A stretch of 61,670 nt of DNA from an uncultured Merdimonas sp. (GCA_944383645.1 CALWQJ010000001.1:1-61670), one strand, 5' to 3'. Positions 1 through 61,670 are shown, counted from the first letter of the stretch. The notes: generated by a model not told the origin, from the letters alone. Translations and numbers: made by a program.

Positions 1-78
1 ACACAGGAGTTCTTGCTTTTATCTAAAGATCTGCCCTCCCCCCGCAGAGCAGGGGGTTTATTTTTACTGTTACACAAT

Positions 79-118
79 AAAAAACAGCAGCCTTCTCTTC
101 AGAAATCTGCTGTTTTTT
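79..118. terminator. Probable bidirectional intrinsic terminator
   Basis: AAAAAACAGCAG...CTGCTGTTTTTT inverted repeat directly after the stop of the 121..1680 gene. Confidence 0.7.
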
Positions 119-120
119 AC

Positions 121-1680
121 TCATTTGCAATGCCGTCTCTCCTCCAGCCTCTTCGCCACGCTGGGGAACCGGTTCAGATCCGTATGGGGAATCGCCGTCG
201 CAGCCACCATCAGGTGCAGGAAATCCTCCACCGCGCCAAACTGCACATACTGCATCCGGCTGATGATGTCCCTGGCTTTCTCCATCAGCGTCCGGTCAAA
301 GAGCAGCCTTTCTGCTCCTTTCAGCGAGGTATTTCCCGGGGAAATGATTTTTTCCCGGTCCATGTCCGGATAAAGGCCGATGGTCACCGCCGCTTCCTTA
401 TCGATATGCGTCCCGAATGCGCCCGCCACATAGAAGCGGCCCACTTCCTCCAGCGTAAGACCGATGAGATTCATCATATATTCCACCATGGTCATGGCCG
501 CCGCCTTGGTCTTCAGAAATTCGTCCATATCTCCCTGGTAAAAATAGAGTCCCGGCGCGTATTCCACCGCCGCCTCCAGCTCGTCCTCTTCCCTTCCGGG
601 CAGATGGACGACTCCCGGCGCGTCCTCCTGGAAGCGCCCACGCAGATCGACCCAGCCGTTCAGGTACAGCTCCGCGATCAGATCGACGATTCCGGAGCCG
701 CAGATGCCTTTGGCCGCGCCGCCTCCGATGACGTGGGCCTTCAGCCTCCCGTTCTCCGTGGTGACCCGGTCCACGGCGCCTTCCTCCGCCCGCATGCCGG
801 TGTGGACCACGCCTCCCTCCAGGGCAGGGCCTGCCGCCCCGGCTCCTGCCAGCAGGAAATCCCGGTTTCCCACCACCAGCTCGCCGTTCGTCCCCACATC
901 CAGGAAGACGCAGATCTCCTCCTGATCCGGAATTCCCGTAGCCAGCATTCCGCTGATGATATCGCCGCCCAGATAGTTGGCCATGCCCGGACAGCAGTAC
1001 ACGAAGCCGTCCAGGGGAATTCCCAGCTCTTCACCCCTGCAGGGATCCGGCGCCAGCGTCTGCACCGCGTAGGGCGTCTGGAAGACGCCGAAGGCGTCGA
1101 GCCCCAGCAGAAAATGAAGCATCGCCGTATTTCCGGAGACTGTCAGCGCCGGACAGGAAAAGGCGTCGATTCCCGTTTTCTCCTTCAGCCCCTCCATCAG
1201 GCTGCGGAAGCCCTCTGCCGTGGCCTTCTGGAGCCGCTTCCTGCGCTCCGGCCGGTCCTTCGTGTAAAAGATGCGGCTTAAGATATCCTCTCCCCAGTTG
1301 ATCTGGGGATTGAAGACGCTTTCGGAGGCCAGAATTTCCCCCGTGTTCAGATCCGCCAGCTCCATCACGATCGTGGTGCTTCCCAAGTCCGCGCAGAGGC
1401 CGTAATGCGCTCCAGACGTGTCTCCCGGCTCCAGGCGCAGAAGCTCCCAGCCGCAGCCGTCGAAGCACAGCACAGCCGTCACCCTCCAGCCGCCCGCCTC
1501 GCAGATCCCCTGGGCCTCCTGAAGGGACTTCGGCCGCATCCGGATATAAGCCGCCCTTTCCAGCCGGAAAGGACCACTGTCCTCCAGGGCGGCAAAAAGC
1601 CGCTCCTGCAAGGGACGGTGGTCCTCCTCTGAAGGCACGGGAAGCTCAAGATAAACCTTTCTGCTCCATCCTTCCATCAT
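121..1680 (-). CDS. ASKHA-domain corrinoid reductive activase homolog (RACo/DUF4445 type) lacking the N-terminal [2Fe-2S] domain
   Basis: Motifs DLGSTT, GEDILSRI, GNTAMLH, LDVGTNGE, AAGPALEG, GICGSG, AGAFG, GNTSLKGA; C-terminal AIPHTDL; no CxxxxxCxxC at the N-terminus. Confidence 0.88.
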   Translation of the reverse strand: MMEGWSRKVYLELPVPSEEDHRPLQERLFAALEDSGPFRLERAAYIRMRPKSLQEAQGICEAGGWRVTAVLCFDGCGWELLRLEPGDTSGAHYGLCADLGSTTIVMELADLNTGEILASESVFNPQINWGEDILSRIFYTKDRPERRKRLQKATAEGFRSLMEGLKEKTGIDAFSCPALTVSGNTAMLHFLLGLDAFGVFQTPYAVQTLAPDPCRGEELGIPLDGFVYCCPGMANYLGGDIISGMLATGIPDQEEICVFLDVGTNGELVVGNRDFLLAGAGAAGPALEGGVVHTGMRAEEGAVDRVTTENGRLKAHVIGGGAAKGICGSGIVDLIAELYLNGWVDLRGRFQEDAPGVVHLPGREEDELEAAVEYAPGLYFYQGDMDEFLKTKAAAMTMVEYMMNLIGLTLEEVGRFYVAGAFGTHIDKEAAVTIGLYPDMDREKIISPGNTSLKGAERLLFDRTLMEKARDIISRMQYVQFGAVEDFLHLMVAATAIPHTDLNRFPSVAKRLEERRHCK

Positions 1681-1686
1681 TTCTCT

Positions 1687-2718
<1,032 letters not shown>

Positions 2719-2738
2719 TCATATTGTTTTGTTTATGA

Positions 2739-3272
2739 TCAGCTGAAATCATAGTCCATCAGCTTCCCATCCTCGCCGTACATCTTCACATCGAAGGTGC
2801 CTCTGGAAAGTCCCGTGATACCGGTCCTCGCCAGCTCCAGAATCTCATAGCCGCTCAAAAGATCGATAAAGGCGTCCACCTTGGACTGGTTTCCGGTCAG
2901 CTCGATTACCAGGGAGCCCTTTGCCACATCCACGATCTTCGCGCGGAAAATATTCGCCACCGCGATCAGAGACTGCCGGTTCTCCTCATTCGCCTTGATC
3001 TTAATCATGATCAGCTCCCGGCAGATGGAGCTGTCCGGCTCCAGGCGCTTGATATCGATGACATCCACCAGCTTGTTCAGCTGATTTTCGATCTGCTGCA
3101 GGATAATCTCGTCGCCATTCGCCACCACAGTCGCGCGGGAATAGCGGTCATCCGCGGTTCTTCCTACCGTCAGGCTGTCGATATTGTAGCCCCGGCGGCT
3201 GAATAAGCCTGCAATTCGGCTTAAAACGCCGGAAGTATTATCTACCAGAATGGAAAACACAACTCTCTTCAT
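2739..3272 (-). CDS. ilvN: Acetolactate synthase small (regulatory) subunit
   Basis: ACT domain VDNTSGVLSRIAGLFSRRGYNIDSL; ELARTG. Confidence 0.96.
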   Translation of the reverse strand: MKRVVFSILVDNTSGVLSRIAGLFSRRGYNIDSLTVGRTADDRYSRATVVANGDEIILQQIENQLNKLVDVIDIKRLEPDSSICRELIMIKIKANEENRQSLIAVANIFRAKIVDVAKGSLVIELTGNQSKVDAFIDLLSGYEILELARTGITGLSRGTFDVKMYGEDGKLMDYDFS

Positions 3273-3364
3273 ATGCTCACTCCCTTTAATTCTTTCTTAT
3301 TTCCCTTCGGCATCCGCTCCAGGCGGAAGATTGTTCTCCTGTCAAAAACAAATCCGTTCCTAGC

Positions 3365-3393
3365 ATTGTAACAATTTCCCGCCGCCTTGTCAA
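3365..3393 (-). promoter_or_regulatory. Sigma-A promoter for ilvN-ilvC
   Basis: Minus strand TTGACA-N17-TACAAT. Confidence 0.7.
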
Positions 3394-3398
3394 TGCTC

Positions 3399-4202
3399 CT
3401 ATGCCAGCATCATACGGTCGTTGGCGAACTCTCCGCCGCTGGCCTGCTCGAATTTCTCCAGCAGATCCGCCACCTTCAGCCTCTTCTTCTCCTCGCCGGC
3501 CACGTCGTAAATAATGTGCCCGTCGTACATCATAATCAGCCGGTTGCCGTGGACGATGGCGTCCTTCATATTGTGGGTGATCATCAGGGTCGTCAGATGA
3601 TTTTCCTCCACCACCCGGTCCGTAGCCTCCAGCACCTTGGCCGCCGTCTTGGGGTCCAGGGCCGCCGTATGCTCGTCGAGCAGCAGAATGCTCGGCTTTT
3701 TCAGGGTAGCCATCAGAAGCGTCAGCGCCTGCCTCTGCCCGCCAGACAGGAGCCGCACCTTGGTCGTCATCCGATCCTCCAGGCCTAAACCCAGCTTCGC
3801 CAGGCGCTCCCGGTAATACTCTCTCTCCTTGTGGGTGATTCCCTTTTTCAAGAAGCGGAAATCTCCGCGCCTGGCGGCCAGCGCCAGGTTTTCTTCAATC
3901 TGCATACCGGAGGCCGTGCCCGTCATCGGATCCTGGAACACGCGGCCCAGATACTTCGCCCGCTTGTGCTCCGGAAGCTTCGTCACATCCACATTGTCGA
4001 TAAAAATTTTTCCCTCGTCCACCGGCCATACGCCCGCCACCGCGTTCAGCATGGTAGATTTTCCGGCTCCGTTGCCGCCGATGACCGTGACGAAGTCTCC
4101 TTCCTTCAGCTCCAGACTCAGACCGCTTAAAGCCGTCTTTTCATTTACCGTACCTGCGTTAAAGGTCTTCCAGACTCCTTCCATTTTAAGCATTGGACGC
4201 AC
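3399..4202 (-). CDS. ABC transporter ATP-binding protein (aromatic amino-acid/TrpXYZ-like system)
   Basis: Walker A GGNGAGKST, LSGGQRQ, LLLDEHTAALDP. Confidence 0.92.
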   Translation of the reverse strand: MRPMLKMEGVWKTFNAGTVNEKTALSGLSLELKEGDFVTVIGGNGAGKSTMLNAVAGVWPVDEGKIFIDNVDVTKLPEHKRAKYLGRVFQDPMTGTASGMQIEENLALAARRGDFRFLKKGITHKEREYYRERLAKLGLGLEDRMTTKVRLLSGGQRQALTLLMATLKKPSILLLDEHTAALDPKTAAKVLEATDRVVEENHLTTLMITHNMKDAIVHGNRLIMMYDGHIIYDVAGEEKKRLKVADLLEKFEQASGGEFANDRMMLA

Positions 4203-5115
4203 CTCCTCGTTTTACGGGCTTTGAAAAATATTTTCTCTTCAGATAAGGCACTGCCAGGAACACTGCCACCACCAGGGCGGAAATCAGCTTCATATCGTTG
4301 GCGTTCAGTCCCGCCGTGATAACGACCTGGTACACTACCCAGTAAATAATCGCTCCCAGAACTACCGACGCCAGCTTAAACGCGAAATTCCGGCTGATTT
4401 TTCCAAAGATAACATTTCCGATGATGACCGCAGCCAGGCCGATGACGATAGCGCCGCGGCCCGCGTTCACATCCGCGAAGCCCTGATACTGGGCGTAAAG
4501 CGCGCTGGAAAGCGCCACAATGCCGTTGGAAAGCATCAGTCCCACCAGCTTGGTGGTGTTCGTGTTGATGCCCTGGGCCCTGGACATGTTCTCATTGTTT
4601 CCGGTAGCGCGGATGGCGCAGCCCAAATCTGTTCCGAAGAACCAGTAGAGCACCGCGATCAGCACCAGCACGAAAATCGCGGAGACGAAAATCGTGTTCT
4701 GGTAAAAAGGAACATCTCTGACCCAGCGCAGGGACACGATCTGATTGTACTTGCCAAAGGCAAGGGCCACATTCGCTTTCTGATCCATAATCCGCAGATT
4801 TACAGAGTAGAGCCCCAGCTGAGTCAGGATTCCGGCCAGAATTGCCGGGATTCCCATGGCTGTATGAAAAAGTCCCGTCACAAGACCTGCCGCCATGCCC
4901 GCCAGGAATGCCACAAACAGAGAAACGCCCACCGAATGGCCGCTCTGCATCATCATAATGCAGACCGCGCCGCCTGTAGCCATCGTCCCGTCTACAGTCA
5001 GATCCGCCAGATCCAGCACCTTATAGGTGATGTAGACGCCAATCGCCATGATTCCCCAGATCAGTCCCTGCGCGACAGGGCCCGGAAGGGCGTTGATAAA
5101 CTTCATGATTTCCAC
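4186..5115 (-). CDS. ABC transporter permease
   Basis: Polytopic hydrophobic protein with DLTVDG and IRATGNN motifs; lies between the SBP and ATPase genes. Confidence 0.92.
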   Translation of the reverse strand: MEIMKFINALPGPVAQGLIWGIMAIGVYITYKVLDLADLTVDGTMATGGAVCIMMMQSGHSVGVSLFVAFLAGMAAGLVTGLFHTAMGIPAILAGILTQLGLYSVNLRIMDQKANVALAFGKYNQIVSLRWVRDVPFYQNTIFVSAIFVLVLIAVLYWFFGTDLGCAIRATGNNENMSRAQGINTNTTKLVGLMLSNGIVALSSALYAQYQGFADVNAGRGAIVIGLAAVIIGNVIFGKISRNFAFKLASVVLGAIIYWVVYQVVITAGLNANDMKLISALVVAVFLAVPYLKRKYFSKPVKRGGASNA

Positions 5116-5184
5116 CTTACTATTCCTCCTGCCTGTATAATACCGCTTTTTCTAAAAAAGCGTACAACTTTTAATATTATATCA

Positions 5185-5223
5185 AAAAGCGGAGAAAAAG
5201 GAAAGTCCTTTTTCTCCGCTTTC
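5185..5223. terminator. Stem-loop/terminator between SBP and permease genes
   Basis: AAAAGCGGAGAAAAAGGA-aag-TCCTTTTTCTCCGCTTTT 18-bp inverted repeat. Confidence 0.7.
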
Positions 5224-5279
5224 TAAATTTCCGTAGTTCCTTATTCCGCTGCTATTCACAGCTGATTTAGAAACGCCGC

Positions 5280-6341
5280 TTACTCAGCAGCCGCCTCGAT
5301 CGCCACATAGCCGTCCGGAATCGTCACGCCCATAGCCTCCGCCAGCTCCGGATTATACTTCTTTGTGAACTCCGGCGCGTACTCAACGGGCATCTCAGCG
5401 ATGTCTGCCTCTCCCGTCAGAACCTTCACAGCCATATTTCCGGTCGCCACGCCCAAATCATAGTAGCTGATGGAAAGGGTCGCCACGCCGCAGCCGCGGC
5501 AGATGCCTTCCTCGCCCGCGATGATCGGAACGCCTGCCGGCTCGCAGATATTGCGGAGGATCTCCGTATTGGAGGCTACCGTATTGTCTGTCGGGACATA
5601 GATCACGTCGCTCTCATTCGCTGCCGTGGTGGCTACCGCCGCCAGGTCATTGGAATCAGAGAAAGAATACTGGGTGCAGGTATATCCAAGCTCCTCCAGA
5701 TAGCTCTGTACGGTGTCTACCTGGTACTGAGAGTTGGGCTCAGCGGAGCAGTAAAGCAGTCCGACTGTGGACGCGTCCGGGAACAGCTCATTCAGCATCG
5801 CCGCCTGCTGATCCAGGGGCGCCAGGTCAGAGGTACCGGATACGTTAGTTCCCACCAGGCCGTCAAAGTTATCAATATCAAGGGCTACGCCGTACTCGGT
5901 TACAGAGGTGCCCAGAACCGGAATGGAATCGGTTCCCTGAGCCGCCGCCTGCAGGGGAGCCGTCGCGTTGGCCAGAATCAGATCTACATTATTGGATACA
6001 AACTGATTAATGATCGTCGCGCAGGTCGCGGAATCATTGGAAGCGTTCTGCTCATCAAATTCCACGTTTTCTCCGAAAGCCTCTGTCAGAGCATCCTTGA
6101 AGCCCTGGGTCGCCTGATCAAGCGCCTCGTGCTGTACCAGCTGGCAGATACCCACCACATACTTGTCTCCGGAAGCCTCCGCTGCGTCTGCGGTCTCTTC
6201 TGTCTCCGCCGCGTCAGCCGTCTCTGCCGTCTCTGTCTCAGAAGCGTTGTCCGCTGTATCCGCAGTATCCGCTCCGCCGCCGCAGGCTGCCAGGGAAACC
6301 GTCATGCCCAGTGCCAGCATCAGTGCCAATAACTTTTTCAT
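5280..6341 (-). CDS. ABC transporter substrate-binding lipoprotein (ABC_sub_bind family, probably Trp/Tyr/Phe)
   Basis: Start reassigned to ATG 6341 (RBS AGGAGG); lipobox LAAC; Ala/Glu/Thr linker; QLVQHEALD, NVSGTSD, YVPTDNTVAS. Confidence 0.9.
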   Translation of the reverse strand: MKKLLALMLALGMTVSLAACGGGADTADTADNASETETAETADAAETEETADAAEASGDKYVVGICQLVQHEALDQATQGFKDALTEAFGENVEFDEQNASNDSATCATIINQFVSNNVDLILANATAPLQAAAQGTDSIPVLGTSVTEYGVALDIDNFDGLVGTNVSGTSDLAPLDQQAAMLNELFPDASTVGLLYCSAEPNSQYQVDTVQSYLEELGYTCTQYSFSDSNDLAAVATTAANESDVIYVPTDNTVASNTEILRNICEPAGVPIIAGEEGICRGCGVATLSISYYDLGVATGNMAVKVLTGEADIAEMPVEYAPEFTKKYNPELAEAMGVTIPDGYVAIEAAAE

Positions 6342-6428
6342 ACCAAATCCTCCTGTATCTCCTTTTCGCTCTCCAGTGCTTTTACGCCACAACGCTGTGC
6401 CGCATTAAAGCGCCGCATCACTTTACCC

Positions 6429-6457
6429 ATTGTAACCCGGAAATTCAGGTTTGTCAA
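6429..6457 (-). promoter_or_regulatory. Sigma-A promoter for the ABC operon
   Basis: Minus strand TTGACA-N17-TACAAT. Confidence 0.7.
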
Positions 6458-6522
6458 TCGATTTTTTTAATATGGATCAGCGAAAAATCTGCTGCCGGAG
6501 GACGCCTGAGCAGAGCTCCCGC

Positions 6523-6568
6523 CAGCGCCGGTGTGCAAGGGGCAATACGCCCCCTGGTAAACCGCGCT
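6523..6568. repeat. Dispersed ~45-bp palindromic repeat, copy 1
   Basis: CAGCGCCGGTGTGCAAGGGGCAATACGCCCCCTGGTAAACCGCGCT; aligns by eye with 12481..12524. Confidence 0.6.
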
Positions 6569-7085
6569 AGCTGAGGTCAATGTCCAGAATCAATTTCTCA
6601 TCCGAATATCCCGGATAATAGGAGGCCTGGACAGCCGTCACGCCGTCTTTGACCATCAGAACCTCCGAAGCTCTTCCCACTCTTCCGGGCGGAATGCACA
6701 AATCATAATATCCGTCAAAGAGCGGGGCCTCCGTCTCTTCTTCCGGAGTGACCTGGCTGTCCCAGTAATAATGTTCATACACGTCGTTGTATTCCGGTCC
6801 TTCATAGTACAGGCTGGGCAGCTCCTGGTAGGATTCCCCGTCTCCCAAATTCTTTACCAAATAGGAAAATTCATAAAAGGTATAGCCCTCCTCCGCGGAA
6901 ACCCCTTCATAGGACCCGCCGAGTTCTGTGATATCCTCCAGCTCCACTACGCAGTATGGCTCTTTATACGCGGGGTCAGAGGAACTGCCCGCGCTCATGA
7001 CCCAGAACAGTATCCCCGGGACCAGAAGCACAAGCCCGGCAGCGAGAAAAATTACCGAAAGGACGGTTCTTCCTTTACTGGCCAT
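6567..7085 (-). CDS. Hypothetical membrane-anchored protein with acidic extracellular domain
   Basis: N-terminal TM helix; overlaps the upstream gene; possible DUF4352-like Ig fold (not verified). Confidence 0.7.
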   Translation of the reverse strand: MASKGRTVLSVIFLAAGLVLLVPGILFWVMSAGSSSDPAYKEPYCVVELEDITELGGSYEGVSAEEGYTFYEFSYLVKNLGDGESYQELPSLYYEGPEYNDVYEHYYWDSQVTPEEETEAPLFDGYYDLCIPPGRVGRASEVLMVKDGVTAVQASYYPGYSDEKLILDIDLS

Positions 7086-7926
7086 CTGTTCCGCCTCCTT
7101 CCTCCGGCGCGGCGTCCTCTGCCTTCAGCTCCACATAATGGCCCGCCAGAAGGTTTCCGCCGTCCCAGCCGCTGCCGTCATACTCGTCAAACCAGATACG
7201 GAATTCTTCCGCGTCCGCCTCTGTCAGGAAGGCATACCAGCCGCTGCAGGAGCTCTCGCCCATCAGCGCGTATTCATCCAGGACCGGGTATGCTCCCAGC
7301 ATCTGTCCGTAGGGTTCAAAATCATAGGGAGACAGCGCATACCGGTATCCCGCTTCCGTCTCAATGTAAGGCATCTGGATCCGGTTATAATCCTCATATT
7401 CTCCGTCTCCCTGCCCCGTAACATGCACGGCTGTCAGCTCCATGCCCTCCGCAAGCCCCGGCAGGACGCTCTGATCCGCCAGCTTCCGGATCTCATCCAC
7501 CTGAAGCTCAGCCTTCTGAAAGGCGAAGCTTTCTCCCACCTCATGGGAGACCAGGCGCAGGCTGCCGTCCGGCTCCTCCGCAGTTTCCACCCTGCTTCCG
7601 ATATAAGCCAGCACGCCGGAAGCCAGAACCACCAGGCTCAGGACCAGAAACAGGAGGCTGAACACCAGGAAACCCGCGCCCCGCCGTCTGGGCTTCTCCC
7701 AGCTGCGGCTGTCCGCAGCGCCCGGCTGAAACTCTTCTGCCGAAGAATAGGCGTACGTCTGCCCGCAGCCGCTGTCCTCTCTGTGATCCGAATCGTCCCC
7801 GAAACGGTCATGCAGATCCTCGTGGCGCTCCTCGCGGCTCTCCTTCTGATTAAAGCAGCCGCATTTGGGACAGATCCCATAGTATTTTTCATAGTCAAAT
7901 TCTTTACGACAGTTAAAACAGCGCAT
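7075..7926 (-). CDS. Hypothetical protein: N-terminal zinc ribbon, TM helix, acidic extracellular domain
   Basis: CFNC...CPKC at the N-terminus; hydrophobic segment FLVFSLLFLVLSLVVLASGVLAYIG; starts 9 nt after the gpsA stop. Confidence 0.75.
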   Translation of the reverse strand: MRCFNCRKEFDYEKYYGICPKCGCFNQKESREERHEDLHDRFGDDSDHREDSGCGQTYAYSSAEEFQPGAADSRSWEKPRRRGAGFLVFSLLFLVLSLVVLASGVLAYIGSRVETAEEPDGSLRLVSHEVGESFAFQKAELQVDEIRKLADQSVLPGLAEGMELTAVHVTGQGDGEYEDYNRIQMPYIETEAGYRYALSPYDFEPYGQMLGAYPVLDEYALMGESSCSGWYAFLTEADAEEFRIWFDEYDGSGWDGGNLLAGHYVELKAEDAAPEEGGGTDGQ

Positions 7927-7935
7927 AGCTCTCCT

Positions 7936-8946
7936 TTACTCCCAGGGCAGCAGCGGATTTTCAATCTTCTTGTCTCTGAGCATCAGATCCATAACCGCTT
8001 CCCGGGCGGACTTGTTCTCAAACAGAACCGCGTTCACCTGCTCAATGATGGGAATTTCCACATCGTACTTACGTGCCAGCGCCATCGCCGCCTTTGCGGA
8101 GTACACGCCCTCCACAACCATCTTTACCTCGTCCATGGCCTCCTGCATGGTCCTGCCCTGCCCCATCAAGTATCCGGCCTTCCGGTTCCGGCTGTGGACA
8201 GAAGCGCAGGTTACGATCAGATCGCCGATGCCGGACAGGCCGTTGAAGGTCTCCTGCCGTCCGCCCATGGCCACGCCGATCCGGCTCATCTCCGCAATGC
8301 CCCGGGTGATAAGGGCTGCCTTCGTGTTGTCACCATAGCCAAGGCCGTCTGCGATTCCGGCCGCCAGGGCGATCACGTTCTTCAGAGCGCCGCCCAGCTC
8401 GATTCCCAGCATATCGGGACTGGTATACACGCGGAACACCTGGTTCATAAAGATATTCTGGATGAATTCCGCCGTCTTCCGATCATGAGCGCCGGCCACC
8501 ACGGTGGTCGGAAGGCCTCTTCCCACCTCCTCGGCGTGGCTCGGGCCGGACAGGACCGCCGCCCTGCAGTTCGGGATTTCCTGCTCAATGATATCGGTCA
8601 GAATCATCAGCGTACTCTCCTCGATTCCCTTTGCCACGTTCACGATCAGCTGTCCGTCCGCCACAAAGGGCGCCATGGAATGCGCCGTGCTTCTCGTGTA
8701 CGGAGACGGAACCGCCAGCACCAGGAGATCCTTTCCCTTTACGGTTCCTTCCAGATCCGTCGTAATCCGGATATCCTCTGCAATCTTCACTCCGGGCAGC
8801 TTGTCCTTATGCTCGTGCTCCGCGTTCAGCATGTCCACCTCCGGCTGGGAGATGGACCAGATCTCCACCTCGTGTCCGTTGCTGTGCAGCAGCACAGACA
8901 GGGCCGTTCCCCAGCTTCCCGCTCCGATAACGCCTACTTTTGCCAT
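7936..8946 (-). CDS. gpsA: NAD(P)H-dependent glycerol-3-phosphate dehydrogenase
   Basis: GAGSWGTAL, LSGPSHAEEV, GGALKNVIA, GDLIVTC, HSRN. Confidence 0.98.
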   Translation of the reverse strand: MAKVGVIGAGSWGTALSVLLHSNGHEVEIWSISQPEVDMLNAEHEHKDKLPGVKIAEDIRITTDLEGTVKGKDLLVLAVPSPYTRSTAHSMAPFVADGQLIVNVAKGIEESTLMILTDIIEQEIPNCRAAVLSGPSHAEEVGRGLPTTVVAGAHDRKTAEFIQNIFMNQVFRVYTSPDMLGIELGGALKNVIALAAGIADGLGYGDNTKAALITRGIAEMSRIGVAMGGRQETFNGLSGIGDLIVTCASVHSRNRKAGYLMGQGRTMQEAMDEVKMVVEGVYSAKAAMALARKYDVEIPIIEQVNAVLFENKSAREAVMDLMLRDKKIENPLLPWE

Positions 8947-9032
8947 CTTCTTTTTCTCCTTTTTTTCTATAATCCTCTGCGACCGGACTCCTGCCCTCTC
9001 CGGCAGCCGTCCGGAAATCTGTTTCTAAAAGC

Positions 9033-9677
9033 CTACTCCGCCTTTTCTCCCAGCTTTCTCTCCGTGCCGGCCAGAAGGCCGCGGATATTCTTCCTGTGGC
9101 GAAACAGCGCCATCGCGCATAAAAATACCGCTATCGCGTACATCTCATAGAGATGTCCCTGGGCAAGCCCCCATTTTCCCAGCGCTCCGTAAATCGCCAC
9201 GCCCACCGGAAGCCAGAGGCTTACCAGGATGGAGCCCAGGGATACATACCGGGTGACAGCCACGGTGCCCGCGAAAAGCACCAGCGCCACCAGCGTCAGA
9301 AGCGGATCGAGGGACAGGAAGAGTCCCGCCGTGGCTGAGATTCCCTTGCCGCCGTGAAATTTCAGGTAGCAGGGAAAATTATGTCCCAGAATCACGCCCA
9401 GCGCCGCGTACATGCCTACCAGCACGCTGATATTTTCATTCGGATAGAACCGGTCAAACAGGAAGCGCACCAGCAGCACCGCGAACACGCATTTGAAGCA
9501 GTCTCCCAGGAACGTAATCAGGCCGGCCTTCCAGCCCAGGGTCCGCAGGGCGTTCGTCGCTCCCGCGTTCCCGCTTCCGTGCTCCCGGATATCCATGCCC
9601 TTGATGCGCCCGTAAATGTAGCTTGTCTGAAACAGGCCAAACAGATAGCCTATGGCCACGCAAATCAGCCGTATCAT
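9033..9677 (-). CDS. plsY: Glycerol-3-phosphate acyltransferase
   Basis: GSGNAGATNALR, GHNFP, FHGGKG, RHRKNI. Confidence 0.96.
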   Translation of the reverse strand: MIRLICVAIGYLFGLFQTSYIYGRIKGMDIREHGSGNAGATNALRTLGWKAGLITFLGDCFKCVFAVLLVRFLFDRFYPNENISVLVGMYAALGVILGHNFPCYLKFHGGKGISATAGLFLSLDPLLTLVALVLFAGTVAVTRYVSLGSILVSLWLPVGVAIYGALGKWGLAQGHLYEMYAIAVFLCAMALFRHRKNIRGLLAGTERKLGEKAE

Positions 9678-9678
9678 C

Positions 9679-11004
9679 TTACTGCTCTCCCTTCCTTTCC
9701 CGAATCAGGAATTTCAGCGCCGTTCCCCGGAAGCCGAAGGCCTCCCGGATCTTGTTTTCCAGATACCGCGTATAGGAAAAATGCATCAGTTCCTTATCAT
9801 TGACAAAAATCACAAAGGTCGGCGGCTTCACGGCCACCTGGGTAATATAGAACAGCTTCAGCCGCTTGCCCTTGTCCGAGGGCGGCTGCTGCAGCGCTAC
9901 CGCCTCTGTCATGATCTCGTTGAGCACGCCTGTGGCGACCCGCAGATTCTGATTCTGGATCACCATGTCGATCAGCTCGAACAGCTTCGGCAGACGCTGC
10001 CCCGTCACCGCCGAGATAAAGGTGATCTCCGCGTAGGGCATATAGGACAGAACCGTGCGGATTTTATTCGTATACTCATAAACGGTCTTGTCATTCTTCT
10101 CGATGGCGTCCCACTTGTTCACGGCGATGATGATTCCCTTTCCGCGCTCGTGGGCAATGCCGGCGATCTTGGCGTCCTGCTCGGTGACCCCCTCCGTGGC
10201 GTCAATGACCAGAATCACCACGTCGGCGCGCTCCACCGCCGTCACGGTACGGATAATGCTGTACCGCTCCAGCTCCTCTTTGATCTTATTCTTCCGGCGC
10301 AGTCCGGCCGTATCGATAAAGATATAGTCCTTTCCGTTCCGGCGCACCTCGGTGTCGATGGCGTCCCGGGTGGTGCCCGCAATATTGGAAACGATGACCC
10401 GGTTCTCCCCGATCAGCTTATTGATGATCGAGGATTTTCCCACGTTGGGCTTGCCCACGATGGCAATCCGCGGGCGCTCGTCCTCCTCCTCTTCCCCGCT
10501 GTCCTCCGGGAAATGCTTTACCACCTCGTCCAGCATATCGCCCAGGCCCAGCCGGGAGGCGGCGGACACTGCCACCGGATCCCCGATGCCCAGATTATAA
10601 AATTCATAGACGTCTCCCATGAACTTCTGGAAGCTGTCCACCTTGTTGACCACCAGCACCACGGGCTTTCTGGAGCGGCGCAGCATATCCGCCACCTTGG
10701 AATCCGCATCCACCAGTCCCTGGCGCACGTCTGTCAGAAAGACAATCACATCCGCCGTATCGATGGCGATCTGCGCCTGCTCCCGCATCTGGGAGAGGAT
10801 GATGTCGCTGCTGTCCGGCTCGATGCCGCCGGTGTCAATCAGCGTAAAGGAATGGTTCAGCCAGGTGACATCCGCATAAATCCGGTCTCTGGTAACGCCC
10901 GGCGTATCCTTGACAATGGAGATGTTCTCTCCGGCCAGTGCGTTGAACAGCGTGGATTTTCCCACGTTGGGCCGTCCCACAATGGCTACAATCGGTTTAC
11001 TCAT
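9679..11004 (-). CDS. der: Ribosome biogenesis GTPase Der (EngA)
   Basis: Two G-domains ([16 protein letters not shown]) and a C-terminal KH-like domain. Confidence 0.98.
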
Positions 11005-11056
11005 ACTATCTTATATTCTCCTGTTCTGTGTCGTTGTCCTGTATCCTTTCCTGCGT

Positions 11057-12445
11057 TCAGGGCCGGTGCTCATAGGGCTGCTTCGTCCGGCGCGCCGTCC
11101 CTTCCTTCGTCAGTTCCGCCCCCTGGAGGCCGAGCACAGCCTCCAAAAAGGCTTTTCCGTCTGATTTTACAATAGTTACGGGCACTTGTAAAGCCCCGGA
11201 AAGCTCCTCCGCCGTCATGTCGTCGAGAAATACCTCTTCCCCGTCCCGGAACATATTCTCCGTCAGCAGAAGCTCCTCCCCCAGATCCCGGCCGGAGAGC
11301 TGGTTTTTCAGATCCTGTCCGGTCAGAAGGCCCGCCACGGTGATCCGTTCCCCGAAGAAATGATTCTCCACTGGAATCACTTGCAGCTTTATCCCCGGAT
11401 ACACAGCCTCAATCTGATCCGCCGCCTCCTGCAGAATCGGCGCCGCCAGCATTCCCGTGGCTATCGTGACCTTCCTGGCCGCCGCGGGCTCGTCATTCCG
11501 GCGCTCCGCCAGAGCCTCCGCCAGCTCTTCCCGAAACAGCCGCACCATACCCACGCCATTCTCCAGCTGGAGATAGCCGTCGTAATTTTCCGCCTTCGGA
11601 AGCTCCTGACCTGCCAGCAGATACCATTCGTCGCCCGCATGGATAAAATGCGTGCCCTGCTCCCGGTACAGCCTGTCCTGCCAGCGGTGGATCTGCTCCA
11701 GCACCTTTTGCGCGTCCTCCCGGGTAAAGGGCTCCAGCGGGTACAGCCCTTCCCTGTGCTCAGTCAGCCCCACGGGAACCACCGACACGCTCTGCAGATA
11801 CGGAAGGTACCGGGAAAGCTTTTCGATGCTGGACTCCAGCTCCGCGCCGTCATTGATTCCCTTGCAGAGCACGATCTGCCCGTTCATCACGATGCCCGCC
11901 TCGTAAAAGCGCTGTGCCTTTTTCAGGGCGTCCCCCGCGAACCGGTTCTGGAGCATCCGGCAGCGAAGCTCGGGATTCATGGTCTGGAAGGAAATATTGA
12001 CCGGCTCCAGCCGGTAGGTAATGATCCGCTCCACATCCGCGTCGCTCATGTTCGTCAGCGTCACATAGTTGCCCTGGAGAAAGGACAGGCGGGAATCGTC
12101 ATCCTTGAAATACAGAGTTTTGCGCATCCCCTTTGGCAGCTGATCGATAAAACAGAAGATACATTTATTGCTGCAGGAGCGGTAATCGTCCATCAGTCCG
12201 TTCTCAAACTCGATCCCCAGATCCTCCTCATATTCCTTCTCTATCTCCAGCTCCCATTCTTCCCCGTCCGCCTTGCGCACAAGGATCTCCAGATATTCTT
12301 CATTAATTAAATAGTGGTAGTCGAGCACATCCCCCACCGGCTGCCCGTTCACAGACACCAGCACATCTCCGGGGACGAGCTCCAGTTCCTCCGCGATGCT
12401 GCCCGGCTCCACTGCCTTTATCACATGTTCTCTTTCTTTTTTCAT
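11057..12445 (-). CDS. PDZ + radical-SAM-like DUF512 protein
   Basis: N-terminal PDZ-like region, CSNKCIFC, YFKDDDSRLSFLQGNY, QLENGVG; typical position upstream of der. Confidence 0.9.
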   Translation of the reverse strand: MKKEREHVIKAVEPGSIAEELELVPGDVLVSVNGQPVGDVLDYHYLINEEYLEILVRKADGEEWELEIEKEYEEDLGIEFENGLMDDYRSCSNKCIFCFIDQLPKGMRKTLYFKDDDSRLSFLQGNYVTLTNMSDADVERIITYRLEPVNISFQTMNPELRCRMLQNRFAGDALKKAQRFYEAGIVMNGQIVLCKGINDGAELESSIEKLSRYLPYLQSVSVVPVGLTEHREGLYPLEPFTREDAQKVLEQIHRWQDRLYREQGTHFIHAGDEWYLLAGQELPKAENYDGYLQLENGVGMVRLFREELAEALAERRNDEPAAARKVTIATGMLAAPILQEAADQIEAVYPGIKLQVIPVENHFFGERITVAGLLTGQDLKNQLSGRDLGEELLLTENMFRDGEEVFLDDMTAEELSGALQVPVTIVKSDGKAFLEAVLGLQGAELTKEGTARRTKQPYEHRP

Positions 12446-12480
12446 ACCAACCTCTTACCGCTGTCCTTTTACCTCATTTT

Positions 12481-12524
12481 CAGCGTTGGCGTACAAGGGG
12501 CAATCCCCTTGGCACACCGATGCT
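12481..12524. repeat. Dispersed ~45-bp palindromic repeat, copy 2
   Basis: CAGCGTTGGCGTACAAGGGGCAATCCCCTTGGCACACCGATGCT; similar to 6523..6568. Confidence 0.6.
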
Positions 12525-12532
12525 ATTGTTAT

Positions 12533-12605
12533 ATGATACCCCACCCGGCAAGAAAAAGCAATGTTCCTGTTGTACTTGACGTTCTCCCCCTGAAAATGGT
12601 ATAAA
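12533..12605. promoter_or_regulatory. Back-to-back sigma-A promoters (DUF512-der operon and prs)
   Basis: Minus: TTGCTT-N17-TATCAT (12561..12533). Plus: TTGACG-N18-TATAAA with TG extension (12576..12605). Confidence 0.55.
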
Positions 12606-12693
12606 CTTATATATAGCATATTTTTCTATGCTCTTGGAAGGCCTCCGCGCAGGAAGCCATCTTTTACATTATGTCGTACATTCGGAGGGACCC

Positions 12694-13875
12694 ATGTCAG
12701 AAAACAATCAGTTTGAAAATATTCTGCCGGTAGCGCCGCTGAAGATCGCGGCTCTGGAAAGCTGCCGAGAATTCGCGCAGAAGGTGGACCGCTACCTCGT
12801 AAGCTTCCGTGAGACTGCCAACACGCAGCACCGGGACAACGTATATTTCCAGAATTACGCGGAAGACACTTACCTGGTAGACTGTTCCTGCCCGCGCTTC
12901 GGTACGGGAGAAGCCAAAGGACGTCTCGGAGAATCCGTCCGCGGCAGCGACCTTTTTATTATGGTGGATATCTGCAACTACAGTCTGACCTACACCGTCT
13001 GCGGCCATGAAAACCATATGTCGCCCGACGACCACTATCAGGATCTGAAACGTATGATTTCCGCAGCCACAGGAAAGGCCCACCGCATCAACGTGGTGAT
13101 GCCCTTCCTTTATGAGGGGCGCCAGCACCGCCGCACCCGCCGGGAATCTCTGGACTGCGCCCTTGCCCTGCAGGAGCTTCAGAATATGGGCGTCAAAAAC
13201 ATTATCACCTTTGACGCGCACGACCCCCGGGTTCAGAACGCCACGCCGCTGAACGGCTTCGACAGCTTCCAGCCGCCCTACCAGTTCATGAAGGCGCTGA
13301 TCCGCACGGAGCCGGATTTGAAGGTGGACAACGACCATCTGATGATCATCGCTCCGGATGAGGGAGCCATGGAACGCGCCGTCTACTTCTCCAACGTACT
13401 GGGCATCGATCTGGGTATGTTCTACAAGAGACGCGACTATTCTACCATCATCAATGGCAAGAACCCCATCGTTGCTCACGAATTCCTGGGCGACAGCCTG
13501 ATCGGTAAGGACGTCATCATTATCGACGATATGATCTCCTCCGGCGGCAGCATGCTGGACGTGGCGAAACAGATGAAAGAGCGGGGCGCGCGGCACGTCT
13601 ATGTCTGCTGTACCTTCGGCCTCTTCACCGACGGCTTCGATAAATTTGACGAATATTATGAAAAGGGCTATATCAAGCGCATCGTCACCACGAACCTGAA
13701 CTACCGTGATCCGGAGCTTCTGAAAAAGCCTTACTACACAGAGGCGGATATGACCAAATTCCTGGCCACCATTATTGATACTCTGAACCACGACACTCCT
13801 GTGGGCAGAATCAATACGCCTACCGAAAAAATCCGGCTGCTTCTGGAAAAGCAGAAGGCCGGCATAAAAATTTAA
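12694..13875 (+). CDS. prs: Ribose-phosphate pyrophosphokinase
   Basis: Start ATG 12694 with RBS GGAGGG; PFLYEGRQH, FDAHDP, APDEGA, IIIDDMISSGGS. Confidence 0.95.
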   Translation: MSENNQFENILPVAPLKIAALESCREFAQKVDRYLVSFRETANTQHRDNVYFQNYAEDTYLVDCSCPRFGTGEAKGRLGESVRGSDLFIMVDICNYSLTYTVCGHENHMSPDDHYQDLKRMISAATGKAHRINVVMPFLYEGRQHRRTRRESLDCALALQELQNMGVKNIITFDAHDPRVQNATPLNGFDSFQPPYQFMKALIRTEPDLKVDNDHLMIIAPDEGAMERAVYFSNVLGIDLGMFYKRRDYSTIINGKNPIVAHEFLGDSLIGKDVIIIDDMISSGGSMLDVAKQMKERGARHVYVCCTFGLFTDGFDKFDEYYEKGYIKRIVTTNLNYRDPELLKKPYYTEADMTKFLATIIDTLNHDTPVGRINTPTEKIRLLLEKQKAGIKI

Positions 13876-13891
13876 GCTGATTTTATGCGTT

Positions 13892-13939
13892 AAAGAGCCG
13901 GCTGTCTCTGAAAATCAAATCCGAGACAGCCGGCTCTTT
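13892..13939. terminator. Bidirectional terminator between convergent prs and pgeF
   Basis: AAAGAGCCGGCTGTCTC...GAGACAGCCGGCTCTTT 17-bp inverted repeat. Confidence 0.8.
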
Positions 13940-13987
13940 CTGCAGATGCGTCCGGGCAGAAGGACACCCTTTCCTGTCCGTCCCTTC

Positions 13988-14851
13988 TCAATCTGGCTTC
14001 AGCATCAGAAAAGCGCCCAGGTTTCCCCGTTTTCCATGGGAGGCCCTGTGGCTGAAAAGCAGGTCCGGATTGCAGCAGGTGCAGAGATCCGTGATCGTGA
14101 TCCGTTCCGGCCTAAGACCTGCCTCCAGAAGCACGATCTCGTTGGCCCTCCAGAGATCCAGCTGGTATTTCCCGCCGCCCTTTGCGTAGAAAAGCCGGGA
14201 CCAGAATTTCTGTTCAAAGGCCTTCTGAAATTCTTCAATCACGTCCCCGCTGACCTCGTAGCAGTCCTGGCAGATGGAGGGGCCCACAGCCGCGTACAGA
14301 TCCTCCGGACGGCTCCCATACCGCTCTCTCATCAGCTCCACCGTCTTCTTTCCGATTTTCCCGGCAGTGCCCCTCCAGCCCGCGTGGGAAAGGCCGATAC
14401 ACCGCCGCACCGGGTCCACAAGATACAGCGGCACGCAGTCCGCGTAAAAAGTGGTGAGCACCAGTCCGGGCACATCCGTCACCAGGCCATCCACATCTGT
14501 GTAATCCTTCGGGCGCGCAAAGCCTTTTCCCCTGTCCTCCTCCGTCACGACACGTACATTCACCGTGTGAGTCTGATCGGAGCAGACCAGATTGTCGCAG
14601 GAAAAGCCCATAGCCTTCCCCAGCCTCCTGTAGTTTTCCCGGACGGCTTCTTCCCGATCCCCTCTCGTGAAGCTGACGTTCATGGCAGCGTACATTCCCT
14701 GGCTCACGCCGCCCAGACGGGTCGAAAAGCCATGTACGACCGCTCCCGTCTCCTCCAAAGCCGGAAAATACAAAAAGGGAACGCCCTCCCTCACCTGCAG
14801 TGCCGTCCGGGGCCTTCCCTTTCCCTCTTTCCGTTTCCATACTTTTTCCAT
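13988..14851 (-). CDS. pgeF: PgeF/YfiH-family purine nucleoside phosphorylase (peptidoglycan editing factor)
   Basis: HGFSTRLGGVS, QTH, ADCVP, HAGWRG, GPSICQDCYEV, FSHR; start set at ATG 14851. Confidence 0.93.
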   Translation of the reverse strand: MEKVWKRKEGKGRPRTALQVREGVPFLYFPALEETGAVVHGFSTRLGGVSQGMYAAMNVSFTRGDREEAVRENYRRLGKAMGFSCDNLVCSDQTHTVNVRVVTEEDRGKGFARPKDYTDVDGLVTDVPGLVLTTFYADCVPLYLVDPVRRCIGLSHAGWRGTAGKIGKKTVELMRERYGSRPEDLYAAVGPSICQDCYEVSGDVIEEFQKAFEQKFWSRLFYAKGGGKYQLDLWRANEIVLLEAGLRPERITITDLCTCCNPDLLFSHRASHGKRGNLGAFLMLKPD

Positions 14852-14897
14852 TACATTTCCTTTCTTCCCACAGCGCGCTGCCCCGTCCGCTTCCCGC

Positions 14898-15251
14898 TTA
14901 CTGGTAGGGAAACGCATTCCGGAGCAGGCAGATCTCTTCTCCCTGCACAGCTACCACGTCAAACCGGCAGGCCTGGCCGTCCGGAATGCCATGCCGCATC
15001 CGGTAGTAATCCGCCACCCGGCAGATGGTGCGCTGCTTTCTTCCATCCACCGCCTCCGCCGGGCTTCCGTAAGCGCCGGAGCGCCGGTACTTGACCTCCA
15101 CAAAGACCAGCGCCGGCCCGTCCGCAGCAATCAGGTCAATCTCTCCTGTCCGACAGCGGTAATTCCGCTCCAGGATCCGCCATCCCAGCCCTTCCAGATA
15201 TTCCGCGGCCTTCTCCTCGTATTCCGCGCCCGTCCTCCGTCTGTTTTCCAT
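14898..15251 (-). CDS. YraN family (UPF0102) putative endonuclease
   Basis: G..YE..AA.YL, RNYRCRTGEIDLI, FVEVKYR, RFDVV. Confidence 0.93.
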   Translation of the reverse strand: MENRRRTGAEYEEKAAEYLEGLGWRILERNYRCRTGEIDLIAADGPALVFVEVKYRRSGAYGSPAEAVDGRKQRTICRVADYYRMRHGIPDGQACRFDVVAVQGEEICLLRNAFPYQ

Positions 15252-15272
15252 CTTACCTCCCGCCGAACCGCG

Positions 15273-15956
15273 CTATCTTTCTGCCAGATCCACAAAATTG
15301 CCGATAAAGCTTCTCCTGTGAATCGGGCAGGGCCCCAGGGATTTCAGCGCCGCGATATGACGGGCAGAGCCGTAGCCCTTGTTCGACGCGAACTCATAAC
15401 CTGGATACAGGTCCTCATACTGCACCATCATCCGATCCCTCGTCACCTTTGCCACGATGCTGGCCGCGGCGATGGACACGCTTTTGGCGTCGCCCTTGAT
15501 GATTGGCACCTGGGGAAGCTCCACGCCGGGGATTTTCACCGCGTCATTCAGCAGCAAATCCGGTTTGACGGACAGCTTTGAAATGGCGATACGCATAGCT
15601 TCATAGGTGGCCTGCAGGATATTGATTTCGTCAATCCGTTCCGGACTCACCGCGCCGATTCCCACAGCCACCGCCTTCTCCATAATCTCATCATAGAGCA
15701 GCTCCCGCTTTTTCTCTGACAGCTTCTTGGAATCGTTCAGCCAGAGGATCTCGCAGTCCGCAGGCAGAATAACGGCTCCCGCCACCACAGGACCCGCCAG
15801 CGGGCCCCGACCCACCTCGTCAATGCCGCACAGGAAGCCCCGATCCGCATACTGGCACTCATAGACGCGCATACCCTCCAGGCGTTCCCTCTCAGCCTGC
15901 AGTTTCTCTGCCTTTCTCTGCTCCCTCTGCATGCGCAGAAGCTCTGTCTTCGTCAT
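15273..15956 (-). CDS. rnhB: Ribonuclease HII
   Basis: GIDEVGRGPLAGPV, DSKKL, IAAASIVAKV, HRRSF; start reassigned to ATG 15956. Confidence 0.96.
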   Translation of the reverse strand: MTKTELLRMQREQRKAEKLQAERERLEGMRVYECQYADRGFLCGIDEVGRGPLAGPVVAGAVILPADCEILWLNDSKKLSEKKRELLYDEIMEKAVAVGIGAVSPERIDEINILQATYEAMRIAISKLSVKPDLLLNDAVKIPGVELPQVPIIKGDAKSVSIAAASIVAKVTRDRMMVQYEDLYPGYEFASNKGYGSARHIAALKSLGPCPIHRRSFIGNFVDLAER

Positions 15957-16015
15957 AGCCCTTACTCCTTCCGGCTCCGGTGCGCTAAGAACTCCTCCGC
16001 CCCGGTATGCCAGCG

Positions 16016-16600
16016 CTATTGATGCTTCAGGATTCCAAAAGAATCCAGCGGCCAGATCCGGAGCCATGCACGTCCGATGATCTCGTCCCTGTGAATCAGC
16101 CCCACACTCGGATCCCGGCTGTCCGAGCTCTGGTTCCGGTTGTCCCCCAGCACAAAATACTCGTCCTCCCCAAGGGTAATGGGCTCCGCCGCAATTCCCG
16201 GGTCCTGCATGACCTCGCGTCCATAGGACTCCTCCAGAACCTGGCCGTTTATGTAAATCGTGCCATCCGCAATCTGAACCGTCTCGCCTGGAAGTCCGAT
16301 GATCCGCTTGATATAATACGTATTTTCTTTATAACGAAATGGAAATACGATAATATCAAAGCGTTCCGGATCCCGGAACCGGTACGTGATTTTGTCTACA
16401 ATCAGCTGATCCCCATGATCCAGGGTATTTTTCATGGATTCCCCGCTCACATGGGTCCTCTGGCCCACAAAGGTGATGATCAGGAAGGTCACTCCCAATA
16501 CGACGCCAATGTAGATCAGCATACTCAGGAGCTCCTTCAGCGGGCTTACCTTTCCCTCATCCTCCGCAAATTCCGGTTCTTCTCCTCTTCTTTCGAACAT
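16016..16600 (-). CDS. lepB: Signal peptidase I
   Basis: SGESM (catalytic Ser), YIKRIIGLPG (Lys), GDNRNQSSDSR. Confidence 0.94.
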   Translation of the reverse strand: MFERRGEEPEFAEDEGKVSPLKELLSMLIYIGVVLGVTFLIITFVGQRTHVSGESMKNTLDHGDQLIVDKITYRFRDPERFDIIVFPFRYKENTYYIKRIIGLPGETVQIADGTIYINGQVLEESYGREVMQDPGIAAEPITLGEDEYFVLGDNRNQSSDSRDPSVGLIHRDEIIGRAWLRIWPLDSFGILKHQ

Positions 16601-16614
16601 GTCTGATCCTCCTG

Positions 16615-17454
16615 TTATGGCAGCTCCAGGGTGATCCGCCCCAGCCTGCCGGAACGAAATTCCTCCAGCAGAACCGCCGCCGCTTTTCCCATATCAGGCT
16701 CCCCGCCTTTTTTCAGGCAGCCTCTTTTCTTTGCCAGTTCACAGAGCTGCTCCACCGGCTCTCTCTCCTCCTCTGTCCCATACCTCTCCCGCAGAAGACC
16801 GCCGTAATTCTGAGCCAGAAATTTTAGAAGCTCCAGAGCCAGCTCTTCTGTATTGAGAACCTCTTCCCGGATGGATCCGATCAGAGCCAGCTTCAGCCCG
16901 ACCTCCTGATCCTCAAACCGGGGCCAGAGAATTCCCGGCGTATCCAGAAGCTCTACCTGCTTATTCAGACGCACCCACTGGGCGCCCTTCGTCACGCCCG
17001 GCTTGTTTCCCGTCTTCGCACAGGCCCGGCCCGCAAAGCTGTTGATAAACGTGGACTTTCCCACGTTTGGAATGCCCGCCACCATGGCGCGCACCGGCCG
17101 GTTCAGAATGCCCCGTTTCCGATCACGCTCCGTCTTCTCTCTGCACGCCTCCTGAACTGCCGCCTGGACGGCCTTCAGCCCTGTCCTGCTCCGGGAATCC
17201 AGCTTCACCACCTGGAAGCCCTGCTCACGGAAATAAGCGCTCCAGGCTTCATTGGCCGCCTCATCCGCCAGATCAGCTTTATTCAGAAGCAGAAGCCTGG
17301 CCTTATTCTTTCCCAGCTCGTCAATGTCCGGGTTGCGGCTGCTGTAGGGTACGCGGGCGTCCACCAGCTCAATTACCAGATCTACCAGCCTGATATTCTC
17401 CTGCATCATCCGCCTGGCCTTGGTCATATGTCCAGGATACCACTGTATATTCAT
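16615..17454 (-). CDS. rbgA: Ribosome biogenesis GTPase RbgA (YlqF)
   Basis: IQWYPGHM, NKADL, GIPNVGKS, DTPGILWP. Confidence 0.97.
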   Translation of the reverse strand: MNIQWYPGHMTKARRMMQENIRLVDLVIELVDARVPYSSRNPDIDELGKNKARLLLLNKADLADEAANEAWSAYFREQGFQVVKLDSRSRTGLKAVQAAVQEACREKTERDRKRGILNRPVRAMVAGIPNVGKSTFINSFAGRACAKTGNKPGVTKGAQWVRLNKQVELLDTPGILWPRFEDQEVGLKLALIGSIREEVLNTEELALELLKFLAQNYGGLLRERYGTEEEREPVEQLCELAKKRGCLKKGGEPDMGKAAAVLLEEFRSGRLGRITLELP

Positions 17455-17482
17455 AAAAACCTCTATTCTCTATCTATAAATT

Positions 17483-18064
17483 CTATTTCAAAAATCCAAA
17501 GCGCTCGCCTGGCGCAATGATGAACCAGGCTTTTCCCAAAATATCTTCCCGTTTCACATTGCCGATATCGGCGCTCCGGCTGTCTTCGCTGTTATTCCGG
17601 TTATCGCCCAGCACAAAAAATTCATCTTCTCCCAGCGTGATTCCTTCCTCCGCCAGTCCGGCGTCCGCCATGCTCTCTGTCTGGACCTTTTCATCCAGAA
17701 CCTCTCCGTTTATAAACACGCGGCCGCTCTCGATGGTCACGGTATCGCCTGGTTTCCCTGCCACACGTTTTATGTGATAGTGGGCGTTTTGATTTCCATT
17801 TGGCTTAAAAACAATCAAGTCGCCATAGTCTGGCGTCTTGAGCTCATAAATCAACCGGTTCACAAGTACCCGGTCTCCGCTGTAAATCGCAGGCTCCATG
17901 GACTGTCCCACATTGCTCAGCGTAAAGCCAAAAAACCAGGCAAGCATGCAGCCGATGGCAAAGGCCAGAACGACCTCTCCGATCCAGAGCGCTGCCTTCT
18001 GAATGGACGTCAGGCTGATTTTCTTTTTTCTTCTCCGGAAGCTTAAGCCCCTCACTGTTCTCAT
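17483..18064 (-). CDS. lepB: Signal peptidase I (second paralog)
   Basis: GQSMEP, IKRVAGKPGD, GDNRNNSEDSR; start set at ATG 18064. Confidence 0.92.
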   Translation of the reverse strand: MRTVRGLSFRRRKKKISLTSIQKAALWIGEVVLAFAIGCMLAWFFGFTLSNVGQSMEPAIYSGDRVLVNRLIYELKTPDYGDLIVFKPNGNQNAHYHIKRVAGKPGDTVTIESGRVFINGEVLDEKVQTESMADAGLAEEGITLGEDEFFVLGDNRNNSEDSRSADIGNVKREDILGKAWFIIAPGERFGFLK

Positions 18065-18090
18065 CCGGCTGTCCTTTCCTATTATATCAC

Positions 18091-18121
18091 AAAAAGGGAG
18101 AATTTGCATTCTCCCCTTTTT
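18091..18121 (-). terminator. Intrinsic terminator after rplS
   Basis: AAAAAGGGAGAAT-ttgc-ATTCTCCCTTTTT. Confidence 0.8.
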
Positions 18122-18149
18122 ATCAAGCCATAAACTGTTCCCTGAAAAA

Positions 18150-18497
18150 CTATTTTACCAGCTCTTTTACCTTCGCGCGCTTTCCTACACGTCCTCTTAA
18201 GTAGTTCAGCTTCGCCCGGCGAACCTTACCGCGGCGAACTACCTCTACCTTCTCCACGTTCGGAGAATGCAGCGGCCATGTCTTCTCCACGCCTACGCCG
18301 TTGGAATTCTTTCTTACAGTAAAGGTCTCGCGTACGCCGCCTCCCTGCTTCTTCAGGACAATGCCCTCAAAAACCTGGATTCTCTCGCGGTTTCCCTCTT
18401 TGATCTTTCCGTAAACCTTTACAGTGTCGCCCACGTTGAACTGGGGTACCTCAGCCTTCAGCTGCTCAGCCTCAATGTTCTTGATAATCTCGTTCAT
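18150..18497 (-). CDS. rplS: 50S ribosomal protein L19
   Basis: [30 protein letters not shown]. Confidence 0.98.
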
Positions 18498-18521
18498 TTC
18501 GTTGTCTCCTCCTTCATTCCC

Positions 18522-18636
18522 GATGTTCTTACCGCAGGAGCGAAGAGCTTATCCGGAACCGCACCGGAGGCCGGCACGCAGCTGTTCCTCACGCCTGTCA
18601 GGCGCCTCTTCCCATCTGCCGCAGCAGCGGACCATC
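18522..18636 (-). ncRNA. Probable L19 ribosomal-protein leader RNA with an expanded internal region
   Basis: Minus strand GATGGTCCGCTG ... AAGAACATC resembles the Firmicutes L19 leader halves as I recall them; lies between a TTGCAT-N17-TAAAAT promoter (18687..18659) and the rplS RBS. Confidence 0.55.
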
Positions 18637-18709
18637 TGCTTCTATCACAACGCAGATAATTTTATCATGACCGTCAGTAAAATGCAAGCGTATTTTTCAA
18701 AATTTAAGT

Positions 18710-18756
18710 TACCCTCAATTGACAAGAGCACACACGGTCCTTGTCAATTGAGGGTA
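18710..18756. repeat. Perfect 17-bp inverted repeat
   Basis: TACCCTCAATTGACAAG-N13-CTTGTCAATTGAGGGTA. Confidence 0.8.
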
Positions 18757-18781
18757 TCATTTCTAAATCAGGACTGCAAAG

Positions 18782-18875
18782 CAGCCACCCCACCCACATA
18801 AGCAGTCTTAACTCCATAAGGAGCGGGACTGAAGCCTCGAAGAGGCGGCAAGTGCGCATGCGGGTAGGGTGGCTG
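18782..18875 (-). other. Multibranched stem-loop element (candidate structured RNA or MITE/REP-like)
   Basis: 18-bp outer stem fully paired with G-U wobbles on the minus strand; two inner hairpins. Confidence 0.5.
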
Positions 18876-18897
18876 TGAATAGTTAATAGATTTAAGC

Positions 18898-19533
18898 TTA
18901 GGAAGCCAGCTCTTTCGCCTTCTGGGCGGCAGATGCAGCGTCCTCTGTATAAGCGTCTGCTCCGATCTCATCTGCAAAAGCCTGGGTAATAGGCGCTCCA
19001 CCCACCATAACCTTGATATTAGACCGGAAATCTGAGCTGTTCAGCAGAGCGACTGTATCCTTTAAGGACGGCATGGTCGTGGTCAGAAGAGCAGAGCAGC
19101 AGATAATCTTCGTGTCCGGATTCGCCTGATAGGTCTCCACAAACTTCTCCTTCGGAACGTCTACGCCAAGGTCAATCACCTCAAAGCCGGTGGACTCCAT
19201 CATCATGGCTACCAGGTTCTTTCCAATATCGTGAAGGTCGCCTGCCACGGTTCCGATAATAACCTTTCCAAGAGCTCCCTGAGCTCCGGAAGCAAGATGG
19301 GGCTTGAGCACCTCCACGCCCTTCTTCATAGCCTTAGCCGCAATCAGCATCTCCGGTACGAAGATCTCGCCGTTCTTGAACTTCTCTCCTACCTCATCCA
19401 TAGCGCCAATCATGCCTTTGTTCAGAATCTCAGACGCGTCGCAGCCTGCGTCAAGCGCTTCCTGTACAGCAGCTCCGATGAGTTTTGATTTTCCCTTTAC
19501 TACCAGATCGTATACTTCCTGAATTCCTGCCAT
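18898..19533 (-). CDS. Corrinoid (cobalamin-binding) protein of a methyltransferase system
   Basis: B12 cap FVPEMLIAAKAM; DLHDIGKN (DxHxxG); SALLTTT; VMVGGAP. Confidence 0.95.
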   Translation of the reverse strand: MAGIQEVYDLVVKGKSKLIGAAVQEALDAGCDASEILNKGMIGAMDEVGEKFKNGEIFVPEMLIAAKAMKKGVEVLKPHLASGAQGALGKVIIGTVAGDLHDIGKNLVAMMMESTGFEVIDLGVDVPKEKFVETYQANPDTKIICCSALLTTTMPSLKDTVALLNSSDFRSNIKVMVGGAPITQAFADEIGADAYTEDAASAAQKAKELAS

Positions 19534-19632
19534 TTTCTTATTCCTCCTGAATTCCTTTTTCCATCATTTCATCCCCCGCCAGCCCGGCGGGGGGGCTTTT
19601 CTGTTATACCTTCTTCGCCGCTTCCGCACCGC

Positions 19633-20436
19633 TTACTTCTTCGGTCCGAAGATTCCTTCCCGGTAGGCGCCGATATATTCCATACAGTATTCATCCTCAC
19701 CCAGAAGCGCCTCTGTGGCATAAATAACGCCCATCAGATCCCGGTTGGTCGGATCAAGAATCGCGCTGTCCAGTCCAGCATTCATAGCCAGCACGGTGAA
19801 GCCCAGGTTGATCATCTTCCTGACCGGAAGGTTGAAAGAGATATTGCTGACAGCCGCCGTGATGTGGATATTCGGATACTGGCTGCGCACAGTGCTGATG
19901 ACCTCTGTATTGGTCTCAATTCCGTTCTCTGAAGTGCAGAGCATCTCCACCAGCGGATCGATGTGCATCCGGCTGGGCGCGATACCGTATTCTTTCGCTT
20001 TCGCCATGATCTTATCAAACACCTTCAGACGGTCTGCCGCGCATTTGGGAATGCCTGTATCGTCTGAAAGAAGGCAGATGACCTCCCATTTCGTATCCGC
20101 GATGGCAGGAAAGATCTTGTCAATCTTGTCTCCCTCACCGGAAACGGAGTTGATAAGTCCCGGTCTCTTACAGTACGGGAACACCTGCAGCAGCACGTCC
20201 GGACTGGGGCTGTCCACAGATATGGGAAGATCCGTCACCTCCTGGATACAGTCAATCATCCATTTCAGCGTCTCTACTTCCTCTGCCTCCGGCACAGACG
20301 CACAGCAGTCAATAAAAGTCGCGCCTGCTTCCGCCTGCATCTTCGCACGATTCTTGATAAAGTCCGCGTCCCGCTTTGCGATAGCCTCCGCTACCGCGGG
20401 AATGGAGCCGTTGATTTTTTCACCTATAATTATCAT
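19633..20436 (-). CDS. Methylcorrinoid:tetrahydrofolate methyltransferase (MT2, AcsE/pterin-binding family)
   Basis: IIGEKINGS, ISVDSP, INSV, IDPLV, SNISFNLP, GLDSAILDP. Confidence 0.93.
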   Translation of the reverse strand: MIIIGEKINGSIPAVAEAIAKRDADFIKNRAKMQAEAGATFIDCCASVPEAEEVETLKWMIDCIQEVTDLPISVDSPSPDVLLQVFPYCKRPGLINSVSGEGDKIDKIFPAIADTKWEVICLLSDDTGIPKCAADRLKVFDKIMAKAKEYGIAPSRMHIDPLVEMLCTSENGIETNTEVISTVRSQYPNIHITAAVSNISFNLPVRKMINLGFTVLAMNAGLDSAILDPTNRDLMGVIYATEALLGEDEYCMEYIGAYREGIFGPKK

Positions 20437-20477
20437 CGTCGTTTTCCTCCAGTTCTTCTGTCAGCCGCCTGCCGCCA

Positions 20478-21473
20478 TCAGAACATTTCTTTTGTCATTT
20501 TCTCGATTTCTTCGTCGATCGCCCCGTACACCTCCGGGAAGCTGGTGTAATTTAAGCCCTGGGTCTCGCAGGGGATAAAGTACAGCTTTCCGCAGTCCCG
20601 GCAAAGCTGATCGGTAGCTTCCGCAATCATCTCCTGGGTCCAGTCCGCCCGGTCTACCTTGCCGTTGTCGATACCGCCCATGAAAGTAATTTCTTTTCCG
20701 TATTCCTTTACCAGCTTCGGAAGGTCGTTCACAGACATGCAGCCCTGCCATACGTCGATGCCCATCTCGATCATGGACGGAACCAGGGTCGCGCTGAAGC
20801 TGTCATTGTGATGGACAACCAGCTGTACACCGTGATCATGATAGTAACCGTAAATCTTCTTATAAGATTCCAGATAAAACTCACGGAACATATCTACGCT
20901 GATAAAGGTAGACTTCTGGGTACCCCAGTCGTCATGATGGAAAATCACATCGGGCTTCATATATGTACAGATCTGCTCCGCCCATTTCAACTCCCAGTCT
21001 GTGATGTAATCAATCAGCTCATGCATCGCTTCGGGTTCTTCATAGAAATTCATCATGGTAGTCTGAATCTCGCAGAGGTAATGGCACATCTCAAAGACGC
21101 CCGGCGCCACAAAGGCCGCCACCAGATACTCGTTCCGGTCAACAGCCGCCACTGCTTCCTGGCAGGGCTTCCAGTCCTCCGCCGTATAATTGATATCCGG
21201 AGCCTTTACATACTTTCTCCATTCTGTGATATCCGGGCATACCAGATGCTCCGGATCATGCATCGGGAACGCTCCCGGCATGCCTTCCGGCCAGGCGTTC
21301 GTATAACCCCATGCACACTTTACCGCGGGAGCTCCCGGCCCCTCCGGCATCAGCGGGTACTGCAGGGCGTAGGGCGTATTCATCACAAACGCCAGCGCCT
21401 CGTACTGCTTCACAAAACGATCCGGATTTCCCCCTTTGATTACTTCCAGCATGTTCTGTTTTTTAGTTAACAT
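20478..21473 (-). CDS. Uroporphyrinogen-decarboxylase-fold methyltransferase I (probable O-demethylase MT1)
   Basis: Start ATG 21473 (RBS GGAGGT); HHDDWG, HHNDS, IDVWQG, FMGGID, IPC; operonic with MT2 and the corrinoid protein. Confidence 0.85.
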   Translation of the reverse strand: MLTKKQNMLEVIKGGNPDRFVKQYEALAFVMNTPYALQYPLMPEGPGAPAVKCAWGYTNAWPEGMPGAFPMHDPEHLVCPDITEWRKYVKAPDINYTAEDWKPCQEAVAAVDRNEYLVAAFVAPGVFEMCHYLCEIQTTMMNFYEEPEAMHELIDYITDWELKWAEQICTYMKPDVIFHHDDWGTQKSTFISVDMFREFYLESYKKIYGYYHDHGVQLVVHHNDSFSATLVPSMIEMGIDVWQGCMSVNDLPKLVKEYGKEITFMGGIDNGKVDRADWTQEMIAEATDQLCRDCGKLYFIPCETQGLNYTSFPEVYGAIDEEIEKMTKEMF

Positions 21474-21679
21474 AAGATACCTCCAATCCATTATTTCGCC
21501 GTAAAGCGCCATCTCCATTTTCTTCACGGCGTCCTCCCGCAAAACGGCTTAAAACCGCCTTGCAATTCCCTGATAATTTCATTATACTAGAAACAAGCCG
21601 GAAGACAATTCTTTATTATATGGGATTTGTCTGTTATCTTTCCTACAAAATATAGGAGAACGGAAAGGAGGAACTCACC

Positions 21680-23216
21680 CTGAATCTCAGCGCTAAACTC
21701 ATTGTATATCATCTGAGCCGGAAATTTCCGGTTCATGCCTCTTCTTCCTTAAGCATCGAGCCTGTGCTTTCCTGCTCCGTACCGTACCGGAAAGGAATGG
21801 CTTTTCAGGAGGGAAGAGTTTATGTAGTGTCTGATTCGGATTTCACAGTTCCTTCCCACCACCTGACGTCCATTCTTTTCGTCCTGTCCGGAAGCAGTTT
21901 TCCCCTTTCCGAGCAGGATTACCCGAACCTCTGCATCCTTCCGGAAGAGGCAGATGCAGCGGACGTCTTCGCAGAGCTTCAGGAAATTTTCCTGCTCTAC
22001 GACCGGTGGAACCAGTCTCTGATGAATTCCCGTCTTGAAAACGCCTCCATCCAGTCGCTTCTCGACCTGACAGACTGTGTGATTCCCAATCCCATGCTGC
22101 TGATCGGCATGGATTTTGCTATCATTGCGTCTAAAAAACTGAATATGTGGGATCTGGAGAAACCCGTGCTGGGCTCCAGTGAGAATACCAGGGATATTAT
22201 CACCAGTCTCAAGCAGGATCCCAATTATGAGCAGGCGTTTTATAAGACCGGATATTTCTATTATCCCGGCAACGAATATTCCGCCCCCTCCCTGTGCGTC
22301 AATATCGCAGGAGGCGGGCGGACGGCCTACCGCCTCCTGTTCACGGAAGGCGGCGTCCCTCTGGACGATACCTTTGGCTTCGTCCTGGAATACCTCGCCC
22401 AAATGGTGACCCATGCCTTTTCTACCCGGCTGATGCGCGGCCATACCTCCAGTTATTCCCTGCATGAGGTTTTCGCCACCCTGCTCACAGAGCCCAACTC
22501 CGACTATGTAAAGGTCAGCCAGCAGATCGCTGCCTGCGGCTGGCCCTCTTCCCATACCTATCTGTGCGTGCTGATTCGGACAGGGCTTATCGATCAGAAA
22601 AACCTGACCCTTCTTTCCATCTGCAATTACGTGGAGAACACCCTTCCCTGCAGCTGCGCCGTGGAATACAAGGGCAACGCCGTCGTCTATGTCAACCTGA
22701 CTCTAAACGGAACGTCGGTGGAGGAAATCGCGGGGAAAGCTTGAAGGCTTTATTCAAAGCAGTATGCTAAACGCAGGCTTCAGCCGGAAAATGCTCGGCC
22801 ATTTCAACTTCCGCAGGCAGTATGTCCAGGCATCTATGGCCCTGGAGACGGGCAAACGCAAAAACCCGGCCCTCAGCATGCACCATTTCAATTCCATCGC
22901 CCTGGACTATATTCTGGATCAGGCGACAAAAAAGCTCCCCGCGTACATGATCTGCCACGAGAAGCTTCTTTCTCTCAAATATGCGGATGAGTCGAACCAC
23001 TCCCATCTCTACGAGACGCTCCGCTCTTTCCTGGAGCACCACCAGAATATCGCCCGGACCTCGGAGGCTTTGTACATTCACAGAAGCACCCTTCTCTACC
23101 GCATGGATAAAATCAGGGAGTTCCTGAACTCGGATCTCTCCGACCCTGCCGAGCTTTTGTACCTTATGCTTTCCTTCCACCTGATGGCTCTGGAAGAGAA
23201 TCAGCCAAGCAGGTAG
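21680..23216 (+). pseudogene. PucR/CdaR-family transcriptional regulator split by a 1-nt frameshift near 22732..22738
   Basis: C-terminal HTH YETLRSFLEHHQNIARTSEALYIHRSTLLYRM. Removing one base from GGGGAAA joins ORFs 21764..22744 and 22764..23216. In-frame CTG at 21680 follows RBS AAGGAGG. Confidence 0.75.
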
Positions 23217-23770
23217 CAGGAGGTATAGGCGATTTTTCCCGGCCCGTAATAATAGCCCATTTCATTGGCCTTACACAGATCGCTTACCACGATTCCGTAG
23301 GCCTCCATAGAAGAAATACGTTTTTCCGGAAAACGGCAGGGACCGTCCGGATAGGAGCAGGAGGCGCAGACAGTGCAGCAGCCTGCTCCCAGTGCCAGAA
23401 GCCCCGGATACTGCTCCCGCAGCAGGGCGGCCGCTTTCCGGAAGGTTTCTTTATGCTGTTTTTCCGTCTCCTGCATTCCTTCGTAATCCCAGCTGTCCTC
23501 CAGCTCTCCTATTGTCTGCACCAGGATGCCGAAGCGGTATCCCCGGACTTTCTCCCGGCATTCCTCCAGGCTTCCACAGGCAGGCGGACAGGACCAGTTC
23601 TTCCCATACATGCCGCAGGTATCCGCCGCGCACATCTTCCGCACCTCCTCCCGCAGCTCTATCGTACCGCAGTCCAAGAGGGCCGCTTCTGAAAAGCCGC
23701 AGGAAAGAACCAGTTCCTTTGCCTTGCCAAAATCCTTTTCTTCCTGCTCATTCCGGAAAAGCGAGTTCAT
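23201..23770 (-). CDS. DUF2284 Cys-rich predicted metal-binding protein
   Basis: C...CGMYGKNWSCPPACG, AGCCTVCASC, CRFP, SMEAYGI; RBS GGAGGTG inside the upstream gene (23-nt overlap). Confidence 0.88.
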   Translation of the reverse strand: MNSLFRNEQEEKDFGKAKELVLSCGFSEAALLDCGTIELREEVRKMCAADTCGMYGKNWSCPPACGSLEECREKVRGYRFGILVQTIGELEDSWDYEGMQETEKQHKETFRKAAALLREQYPGLLALGAGCCTVCASCSYPDGPCRFPEKRISSMEAYGIVVSDLCKANEMGYYYGPGKIAYTSCYLLG

Positions 23771-25928
23771 CTACGAACACCTCCTGAAATTCCTTCTTAA
23801 GGGCCAGTTCCACAAATTCTGTATCCGCCGCCAGCCGGCTGCTTTCCTCATACGCCTCCTGATTCAGGGCCGCCATGCGCGCCCCTTCTCCGGCAGCGTT
23901 GCCGATGGAGCAGATCCTGCCGTTCAGCTCTTCCGGAAACATGCCAATGGCGCAGGCGCTGGAAGGATTCATATAATTTCCAAACGCCCCGGCAAGCCAG
24001 ACCTTCCCGATCTGCCCCGGCGTGATTCCCCTCTGGGCGCAGAGCAGGCGGATCCCGGCGCAGATGGCCGCCTTGGCCAGCTGAAGCTCCCGGATGTCCT
24101 TCTGGTTCAGATATACGTTTTCCGTGAAATACCAGGGCTCCTCCATCCTGCCGCCCTCGTCGATCCTGCCAAGCCGCAGAAGGCAGGCCGCCGCGTCCAG
24201 AAGGCCGGATCCGCAGATTCCCCTGGCCTCCCCGCCGCCGATCACATGGTAAGAAAGCTTGTCCTTCTCGACCCATACCCGGTCGATGGCCCCCTCGCTT
24301 CCGCGCATGCCGCAGGTGATCTTCGCTCCCTCAAAGGCCGGCCCCGCCGCCGTGGAACAGGCCAGAAGGCCATCCCGGTTTCCCAGGACCATTTCTCCGT
24401 TCGTCCCGATATCCACCAGAAGCGTCACTTCCGCCTCTTCCGAAATACCCGAAGCCAGAATGCAGCCGACGGTATCTGCTCCCACGAAGCCCCCGATGTT
24501 CGCAAGCCACAGAACTTCCCCGTGAGGACAAGAGGAAAGGCCGCACTCCAGAGCCGGAAGCGTAAGCGCCTCCTTCACCTTCGGCTCGTAGGGGGCCGTC
24601 ACCAGGGTATCCACCGGAATCTCCAGAAAGAGGTGGTGCATACAGCTGTTGCCCACCATGGCAATCCTTACAATCTCCTCAGCCTTCCGCCCGCAGGACT
24701 GGGCCGCCTCGAAAAGAAGCCCGTCCACCGCTTCGCGGATACAGCTGCTCAGGGCAGAAGCCCCCTTTTCCATGGCATAGCTTCCGCGCATGACCACGTC
24801 CGCGCCGTACTGCCTCTGGGGATTCATCCGGCTTTTTACCGCCAGCTGCTCCCCGGTAAGCCCATCCATCAGATAGGCTACCACCGTGGTAGAGCCCACG
24901 TCCACCGCCGCCAGCAGAGGATGTTCCACCTCCCGGGGCAGCTTCCCGGGCGCCAGGGGCACCTCTCTTCTGTGGCCTGACGCGAGAATCTGCGCCCGCG
25001 TCCTTTTCTTTTTTCCCGTGTCAATACGCATGCCAGGCTCTGCCTTCGTCTGGCAGGCAAGGACGCTTTTGCCATTTACCGCCACCTGGCACTTCCCGCA
25101 TTTTCCCTGGCCGCCGCAGGGTGCGTCCGGCGTGATGCCGGCCGCGATCTCTGCCTCCAGGATCGTCTGTCCTTCTTTGGCGCAGTACCGGATGCCCTCG
25201 TTCACAAAGCGGATCTCAAACCTGCTTTCCTGCTCCTTCTGGTAGGTTTCATAGAGATCCGGCCTGCGCTCCCGGGTACGGCTTACCGACTGCTCCAGCC
25301 TCCACTTCTCAATCCTGGCGTGGTGGCCGGACAGAAGCACTTCAGGCACTCTCCTGCCGTGCCATTCCTCCGGCCGGCTGTACTGCGGGTATTCCAGAAG
25401 ACCGTCCTGGAAGCTCTCTGATTCCGCTGAGGTCTCGTTGCTTAAGACCCCCGGAACCATCCGGGAGATGGCGTCAATCATCACCATGGCCGGAAGCTCG
25501 CCGCCCGTCAGCACATAATCGCCGATGGACACGTAATCTGTCACAATCTCTTCCAGAACCCTCTCGTCCACGCCCTCATAATGGCCACAGAGAAAGATCA
25601 ACTCCTCCTCCTTCGCCAGCTCCTGGGCCATCGCCTGGGTGAACACTGCGCCCTGGGGCGTCACATAGATCGTCCGGACTCTGCGGCCGAGCTGTTCCGT
25701 CACCGCCTTCCAGGCCTGGTACACAGGCTCCGCCTGCATCACCATACCGGCCCCGCCGCCGTAGGGGTAGTCGTCCACCTTTCCATACCGATTTCCGGCA
25801 TAGTCCCGGATATTGACCGCCTCCAGTCCAATGGCTCCCTTTTCTATGGCCCTGCCTGTGATACTGGTCCCCAGGCCGTTCTGTATCATTTCCGGAAACA
25901 AAGTCAACACATGGTATCGATTCATCAC
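23748..25928 (-). CDS. trmD: Fusion protein: tRNA (guanine37-N1)-methyltransferase TrmD + [2Fe-2S]/ASKHA corrinoid reductive activase
   Basis: aa 1-230 TrmD (VDDYPYGGGAGM, LCGHYEGVDER, SIGDYVLTGGE, LEYPQYSRP, RRPDL); aa ~236-305 ferredoxin (CGGQGKCGKC...LACQ); then DVGSTT, GNSCMHH, VDIGTNGE, AAGPAFEG, GICGSG, AGAFG, GNAAGEGA; no stop between domains. Confidence 0.93.
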   Translation of the reverse strand: MMNRYHVLTLFPEMIQNGLGTSITGRAIEKGAIGLEAVNIRDYAGNRYGKVDDYPYGGGAGMVMQAEPVYQAWKAVTEQLGRRVRTIYVTPQGAVFTQAMAQELAKEEELIFLCGHYEGVDERVLEEIVTDYVSIGDYVLTGGELPAMVMIDAISRMVPGVLSNETSAESESFQDGLLEYPQYSRPEEWHGRRVPEVLLSGHHARIEKWRLEQSVSRTRERRPDLYETYQKEQESRFEIRFVNEGIRYCAKEGQTILEAEIAAGITPDAPCGGQGKCGKCQVAVNGKSVLACQTKAEPGMRIDTGKKKRTRAQILASGHRREVPLAPGKLPREVEHPLLAAVDVGSTTVVAYLMDGLTGEQLAVKSRMNPQRQYGADVVMRGSYAMEKGASALSSCIREAVDGLLFEAAQSCGRKAEEIVRIAMVGNSCMHHLFLEIPVDTLVTAPYEPKVKEALTLPALECGLSSCPHGEVLWLANIGGFVGADTVGCILASGISEEAEVTLLVDIGTNGEMVLGNRDGLLACSTAAGPAFEGAKITCGMRGSEGAIDRVWVEKDKLSYHVIGGGEARGICGSGLLDAAACLLRLGRIDEGGRMEEPWYFTENVYLNQKDIRELQLAKAAICAGIRLLCAQRGITPGQIGKVWLAGAFGNYMNPSSACAIGMFPEELNGRICSIGNAAGEGARMAALNQEAYEESSRLAADTEFVELALKKEFQEVFVDELAFPE

Positions 25929-26431
25929 AACAGTCCCTCCGGCACATGGACGCTCATCCGTCCATTTTCCAAATCTACTTCCAGGATGCAGGACGGTATC
26001 GCGGGAAGCAGAATTTCCTTCCCCTCGTCCGTCTCCACCACATAGACGTCATTAGCTCCCGTCTGCAGCACGTCTGTCAGCACGCCCAGACGCTTATCTG
26101 TATCGTCAAAGACCTCCAGGTCTATCAAATCTACGATAAAATTCTCATTTTCCCCAAGGGGAACCGCCTGATCCCTCTCAATCAAAAGATCCCGCCCCCG
26201 GTAACGCTCCACCTCATTAATATCCTGAAACTCCTTGAATTGCAGGATCACCTGGTTCTTGAAAAAACGCACCCCGGCAATCGTAAGGGGCAGATATTCC
26301 TTTTCCGTATCCAGAAACACTTTTTTCAGCTTCCGGAAGCGCTGCGGATCATCTGTCGTCGGAAATACCTTGACCTCCCCTTTCAGGCCATGTGTGGAAG
26401 AAATTACTCCTACCCTTAAATATGGTTCCAT
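25925..26431 (-). CDS. rimM: Ribosome maturation factor RimM
   Basis: VGVISSTHGLKGEVKV, TGANDVYVV; start ATG 26431. Confidence 0.96.
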   Translation of the reverse strand: MEPYLRVGVISSTHGLKGEVKVFPTTDDPQRFRKLKKVFLDTEKEYLPLTIAGVRFFKNQVILQFKEFQDINEVERYRGRDLLIERDQAVPLGENENFIVDLIDLEVFDDTDKRLGVLTDVLQTGANDVYVVETDEGKEILLPAIPSCILEVDLENGRMSVHVPEGLL

Positions 26432-26501
26432 ATCCTGCCCGTTTCCTTTCCTGATCATGAAAGACGGCGGGTGTCTCCACCCGCCGCCTGCTTAAGAGAT
26501 C

Positions 26502-26732
26502 CTACTGGAGAATCTCCACCACTACTTTTTTGTCTTCCTTCGAGGAGGCTGCCTTTACGACGCTGCGGATCGCTTTGGCAATCCGGCCCTGTTTGCCGAT
26601 GACCTTGCCCATATCCGACGGCGCCACCCGGAGCTCCACGAGAATGTTTTTCTCATTCTCGGTCTCAGTGACAACGACCTCGTCCGGATGCTCCACCAGT
26701 GATTTCGCAATCACTTCCACTAATTCCTTCAT
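26502..26732 (-). CDS. khpA: KH-domain RNA-binding protein KhpA (YlqC)
   Basis: DMGKVIGKQGRIAKAIR; position after rpsP. Confidence 0.95.
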   Translation of the reverse strand: MKELVEVIAKSLVEHPDEVVVTETENEKNILVELRVAPSDMGKVIGKQGRIAKAIRSVVKAASSKEDKKVVVEILQ

Positions 26733-26744
26733 GTCCTACCTCGA

Positions 26745-26990
26745 CTATTTCTCAACGCCGGCTGCTTTCAGGATCTTGCCAACTACCTCGGTCGGCTGCG
26801 CGCCGTTAGCCAGCCACTTCTTAGCTGCCTCCACGTCTACCTTGAAAGTGCTCGGATCAGTGCTCGGATCATAGGTACCGATCTCCTCGATGAAACGTCC
26901 GTCTCTGGGGGATCTGGAGTCTGCTACGATAATTCTATAGAAAGGAGCTTTCTTCTGACCCATTCTTCTTAATCTGATTTTTACTGCCAT
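26745..26990 (-). CDS. rpsP: 30S ribosomal protein S16
   Basis: [32 protein letters not shown]. Confidence 0.98.
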
Positions 26991-27037
26991 CTCATTCACC
27001 TCCGCATTTTTATGCTGATATTATTTTAATTATTTAT

Positions 27038-28381
27038 TTAAAAGGGAAATTTGAAACGTCCCCTTTTACCACGTTTACCGCCGCCCATCAGTCCCGGCAT
27101 CTGCTTCATCATCTTGCGCATCTGCTCGAACTGCTTCACCAGGCGGTTCACCTCCGCGATATCCACTCCCGCGCCCCGGGCAATCCGGTTCTTTCTGGAG
27201 GGATTCAGGATTTCAGGATTGCTTCTCTCCTTCGGCGTCATGGACAGGATGATTGCCTCCGTCCGCGCCATCTTCTTCTCGTCGATGGCGTCCTCGATGC
27301 CCTTCATCTGGGCCCCCAGGCCCGGCATCATGGACAGGACGCTGGAAAGTCCGCCCATCTTCTTCATCTGGTTCATGCTCTCCAGATAATCGTCAAAGCC
27401 AAACTGCGCTTTCTTAAGCTTCTGGGTCATGGCCTTGGCCTTTTCCTCGTCCACAGTCTCCTGCGCCTTCTCAATCAGAGTCAGCACGTCGCCCATGCCA
27501 AGGATTCTGGAAGCCATGCGGTCCGGATAGAACTGCTCCAGATCCGAAAGCTTCTCTCCCATACCCACATACAGAATCGGCTTCCCGGTCACCGCCTTGA
27601 TGGACAGGGCCGCTCCGCCTCTCGTATCGCCGTCCAGCTTCGTGAGAATGACGCCGTCGATTCCTATCTGTTCTTCAAAAGCAGCCGCCACATTGACCGC
27701 ATCCTGTCCGGTCATGGCGTCCACCGTCAGGAGCGTCTGGTCGATGGGAACATTCTCCCGGATTTCCTTCAGCTCCCGCATCATGTCCTCGTCGATATGC
27801 AGACGGCCCGCGGTATCGAGAATCACCACGTTAAAGCCGTTCTTCCTGGCATACTCATAGGCGCCCTTCGCGATATTCACCGGCTTCTGGTTCTCGCCCA
27901 TGGCAAAGACCTCGACGCCCTGCTTCTCGCCGTTTACCTGCAGCTGCTTGATCGCAGCCGGACGGTACACATCGCAGGCCACAAGAAGGGGCCGCTTTCC
28001 TCTGCCTTTCAGCTTGCCTGCCAGCTTCGCGGCCGTCGTCGTCTTACCGGCTCCCTGCAGGCCCATCATCATCAGAACCGTGATGCCGCCGCTAAGCTTC
28101 AGCTCCGTCGTCTCGCTTCCCATCAGGCGGATCAGCTCTTCATGGACAATTTTTACCACCTGCTGGCCCGGCGTCAGGCTGTTCATGACATCCGCGCCCA
28201 CGGCCCGCTCTTCCACGGACTTGATAAACTGCTTGACCACCTTGAAGCTTACGTCCGCTTCCAGGAGAGCCATCTTGACCTCCTTTAAAGCAGCCTTCAC
28301 ATCGGCCTCCGAAAGCCTTCCCTTGCCGCGCAGGTTCCGGAACACATTCTGTAATTTATCAGATAAACTTTCAAATGCCAT
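27038..28381 (-). CDS. ffh: Signal recognition particle protein Ffh
   Basis: GLQGAGKTT, DTAGR, TKLDGDTRGG, Met-rich M domain. Confidence 0.98.
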   Translation of the reverse strand: MAFESLSDKLQNVFRNLRGKGRLSEADVKAALKEVKMALLEADVSFKVVKQFIKSVEERAVGADVMNSLTPGQQVVKIVHEELIRLMGSETTELKLSGGITVLMMMGLQGAGKTTTAAKLAGKLKGRGKRPLLVACDVYRPAAIKQLQVNGEKQGVEVFAMGENQKPVNIAKGAYEYARKNGFNVVILDTAGRLHIDEDMMRELKEIRENVPIDQTLLTVDAMTGQDAVNVAAAFEEQIGIDGVILTKLDGDTRGGAALSIKAVTGKPILYVGMGEKLSDLEQFYPDRMASRILGMGDVLTLIEKAQETVDEEKAKAMTQKLKKAQFGFDDYLESMNQMKKMGGLSSVLSMMPGLGAQMKGIEDAIDEKKMARTEAIILSMTPKERSNPEILNPSRKNRIARGAGVDIAEVNRLVKQFEQMRKMMKQMPGLMGGGKRGKRGRFKFPF

Positions 28382-28432
28382 CTGTCAAACTCTCCAAATC
28401 CGCTTCTCTTTCAGGCTTTAGGCTGACACTGC

Positions 28433-28765
28433 CTACAGTTCTTCCAGAATCTTGTCAAGCCGGCGCGTCAATTCTTCCCGGTCAGGCTCTGCCGCCTCCT
28501 GAAGAGAACGCTTCATCTCTTCTATCTGCCTTTTGACTGCCACAAACCGCTCGACCAGGTGAAGCCTGGATTCATACTCCTGCAGAAGCTTATTGCAGCG
28601 CTTCACCAGATCGTGAACGCCCTGCCGGCTGATTCCCTGCTCCTCGGCCACCTCGCTTAAGGAATAATCACCAAAGACCACATCCTCATATATCTGCTTC
28701 TGATGTTCTGTCAGCAGCTCTCCGTAGAAATCGTAAAGAAGTGTCTGCTCCAAAATTTTATCCAT
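28433..28765 (-). CDS. ylxM: YlxM (UPF0122) SRP-associated protein
   Basis: [29 protein letters not shown]; upstream of ffh. Confidence 0.95.
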
Positions 28766-28785
28766 GCTTTTTCACCCGCCTGACT

Positions 28786-28814
28786 ATCATACACAATAAC
28801 AAGGCAGGTGTCAA
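28786..28814 (-). promoter_or_regulatory. Sigma-A promoter for ylxM-ffh
   Basis: Minus strand TTGACA-N17-TATGAT. Confidence 0.75.
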
Positions 28815-29284
28815 GTATTTTTTCTTGACATTTGTTTTTCCATCACAAAGTTCGTAAGCAGCACGCCGCGTCTCTCCACCTGCTGCTCTTTTCTCACCTG
28901 ATATCCTCTGCGCAGAAAAAACGGCCTCGCAGTCAGGGAGGCGTGAACCAGGATCCTTTCCGCCGCCGCAGAACTCTCCAGGGCGTCACAGAGCATGGAG
29001 CCGATTCCCTGCCCCTGGTAATCCTTATGTACATACAGGCGGTCGAGGTACCCGCCGCTGTCAATATCGCCAAAGCCCGCGATTTTTCCGTCTGCTTCCG
29101 CCACAAAGGTAATATGCTTCAAAAAAGAAGGGTTCCATAGCTCCGGATCAGGCGGCGCCGGTGCCCAGGCCTCAAGCTGCTCCGGGGTATAGTCCCGGGC
29201 GTTGACCGTATGGACCGTATCGTAAAACAGCCGCGCCAGGATGAGGCAATCCTCCGAGGCATAGTTCCGGATATGGATATTCAT
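28811..29284 (-). CDS. GNAT family N-acetyltransferase (YafP-like)
   Basis: LDRLYVHKDYQGQGIG, HASLTARPFF; start ATG 29284 with RBS AAGGAG. Confidence 0.9.
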   Translation of the reverse strand: MNIHIRNYASEDCLILARLFYDTVHTVNARDYTPEQLEAWAPAPPDPELWNPSFLKHITFVAEADGKIAGFGDIDSGGYLDRLYVHKDYQGQGIGSMLCDALESSAAAERILVHASLTARPFFLRRGYQVRKEQQVERRGVLLTNFVMEKQMSRKNT

Positions 29285-29311
29285 GTTTTCACACTCCTTC
29301 ATCCCATATTC

Positions 29312-30145
29312 TTACTCTGTCGCCTCTGCATTTTTCTGGAGAACGGCGCCCTGCAGCAGCTTCAGTCCGCACAGCCCCAAAGCAGCTCCGGCAGCGCCGG
29401 AAACCACGCCGTACAGAACCAGCGCCCCTGTCGTCAGCTCCGGCCCGAATATCCGCTCCAGCAGCAGCGGCTCGAGCATCCCATACGCATTGAAAATGAC
29501 GTGCATGAAAATTCCCGGGAAAAGCGCTCCGCACTTCCAGACGATATAGCCCAGGGCGATTCCCAAAAGCCACGCGTAGCTTCCCTGCACCAGGTTCACA
29601 TGGAGCAGGCCAAACAAAAGCGCCTGAATCATATTCGCTTTCCAAAGGTCTGCGCCCGCCCGCCTCAAATATTCCATCATAAGTCCCCGGAACACCAGAT
29701 CTTCCCAGAGAGGCCCCAGCGCCACAGTTGCCAGGACAGACAGGGCATTGGTCTCCATCACGCCCGCCCCCTCCAGCAGCTGGCCGTAATCTGCAGTCAT
29801 TCCGGGAGCGAATAGATTCCAGAGCGCCAGGAGAAGCCCTGCCAGAAGCTGCGTTCCCAGTGCCAGCATGACGACGCCTCCGACACCCCAAAGTCCCAGT
29901 CTCTTCCGGGAAGGAGCCCTCCTTCTCTCCTAGCTGTCCGCCACGGAAAAGTAATACCACCAGCCCATAACACAGATTGCCAGCATATTGGAAACCGCCA
30001 GCATCACAAGCTGGTACTGCGGTTCCTCATATGGAACGGACATGGAGATAAAAATAGCAGTAATGACCGTGACAGCAAAAAATTCCAGGATAAAAAACAG
30101 CAGCAGCAGGAGCAGTGCTTTCATATATGTTCGGATTTTTCCCAT
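29312..30145 (-). pseudogene. CPBP/Abi (CAAX) intramembrane protease interrupted by an in-frame TAG at 29930..29932
   Basis: ORFs 29930..30145 and 29312..29869 share one frame; motifs WEDLVFRG, FGLLH, HVIFN. Confidence 0.75.
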
Positions 30146-30334
30146 ACATTTATCCTCTCGGGCCTTTTCCCTTCTGTATCTCAGCCCGGCCCCTTCCCTT
30201 TTTTCTAAGTGTAAACGTTAAAACTGCGGAAAGCAAGGAGCATTTTCAGCTCGTTTCTTTACAACTTTTTACAGCTCCAATGTACAAGCATTACTTCGCC
30301 TCTTGATACACCAGCGCTTAAAGCTGCGAAAATA

Positions 30335-30380
30335 GAAAATGCCGGGATTCAGCTTATTTTCTGCATTCCCGGCATTTTCA
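30335..30380. terminator. Terminator after the AEC transporter gene
   Basis: GAAAATGCCGGGA...TCCCGGCATTTTC inverted repeat. Confidence 0.65.
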
Positions 30381-30403
30381 TATCTTCTTTAATTCTACTT
30401 TTT

Positions 30404-31315
30404 TCACGTAATCAGCATGCACCAAGCAGGTATGGTCACCATGGAAAACATTGTAGACATGACTACGCATTTGGTGGCCAGAGCTGCGTCACATCCATAT
30501 TTTTCCGCCAACACTGCTGTAGTACTTCCAGCAGGCATTCCGGTGAGAGTTACCACCACGCCAGTCACCATAAGATCGCAGCCTGCGAGTTTACACAGTG
30601 CCAGGGCGGTAAGGGGCAGAAGTCCCAGACGAATCAGCGTATAATAGGCCGCCGTAGGATCCCATAGGCTTCGCAGAGGAATCGCCGCCAGAATCGTCCC
30701 CACCAGAATCATGGACAGACAGGTGTTTGCTCCTGCCACGCTTCCGATGGTCATAATCAGTACCTCCGGTAGCGGAATCTGTAAACCCAGAATCAAAAGT
30801 CCCAGAATAGCAGCCAGGATACAGGGATGGGTACAGGTTTTTTTCAGAACCGATTTTCCATCCGGAGCCTTGGTGAAGCACATCAGGCCGAAAGACCACA
30901 TATAAAGCCTGACGGGGATCGCGTAGATCGAAGCATACATCAGGCCCAGAGTTCCAAAAATTCCTTCTGCCACCGGGTTACCCAAAATACCTGCATTGGA
31001 AACGATCGAAGCATATTCCAGGATCTTCCTCTTTTCCGGTGGAAGGAAACGGAAGGCCGTCTTTCCTGCCAGAAAAGACAGGAACAGAATTACCGCCGTC
31101 AGAAGAAAGATTTTCAGACAGACGTGAAACAGCTGATTAGTAAGCTCCATCTGGAAAGATTTCAGAATGCTGGCCGGAAGAGTCACATACAGCACCAGAT
31201 CCGTCAGAAATTTTTCTCCCTGCTCCGTGACAATTCGGATTTTTTTCAGAAGAAATCCCAGCAGCATCAGAAGAAACAGCATTCCCTGCGTATTGTACAT
31301 TCCCGAAAAGCTCAT
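30404..31315 (-). CDS. AEC (auxin efflux carrier/malate permease) family transporter
   Basis: SNAGILGNPV, HPCILA, GMPAG, STMFSMVTIP; about 10 TM segments. Confidence 0.9.
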   Translation of the reverse strand: MSFSGMYNTQGMLFLLMLLGFLLKKIRIVTEQGEKFLTDLVLYVTLPASILKSFQMELTNQLFHVCLKIFLLTAVILFLSFLAGKTAFRFLPPEKRKILEYASIVSNAGILGNPVAEGIFGTLGLMYASIYAIPVRLYMWSFGLMCFTKAPDGKSVLKKTCTHPCILAAILGLLILGLQIPLPEVLIMTIGSVAGANTCLSMILVGTILAAIPLRSLWDPTAAYYTLIRLGLLPLTALALCKLAGCDLMVTGVVVTLTGMPAGSTTAVLAEKYGCDAALATKCVVMSTMFSMVTIPAWCMLIT

Positions 31316-31353
31316 ATCTTCACGCCTCTCTTCCTGGTATTCTTTCCGGTTCC

Positions 31354-32526
31354 TTACTGGGCCAGACGATATACGTCCATTACCATATCCACATCAAAGG
31401 CAGAATAAGCTCCCGCTTTCCCGGTTCCGGAAATCTTCATGGCATTCTCCGCGCAGCCCTTCAGTTCCTCCGCCTGGATACCGATATCACTCAGTCTGGT
31501 AGGCAGACCCATGCGTTTCTGCCAGTCTTCCAGGTTCCGCAGGCCTTCCATCACTGTATCCTCCGGGTTGTCGTACAGACGGGCTCCCATGCAGTTTACA
31601 GCCCAGCGCACAAACTTGGAGACATTGCTCTTCCAGGCATACTTTACCCAGGCATCCGTAATGATCGCAAGAATCTCACCGTGAGTTCTTTTAAAGGTAA
31701 CAGTAATCGGATTCTCCATATGATGGCACACCCAGTCGCCCATCTCGCCTGCTGCCGGCTTGGTATTGGACATGGCCATAATTGCGCCCAGATTCAGGTT
31801 CGCGCGGGCGTCATAGTTGGTCGGATCCTCTTTGGCTGCCAGCCCCTCCTTCAGCACCGCCTTGACAATCGCTTCAAAATATCCCTCCATGATCTCGTTG
31901 CCGTTGATAGGAGCGAAATAAACCTCCCAGCAGTGAGACAAAATATCCATGGCACCACAGGCCATCATCTTAGGCGGCAGCGTATAGGCAAATTCCGGAT
32001 TGATGATGGCAAAATCAAAGAAGAATCCTAAGTTATAAAGCCCTGCCTTTTCCGGAACCTCCAGGCTGTCGTCTACAATCATGGCGCACAGGGACTGCTC
32101 GCTTCCCGTTCCTCCGAGAGTGGAAACCACCCCATGAGGGATCACCGGATAGGGCGTAAAGATCTCGCGGTTTACAAAAAGACTTTCCTCCATATTCGTC
32201 TGTACTGCGATGAATTTTGCCGTATCCATGACAGAACCACCGCCCACTGCGAGAATAAAATCCACAGGTCTTTCACGAACGGTCTTGATACACTCCATGC
32301 AGTAGCTCAGGCGGGGATTTGGTTTCACATTCCCCAGCTCGTAATAAGAGATTCCATTCTTTTCCAGAGACTCCCGGACATCTGCCAGGATGCTTTTTAG
32401 ATAATCGCCGCTGTCATGCACAATCAGACAGCTGTTTCCGTATTTCTTGATTTCCTCTCCCACGGTTTTGTGAGTGTCTTTTCCGAAAATCACATTGGTT
32501 TTCTGAGAATCGTAAAAATTATTCAT
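31354..32526 (-). CDS. Iron-containing alcohol dehydrogenase family protein
   Basis: VKPNP, AVGGGSVMDTAK, GTGSE, DILSHCWE, HHMEN, THGE. Confidence 0.92.
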   Translation of the reverse strand: MNNFYDSQKTNVIFGKDTHKTVGEEIKKYGNSCLIVHDSGDYLKSILADVRESLEKNGISYYELGNVKPNPRLSYCMECIKTVRERPVDFILAVGGGSVMDTAKFIAVQTNMEESLFVNREIFTPYPVIPHGVVSTLGGTGSEQSLCAMIVDDSLEVPEKAGLYNLGFFFDFAIINPEFAYTLPPKMMACGAMDILSHCWEVYFAPINGNEIMEGYFEAIVKAVLKEGLAAKEDPTNYDARANLNLGAIMAMSNTKPAAGEMGDWVCHHMENPITVTFKRTHGEILAIITDAWVKYAWKSNVSKFVRWAVNCMGARLYDNPEDTVMEGLRNLEDWQKRMGLPTRLSDIGIQAEELKGCAENAMKISGTGKAGAYSAFDVDMVMDVYRLAQ

Positions 32527-32587
32527 AATCTGCTCCTTTTTCTTCCAGTCAGTCTCCCGCTCCAGGGCGGGCCTGCGCTCCCGGATC

Positions 32588-33004
32588 TTACTCCAGGATT
32601 CCCAGCTCCTTCATCCAGGCGTTCACATCGATAATCGCCTCCCTGGCCGGTTCCACCGCCGCGATGCACAGAGCCGCCGCCTTCGCTTCCTCGCTTACCT
32701 GGCTGACCACATCGATCACCATCGGAAGATTCATCCCCGTCAGATGATAGAAATGATGATGTTCCATGAGTCTGCTCACACAGTTAAAGGGCGTTCCATT
32801 GGGAATATCCGTCATAACGATAGCCTCGCCCTTTTCCAGGGCAGCCGTCAACCTCGTCTCAACTTTTTCAGTCAGATCCTCCGGACCGTCCCCAGGTTCG
32901 AAGGTCACATATTCCAGACATGGCTGTTCTCCAATCAGCATCGTGGTGCTTTCCACCATGCCCTTTGCCATGCCGCCGTGAGAAACCAAAATCACTGTAA
33001 TCAT
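32588..33004 (-). CDS. PTS mannose/fructose/sorbose family EIIA
   Basis: VSHGGMA, TDIPNGTPFN, GMNLPM. Confidence 0.92.
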   Translation of the reverse strand: MITVILVSHGGMAKGMVESTTMLIGEQPCLEYVTFEPGDGPEDLTEKVETRLTAALEKGEAIVMTDIPNGTPFNCVSRLMEHHHFYHLTGMNLPMVIDVVSQVSEEAKAAALCIAAVEPAREAIIDVNAWMKELGILE

Positions 33005-33069
33005 ATTGACTGTCTCCTTGCTTATCTATGATTCTCCGGACTCGGTGAAGGAATCCAGAAGCAGCAGCT

Positions 33070-33516
33070 TCAGCGCATTCTTTTCAGTCTGGACGCCACA
33101 TACTCCTGCATATTTCTGCAGAGTCTGGAATTTTGATACATGTCCGCTGCCATAGACATGCGCAGCTCCAGCGTGCAGGGGGTTCCGTTGTCCCGATACC
33201 TGAGAAATACATTCTCAAATACATCTCCTGCCGCGGCTTTTTCCCCCAGGGAAACACCCCGGCCCGTTTCTGCGTCTGCCAGCCTCAAATCCTCCACGAC
33301 AGCGTAAGGAATCAAAAGGGAATGAAACGTCTCTTCCCTTCCATCTGCCGCGCGGATTACTATGGCTTTTTCCAGGGCCCGGACCGTTACCACCGCCTGC
33401 TGCGGATTATAGGGATCGCCGCCCAGATAAATCATCTCATACTGCCAGCCCAGTACCCTGCTGGAGCCTTGCCTGCCGCCCATCAGCGAAAACAAGGGAA
33501 ACCTTCCCTTTCCCAT
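33070..33516 (-). CDS. Hypothetical protein
   Basis: RBS GAGGTG; tightly packed in the operon; no recognised motif. Confidence 0.6.
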   Translation of the reverse strand: MGKGRFPLFSLMGGRQGSSRVLGWQYEMIYLGGDPYNPQQAVVTVRALEKAIVIRAADGREETFHSLLIPYAVVEDLRLADAETGRGVSLGEKAAAGDVFENVFLRYRDNGTPCTLELRMSMAADMYQNSRLCRNMQEYVASRLKRMR

Positions 33517-33525
33517 TTTCTCACC

Positions 33526-34431
33526 TCACGCTTTCTTCCAATCCAGCTTTTCCCGCAGGAAATCTTCCACCAAATCCATGGTTTTCGTGGTCCAGAAGGG
33601 AGAGCCTCCATGAGCCGCGTTGTGCATCCGGTACATGGTCACATCTCTGCCCGCTTCCCGCATCTTCCGATACAGAATCACGCTTTGCTCAAAGCTGCAG
33701 CTCTTATCCTTATCTCCATGGAGAATCAATACCGCTGGAACCTCGTTCTCTCCCTTGAGATAAGAGACAGGACTGGCCTTCTTTGCCAAGTCCAGATGTT
33801 CCTTTATCGGAACTCCCAGCACCTGGTCCAGATGCTCGGTGGAGGTAGAATGATAATCAATCATGGCCGGAAGCCAAGCCGGTCCATAGTAATCCACCAC
33901 GGCGCGAATCCTTACCTGCTCCTGTCGGTACTGGGGCATCAGAGCCATCAGAAGGGCCGTATGCGCACCGGAAGAACTGCCCCAGGCTGCCAGTCTGGAA
34001 GTGTCCCAGCCCATAGCCTCCGCGTTCTCAGTCAGAAACTGCAGGGCCCTCCAGCCGTCGTCCGACTGAACAGGAAAATGATAGTCCGGTGCCGGCCGAT
34101 ACTCCACGCTGGCAATGATAAAGCCTCTTCTGGCCATTTCCACCAGCTGGGGAATGCCAGGAACCACGCTCTGCTTCTGCCATGCGGATCCGCGGATAAA
34201 CAGAATCAGCGGCCGTTTTTCCTCTTCACTGCTTACAGAGGGGAGCAAAAGCTGCAGCTTCAGAGATGTCCCCCCCACATTTGCAAATTCCACATCTCGG
34301 ATATATTTTACGATTTTGACCTCCGAAAAGTCCGCCTCCATTTCCTGCATCCCCTCTTCCGTCAGCGGGGACGCCTCCAGCGACGGATCTGGAATGCTCC
34401 AGCGTTCATTTTCCGAACGAAGCTCCATCAC
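33526..34431 (-). CDS. Alpha/beta hydrolase (HSL/BD-FAE-like esterase)
   Basis: RGSAW oxyanion region, VEYR, GSSSG nucleophile, HGDKD, AAHG. Confidence 0.88.
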   Translation of the reverse strand: MMELRSENERWSIPDPSLEASPLTEEGMQEMEADFSEVKIVKYIRDVEFANVGGTSLKLQLLLPSVSSEEEKRPLILFIRGSAWQKQSVVPGIPQLVEMARRGFIIASVEYRPAPDYHFPVQSDDGWRALQFLTENAEAMGWDTSRLAAWGSSSGAHTALLMALMPQYRQEQVRIRAVVDYYGPAWLPAMIDYHSTSTEHLDQVLGVPIKEHLDLAKKASPVSYLKGENEVPAVLILHGDKDKSCSFEQSVILYRKMREAGRDVTMYRMHNAAHGGSPFWTTKTMDLVEDFLREKLDWKKA

Positions 34432-34865
34432 AACTCCTCCTTTTTTTCTCTTTTACCCTCGATCTGTTTCAGGATCATGCCATCCTCCATCGTACAGGCA
34501 ATAACAAAATAATACCGTTTTCCTGCCTCTGCCTTCAGATTCAGCACAGAGCTTGTGAGAGTATCCAGTTTTACATATACTCTGCGAAAGCCCGGCTCGC
34601 ACAAAATGCCGCACTGATCCTCCATGCGGATCCGGCAGGCCTCCTGCCCGTCCAGAAAAATACGGAATTTTCTGGCATTGCCCCGGATACACCGTTCCCG
34701 GAAAAAGGACAGCATTGCTTCTCCTTTCTCCTCCAACACCTTTTCATCCGCAGGCTCAAAATGCTCCAGTAGCTTTTCCGCCCCGATACCGGAAGCAGAA
34801 GGGGGCTTTGCAAGCCTTGTTGCTTCCTCCTTCAGTTTTTGACCCAGCTTATCCAGAAATCCCAT
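34428..34865 (-). CDS. Hypothetical protein
   Basis: Start reassigned to ATG 34865 (MGFLDKL; RBS AGGAAGG); overlaps the next gene by 4 nt. Confidence 0.6.
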   Translation of the reverse strand: MGFLDKLGQKLKEEATRLAKPPSASGIGAEKLLEHFEPADEKVLEEKGEAMLSFFRERCIRGNARKFRIFLDGQEACRIRMEDQCGILCEPGFRRVYVKLDTLTSSVLNLKAEAGKRYYFVIACTMEDGMILKQIEGKREKKEEL

Positions 34866-35030
34866 ACCAACATCCTTCCTCTCGTGGCGGAAAACAAAGG
34901 AGAGACGGCCACCGAAGCTCTTACGCCGCCCCCACAGCCGTCTCTCCGCCCATTCCTGCTGCTTCTTCTGTCCATCTATGATGTGCGTCAGGCTCTGGCC
35001 TGGCACACCAACGCTGTCGGTTTTCGTTCC

Positions 35031-35855
35031 TTAGGCACTGAAAATGCCCAGAAGGCCAAATACAATGCCAAATACAATCATTGCTAAAATAATGTGGAGC
35101 GACTTCTTTCCTTTATGAAGCGCCTGCACACAGCCCAGAGTCAGAAGCATCGGCAGAAGCTTCGGGCAGATGGCATCAAACAACATCGTCTGAATGTTGA
35201 ACTCTGTACCGCTTAAGTTAAATACCAGCGCGCACTGAATATTTACGTAATTTACGACCAAACCACCCATAACGCAGCAGCCTACGATACCGGCAGCATT
35301 CATGATCTTGTCCAGCGTACCGGCCGCCACCATATCCACGATGGCGTCGCCGCCCTTATTGTAGCCCAGCTTATAGCAGGCCCACATAGTTCCAATCATA
35401 ATCGCGTACAACAATACCGCATAGATCACCGGGCCAAGAACAAGTCCGTTATTGGTCAGGTCAATACACAGAGCCAGCAGAATCGGCACGATGATACCCT
35501 GAATCAGAGAATCACCGATACCAGCCAGCGGTCCCATCAGCGCAGACTTCAGACCTACGATCTGATCCGCGTCGCAGTCCGCGCCTGCCGCCACCTGCTC
35601 CTCCATAGCGATGGTAACGCCATGGATGACGGTGCCAAGCTCCGGCTCCGTATTCAAGAAGGTCAGATGACGTGTCAGAACTTCCTTCTGTTTTTCCACA
35701 TCCGACGGATACAACTCTTTTACCACGGGAACCATGGAGTACATGAATCCCATACCATGCATGAACTCGTAGTTGCCGCCTACCGCACAGGACAAAAACC
35801 AGTTCACAATTGATTTTTTCTGAGCTTTTTTCGAAACTTTTACAACCTCACCCAT
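35031..35855 (-). CDS. PTS mannose family EIID
   Basis: NYEFMHGMGF, RHLTFLNTEP, MGPLAGIGDS. Confidence 0.94.
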   Translation of the reverse strand: MGEVVKVSKKAQKKSIVNWFLSCAVGGNYEFMHGMGFMYSMVPVVKELYPSDVEKQKEVLTRHLTFLNTEPELGTVIHGVTIAMEEQVAAGADCDADQIVGLKSALMGPLAGIGDSLIQGIIVPILLALCIDLTNNGLVLGPVIYAVLLYAIMIGTMWACYKLGYNKGGDAIVDMVAAGTLDKIMNAAGIVGCCVMGGLVVNYVNIQCALVFNLSGTEFNIQTMLFDAICPKLLPMLLTLGCVQALHKGKKSLHIILAMIVFGIVFGLLGIFSA

Positions 35856-36595
35856 TATGCAGCTACCTCCGTTCTATTGCGATAAAAATACAGCACTGCA
35901 CCTACGAAACCGATCATGGCAATCGGAATCAGGCCAAGTCCAAGGTATGCAGCAGCGATAAATCCAACCAGCAGCCAGATACGGGCCTCTCCTTTGAAGA
36001 TAAAGGAAAGGTTAATGGCAATACCAACTGCAGGAAGCATGCCGCCAATCAGAGATACCACTGTCAGAGCCTTACCGTTCAACACATCAGACAGGGTATA
36101 TACCAGGTCAGAACCGAAGTACGCGCACAGCATACAGGGAATCGCGTAGCCGATAAAGGTAATGATCAGAGGAAGCAACCAAACTGGGATCCACAAACCA
36201 TTGATCTTTCCGTCGTCAATAAATTTCTGGCACAAATGACCGCAGGCAGACATTACCGTCATCAGCATGGTGTAAAGAGCGATTGCCACCAGACCTACCG
36301 GAACTGCCAGCACCAGAGCCGCATCCATGTCAAGACCTGTAGCAAGAACAAAAGCTGTACTCAAAACACCGGCCGCACAGGGATCTGCGGGAGAGGCTCC
36401 GCCCGCTCCGATCCATCCAAGGTAAATCATGTTGATTTCAGCACCTATCATGGCACCCTGAAGAGGCTGTCCGAAAACCAGACCTACCAAGAAACCTGCA
36501 ACCAGAGGTTTGCTGAACACAAAGTAAGCACGTGCAAACGAACAGTTTCCTATCCAGTAAATGACGCCGCACAGAAACGCCTGAAAAAATGTCAT
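35855..36595 (-). CDS. PTS mannose family EIIC
   Basis: PLVAGFLVGLVFG, GGASPAD, GGMLPAVGIA. Confidence 0.93.
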   Translation of the reverse strand: MTFFQAFLCGVIYWIGNCSFARAYFVFSKPLVAGFLVGLVFGQPLQGAMIGAEINMIYLGWIGAGGASPADPCAAGVLSTAFVLATGLDMDAALVLAVPVGLVAIALYTMLMTVMSACGHLCQKFIDDGKINGLWIPVWLLPLIITFIGYAIPCMLCAYFGSDLVYTLSDVLNGKALTVVSLIGGMLPAVGIAINLSFIFKGEARIWLLVGFIAAAYLGLGLIPIAMIGFVGAVLYFYRNRTEVAA

Positions 36596-36619
36596 AACAA
36601 TAGACCTCCCAACAACATT

Positions 36620-37114
36620 TTATTTTTTAAGTAATTTTGCCAGATCCACCGGCGCGTTGTCGATGGCAAGCTGATATACCATCGCCACTCCTCCGTCGAT
36701 CAGAGCGCGCATGGCATCCTTCTCACTTTCGCTGGCATACAGGTCCCGAATCAGACGGGTGCGTTTTCCATATTTGTTTCCGCTCACCGCCGCCGAACCG
36801 CAGACAATCTTTTCGTAGGATACCCCTTGCTCTTTCATGCGCAGGAAGCTCTGCGCACACTTGGTAAGAAGCATGACTCTCTCGCCTTCCTGGGAATCCT
36901 CTTTCAGATAAGCAATCGCCTGATCGACTGTCAGAATCTGAAGCTCTGTTCCTGCAGGCTTCATTCCCATAAAGATTTTGCAGGTGAATTTGTCATTCAC
37001 CAGATCGTCGTCTGCCAGCACAATCACATTGGCATGTGTCGCCTGCATCCATTTCGTACAGACCTGTCCGTGCAGCATCCGTTCATCGATTCTGGCCAGA
37101 ACCACGTTTCTCAT
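36620..37114 (-). CDS. PTS mannose family EIIB
   Basis: RIDERMLHGQV; start ATG 37114. Confidence 0.93.
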   Translation of the reverse strand: MRNVVLARIDERMLHGQVCTKWMQATHANVIVLADDDLVNDKFTCKIFMGMKPAGTELQILTVDQAIAYLKEDSQEGERVMLLTKCAQSFLRMKEQGVSYEKIVCGSAAVSGNKYGKRTRLIRDLYASESEKDAMRALIDGGVAMVYQLAIDNAPVDLAKLLKK

Positions 37115-37202
37115 GGTCTTCCCTCCTTTCCTTCCTGCCTTCCGGAAGAGGTTTTCACCCCTCTCTGTCCTCCTCCGGAAGGCTTTCATTTTCTTATGTT
37201 AC

Positions 37203-38030
37203 CTATGCCTTTCCTGTGGAACCACACAGATCCATATGATGCTCTGCCACCGCCTTGATTCCTGCTCCCATCTTATCATACAGGTCATAGGGCGCCCAGG
37301 TGCGCCATGCTTCATCCATGGAATCCACATAGCTTCTGTATCCGTCGATAGCACCAGTGTACAGCTCATAAGCCACATTCAGTTTGTTAATGCCCATACT
37401 GCAGGCTTTCTTCAGATTCTCGTCACCGGTGCCGGAACCGCCGTGAAGAACCAGAGGAACTGGAACAGCATCCCGTAGCTGCTCCAGCAGGTCAAACTGA
37501 AGCTTCGGCGTGTCCTTATAAGCGCCATGAGCGGTACCGATGGCAACCGCCAAGGCATCCACTCCCGTCTCCTCCACAAAAGCCTTTGCCTCATCTGGAC
37601 GGGTAAAGACACTCTCATCCCCCATAGCCACATGGCCAAGCTCCGCCTCCACACCCATACCGCAGGCATGGGCGATTCTGGTCAGCTCTTTTACCTGTGC
37701 CGCATTTTCTTCAAAAGAGAGCTTGGAGCGATCCACCATGATATCCGTAAAGCCGGCATGAATGGCCCAAATCGCGTGCTCATATTCCGCTCCGTGGTCC
37801 AGAATGATGGATACGGGAACGGTTGCCAGAGCCGCCTGCTCCCGCGCCCATTTTCCAAAACGCATGATATCATTCTTTCCGTACATAAAAAGCATGATCA
37901 CCGGAGAACGCTTCTCCTCCGCTGCATTCAGACATGCCATAAAATTAATTTCGTTTCCGATTCCCAGAGCGGGAACACAATAATTTTCTGCTTTCGCCTT
38001 GCTTAAAATTTCTTTCAGATTTGCTAACAT
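37203..38030 (-). CDS. Class II ketose-bisphosphate aldolase family protein
   Basis: ILDHG, VEAELG, AIGTAHG, LVLHGGSG, KLNV; start ATG 38030. Confidence 0.92.
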   Translation of the reverse strand: MLANLKEILSKAKAENYCVPALGIGNEINFMACLNAAEEKRSPVIMLFMYGKNDIMRFGKWAREQAALATVPVSIILDHGAEYEHAIWAIHAGFTDIMVDRSKLSFEENAAQVKELTRIAHACGMGVEAELGHVAMGDESVFTRPDEAKAFVEETGVDALAVAIGTAHGAYKDTPKLQFDLLEQLRDAVPVPLVLHGGSGTGDENLKKACSMGINKLNVAYELYTGAIDGYRSYVDSMDEAWRTWAPYDLYDKMGAGIKAVAEHHMDLCGSTGKA

Positions 38031-38061
38031 AGCTTTCTCCTTCTCGTCAAATATCCTTTCC

Positions 38062-39102
38062 TTATTTGTATTCAATGATGCAGCGGAAGGTATCCGGGCG
38101 CAGAGCCGTCTCGAAGGCCTCTTTGCACTGTTCCGGAGCGAATATGCCGCTTACCAGTCTTGAGGGATCGATGATTCCCTTGCTCAGACAGTTGACCGAC
38201 TCCGTAAAGGAACGGACGCTGGGGCTCTTGGTTCCGGTAATGCGGATGCCCTTGTTGTGTACATATCCTACATCCAGAGGAATGTCCTTGCCAGCATGAA
38301 TGGAGCTGTACATCACAACGGTTCCCTTGGGTGCCGTCATCTTGATTGCCTGTTCTGCCACCGCCGCCACTGCCGTGGTGTTAAATACTGCCTCCGCGCC
38401 GATCCCTCCGGTCAGCTCTTTTACATACTGCACGGCATCCTTTTCCATAGGATTGAAAGTAACGTCACAGCCAAGCTCCTCCGCCAGTCTGCGGCGTTCT
38501 GGATCGATCTCGCTCATGATGACATAAGCGCCTCTTGCCTTGGCGCACATTACGTGAAGCTGGCCCATGATGCCGCCGCCAATTACCACTACGTTGTCGC
38601 CCAGATTAATCGGTGCCTGATTAACGCTCTGGATGACACAGCCCAGAGGCTCCGCGAACACGGCCTTTTCCGTGGGCATATCATCCGGCACGAAATATAC
38701 CTGATCCAGATTCAGGCGAAGGTACTCGCCCAGTCCGCCGGTTCCGGGAATCTCGTAGCCCTCATCGATGTCGTCAGCCATCTTGCAGAGATTTTCCATG
38801 CCGTGACGGCAGAAATAACATTTTCCGCAAGGCTTCTTAATCAGGTTTGCCACAATTTTTTTGCCGATGGGATATTCCTTCGGATCCACTCCTTCGCCAA
38901 TCTCCGCGATCTCCCCCGCAACCTCGTGTCCACCTACAAAAGGTGGCTTAATATATGTGATGACTCCGGAATACATACGCTGCTCCCAGGTGCAGAGGGC
39001 GCATCCGTTCACCTTCATCATAATCTGATTCTTTCCAAGCGCAGGCTTCCGCGCTTCCAGAACTTCCGCTTTCCGCTCACCTGTAATCGCTACTACTTTC
39101 AT
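38062..39102 (-). CDS. Zn-dependent (MDR) polyol/sugar-acid dehydrogenase
   Basis: GHEVAG, CGKCYFC...C structural Zn site, EPLGC, GGGIMG; start ATG 39102. Confidence 0.9.
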   Translation of the reverse strand: MKVVAITGERKAEVLEARKPALGKNQIMMKVNGCALCTWEQRMYSGVITYIKPPFVGGHEVAGEIAEIGEGVDPKEYPIGKKIVANLIKKPCGKCYFCRHGMENLCKMADDIDEGYEIPGTGGLGEYLRLNLDQVYFVPDDMPTEKAVFAEPLGCVIQSVNQAPINLGDNVVVIGGGIMGQLHVMCAKARGAYVIMSEIDPERRRLAEELGCDVTFNPMEKDAVQYVKELTGGIGAEAVFNTTAVAAVAEQAIKMTAPKGTVVMYSSIHAGKDIPLDVGYVHNKGIRITGTKSPSVRSFTESVNCLSKGIIDPSRLVSGIFAPEQCKEAFETALRPDTFRCIIEYK

Positions 39103-39210
39103 ACCGATATCTCCTTTCTTCACTCTTAACCTCTTCCGGTTCTAAGTAAATTGTAGCGTTCCGAGAGTGCTTTTAAAATACCAAAGCACTTCCGTATCGA
39201 TGCGGAAGCT

Positions 39211-39269
39211 TTGTACATATTCACTAAATTTTTGTTGCATTTTTAACAAAATTGTACTACGATAGACAA
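39211..39269. promoter_or_regulatory. Three phased TTGT-N10-ACAA-like operator candidates
   Basis: TTGT at 39211, 39232 and 39252; the 2nd and 3rd are exact TTGT-N10-ACAA; divergent intergenic region. Confidence 0.45.
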
Positions 39270-39298
39270 GACAACCGGGGATAGGGGAGGAATTTACC

Positions 39299-40060
39299 AT
39301 GGATTTACACATAAAAGGAAAAACAGCTATCATCACCGGAGGCACCAAAGGAATCGGCGCCGGAATTGCCCGGGTTTTTGCTGCGGAAGGCGTCAACCTT
39401 GCTCTGGCCTACCGCTCAGACCGAGAAGGGGCGGAAAGCTTTGCCCGTTCTCTCACAGAAAAATATGGAATAAAAGCCCTCTCCCTGAAAGCTGACGTCT
39501 CCGACCCCGCACAGGTCGAAAGATTTTACCATGATGTCCTGTCTTATTATTCCACTGCAGATATCTTAATCAACAATGCCGCCGGCGGCACGCCGGCGGG
39601 CGTTCCGTTTGAAGAACTCACACCAGAGCAGTGGCAGACCTGCATGGACGGCTGCCTGCTCCCCGTCTTTCTTATGTCAAAACACTTTGTACAGGAATGC
39701 CGAAGAGCCGGCCACGGCGGTCATATCGTCAATCTCTCCGCCAAAGCCGCATTCCACAGTACCAGCCGCAACAAAATTCCCTATGCTACTGCCAAGGGAG
39801 CCATTGCCGTTTTAACTAAGCGTATGGCCAATGATCTCATCGAAGACGGCATTTTTGTAAACGCCATCGTCCCCGGCTACGTGCTGAGCAATTATTATCA
39901 GGATCCGGATTCTCCACAGTGCAAAGCCAAGGAAAAGGATCTGCGCATTGGCTGGGCTGTCCCGGAAGACATGGGCCGCATCGCGGCTTTTCTCTGCTCC
40001 CCCTGCTCCCGGCAGATCATCGGCGCCGTCCTGGACTGTAGCGGAGGCACCATGCTCTGA
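39299..40060 (+). CDS. Short-chain dehydrogenase/reductase
   Basis: TGGTKGIG, NNAAG, YATAK (YxxxK), NAIVPG. Confidence 0.93.
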   Translation: MDLHIKGKTAIITGGTKGIGAGIARVFAAEGVNLALAYRSDREGAESFARSLTEKYGIKALSLKADVSDPAQVERFYHDVLSYYSTADILINNAAGGTPAGVPFEELTPEQWQTCMDGCLLPVFLMSKHFVQECRRAGHGGHIVNLSAKAAFHSTSRNKIPYATAKGAIAVLTKRMANDLIEDGIFVNAIVPGYVLSNYYQDPDSPQCKAKEKDLRIGWAVPEDMGRIAAFLCSPCSRQIIGAVLDCSGGTML

Positions 40061-40072
40061 TCCGAATCCTGC

Positions 40073-41944
40073 TTAAAACAGAAGCCGCAGATCCTCCGTC
40101 CGATAGCATCGTTCCGTCAGTTTGCGTCCCTGGGGACTGCAGAGCATCTGATAGGCGTCCGAAAGCTGCTCCAGCAGCTCGTCGTAACTGCTGGCCCAAG
40201 TGAGCAGCCTCCAAATATCGGATTCCTCCTCTTTCCGGTAAATGCTGGTCCGGTTTTCGGCGCTGATTCCAATCACAGTTTTCAGGCAATACCCCCAGTC
40301 AAACCGTTCCTCCTGATACGGAGAGTGCCGCTTCAGAATGTTGCTGTCAAATTTCTCCACTGTATACAGCTCCAGCTTTCCTTCCCCATACTGTTTTTGA
40401 AAAAGCGGAAGCGAAAGCTCCTGTTCCAGCCAGCTTTTTGAAATCGTATCCTGAATATTGCGGATATCCGTATCTGACATGACAGAAGAAACCAGGATAC
40501 AGGGAGAAGAAATGTTTTCCAGCGGAACGGTAGAAATCAGAAAATCCATTTGTTCCAGATCTGTTCTCTTTTCCAGTTGAATCATAGAGACCACATCCAC
40601 GATTTCATAAGTCGGAAAATACTGCTTCAGCTTCGTTACCAAAAGCTGCCGGGTTCCGAACCCGCTGTTGGATACCACCAAAATCTTTTTTTCCAGACGC
40701 TCCGTCTCCAAAAGAGCCTGATAATAGGCCGCGATATAAGACGCCTCTTCCAGACTGACCTCCTTCAAAGAATACTTTTTGCAGACACACCACAGAGCTG
40801 ACTGGCACAGGCCCAAAAGTTCCCCATAATTTTCCTGCATATCTTTCAGAATACTGCTCTGAATATGAATATCGTATTTCATTCGGTTCAACATCGGACG
40901 CACATGCCGCAGCAGCCCGTTCATCAGTTCCGAATCATCGTCCACGGTAATGCGCAAGGCTTTCAGAATGCAGCCACTCATCTCCTGCGCCACCGTACGG
41001 GCCAAATCAAAGGATTGTGTTTTTCCCGTACCGTTTTTTTTGGATTTCTTTGGTCCGATATCCGAAGAGATCAGGTACTTATACAGATAATGAATTTCCT
41101 GTTCCGGAATCGCCCATTTTTTCTGCGCAATTTCCAAAAGCCCATAGGCGAGATCCAGTTGAGTCTGCTGCATTCCCAGAGAATTATCCTGTTCCGGCTC
41201 TATCACATGTTTTCTCCTCGCGCGGGATATGGAAATCAGTATGTGATCCCGCAGATAACTGTAATAGGGCTCTGAAATGGTATACCCGCATTCCCTCTCC
41301 AGGTACTCCATCATTTCCCCGGACAAACCGATCTCTTCCTCATCGAAAATCCCTGTATGTACAAACTGGCTGTCCTCTCTGGACTCCATATATTCTCCCG
41401 GTGTAATCTCCGTGTTTTTAGAAGGACTGCTCTCCCGAATCCAGGCAGCGATGGCATGGCGAATCCCCTTCTCCTGTCCTGTCAACAGTCTTCCCTTACG
41501 GGTTGCCACCAATTTCAGCTGATACTGCTCTCCCCAGCGTTCCACGTATTTGAAATCATTGGAAATACTGGCTCTGCTTACATAAAATTCTTCCGAAAGC
41601 CTCTGTATGGAAAGACCGTTTCGGTCCAGAAGCAGCAGCCGCTTAATGATCTCCCGGCGCCTGCACTCTGTGGACATAGGACCCTTTTCCTCCCGTTCCA
41701 GATTCAGGCTGTTGATCAGGTCCTGATTTCCCCTGGCCTTATCCGGAAGATAAATCCCTCTTCCTGTTTTCCGGATCAGAGTCACATGAAATGGATCCAG
41801 GTATTCCTGAATCACTTTCAAATCCTGCAGTACGGTCTTATCTGATACCTGGAGTCTCTCTGCCAGATATCCTGCGGAACGAAATTCCTTTTCCTGCCAT
41901 AAAAGCTTCAGGCATTTGCTTTGTCTGGTGTTCAAATTTACCAT
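40073..41944 (-). CDS. PRD-containing PTS transcriptional regulator (MtlR/LicR-like)
   Basis: Two HTH regions (VSDKTVLQDL, VSRASISND), PRD His motifs, EIIB-like ILVVSNSGFGT. Confidence 0.88.
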   Translation of the reverse strand: MVNLNTRQSKCLKLLWQEKEFRSAGYLAERLQVSDKTVLQDLKVIQEYLDPFHVTLIRKTGRGIYLPDKARGNQDLINSLNLEREEKGPMSTECRRREIIKRLLLLDRNGLSIQRLSEEFYVSRASISNDFKYVERWGEQYQLKLVATRKGRLLTGQEKGIRHAIAAWIRESSPSKNTEITPGEYMESREDSQFVHTGIFDEEEIGLSGEMMEYLERECGYTISEPYYSYLRDHILISISRARRKHVIEPEQDNSLGMQQTQLDLAYGLLEIAQKKWAIPEQEIHYLYKYLISSDIGPKKSKKNGTGKTQSFDLARTVAQEMSGCILKALRITVDDDSELMNGLLRHVRPMLNRMKYDIHIQSSILKDMQENYGELLGLCQSALWCVCKKYSLKEVSLEEASYIAAYYQALLETERLEKKILVVSNSGFGTRQLLVTKLKQYFPTYEIVDVVSMIQLEKRTDLEQMDFLISTVPLENISSPCILVSSVMSDTDIRNIQDTISKSWLEQELSLPLFQKQYGEGKLELYTVEKFDSNILKRHSPYQEERFDWGYCLKTVIGISAENRTSIYRKEEESDIWRLLTWASSYDELLEQLSDAYQMLCSPQGRKLTERCYRTEDLRLLF

Positions 41945-42160
41945 ATTCTACCTCGTGCGTCCTGCTGTCTTTCTCTCGTTCTCATCCGTATATCATACTG
42001 AAAAACGCACGAGGTGTAAAGCCTTTCTTTATTCGTCTGCAAAGGAAGGAAATCATTTGATTCACTTTATTTTGGTCCATAGAATTAAACAAACAGAAAT
42101 GGGATCCCCTGCAGCATATGTTTTTGCCGCAAGCGATCCCCTTCCTCTTTGTCCTTTAAC

Positions 42161-43033
42161 CTATTCCGGAACTTCCTTCGCCATCCCGCTGCCCACCTGC
42201 AGCTCCGCCGCCCCGGCATAGCTTTCCTGAAGCTCCAAAAGCCTTTTTTCTGCCTCTTCTCTGGTGTCAAATTCTCCGATTGCCAGGATAAAGCTTCCTT
42301 CCTGCGTCCTCACCTGCGACGGCTCCTCCGCCTTATATTTCTCAAGCAGCGCCCGAAGGCTGTCATCCTGCTCCATACCCTCTGTCCGCAGATAATAGAC
42401 CTGCTGCTCAGGCGCATTTTCCTCCGCTGTATAATAGGCGTCCTGGAACAGGCGCACGGAGAGCGTTCCCGGGAAAATCTGCTCCATCACCTCGTAATCA
42501 TACAGGCGGTTGAGGACAATGGTGAAGCTCACGGTATCCTTTTCCAGCGAAAGAGTACGGTAGACGTCCGATACGCCCTTCATTTCCCGAATTTGGGCCT
42601 CCAGCTTTTCATATTCTTCCTCCGTCAGGCTTTTCAGGGACAGGTCGATCCGGCAGGGCGCGTCGTGCCCCTGGACCCTGTAGGGAACCACCGTATCTGT
42701 AGTCCGTCCCTGATTTACGAAGCGGACGATCAGCTCGCTGTCCACCACCTCCACAGAAATACCCTCATGCAGGGTCGTCTTCCCGCCGCCCCCGATATGG
42801 AGCGCCCGGACGAACTCTCCCACCACGGGAAGCCCGCTGGCGTAAGCGTACACGGACGGGATGTTCGCGCTGCAAAAAAGCAAAGCGAACGCGGCGGCGG
42901 CAGCCGTAAGGGAGGCTGACAGGCGTTTCTTCCGGCGTATCCGCTCCGCCCTTCCCATTCCGGCGTAAATCGCCTGGACAAGCCGGTCGTCGGGTATCTC
43001 TATATTCTCATAAGCAAATCTTTCCGCATCCAT
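42161..43033 (-). CDS. Anti-sigma factor (DUF4179-like) with a C-terminal SPOR-like domain
   Basis: YENIEIPDDRL...TM...PSVYAYASGLPVVG; C-terminal FILAIGEFDTREEAEKRL; directly after the ECF sigma gene. Confidence 0.75.
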   Translation of the reverse strand: MDAERFAYENIEIPDDRLVQAIYAGMGRAERIRRKKRLSASLTAAAAAFALLFCSANIPSVYAYASGLPVVGEFVRALHIGGGGKTTLHEGISVEVVDSELIVRFVNQGRTTDTVVPYRVQGHDAPCRIDLSLKSLTEEEYEKLEAQIREMKGVSDVYRTLSLEKDTVSFTIVLNRLYDYEVMEQIFPGTLSVRLFQDAYYTAEENAPEQQVYYLRTEGMEQDDSLRALLEKYKAEEPSQVRTQEGSFILAIGEFDTREEAEKRLLELQESYAGAAELQVGSGMAKEVPE

Positions 43034-43037
43034 AGTT

Positions 43038-43550
43038 CTATCCTCCAGTCATGTGTCGTTTCATTTTGTCCAGCGCTCTGTAGGACCGCGACTTCACGGT
43101 GCTCTCCGGAAGCCGCAGCATCTGGGCGATCTCCCGGAAATTGTAGGCCTCGAAATAGCGCAGCACAATGTAGGTGCGCTCCTCCGGCTCCAGGATGTCC
43201 AGCGCGTTGTAGAGATCCATCAGGGATTCCCGATCGGGCCCGGTCTCCGAAGCCTCTCCTGCCTGCGCCGCCTCCGGATATCCGCCGGAATCCTCCGGAA
43301 GCGGAGCCAGGCGGGAATTTTTCCGGATAAAATCAATCGAGGTATTTACGATAATCCGTGTCATCCAGGTCACAAAATATTCCGCGCTGTCCAGATCTTT
43401 TAAGTGCAGCAGGCCCTTGCAGGAGGCCTCGCTGACAATGTCCAGGGCGTCCTGCTCGTTTTTCACATAACTGTAGGCAATGCAGTAAAACCGCTTACGG
43501 TTTTCCATGATTTTTTCCGCAAATTCGTGCTTTCCTATCTGCCTTTTCAT
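43038..43550 (-). CDS. ECF RNA polymerase sigma factor (SigV-like)
   Basis: IAYSYVKNEQDALDIV, TWMTRI, EIAQML...TVKSR. Confidence 0.93.
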   Translation of the reverse strand: MKRQIGKHEFAEKIMENRKRFYCIAYSYVKNEQDALDIVSEASCKGLLHLKDLDSAEYFVTWMTRIIVNTSIDFIRKNSRLAPLPEDSGGYPEAAQAGEASETGPDRESLMDLYNALDILEPEERTYIVLRYFEAYNFREIAQMLRLPESTVKSRSYRALDKMKRHMTGG

Positions 43551-44263
43551 ACTCCCTCAAGGGTCAGGTAATTTCCCGTCTGCATATCGTCCGCCAGGTC
43601 GTTGCAGAGAACCGCCACGCCCTGTACGCTCTCCAGGCCGCTCACTGCCTCCGCATCAGAGACGTTCGTGTACACGCCGTCTGTGCAGGAAAGCTTCACA
43701 TACTCTGTTTCCGCTCCGCCGCCGGAACGCTCCAGAATCAGGTCTTTGGGGCCGCCCTCCTCGTTGTCCACAACGATGACCGGCAGATTGACCTGGGTAA
43801 AGGCCTGCTTTACCGCCAGAGCGCCATCCTGCTCTTCGCACCAGAGAGCCGAGGAGCCGCCGCTTCCGCTGGTATAGCTTCCCACCACGACTGCGAAAAT
43901 CTCGTTCGTCCCATCGCTGTCCAGATCCACGTAGTTATAGTAATACCGGGAATCCGCCAGTTCATCGTCCGGAATCTCATAATATTCCGCAATCAGCTTT
44001 CGAAGTTCCTCATTCGGTTCCGTCTCGGATTTCTCCCGCACCACGTCTGCCGGGAGCCAGGAAAAGGCTTCCTGAGACTTAAGGCCGGCCTCTTCCGTGC
44101 CTGCCGCTTCAGAATCTACTGCATCTACTGCATCTGTCTGTGCCTGGGACTCGTTTACCGTTTCATCCTTCTGCGCCGCACTGTTCTTTGCTCCTCCTGC
44201 GCAGCCTGCCATAAAAACAAGGGCGGACGCCGCCAGTAAAAGTGATACCGTGTTCTTCTTCAT
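43547..44263 (-). CDS. Acidic lipoprotein with a DxDxDG Ca-binding-like motif
   Basis: Lipobox MAGC; DLDSDGTNEI; overlaps the sigma gene by 4 nt. Confidence 0.8.
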   Translation of the reverse strand: MKKNTVSLLLAASALVFMAGCAGGAKNSAAQKDETVNESQAQTDAVDAVDSEAAGTEEAGLKSQEAFSWLPADVVREKSETEPNEELRKLIAEYYEIPDDELADSRYYYNYVDLDSDGTNEIFAVVVGSYTSGSGGSSALWCEEQDGALAVKQAFTQVNLPVIVVDNEEGGPKDLILERSGGGAETEYVKLSCTDGVYTNVSDAEAVSGLESVQGVAVLCNDLADDMQTGNYLTLEGV

Positions 44264-44410
44264 AGGTTTGTCTCCTTTTTTCTTTGTCTTAATTTGTCTT
44301 ATATCTGTTAGACGGATGAAAAACAGATTTCGACGAAGTTTTTTTTAATTTTTTTATTTTTCGCTGCAATCCGGGACGCAAAGCTATGGAAAAAGCTGAC
44401 CGGGCGGGGG

Positions 44411-45592
44411 TTACCCCACCACGATCAGCTCTGCCGTCTCGATGGCCTTATCCACCATCTCGTCGATCTTCTCCGCCAGTTTCAGCTCGGAGCGTTTGAT
44501 CACATGGATATTCGGTTTTGTCACCGGATGCTTCGCCACAAAGATCGTGCAGCAGTCCTCGAAGGGCTGGATGGACGTCTCGTAGGTGTCGATCTGCTTG
44601 GCGATGGTGACGATGTCTTCCTTGTCAAAGGCAATCAGCGGACGGAAGACGGGCATCGTGCAGACCTCGTTCGTGGCTGCCAGGCTTGGAACCGTCTGGC
44701 TTGCCACCTGGCCGATGCTCTCGCCGGTGACGAGGCCCAGGCAGCCGGTCTTTTCCGCGATCCGCTCGGCGATCCGCATCATATAGCGGCGCATGATGAT
44801 CGTCAGCTCGTCGTGGGGGCACTTCTCATAAATGTAAAGCTGGATGTCCGTAAAGTTTACCACATACAGGTAGATGGGGCCGGTGAAGCGGGAGACTTTT
44901 TCCGCCAGATCCACTACTTTTTGCTTCGCCCGCTCGCTGGTGTAGGGCGGCGCGTGGAAATAGACCGCGTCGATCTTCACGCCGCGCTTCGCCACCATAT
45001 ATCCGGCCACCGGGCTGTCGATGCCGCCGGAGAGCAGCAGCATAGATTTCCCGTTCGTCCCGATGGGCATGCCGCCCAGTCCAGGGATCACATCCGAATA
45101 CAGATAAATCTTCTCGCGGACCTCGATGTGAAGCATCAGCTCCGGCTCATGGACGTCCACCTTCATCTTCGGGAAGGCGTCCAGGATCCTCCCTCCAAGC
45201 TCCGCGTTCATCTCCATGGATGCCATGGGATAGGTCTTGCGCGCCCTCTTGGCGTGAACCTTGAAGGTCTTGCCGCAGTCTTCGCCATAACGCTCCTTCA
45301 GATAGGAAACGACGGACTTTGCCAGGCTGTCAAAGCCCTGATCCTCTAAAATCACCACCGGGCAGATCCCCACGATGCCGAATACCCGGCGCAGGGCCTC
45401 CACCGCCTCGTCATAATCGTAATCTCCCAGGGCCTCCGCGTAAATGCGGCCCTGCTCCTTGGTTACCCGGAATTCCCCATCCACCTGCTTTAAGGCGTGG
45501 CGGATCTGGGCCACCAGCGCGTCCTCAAACAGGTAGCGGTTCTTGCCCTTGATTCCAATCTCTCCATATTTTATCAAAAACGCGTGAAACAT
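44411..45592 (-). CDS. thiI: tRNA 4-thiouridine synthase ThiI
   Basis: IKYGEIGIKGKNR, THUMP domain, SGGIDSPVA, GESIGQVASQT, EDCC. Confidence 0.97.
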   Translation of the reverse strand: MFHAFLIKYGEIGIKGKNRYLFEDALVAQIRHALKQVDGEFRVTKEQGRIYAEALGDYDYDEAVEALRRVFGIVGICPVVILEDQGFDSLAKSVVSYLKERYGEDCGKTFKVHAKRARKTYPMASMEMNAELGGRILDAFPKMKVDVHEPELMLHIEVREKIYLYSDVIPGLGGMPIGTNGKSMLLLSGGIDSPVAGYMVAKRGVKIDAVYFHAPPYTSERAKQKVVDLAEKVSRFTGPIYLYVVNFTDIQLYIYEKCPHDELTIIMRRYMMRIAERIAEKTGCLGLVTGESIGQVASQTVPSLAATNEVCTMPVFRPLIAFDKEDIVTIAKQIDTYETSIQPFEDCCTIFVAKHPVTKPNIHVIKRSELKLAEKIDEMVDKAIETAELIVVG

Positions 45593-45606
45593 CTCTTTCC
45601 CCTTTC

Positions 45607-46761
45607 CTAACGTCTCGTGAACCGCCGAAGCACCGGCAGCAGCTCCCTTAAGGCGGCCAGCGTGTAATCCAGCTCCTCCTTTGTGGTAAACTCGCAGAAG
45701 CTGAACCGGAGCGTAGACTCCAGAAGCTCCTTTTTCACTCCAATAGCCTGAAGCGTCCGGCTGGGCGCCGGATGGTTGGAGGAGCAGGCCGACCCGGCGG
45801 ATACATAGATGCCCTTGTCCTCCAGGGCGTGGAGCAGCACCTCGCTTCGGACGCCCGCGAAGCTGACGCTTACGATGTGGGGCGCTCCCTCCCGGCCCTG
45901 GGGGCCGTTCACCACCGTTCCCTCGATCCGTTTGATTTCCTGGATGAAATACTCCCTGAGGGAATACAGCCGCTCTGTCTTTTCCTCAAAACCGGTATAA
46001 ATCTCTTTCACAGCCTCCGCCATGGCCGCCACGCCGGGAACGTTTTCCGTGCCGGAGCGCAGATCCCGCTGCTGGCCGCCGCCGAACAAAATGGGCTGAA
46101 TCTTCACGCCGGCATCCACATAAAGGAAGCCGACTCCCTTGGGCCCGTGGATCTTGTGGCTGCTGACGCTCATAAGATCGATACCCAGCTTCTTCGGATA
46201 AATGCGGAATTTCCCGTAGGCCTGCACCGCATCCACATGGAAGAGGATTTTGTGATTCTGCTTTTTCAGAAGCTCCCCGATTTCCTGGATGGGCTGCACC
46301 GATCCGATTTCGTTATTGACGTACATGACAGAGACCAGAATCGTGTCGTCACAGAGGACCTCCTCCAGATCCGAAAGACGCACGATTCCCCGCTCGTCCA
46401 CCGGCAGATAGGTCACGCGGAAGCCTTCCTCTTCCAGTTCTTTCATGGTATTCAAGATAGCCGCGTGCTCAAAGCTGGTGGTGATCAGATGCTTTCCCGC
46501 CCGCCGGTTCGCCCGGGCGCAGCCCAGCAGCGCCAGATTATCGCTCTCCGTGCCCCCGGAGGTAAAGCAGATCTCCTTTTCCTCCACCTTCATGCTGCGG
46601 GCGATCAGCTTCGCGGCCTCTCTCCGATACCGCTCCGCCTCCACGCCCCTCTGGTGCATGGAAGAGGTGTTGCCATAATGCTCCGTCATCAATTCATACA
46701 TCAGCTTCGCCGCGCCCTCGTAGCAGCGGGTCGTCGCTGAATTGTCCAGATATATTTCCAT
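45607..46761 (-). CDS. Cysteine desulfurase (IscS/NifZ type, ThiI partner)
   Basis: YLDNSATT, TSGGTESDN, SSHKIHGPKG, SAGSACSS. Confidence 0.95.
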   Translation of the reverse strand: MEIYLDNSATTRCYEGAAKLMYELMTEHYGNTSSMHQRGVEAERYRREAAKLIARSMKVEEKEICFTSGGTESDNLALLGCARANRRAGKHLITTSFEHAAILNTMKELEEEGFRVTYLPVDERGIVRLSDLEEVLCDDTILVSVMYVNNEIGSVQPIQEIGELLKKQNHKILFHVDAVQAYGKFRIYPKKLGIDLMSVSSHKIHGPKGVGFLYVDAGVKIQPILFGGGQQRDLRSGTENVPGVAAMAEAVKEIYTGFEEKTERLYSLREYFIQEIKRIEGTVVNGPQGREGAPHIVSVSFAGVRSEVLLHALEDKGIYVSAGSACSSNHPAPSRTLQAIGVKKELLESTLRFSFCEFTTKEELDYTLAALRELLPVLRRFTRR

Positions 46762-46766
46762 TTCGT

Positions 46767-47504
46767 CTATTCCTCCAGCAGATATCCAAGCATGGCCAGC
46801 ACAGCCATCCCAGCCGTCTCCGTGCGCAGGATGCGCCGCCCCAGGGTGATGGGCCGCGCGCCCGCCTCCATGGCCTCCCGGACTTCCTCTTCCTCGAAGC
46901 CGCCCTCCGGCCCGATGAACACGCCGATGGAGGCTCCTGCGGGAATTCCGGACAGGATTTCCCGGGTGCGGGCCATGTTTTCCGCCTTCTCATAGGGAAT
47001 CAGGCAGACGTCCAGCTCCCCGGCTTCCTCCACAGCCTCCTTAAAGCCCCGGACCCCGGAGATCTCCGGGATAATGCCGCGCCCTGACTGCTTGGCGGCG
47101 CTCTCCGAGACAGCCGTCCACCGCTTTCTGCGGCTTTCCTCCTTTTTCGCGTCCAGCTTTACCACCGTGCGCTTCGTGGTCACAGGCACAATACGGAAGA
47201 CGCCCAGCTCCACGCATTTCTGGATGATAAGATCCATCTTATCGCTTTTGGGCAGTCCCTGAAACAGCGTGATCCTCGAGGGAAGCTCCGCGCTGCCGCT
47301 AAACTTCCGGCAGATCTCCGCCCGGATCTCACTGTCCTGAAGCTCTCTTAAAATACAGCGGTATTCGCTGCCCTGCCCATCGGCGGCCAGAAGCTCCTCC
47401 CCCGCCCGCATCCGCAGAACGTTCCGGATGTGGTTCACATCCGACCCGGTAATTACGATTTCCTTTTCTCCAATCTGGGAGGGCTCCACAAAAAAACGAT
47501 GCAT
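46767..47504 (-). CDS. rsmE: 16S rRNA m3U1498 methyltransferase
   Basis: HIRNVLR, KCVELG, IGPEGGF, LGRRILRTETA. Confidence 0.97.
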   Translation of the reverse strand: MHRFFVEPSQIGEKEIVITGSDVNHIRNVLRMRAGEELLAADGQGSEYRCILRELQDSEIRAEICRKFSGSAELPSRITLFQGLPKSDKMDLIIQKCVELGVFRIVPVTTKRTVVKLDAKKEESRRKRWTAVSESAAKQSGRGIIPEISGVRGFKEAVEEAGELDVCLIPYEKAENMARTREILSGIPAGASIGVFIGPEGGFEEEEVREAMEAGARPITLGRRILRTETAGMAVLAMLGYLLEE

Positions 47505-47527
47505 AACCAGGCTCCTTTACCGATCCC

Positions 47528-48487
47528 TTACTGTTCCTTCCGGGCCGTCACGCTGACCCATTCCCCCTGGTGCGTCACCTCCAGCACCGTGAGGCCGCAG
47601 TCCTTTACGGTCTTCACCACCAGGTCCTCCTTGTCATCAATGATGCCGGACGTGATATAGATTCCGCCGGGCTTTAACTGAGAGAGGATCACCGGCGTCA
47701 GGGGCACCAGCACCTCCGCCAGGATATTCGCCACGACAATGTCATAGCAGCCGCAGCCCACCCGGTCCTGAACCTCCTTCTCGCTGATAATATTTCCAAT
47801 CAGCATCTCAAAGGAGGCGGGATCGATGCCGTTGACCTCCATGTTCTCCTTCACGGCCTCCAGCGCGCAGGGGTCCAGATCGATTCCCACCGCGTGCTTC
47901 GCCCCCAGTTTCAGGCTGATGATGGACAGAATGCCGCTGCCTGTGCCCACATCCAGCAGCACCGTCTCCGGCGTCAGGTATTTGCGAAGCTGGCGGATGC
48001 ACAGCTGGGTCGTCTCATGCATGCCCGTGCCAAAGGCCGTGCCCGGGTCAATCTGGATCAGAAGCTTATCCCGATCCTCCGGCTGCACCTCTTCCCAGGA
48101 GGGCTTGATCAGGATGTCGTCCACATAGAACTGATGGAAAAATTCCTTCCAGTTGTTGATCCAGTCCTTGTCCTCCGTCTCGGACGCCGCAATCGTTCCT
48201 TCGCCCACATCCACGCCCCAGCTTCGGATCTCATCCAGGCCTTCCCGCACCCGCTCTAGCATCTGCGCCTGATCGTCCTCCGGCTCCAGATAAAAGCTGA
48301 TATACGCCACGCCGTCGTCCTCCGGCGCGTCCGGCAGGATGTCCACGAACATCTGCTCCTTATCCCGCTGGCTTAAGGGCACCTTATCCTCGATCTCGAT
48401 ACCCTCAATCCCTGCGTCCTGCATCATGGAGCTAATCAGATCCTCGGCCTCCGTCCTCGTCTTTAAAGTGTATTTATTCCATTTCAA
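47528..48487 (-). CDS. prmA: Ribosomal protein L11 methyltransferase
   Basis: DPGTAFGTGMHETT, DVGTGSGILS, VANILA, SGII; probable TTG start at 48487. Confidence 0.96.
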   Translation of the reverse strand: MKWNKYTLKTRTEAEDLISSMMQDAGIEGIEIEDKVPLSQRDKEQMFVDILPDAPEDDGVAYISFYLEPEDDQAQMLERVREGLDEIRSWGVDVGEGTIAASETEDKDWINNWKEFFHQFYVDDILIKPSWEEVQPEDRDKLLIQIDPGTAFGTGMHETTQLCIRQLRKYLTPETVLLDVGTGSGILSIISLKLGAKHAVGIDLDPCALEAVKENMEVNGIDPASFEMLIGNIISEKEVQDRVGCGCYDIVVANILAEVLVPLTPVILSQLKPGGIYITSGIIDDKEDLVVKTVKDCGLTVLEVTHQGEWVSVTARKEQ

Positions 48488-48594
48488 TGCCGTTCTCTCC
48501 TTTTCTCTGCACATCTTATCATAAATCAAAAGCCCCGGCAAGTGCCCGCTGGCCGCTGCCCGCGCCGCTCTTCAGGCAGCGGCAGCGCCGCCTC

Positions 48595-49521
48595 CTAGGC
48601 AAAGACAGCCCCCACCAGCAGGCTGTACAGCGGAATGGTAATCATCGATACCAGGGTCGTAAACACTACCACGTTGCTGGCGAAAGTATAATCGCAGTCA
48701 TGCTGGGAGGCCAGAAGAGCCGTGGTATTCGCCACCGGCATGGACACCAGGACCGTGACCACCTCTGCCACCAGGGTTTCCAGGTTCAGAAGCCTGCAGG
48801 CCGCCAGCACCGCCAGGGGCTGGAGCAGGAGGCGCAGAACCGTGATGACAAACAGATCCTTACAGAACATTTTCTTCAGATCCGTCTCCGCCATGATAAA
48901 GCCGATGACCAGCATGGTCATGGGCGTCAGGCACTGGTTAAAGCCGGAAATCGTATTATAGAGGAAATCCGGCAGCCCGACCGGGAAAAACATCCACACC
49001 ACGCCGAGAATCGTAGCCACGACGCAGGGGTGCGTCAGCGCCCTCTCGATGGTTTTCCGAAGGCTTCCCGCCCCCTTCTGAAAGCATTCCAGGCCGACGC
49101 TCCACATAAAGAGCCGGACCGGCAGCAGAAAGACAGAGGCGTAGACGAGCCCCGGCGCTCCGTAAAGCCCTTCGATCACCGGATTTCCCAGGTAGCCGCA
49201 GTTGGAAAACTGAAAGGCGTAGCGCATCACCCCTCTGCGGCTCTCATCCATCCCTCTCCAGAGCACCCTGCTTAAGAGGTACCAGGCCAGCTGAATCAGA
49301 AAAGCCATCGCCACCACCACCAGCATGGAACGGAAGGCCGAAGCGTCCGCTTTGGAAAAGGCGTAGAGGATATTGCTGGGGAGAATCAGGTTCACCACCA
49401 GGTTTGTCATGCTTCTGCGCCCTTCCGTCGTCACAATCTGGATTTTCCGCATTCCCGCGCCGATCAGAATCATCAGAAACATCATGCCCTGCATTGTCAG
49501 CAGGCTTTTCATATCTACCAT
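48595..49521 (-). CDS. AEC family transporter (second paralog)
   Basis: SNCGYLGNPV, HPCVVA, SMPVAN, TLVSMITIP. Confidence 0.9.
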   Translation of the reverse strand: MVDMKSLLTMQGMMFLMILIGAGMRKIQIVTTEGRRSMTNLVVNLILPSNILYAFSKADASAFRSMLVVVAMAFLIQLAWYLLSRVLWRGMDESRRGVMRYAFQFSNCGYLGNPVIEGLYGAPGLVYASVFLLPVRLFMWSVGLECFQKGAGSLRKTIERALTHPCVVATILGVVWMFFPVGLPDFLYNTISGFNQCLTPMTMLVIGFIMAETDLKKMFCKDLFVITVLRLLLQPLAVLAACRLLNLETLVAEVVTVLVSMPVANTTALLASQHDCDYTFASNVVVFTTLVSMITIPLYSLLVGAVFA

Positions 49522-49537
49522 AGCCTTATATCCCTCG

Positions 49538-49597
49538 TTCCTGTGAAATCTATTCCTGTGGAATTCGTTCCTGCGAAATCCGTTCCTGTGGAATCGT
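49538..49597. repeat. 4 x 15-bp tandem repeat spanning the nnr stop codon
   Basis: TTCCTGTGAAATCTA / TTCCTGTGGAATTCG / TTCCTGCGAAATCCG / TTCCTGTGGAATCGT; encodes IPQERISQERIPQE*. Confidence 0.85.
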
Positions 49598-51193
49598 CCG
49601 GTTCCGGCGGCCGGTCTTCCCCTGGAGTCTTAGAATGGCGGCAGGGATCTCCTCTGCCAGATCCCCTGGCAGCATGCCGTATTCCCCCAGCCGGTCCCGA
49701 CACAGGTCCCCCGCCAGGCCATGGAGATAGACCGCCAGGGCGGCCGCCTCTACAGGCTCCATTCCCTGTCCCAGGAAAGAAAGCACCATGCCGGCCAGCA
49801 CGTCGCCGCTTCCGCCCTTAGCCATTCCGTTGTTGCCCGTCGTGTTGATATAAACCCTTCCATCCGGCGACGCCGTGACAGTGGCGGGCCCTTTCAGCGC
49901 CAGGATGCAGCCGTACCTTTCCGCGAAACGAAGCGCCGCCCTCCTGCGGCCCAGGGACAGATCTCCGCCTAGATAGGCGAACTCGCCCTCGTGGGGCGTC
50001 AGAATCGTCACAAGTCCCTTCTCCTGCCTCTGCCGCAGAAGCTCCTTTCTGTCCTTCACCGCGTACAGGCCGTCCGCGTCCAGCACCAGGGGAACCGCCG
50101 TCTGCTCCAGCAGCTTGCAGACCAGAAGAGACAGCTCCTGGCTCCTCCCAAGCCCAGGCCCAATCAGGCCCGCGTCACAGGAATTCAGCCGTTCCAGAAT
50201 CTGAAAGAACGCCCTGGAGGAAATTCTGCCGTTCTGATCCGAAAGAGGAGAAGGCATCACCTCCAGACAGGAAGCCGCCGTAACCGGGTAAATGCTCTCC
50301 GGAACGCCAAGGAAAATCAGGCCGCTTCCGCAGCGGGCCGCTCCCCGTGAGGCCAGCACCGGGGCCCCTGTAAGGCCTATGCTTCCGCCCATAATGAACA
50401 CCCTTCCGAAGGTTCCCTTATGGCCATCTGGACGGCGCCTGGGAAGAAGCCTTCCGGCGCAGGCCCCATCGCAGGCTTCAAAGACCGGAGCCTTTCCCTC
50501 ATCGTCTTTCTCTGCCAGCACCTGCTCCACGACGTCTTCCGGGATCCCGATGTCAGCCGTCTTAAGCTCTCCCGTATAATAGCCTCCCTGTCCCTCGAGA
50601 TGCCCGAATTTCGGAAGGGTAAAGGTCACGGTCACCGCCGCGTGCAGGGCGGCTCCCATCACCTCTCCGGTATCCGAGTGGATTCCGCTGGCGATGTCCA
50701 CAGCCAGCACCGGCTTGTCCAGAGAATCCAGCCAGAGAATCGTCTCCTTCACGCCCGGGCGCACCTCACCCCTCAGGCCGACGCCCAGAAGGGCGTCCAG
50801 GATCAGATCCGCGCAGGCGCACCAGTCCTTTTGCTCCTCCGTCTGCCAGTCCTCCAGCGCAAGCCCGGCCTGCGCAAGGCGCTCCACCATCAGGCGGGTG
50901 TCCGCCGTCATCTTTTCCCGGCTTCCCACCAGAAAGGCCCTCGTCTCCAGCCCTCTTTCCGCCAGAAAGCGTGCGGCGGCTGCGCCGTCGCCTCCGTTGT
51001 TGCCCGGGCCGCAGAAGACTGCGGCCCGGTAATGCCGCCTGCCGCAGGAGCGGTTCTCCCTTTCCAGAAACCGGACCGTTTCCTCCGCCACGTGGCGCGC
51101 CGCCCTTTCCATCAGAACCGGGGAGGGAATCCCTCTCTCCTCGATGGCCCGTCTGTCCATCTCCTTCATCTGCGCTGCTGTAGACAGTCTCAC
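49550..51193 (-). CDS. nnr: Bifunctional NAD(P)H-hydrate epimerase/dehydratase
   Basis: GPGNNGGDG, DALLGVG, HKGTFG, GPGLG, TPHEGE, GGSGDVLAG; probable GTG start at 51193. Confidence 0.94.
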   Translation of the reverse strand: MRLSTAAQMKEMDRRAIEERGIPSPVLMERAARHVAEETVRFLERENRSCGRRHYRAAVFCGPGNNGGDGAAAARFLAERGLETRAFLVGSREKMTADTRLMVERLAQAGLALEDWQTEEQKDWCACADLILDALLGVGLRGEVRPGVKETILWLDSLDKPVLAVDIASGIHSDTGEVMGAALHAAVTVTFTLPKFGHLEGQGGYYTGELKTADIGIPEDVVEQVLAEKDDEGKAPVFEACDGACAGRLLPRRRPDGHKGTFGRVFIMGGSIGLTGAPVLASRGAARCGSGLIFLGVPESIYPVTAASCLEVMPSPLSDQNGRISSRAFFQILERLNSCDAGLIGPGLGRSQELSLLVCKLLEQTAVPLVLDADGLYAVKDRKELLRQRQEKGLVTILTPHEGEFAYLGGDLSLGRRRAALRFAERYGCILALKGPATVTASPDGRVYINTTGNNGMAKGGSGDVLAGMVLSFLGQGMEPVEAAALAVYLHGLAGDLCRDRLGEYGMLPGDLAEEIPAAILRLQGKTGRRNRTIPQERISQERIPQE

Positions 51194-51376
51194 GCCGCTG
51201 CCTCCTCTCTTTTTTCTGCCCCGTATAGCGTCGGTCCCCATATAGCGTCAGTGTGCCAAGGGTGTAATGCCAAAAGAGACTGCGCACGGAAAGCAGAGGC
51301 CTTTTCCTCTTCTTTCCATGGCAGTCCGCGGGCAGGGATGTACAAAATTCCTTTTTCCCTTGTTTTCTTATCTCCG

Positions 51377-54300
51377 TCAGATCTTCGCTATATCAATCAG
51401 CGTCAGATCTTTCGCGTCCGTGTTCTCCAGGCTGGTCACCAGGGCCTTTGCCGTATCGATGGCTGTCAGCACATTGACGCCGGTCTCGATGGCGTTGCGC
51501 CGGATGATAAAGCCGTCATGGCTGTGCTCCACACCCTGGGAGGGCGTGTCGATGACCAGATCGATCTGATGTCCCAGGATCAGATCCAGGATGTTCGGAG
51601 ACTCCTGCTCCAGCTTTCTGGTCAGGCGCACGGACACATCCGCCTCCAGAAGAGCCCTCGCCGTCCCCTTGGTGGCATAGATGCGGTAGCCCAGGGCTTC
51701 AAAGCGCTTCGCGATTTCCACTGCCTCCGCCTTATCCTCATCCCGGACTGTGATAATCATGTTTTTGTATTTCGGCAGCCGGATCCCCGCTCCCAGAAAG
51801 GCCTTGTAAAGAGCCTCATTGAAGGTCTTCGCGATGCCAAGGCACTCGCCGGTGGACTTCATCTCCGGCCCCAGGCTGATATCCGCGCCCCGGATCTTCT
51901 CAAAGGAGAAGACCGGCATCTTAATGGCGTAATAATCCGCCTCCGGCTGCAGTCCCGGCTCATAGCCAAGCTCCCGGATCTTATGGCCCAGAATCACCCG
52001 GGTGGCCAGCGGCACGATGGGAATGCCCGTCACCTTGCTGATATAAGGCACGGTACGGCTGGATCGGGGATTTACCTCGATGACATATACCTCGTCGCCC
52101 ACCGCGATAAACTGAATATTGATAAGACCGATGACATGGAGGGAACGGGCCAGCCGCCTCGTATACTCCTCGATCGTCTTTTTTACCTTCGCGCTGATGC
52201 TTCTGGCCGGATACACGGAGATGCTGTCGCCGGAATGGATGCCGGCCCGCTCGATATGCTCCATGATTCCCGGAATCAGGATGTCCTCGCCGTCGCAGAC
52301 CGCGTCCACCTCGATCTCCTTGCCCTGGAGATACTTGTCTACCAGAATCGGATGCTCCTGGGTGTAACGGTTGATGATGCCGATGAACTCCTCCACATCC
52401 TTGTCGTTAATGGCGATCTGCATGCCCTGGCCGCCCAGCACGTAGGAGGGGCGCACCAGCACCGGATAGCCAAGCTCACCTGCGGCCTTCTTGGCCTCCT
52501 CCGCCGTAAATACCGTGTGTCCCTTGGGTCTGGGGATGCCGCACTGCTCCAGGATCTCATCGAAAAGCTCCCGGTCCTCGGCCGCGTCCACGTTTTCCGC
52601 CGAGGTACCCAGGATGGGCACGCCCATCTTCATCAGGGCTTCCGTCAGCTTGATGGCCGTCTGGCCGCCAAACTGCACCACGGCTCCGTCCGGCTTCTCA
52701 AGCCGCACCACGTTTTCCACATCCTCCGGGGTCAGCGGTTCGAAATACAGCTTATCCGCGATATCGAAGTCCGTGCTGACCGTCTCCGGGTTGTTGTTGA
52801 TGATAATGGTCTCGTAGCCTTCTTTGGAAAAGGCCCAGGTACAGTGTACCGAGCAGAAGTCGAACTCGATGCCCTGGCCGATGCGGATGGGACCGCTGCC
52901 CAGCACCAGCACCTTCTTCCGATCGCCGGAGCTCTCCGCCTCGTTCTCACTTCCGAATACCGAATAATAGTAGGGCGTGCTGGCCGCGAACTCCGCCGCG
53001 CAGGTATCCACCATCTTATAGGAGGCGGTGATGCCGTTTTCATAGCGCAGCTCCCGGATCTCCTCCTCCGTCCTTCCGGTCAGGCGGGCAATCACGCTGT
53101 CCGGAAACTCGATGCGCTTCGCCTCTTTTAAGAGTTCTGCCGTCAGCTCCTGGTTTTTCAGGGCCTCTTCCATCTCGGTCAGGATCGCGATCTTGTCGAT
53201 GAACCACAGATCAATCTTCGTGATGGCGTGGATCTCCTCATAGGAGATGCCCCGGCGGACGGCTTCCGCGATGACCCAGATCCGGCGGTCGTCCACCACC
53301 TCAAGCTGCCGCAGAAGCTCCTCTCTGGAAAGAGCCGTGAAATCATAGGACAGCAGGCTGTCCACATGCTGCTCCAGGGAGCGGATGGCCTTCATCAGGG
53401 CGCCCTCGAAATTGTCGCAGATGGCCATGACCTCGCCGGTGGCCTTCATCTGGGTGGTCAGGGTCCGCTTGGCGCTGATGAATTTATCGAAGGGCAGGCG
53501 GGGCAGCTTCACCACGCAGTAATCCAGCATGGGCTCGAAGCTTGCCATGGTCTGTCCGGTAATGGCGTTCGGAATCTCATCCAGGGTATAGCCCAGAGCA
53601 ATCTTCGCCGCCACCTTGGCAATGGGATAGCCCGTCGCCTTGGAGGCCAGGGCGGAAGACCGGCTCACACGGGGGTTGACCTCGATGACGCAGTACTCAA
53701 AGCTCTCCGGATGGAGGGCGTACTGCACGTTGCAGCCTCCGGTGATGCCAAGCTCTGTGATGATGTTCAGGGCGGAGGTACGCAGCATCTGGTACTCCTT
53801 GTCCCCCAGGGTCTGAGAGGGAGCCACCACGATGCTGTCTCCGGTATGCACGCCCACCGGGTCGATATTTTCCATATTACATACGGTGATGCAGTTGCCG
53901 GCGCTGTCGCGCATCACCTCGTACTCGATTTCCTTCCAGCCGGCGATGCAGCGCTCCACCAGCACCTGGCCCACGCGGGAAAGCCGAAGGCCGTTGGCCA
54001 AAATTTCTTCCAGCTCCTCCTGGTTATGGGCGATGCCGCCGCCGCTTCCGCCCAGGGTGTAGGCAGGGCGCAGCACCACCGGGTAGCCGATCTGATTCGC
54101 GAAGGCAATTCCATCCTCCACGCTCTCCACCACCAGGGAGGCAGCCACCGGCTCGCCGATCTTTTCCATGGTGCTCTTAAATTCCAGACGGTCCTCCGCC
54201 TTCTTAATCGTCTCGGAGGTGGTTCCGATGAGGCGCACATTATGCTCCCTTAAGAAGCCGCACTCCTCCAGCTCCATAGCAAGGTTCAGTCCCGCCTGGC

Positions 54301-54574
54301 CGCCCAGGGTGGGCAGCACGCTGTCAGGCTGTTCTTTTAAGATCAGCTGCTCCACCACCTCTGCGGTCAGCGGCTCGATATATACATGATCAGCGATATC
54401 CTTATCCGTCATGATCGTGGCCGGGTTGGAGTTGAGAAGAACGACCTCGACGCCCTCCTCCTTTAAGGAACGGCAGGCCTGGGTGCCTGCGTAGTCAAAC
54501 TCCGCCGCCTGGCCGATGACGATGGGGCCGGAGCCGATGACGAGAACTTTTTTAATCGAAGGATTCTTAGGCAT
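51377..54574 (-). CDS. carB: Carbamoyl-phosphate synthase large subunit
   Basis: GSGPIVIGQAAEFDY, EVNPRVSRSS, GSGPIRIGQGIEFD, MGS domain. Confidence 0.98.
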   Translation of the reverse strand: MPKNPSIKKVLVIGSGPIVIGQAAEFDYAGTQACRSLKEEGVEVVLLNSNPATIMTDKDIADHVYIEPLTAEVVEQLILKEQPDSVLPTLGGQAGLNLAMELEECGFLREHNVRLIGTTSETIKKAEDRLEFKSTMEKIGEPVAASLVVESVEDGIAFANQIGYPVVLRPAYTLGGSGGGIAHNQEELEEILANGLRLSRVGQVLVERCIAGWKEIEYEVMRDSAGNCITVCNMENIDPVGVHTGDSIVVAPSQTLGDKEYQMLRTSALNIITELGITGGCNVQYALHPESFEYCVIEVNPRVSRSSALASKATGYPIAKVAAKIALGYTLDEIPNAITGQTMASFEPMLDYCVVKLPRLPFDKFISAKRTLTTQMKATGEVMAICDNFEGALMKAIRSLEQHVDSLLSYDFTALSREELLRQLEVVDDRRIWVIAEAVRRGISYEEIHAITKIDLWFIDKIAILTEMEEALKNQELTAELLKEAKRIEFPDSVIARLTGRTEEEIRELRYENGITASYKMVDTCAAEFAASTPYYYSVFGSENEAESSGDRKKVLVLGSGPIRIGQGIEFDFCSVHCTWAFSKEGYETIIINNNPETVSTDFDIADKLYFEPLTPEDVENVVRLEKPDGAVVQFGGQTAIKLTEALMKMGVPILGTSAENVDAAEDRELFDEILEQCGIPRPKGHTVFTAEEAKKAAGELGYPVLVRPSYVLGGQGMQIAINDKDVEEFIGIINRYTQEHPILVDKYLQGKEIEVDAVCDGEDILIPGIMEHIERAGIHSGDSISVYPARSISAKVKKTIEEYTRRLARSLHVIGLINIQFIAVGDEVYVIEVNPRSSRTVPYISKVTGIPIVPLATRVILGHKIRELGYEPGLQPEADYYAIKMPVFSFEKIRGADISLGPEMKSTGECLGIAKTFNEALYKAFLGAGIRLPKYKNMIITVRDEDKAEAVEIAKRFEALGYRIYATKGTARALLEADVSVRLTRKLEQESPNILDLILGHQIDLVIDTPSQGVEHSHDGFIIRRNAIETGVNVLTAIDTAKALVTSLENTDAKDLTLIDIAKI

Positions 54575-55646
54575 TCTTCTTCACCTCCATGCTCTTGATA
54601 AAACGGTCAAACAGATAGCTGGAATCCTGGGGGCCCGGGCAGGCCTCCGGATGGAACTGTACGGTAAAGATGTTCTTGCCCGTATAGCGCAGTCCCTCGT
54701 TGGTATGGTCGTTCACATTTTCAAAGGCCGGCACAGCCACAGCCGGGTCGAGGCTCTTCGCATCCACTGCGTAGCCGTGGTTCTGGGAGGAAATGTAGAC
54801 CTTTCCCGTCTCCAGATCCCGCACCGGATGGTTGCCGCCCCGGTGGCCATATTTCAGCTTGTAGGTATCCGCCCCGGTGGCCAGAGCCATGAGCTGGTGG
54901 CCCAGGCAGATGGCAAAGATCGGGATATCCGTCTCGTAAAGCTTTCGGATCTCATCGATAACCGGGCCGCAGTCCTTGGGGTCCCCAGGGCCGTTGGAAA
55001 GCATGATTCCGTCGGGACGGGCCGCGATGATCTCCTCCGCCTTCGTATGGGCCGGATAAATGGTCACCTCGCAGCCTCTCTCATGAAGCGAACGGGCGAT
55101 GTTTTTCTTCGCGCCCAGATCGAGAAGGGCCACCTTCAGGCCGTCGTTTTCCAGCGCCTTTTTCTCCTTACAGGTCACCCTCTCCACCACCTTGCCCGTG
55201 GCGTAGGCCTTGATCCTTGGAAGCACCTCGTCCAGGGAAGCGTACTCCTTCGTAGTAATCATACCGTTCATGGTGCCGCTTTCCCGCAAAATCTTCGTCA
55301 GCGCGCGGGTGTCGATGCCGGCGATCCCCGGAATCTCATATTTCTCCAGGAAATGCTGAATCGTATCCTGGCTGCGGAAATTGCTGGGGATTCTGGAAAG
55401 CTCCCGCACGATATAGCCGTCCGGCCAGGGCCGCTCCGATTCCATGTCCTCATAACAGACGCCGTAATTGCCAATCAGCGGATAAGTCATGACCACGGCC
55501 TGTCCCGCATAGGACGGATCGGTCAGCACCTCCAGATATCCTGTCATAGAGGTATTAAATACAATCTCGCTTATCACCTCGCGCTGCGCCCCTATGCTGG
55601 TGCCCGTAAACACATGTCCGTCTTCCAGTATCAGAAAAGCTTTCAT
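54567..55646 (-). CDS. carA: Carbamoyl-phosphate synthase small subunit
   Basis: FNTSMTGY, SNGPGDP, ICLGHQ, QFHPE. Confidence 0.98.
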   Translation of the reverse strand: MKAFLILEDGHVFTGTSIGAQREVISEIVFNTSMTGYLEVLTDPSYAGQAVVMTYPLIGNYGVCYEDMESERPWPDGYIVRELSRIPSNFRSQDTIQHFLEKYEIPGIAGIDTRALTKILRESGTMNGMITTKEYASLDEVLPRIKAYATGKVVERVTCKEKKALENDGLKVALLDLGAKKNIARSLHERGCEVTIYPAHTKAEEIIAARPDGIMLSNGPGDPKDCGPVIDEIRKLYETDIPIFAICLGHQLMALATGADTYKLKYGHRGGNHPVRDLETGKVYISSQNHGYAVDAKSLDPAVAVPAFENVNDHTNEGLRYTGKNIFTVQFHPEACPGPQDSSYLFDRFIKSMEVKKNA

Positions 55647-55720
55647 AGTCCACCCGTTCCTTTCTTTCTTCCCGCGCGCTTAAATTTCAATTACCAGTTC
55701 ACACTGCAACTTATTTTTTC

Positions 55721-55814
55721 AAAAAAAAAAGACAGTTCCTGCCTCTTTGCACACGCGTTGTCCTTTATGCCCCTAAATCTGATTCATTATACTATAAGAT
55801 TAGGGGCACTTCAA
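55721..55814 (-). promoter_or_regulatory. carAB promoter with a palindrome and a leader terminator (candidate attenuator)
   Basis: TTGAAG-N17-TATAAT; TGCCCCTAATCT...AGATTTAGGGGCA straddles the -10; leader stem AAAGGACA...TGTCTTTT followed by T10. Confidence 0.55.
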
Positions 55815-55898
55815 GGACTTTTTTCATTTTTTCAAACCTGCCAAAAACAGCAGTGGGGATGTCTCCTCCCTGCGGTTGGAAACATCCCCTGTCTGTTC

Positions 55899-56825
55899 CT
55901 ATTCTATGGTAAGTCCGGCCTTCTCCAAGATCTTCGGCACGTTCTTCTCCGCGCCGATGGCCATGATATGTACGCCGTCGCAGATTCCCTCGTCCTTGAT
56001 CTTCGCGATCATCTCCGCCGCCATCTCGATGCCAAGCTGGGTGGGAAGTCCTTTGACGCCCTTGGCCTTGCCCTCGGCTGCCGCAGCTGCCAGGCGGTCA
56101 ATCATATCCTGCGGCACCGCGATGCCCGGCACATTCTCATTCATGTATTTCGCCATGCCGGCGGCCTTCAGCGGGATGATTCCGGCCATGATATGCGTAT
56201 GGATATTTGCCTTGTCCACTTCATCCATGAACCGCTTCAGGCTCTCCATATCGAAGATGCCCTGGGTCTGGATATACTGCGCGCCTGCCTCCACCTTCTG
56301 GCGCAGCTTATTGATCTGCAGCGGAAGGGGATCGTAGACGGGCGTTACGACTGCTCCTTTATAGAAAGAGGGAGCGCCTCCCTCGATGGGATTGCCGCCG
56401 CAGTCCTTGTCTGTGGCTTCCATTGCCGTCAGCATATGCAGGATTCCCACGGAATCCAGATCATAGACCGGCTTGGACTGCTTGCAGTCTCCTACGGTCG
56501 GATGATCTCCGGTCAGCGCCAGCATCGTATCGATGCCAAAGGCTGCCGCAGAAAGCATGTCGCCCAGAATTCCCATACGGCTCCTGTCACGGCCCGTCAC
56601 CTGGATAATCGGGTCCAGCCCTGCCTGCTTCAGCTTAATGCACAGCCCCAGGGAAGAGGCCTTCAGGCACGCGGACTGCATATCTGTCACATTGACGCCG
56701 TGCACCTTTCCCTTCAGAAGCTCGGCCGCCTCCATCTGCTCGGTAAAATCATATCCCTTGGGAGGGGCCATCTCAACGGTTACACCAAATTTTCCGCCTT
56801 CCAGCGCTTTTTCCAACATGCCCAT
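55899..56825 (-). CDS. metF: Methylenetetrahydrofolate reductase MetF
   Basis: EMAPPKG, NVTD, TGRDR, LALTGD, KVEAGAQYIQTQ, GVHIM. Confidence 0.93.
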   Translation of the reverse strand: MGMLEKALEGGKFGVTVEMAPPKGYDFTEQMEAAELLKGKVHGVNVTDMQSACLKASSLGLCIKLKQAGLDPIIQVTGRDRSRMGILGDMLSAAAFGIDTMLALTGDHPTVGDCKQSKPVYDLDSVGILHMLTAMEATDKDCGGNPIEGGAPSFYKGAVVTPVYDPLPLQINKLRQKVEAGAQYIQTQGIFDMESLKRFMDEVDKANIHTHIMAGIIPLKAAGMAKYMNENVPGIAVPQDMIDRLAAAAAEGKAKGVKGLPTQLGIEMAAEMIAKIKDEGICDGVHIMAIGAEKNVPKILEKAGLTIE

Positions 56826-57472
56826 TACTTGTTCCCCCTGATATTAATTGTTCTGGGATATGCCACCTTCTCATATCCTTTGTCCGCTCTTCTCTTCGCC
56901 AGCTTGTCCAGCTGTCCCAGAGCCTCCAGACGCCTGTAAATCATAATCCACGCACAGTCGTTCTCCGGATTGACCTCGCACTTCCCATTCTTCTGGCCGC
57001 CGCAGGGACCGTTCACCAGAGACTTGGCGCAGCGGGAGATGGGGCAGATGCCGCCGGTGCTTCCCAGCATACAGTCGCCGCACAGATGACAGGCCTCCTC
57101 AAAAAGTCCAAAACGCACCGCCTCGCCCAGGAACATGGTATTGTTAGACGGGTATACCGGGACCTGGCTGTGGTTCGCTGCCACCTGGACGCCGTCTCCA
57201 CAGGACATACAGACAACCGCGTCGGGGCCCGCCGCCGTCAGCTTCTTCATCGCCGTCTTGACTCCCATATTCATGCAGCAGTAATCTGCCATCCCGGTAG
57301 CTACCACGGTCTTGCCCTGGGATTCCAGATACGCCTTCAGCTCCGCAACCTCCTTCTCGCCGCCGGTAGCACAGGCCGTAGCACAGCTGCCGCAGCCCAG
57401 GATCGCGATCTTCTGCGCGTCGCCGATCATTGCCATCAGTTCTTCGATGGGCTTTTTCTGTGTGATAATCAT
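56825..57472 (-). CDS. metV: MTHFR small Fe-S/Zn subunit MetV
   Basis: GCGSCATAC, CHLCGDC, CPISRCAKSLVNGPCGG, CEV...CAW; overlaps the metF start. Confidence 0.92.
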   Translation of the reverse strand: MIITQKKPIEELMAMIGDAQKIAILGCGSCATACATGGEKEVAELKAYLESQGKTVVATGMADYCCMNMGVKTAMKKLTAAGPDAVVCMSCGDGVQVAANHSQVPVYPSNNTMFLGEAVRFGLFEEACHLCGDCMLGSTGGICPISRCAKSLVNGPCGGQKNGKCEVNPENDCAWIMIYRRLEALGQLDKLAKRRADKGYEKVAYPRTINIRGNK

Positions 57473-57672
57473 GATTTCCTCTCCTTTTTCTCGTTAACGC
57501 CAGCGCGGCAGGCTTAAAGCCTTCCTGGCACCGGCGCTGCCTTTCAGCTCACAACGCTATCTTTATTTTAATATATTTTCACAGAAAATCAACCCGTAAT
57601 TTTCTTTTTTTAACACTTTCTATCATTATTATAACATTTTTATAAATACTTTTAACATTATATAACACTTCA

Positions 57673-58467
57673 TTACGCTTCTGCTTTCCAAATCCGATCC
57701 GAGATCTCCCCAAAGTCGATCTCCAGACTGCCGCCGTAAATCTGTACCGGGATCCGATCCCGGAATGTATAAACGGAAATATAGGGCGCCAGCTCTCCTT
57801 CAAACCAGTAAGTAATGACAGCGCGCCTCTGGGCGTCCACAATCCAGTACTCCCGCACTCCCGCGTTCATATACTTCTGCACCTTGATTCCATAGTCTTT
57901 CTTCCTTGTGGATTCGGAAATAATCTCGATACAGAAATCCGGAGCTCCAAAAACCCCCTTCTCCGTAATTCTTTCTTCTTTGCAGATCAAAGTGATATCC
58001 GGCTGGACCATCGTATATCCATCCCCGTCAAGCTGCACATCCAGAGGAGACGGCAGGACGCGGCAGGGACCTCCGTGCTTCCGTATGAACAGCTTGAGCT
58101 CGAACAGAAGCTCCGTGAGAAGCTCCTGGTGGGTGAAGCCTGGCGCGTCCATGAAAACCAGCTGGCCATCGATCAGCTCTGCCCGCACATCCTCCGGCAG
58201 CTTCCGGTAATCCTCCACCGTATACTGTCCCTGCCTCTTGACGAAATAAGGCGCCGCTTCCCGCACCGCTCCCATTCTGGAAAAATCCTTCTCTTCCCCG
58301 CCATACAGGGCTTTCTCCAGCGCCTGCATCGTATCATAACGCGGAGAACGCGTCTCTCCGCTCAGGATCTTGTTAATCGTACCGGCCGGAACACCGGAAA
58401 GCTGAGAAAGCTGCTCCGTCGTAAGGCCCAATTCCTTTTTTCTTCTGTTCAGCTCCTCGTACAGCAT
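57673..58467 (-). CDS. XRE-type HTH + Uma2 (PD-(D/E)XK) endonuclease-like protein
   Basis: N-terminal HTH (LTTEQLSQLSGVP...INKI); ELIDG, VQPD, PDFCIEIIS, GVREYWIVD. Confidence 0.9.
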   Translation of the reverse strand: MLYEELNRRKKELGLTTEQLSQLSGVPAGTINKILSGETRSPRYDTMQALEKALYGGEEKDFSRMGAVREAAPYFVKRQGQYTVEDYRKLPEDVRAELIDGQLVFMDAPGFTHQELLTELLFELKLFIRKHGGPCRVLPSPLDVQLDGDGYTMVQPDITLICKEERITEKGVFGAPDFCIEIISESTRKKDYGIKVQKYMNAGVREYWIVDAQRRAVITYWFEGELAPYISVYTFRDRIPVQIYGGSLEIDFGEISDRIWKAEA

Positions 58468-58511
58468 AAGCTTCCCTCCGTTCGAAAAATCCTGTCATTG
58501 TCTCTGCCTGT

Positions 58512-58603
58512 ATTATATATCCAAAAATGGGGAAAGTCAATACATTTTCACCCGAAAACGGTTAGCATTTATGATGTGCCAGGTTCCGATTACCCGAAAA
58601 CGG
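58512..58603 (-). promoter_or_regulatory. Promoter with three CCRAAAAYGG boxes
   Basis: TTGACT-N17-TATAAT (58540..58512); ACCCGAAAACGG at 58550 and 58592; ATCCAAAAATGG at 58519 within the spacer. Confidence 0.55.
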
Positions 58604-58659
58604 AAAAGCAGCCGCATACACAGCTGACTGCTGCATACATGGCCGCTTTTTCTTTTTTC

Positions 58660-59127
58660 TTACAGGTTCCTGACCTTAAATTCCTTCTCCGCCTCCCGGC
58701 GCTGATCCTTTTTCGCGATATCCTGCCGTTTGTCGTACAGCTTCTTTCCTCTGGCCAGCCCGATCTCCACCTTCACCAGGCTGCCCTTCAGGTAGACGCG
58801 CAAGGGCACCAGCGTATATCCCTTTTCCGCCGTCTTCCCGGCGATTTTCCGGATCTCGTACTTGTGAAGCAGAAGCTTCCGGGGCCTTAAGGGATCCTTA
58901 TTAAAAATATTTCCCTTCTCGTAAGGGCTGATGTGCATGCCGTAGACATACACCTCTTCGTTTTTTTCCACTTTGATAAACGCTTCCTTGATGCTGCATT
59001 TGCCCATGCGGACGGACTTCACCTCCGTCCCGGCCAGGGAAATGCCCGCTTCATAGGTATCGTCGATAAAATAATCATGGTAAGCCTTTTTATTGTTGGC
59101 TACCAGCTTAAAATTATCCTTCCCCAT
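58660..59127 (-). CDS. smpB: SsrA-binding protein
   Basis: [29 protein letters not shown]. Confidence 0.98.
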
Positions 59128-59142
59128 AACATGTCAACTCCT

Positions 59143-61257
59143 TTATGCCATCTCAAAATCTATCGTCCGGCAGAGCCGGTCCGTTCCCTTCACGCGGACG
59201 CGCACCTTCTCGCCCAGCCGGTACGCAAGGCCGGTACGCGCTCCCCGAAGCTCGCTGGCATTCTCGTCGAATTCGTAGAAATCCCCTTCCAGGGAATTCA
59301 CATGGACCAGGCCCTCCACCGTATTCGCAAGCTCCACGTACAGTCCGTACGCGGTGATGCCGGAAATCACGCCGTCGTATTCTTCCCCGATATGGCGTTC
59401 CATATAGTCCACCTTCTTCAGCTTCACCGTCTCCCGCTCTGCCTCGTCGGCCCGGCGCTCTGTCTCGCTGGAATGCTTCGCCACCTCTGAAAGAATGGCT
59501 TCGTAATGCTCCACTCTCTCCGCTGTCAGGCGGCCCCGCAGATTTTCCTTGATGATGCGGTGAATCTGCAGATCCGGGTAGCGGCGGATCGGCGAGGTGA
59601 AATGGCAGTAATAAGGGGCTGCCAGCCCAAAATGCCCGCTGCAGTCCGTGGCGTACTGGGCCCGTTTCATGGAGCGTAAGGTCAGGCGGCTCAGCATGGC
59701 TTCCTCCGGCGTCCCGGCAATCCGGTCCAGAAGCTTCTGAATCTCACCGGGATGAAGCTCGTCCCCGGCCGTGCGCAGCTGATAGCCGAAATTGCGGATA
59801 AAGGTAGCAAGCCTCTGCATCCGATCCGCGTCCGGCTTCTCATGCACCCGGTACACGAAGGGCTGGGCCTGCCAGTAATAATCCTCCGCCACCGTCTCGT
59901 TGGCCGCCAGCATAAAATCCTCGATGAGCCGCGTGGCCGCGTTCCTCTCATAGGGCCGGATATCCACCGTATGGCCCTTTTCGTCCAGGATCACCTTCGT
60001 CTCCGGAAAATCAAAGTCAATAGAGCCCCGTTTTCTGCGCCGCCTGCGCAGAAGTCCCGACACATGCTCCATCTCCAGAAGCATGGGCACCAGCTCCGGG
60101 TACCGGGCCTGCTCCTCCGGGTCGCCGTCCAGCACCTTCTGTACCCCGGTATAGCTCAAGCGGCGGTTCACCCGGATGACCGATTCCGCAATCCTGTGCC
60201 CCGTAATCCTTCCCCTCTCATCCAGCGTCATGATACAGCTTAAAGCCAGCCGGTCTTCACCCTCATTCAGGGAACAGATCCCGTTGGACAGGGTCCGGGG
60301 CAGCATGGGGATCACCCGATCCGCCAGGTAGACGCTTGTCCCCCGCTCCTTCGCCTCCCAGTCCAGGGCGCTGTTCTCCTGGACATAATTGGCCACATCC
60401 GCGATGTGTACGCCCAGGATATACTGATCCCCCTCTTTTTTCAGGAAAACGGCGTCGTCCAGATCCTTCGCGTCCTCGCCGTCGATGGTCACGCAGACCT
60501 CCTCCCTGAGGTCAAGCCTGCCCGCCCGGTCCGCGTCCGACACAGGCTTCGCTGCCCGCTCCGCCTGGTTTTCCACCCGCTCCGGAAACTCCATGGGCAG
60601 GCCGTAGGCCAGGATAATGGAGAGCACCTCTGTCTCCGGATCCGAGGCCTCGCCCAGGATCTGCGTGATCCGTCCCTCCGGGTTCCTCCTGCCCCTGCCG
60701 TAATCGGTGATCTCCGCCGTCACCTTCTGCCCTGTGACGGCTCCTCTCGTCCGCTCCAGCGGGATGAAGATATCCCGGTTGATCCGCTGGTTATCCGGGA
60801 TCACGAAGCCAAAATTCTTGCTTCGCTCAAAGGTGCCGATCACCTCCGTGACGCTGTGCCCAAGAATCTTCGTAACCACGCCCTCGGGCCTTCTGCCGCC
60901 GCGCCCCTTGATGACCACCTCCACGGTATCTCCCAGGAACGCGTCCCCTGTATCGTTCTCCCCGATAAAAATATCCTGCTCCAGGCCCTCCACAGACACG
61001 AAGCCAAAGCCCTTGGCATGGCTTGTGAAGACGCCCACGGCCTTTCGGGGCTGGGCCTTGCTGTAGCGTCCCCGCTTGGAAAGCTCGATTTTCCCTTCGC
61101 CAAGAAGCTCCTCCAGGGCGCGGGAGAGCTCCTCCCGATCTTCCTTCGCCACCTGGAGGATCACCGCCAGCTCCTTTTGCTTCATCGGCACATAATGGGG
61201 ATCGCTGATGAATTCATATATGATTTTCTTTCTCTCTTCAAACGTCTTGTCTGCCAT
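59143..61257 (-). CDS. rnr: Ribonuclease R
   Basis: TIDGEDAKDLDDA, HFGLA, HFTSPIRRYPD, C-terminal S1 domain; start ATG 61257. Confidence 0.97.
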   Translation of the reverse strand: MADKTFEERKKIIYEFISDPHYVPMKQKELAVILQVAKEDREELSRALEELLGEGKIELSKRGRYSKAQPRKAVGVFTSHAKGFGFVSVEGLEQDIFIGENDTGDAFLGDTVEVVIKGRGGRRPEGVVTKILGHSVTEVIGTFERSKNFGFVIPDNQRINRDIFIPLERTRGAVTGQKVTAEITDYGRGRRNPEGRITQILGEASDPETEVLSIILAYGLPMEFPERVENQAERAAKPVSDADRAGRLDLREEVCVTIDGEDAKDLDDAVFLKKEGDQYILGVHIADVANYVQENSALDWEAKERGTSVYLADRVIPMLPRTLSNGICSLNEGEDRLALSCIMTLDERGRITGHRIAESVIRVNRRLSYTGVQKVLDGDPEEQARYPELVPMLLEMEHVSGLLRRRRRKRGSIDFDFPETKVILDEKGHTVDIRPYERNAATRLIEDFMLAANETVAEDYYWQAQPFVYRVHEKPDADRMQRLATFIRNFGYQLRTAGDELHPGEIQKLLDRIAGTPEEAMLSRLTLRSMKRAQYATDCSGHFGLAAPYYCHFTSPIRRYPDLQIHRIIKENLRGRLTAERVEHYEAILSEVAKHSSETERRADEAERETVKLKKVDYMERHIGEEYDGVISGITAYGLYVELANTVEGLVHVNSLEGDFYEFDENASELRGARTGLAYRLGEKVRVRVKGTDRLCRTIDFEMA

Positions 61258-61320
61258 ATCCCTCCGGAAACACAAAGCACCCTCGGAGTCCCCGGGAGTG
61301 CTTTTGTAAACTGCGTATCT

Positions 61321-61557
61321 TTAGAAAAAGCTTAAGTTCAGTACCAGCGCCAGTACGATAAAGGAGGCCGCCAGTATCTTTGTGAAGAGCACCAGCTTTC
61401 CTTCCGCGGAACGCCCCTTATTCTGCTCCCAGAAGGAATTGCCGCCCGCGATCGCGCCAAGACCGTTGGATTTTCCTTCCTGCATCAGAACCACAATCGT
61501 CAGCGCAATGCATACCAGAACAAACAGAACCGTCAATATAATTCTGAAAATACCCAC
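61321..61557 (-). CDS. secG: Preprotein translocase subunit SecG
   Basis: Two TM helices, VLMQEGK..GLGAIAGG; secG-rnr-smpB synteny. Confidence 0.93.
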   Translation of the reverse strand: MGIFRIILTVLFVLVCIALTIVVLMQEGKSNGLGAIAGGNSFWEQNKGRSAEGKLVLFTKILAASFIVLALVLNLSFF

Positions 61558-61570
61558 TTTTACACCTCCC

Positions 61571-61670
61571 TTATTTTCTCACCAGAAGAGACCTGCCTGT
61601 CATCTCTTTCGGCTGCTCCATTCCCATCAGCTCGATGAGCGTCGGAATGATGTCAGCCAGGCAGCCGCCT
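61571..61670 (-). CDS. gpmI: 3' end of 2,3-BPG-independent phosphoglycerate mutase (partial)
   Basis: Minus strand translates [32 protein letters not shown]. Confidence 0.88.

Follow-up and report, generated by a model that had tools for sequence, protein, structure and literature searches.

TrmD uses SAM to make m1G37 in tRNA. The enzyme has been described as a SAM-dependent antiparallel dimer (PMC11187310, in excerpt), and a natural C-terminal fusion, TrmD-Tm1570 (PF01746-PF09936), has been reported to be homodimeric, with hardly any contact between the domains of one chain (PMC11187310, PMC1829167, in excerpt); a 436-aa TrmD chain (8B1N) was also returned by a PDB alignment search. Among corrinoid activators, RACE-type ATPases return Co(II) corrinoids to Co(I) by means of a [2Fe-2S] cluster and ATP (PMC7317905, in excerpt), and have been called monomeric (PMC6739815, in excerpt). 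Described systems include RACo (PDB 3ZYY, 4C1N), in which Ser398 is a cobalt ligand (PMC4934906, in excerpt), and the O-demethylase AE of Acetobacterium dehalogenans (PMC7317905, PMC6739815, in excerpt).

The window analysed here, a stretch of 61,670 nucleotides from an uncultured Merdimonas sp. (GCA_944383645.1), contains a TrmD and an activase fused in one frame, an observation that has been confirmed. The fusion resembles TrmD proper (TIGR00088, NF000648, PF01746; PDB 3KY7, 9SDV) in its full-length match, its motifs, its rimM-trmD-rplS position and its single copy, being the sole trmD in the genome, but it carries a 491-aa C-terminal metallo-ATPase. An N-terminal [2Fe-2S] domain, an ASKHA core and corrinoid/methyltransferase gene neighbours are shared with RACo, the best fold match, and with the Acetobacterium enzyme. 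Unlike RACo, the fused activase has no linker domain, has Ala in place of Ser398, lies near an MtaC/MtgC-like corrinoid protein gene instead of CoFeSP and is joined to TrmD. TrmD-Tm1570 is likewise a C-terminal TrmD fusion, although what it joins to TrmD is a second SPOUT domain instead of a redox ATPase. What is new is the RACo-type activase as a TrmD passenger; C-terminal TrmD fusions as such are already known. We regard the fusion as genuine and as most likely originating from a cassette captured behind trmD, with halves that are likely independent, a reading to which we assign a probability of roughly 0.72. The initial annotation knew of no described TrmD-activase fusion, and a targeted literature search agreed: no TrmD-RACo fusion was found in print in the main texts of the open literature (supplementary architecture tables might list one), nor any paper on trmD with ASKHA or on TrmD C-terminal fusions in Lachnospiraceae.

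The fused frame and its junction

Translation of positions 23748-25928 on the minus strand gives a stop-free frame comprising TrmD, a [2Fe-2S] domain and a RACo-type ASKHA activase (Table 1). The earlier description of one uninterrupted 726-aa ORF at the rimM-trmD position stands as to the open frame, with the likely start being the ATG at 25925, which overlaps the rimM stop codon (TGATG) and yields the 725 aa of protein record P0130; a GTG at 25928 would give 726. Residue numbers refer to the 725-aa form, except for Pfam ranges. In Pfam, Fer2_4 covers 238-304, RACo_middle 341-497 and RACo_C_ter 500-726, and no RACo_linker (PF17650) is found in the fusion. The ferredoxin domain and ASKHA ATPase announced beforehand are present, the activase being a compact form without the linker domain of RACo. 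GC3 is alike in both halves (0.75 and 0.74), and the full-length AlphaFold model (pTM 0.65, pLDDT below 50 in the TrmD part, shallow alignment) is silent on domain packing.

Table 1. Features of the fusion locus, in coordinates of the window
Feature	Position	Strand	Basis
trmD::RACo fusion ORF, 725 aa	23748..25925	-	Translation, start context, protein record
TrmD tRNA m1G37 methyltransferase, complete	25227..25925	-	NCBIfam/Pfam, PDB alignment, motifs
Junction QKEQES-R, short purine-rich linker, predicted helical	25221..25241	-	Codon comparison, model
[2Fe-2S] ferredoxin domain; C270, C276, C279, C291 invariant	25017..25217	-	Pfam, alignment
RACo middle and C-terminal ASKHA ATPase domains, without RACo linker domain	23751..24908	-	Pfam, structure match
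rimM, upstream, in ylxM-ffh-rpsP-khpA-rimM-trmD run	25925..26458	-	Pfam, locus comparison
DUF2284 predicted metal-binding protein	23201..23770	-	Pfam; same adjacency in free-activase loci
PucR-family regulator, convergent, split by one extra base at 22736 here	21764..23216	+	Pfam, contigs
URO-D/MtaA-CmuA-like methyltransferase, likely substrate-specific MT1	20478..21542	-	Pfam; below all NCBIfam cut-offs
Pterin-binding corrinoid:THF methyltransferase, MeTr type	19633..20436	-	NF005719 339.9/259
Corrinoid (B12-binding) protein, likely activase substrate	18898..19533	-	Pfam, NCBIfam
Stretch absent from 727-aa allele (DUF2284, pucR, MT1, MeTr, corrinoid protein)	18700..23744		Contig joints

The TrmD half looks functional, judging from its sequence. 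It passes the NCBIfam equivalog cut-offs (NF000648, 318.7 against 220; TIGR00088, 310.3 against 195), and four TrmD motifs, whose patterns were checked against the PDB alignment (9SDV/3KY7), are intact in all 30 full-length fused sequences, in line with the earlier report of a full TrmD with all its motifs. Across four fused pairs its dN/dS is 0.03-0.07.

The window comes from a metagenome-type assembly, and in the isolate Lachnoclostridium sp. An131 (record L103) the NCBI-named protein is a separate 427-aa 'ASKHA domain-containing protein', both of which would suit an assembly or sequencing artefact. A check of the junction by reads had been proposed; the evidence obtained consists of assembled contigs, not raw reads, and in it the junction is bridged without a gap by contigs of three studies (X2, X4, X13) besides the possible source, X1. 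The X13 contig shows zero differences across the junction and the X4 contig three, all of them amino-acid changes present in other alleles. Contigs of two RNA libraries of one study (X15, X16) also span it, which is no proof of transcription; such contigs are uninformative on expression level, strand and transcript ends. Furthermore, 30 full-length fused sequences have been collected, and the whole 427-aa sequence recurs without a difference inside an open 725-aa fusion frame of the isolate. The independent contigs, the fused sequences and the isolate frame together refute an artefact, whose probability we consider negligible. As the public name covers just the 427-aa piece without the Fe-S domain, architecture searches can miss the fusion.

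At the junction, codon 25221-25223 is AGG in this genome (G000) and in G004, and ATG in G002 and G041, at the position where free activases start. It is conceivable that two proteins exist in vivo, with internal initiation or cleavage at the junction freeing the activase and leaving the fusion mostly nominal. In G041 the corresponding Met235 follows a moderate Shine-Dalgarno-like run (-7.3 kcal/mol), and G002 retains the Met with a weak one (-4.3). Against this, the codon is AGG in the species of the window, a value of -7.3 is unexceptional inside the frame (10th percentile -7.6 to -8.8), and TrmD has no stop of its own and so always carries its tail unless cleaved, which makes two separate products a remote prospect. 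Since the old Met of the activase is now AGG, the statement that the activase is made 1:1 with TrmD holds in this species.

A linker-less activase and its methyltransferase cassette

Both Fe-S motifs and seven of eight ASKHA motifs are preserved in every one of the 30 fused sequences, the eighth being intact in 28, and the four Fe-S cysteines do not vary among 97 sequences. Fer2 and Fer2_4 both match above the Pfam cut-off, and the ATPase core is matched by PF17651 and PF14574. A model of the activase (pLDDT 92.7) finds its best fold match in RACo 3ZYY/4C1N (E 4e-43), with 35% identity and an rmsd of about 3 A over the core of 4C1N, other ASKHA folds following at a wide distance. The match bears out the RACo/AE-type identity of the activase. 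In four fused pairs, dN/dS is 0.03-0.17 for Fer2, 0.04-0.14 for the middle domain and 0.05-0.11 for the C-terminal one. The G000-G004 pair has a dS of 0.13-0.18 and the remaining fused pairs one of 0.9-3.0, indicating that the join is old and that the saturated dN/dS values are rough. Both halves of the fusion are, on these codon comparisons, under purifying selection.

Ala526 aligns with the cobalt-ligating Ser398 of RACo, and Ala also occupies this column in 115 of 115 close free homologues; the substitution was consequently rejected as a sign of a dead activase, being a subfamily trait. The protein scores below the AcsV cut-off (NF040756, 298 of 800 bits), and this score, the Ala and the absence of a linker domain rule out RACo/AcsV proper. 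RamA carries C-terminal [4Fe-4S] clusters, and this identity is ruled out by a score below its cut-off (TIGR04270, 139 of 500 bits) and by no Fer4 match in Pfam. The closest free activases share 57-68% identity, have about 495 aa and begin where the Fer2 of the fusion begins. Free relatives adjoin DUF2284 and corrinoid/MeTr genes in G012, G021, G022 and G016, and DUF2284 and a corrinoid-gene fragment in G044, while in P0324 DUF2284 is itself fused to a RACo. The fusion draws attention to an uncharacterised activase subfamily that lacks the linker and has DUF2284 as its partner; a targeted search of the open literature found no paper on DUF2284 with a corrinoid reductive activator, or on Merdisoma with corrinoid.

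Beyond the fusion, the genes follow in the order DUF2284, pucR, MT1, MeTr and corrinoid protein, then rplS, so that the cassette sits as an insertion between trmD and rplS. The DUF2284 ATG lies inside the last activase codons, as does its ribosome-binding site (-14.1 kcal/mol, the strongest among 14 starts scored). A promoter-like site at 21608-21581 (10/12, a consensus match only) precedes MT1 and faces away from pucR, which suggests that the MT1 side may be a separate regulated unit. The pucR gene is one ORF in G002 and G004. No relevant direct repeats, as for an integrative element, were found at the cassette ends, and the window gave 0 matches at gathering score to riboswitches or other Rfam RNAs. 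A corrinoid protein and methyltransferases are nearby in G000, G002 and G004, and the set is reduced in G041, where nothing but DUF2284 and a divergent MeTr accompanies the fusion and the corrinoid genes are on other contigs; the activase can thus persist after its own cassette is gone or act outside it. The genome of the window encodes three further corrinoid proteins and two further RACo paralogues, one at window positions 121-1680 without Fer2 and one complete (C75, 642 aa), so that the fused activase is not the only activase.

If these genes act together as their families suggest, TrmD would, as a dimer, make m1G37 from SAM as usual, while the tethered activase would take an electron on its [2Fe-2S] cluster and drive, with ATP, the Co(II) to Co(I) step in the corrinoid protein of the cassette (18898-19533), which MT1 would methylate from some substrate and MeTr would demethylate onto THF. 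The fusion would put the activase and the coupled DUF2284 under the housekeeping rimM-trmD operon with obligatory co-translation, and the MT1-MeTr-corrinoid genes would be a unit of their own, directed away from the PucR-type regulator.

Distribution, other passengers and history of the join

Searches across genomes, of the kind that had been suggested, reveal a lineage-restricted fusion. Among the 29 genomes of the genus it is present in four (G000, G002, G004 and G041; records L102 and L103 were not added to this count), and a junction-spanning query (E <=1e-34, a threshold that distant fusions could miss) found it in 0 of 400 family genomes sampled at about one per genus. Four more 90% clusters have the same architecture at 84-96% identity. 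No protein with both halves was among the best 150 of a 50%-cluster search, where the known fusions were likewise missing, so that this search is weak evidence against distant fusions. Genome contigs were scanned for the fusion in 34 of the 64 parts of the collection, with 80 of 566 loci kept. The fusion has been found in a small group of gut Lachnospiraceae, where it is genuine and of long standing. The names of bare TrmD proteins that share its cluster refer to Ca. Merdisoma species and Lachnoclostridium sp. An138, which makes Merdisoma the probable genus. Several of the runs that best match the locus carry the label chicken gut metagenome.

The activase is one of many passengers found at this site. 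Read to the stop in 27 of the 29 genus genomes (G016, which gave no match, and G022 were left out), trmD ends in a RACo tail in 4, a HAD tail with DxD in 4, a shortened HAD-derived tail without DxD in 15 and no tail in 4, HAD-derived tails thus amounting to 19 of 27. Among 140 family genomes that are at least 90% complete, 15 have long frames, 13 of these with tails of 129-277 aa (GNAT 4, 4Fe-4S 1, ThiF 1, HD 1, no Pfam match 6). By the Pfam column, the best 120 TrmD clusters longer than 405 aa comprise GNAT (84), HAD (15), TrmD only (7), RimM-TrmD (5), RACo (4), QueA (2), SBP (1), GT28 (1) and 4Fe-4S (1); HisI and HD tails were also present in a further Pfam scan, and 7 of 78 further loci have tails of 242-269 aa, the 5 scanned all matching GNAT. 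The C-terminus of TrmD is a fusion hotspot, a promiscuous docking site. The TrmD-GNAT and TrmD-HAD fusions of Lachnospiraceae resemble the present one in their attachment just after RPDLY, in an unrelated enzyme as passenger and in being lineage-restricted, whereas the RACo passenger exceeds them in size, contains an Fe-S cluster and arrived together with a cassette of several genes. The range of passengers tolerated by TrmD now includes a 53-kDa Fe-S ATPase.

As to how the join arose, the linker sequence KEQES is similar to KEQGEQKM, the in-frame leader of the free G023 activase, and also to YQKEQ, the linker found in TrmD-HAD relatives, and one may speculate that the join came about through this similarity of linker and leader. 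In a tree of rpoB, ileS and gyrB from 11 genomes (G011 and G016 without rpoB, G044 without gyrB), the bare-TrmD genomes G011, G018 and G044 branch in between fused genomes. A fused-only clade was rejected by the AU test (p=0.002, with 5,000 replicates where 10,000 are recommended, and with single-gene trees in disagreement). Losses or recombination could both produce this pattern. In G018, which is 97% complete, trmD adjoins rplS, and neither a close activase nor a close DUF2284 or MT1 was found. One genus seems to show a passenger life cycle, from HAD to remnant, cassette-borne activase, cassette loss with retention of the activase, and bare TrmD.

Retention of the passenger and loss of the cassette

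A passenger captured behind trmD would be removable only by a stop or a deletion behind the TrmD core; as it hangs on an essential gene, no upstream lesion would drop it, and it could outlast its cassette. Such a state has been detected. Contigs of X15 and X16 carry the joint 18699/23745, and DNA run X4 carries the joint 18699/23803; the deletion leaves a 727-aa fusion beside the rplS leader. Differences in the deletion contigs give L709H, K711E and V716I, the residues of a 727-aa allele that accounts for 7 of the 14 full-length sequences listed for a 76-member cluster, the link between allele and deletion consisting of two contigs of one study and one partial DNA joint. This allele has a weaker ribosome-binding site for DUF2284 and, with Lys in place of Asp, cannot contain the DUF2284 ATG, a decay of start signals to be expected once the overlap is released. 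Scans of JGI metagenomes found no cassette-less allele, which is accordingly known solely from contigs and protein records.

Comparison of the two allele groups gives a hint that the job of the activase may be tied to the cassette. With the last 20 residues set aside, private activase changes number 26 in the 727 group and 13 in the 725 group, of which 10 of 26 and 1 of 13 fall at sites at least 70% conserved; private TrmD changes number 2 and 4, respectively (Fisher p=0.06 and 0.18 in the count tests). Two of the changes at conserved sites are near-fixed, V349A (7/7) and V450G (6/7). On a free-activase profile, each of the seven 727 alleles has a lower score than any of the seven 725 alleles, with equal TrmD scores, although the groups are only 0.3 bits apart at their nearest, the sequences are related and singletons may be errors; the cassette-type P0004 and P0136 score even lower than the 727 alleles.

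What counts against capture of a cassette as the explanation is that the fusion persists across four species to synonymous saturation with no split seen; this long retention, and the loss of the internal Met in two fused species, fits some selection for the join. The join may then have been selected because it supplies an activase constitutively and in proportion to growth, perhaps also stabilised or dimerised, to all corrinoid proteins of the cell, with no chemical coupling to tRNA. Long retention under purifying selection, the Met lost in G000 and G004, the three further corrinoid proteins, the G041 fusion kept while corrinoid genes are on other contigs and the motifs that are intact in the cassette-less allele all speak for this possibility. 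The other complete RACo (C75) and the one without Fer2 in the genome, the nested bare-TrmD species without the insert and the near-fixed changes of the 727-aa allele argue against it, and we judge it unlikely, albeit the strongest of the alternatives. Passenger tolerance and selection can be told apart experimentally in the cultured isolate Lachnoclostridium sp. An131.

Cassette capture with independent halves also has to be set against functional coupling, in which the activase would regulate or feed TrmD and corrinoid redox state or methyl supply (methyl-THF, methionine, SAM) would be tied to m1G37. The initial annotation had suggested that corrinoid methyl flux and tRNA methylation might be physically linked. 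In favour stand only the covalent join and its persistence, and the fact that both halves touch one-carbon metabolism, broadly. Against coupling, TrmD uses SAM and RACE activases move electrons, not methyl groups; in addition, unrelated passengers occupy the same site, sister species have a bare TrmD at 86-89% identity, unfused relatives carry the activase in the company of DUF2284 and corrinoid genes, and TrmD is unchanged in the cassette-less allele. These comparisons give the link no support, and coupling in general appears very improbable. Equally doubtful is a selected coupling device, in which an activase held on the TrmD dimer would let corrinoid redox or methyl harvest affect m1G37, or tRNA binding affect the activase. 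If true, coupling would be the first direct tie of B12 one-carbon chemistry to an essential tRNA modification, and the fusion would matter far more only if its halves proved coupled. Dimerisation of the activase through TrmD would be plausible.

Repeats and regulator break in the cassette

At one edge of the stretch deleted in the allele that lacks the cassette between trmD and rplS lie a hairpin repeat and, next to it, a 17-bp inverted repeat (see table); the former has about 17 more long copies elsewhere in the genome. The repeat region folds with a z-score of -8.7, Rfam holds no match for it, and it is MITE/REP-like. Within the cassette, the PucR-type regulator is frameshifted in the window's strain by one extra base at 22736. 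Contig comparison has shown that this base is present in sequencing runs X1 (the possible source) and X13 and absent from X2 and X4; the regulator is a single ORF in G002 and G004, two further genus genomes with the TrmD-RACo fusion. The frameshift is a break at strain level and may be one of the first steps by which the cassette decays.

Features of the window discussed here
Feature	Position	Strand	Remark
RACo paralogue	121-1680	-	linker, middle and C-terminal domains; no [2Fe-2S] domain
Perfect 17-bp inverted repeat	18710-18756		second repeat family; adjoins hairpin repeat
Hairpin repeat, ~130 bp	18755-18883		
PucR-type regulator	21764-23216	+	frameshifted
MetF/MetV-type methylene-THF reductase pair	55899-57472	-	same contig as cassette

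Other passengers on TrmD

TrmD is also fused to QueA (protein records P0174, P0186), to a ThiF-family domain (locus L223:391-1221) and to HisI (P0347). As QueA is itself a tRNA-anticodon enzyme, TrmD-QueA is a better candidate for functional pairing than TrmD-RACo. A shortened HAD-derived tail is retained in 15 genus genomes (loci L008, L011, L014-L025, L067), where the DxD motif is absent and a C-terminal YYRKIxD..EG-like motif is still conserved; a catalytically dead HAD remnant, kept genus-wide on TrmD, may have a structural role. The tails at L218, L219, L220, L222 and L225, judged by eye, look like one family of differing lengths, with only L219 matching 4Fe-4S models, and are possibly another shrinking passenger.

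Possible methyl-THF route and further RACo-type proteins

The MetF/MetV-type pair is a possible route for methyl-THF produced by the cassette. The second RACo paralogue lies directly behind an ilvC-like gene. Fusions of RACo-type activases with DUF1638, DUF2284 and PilZ were also observed (P0299, P0328, P0324, P0414).
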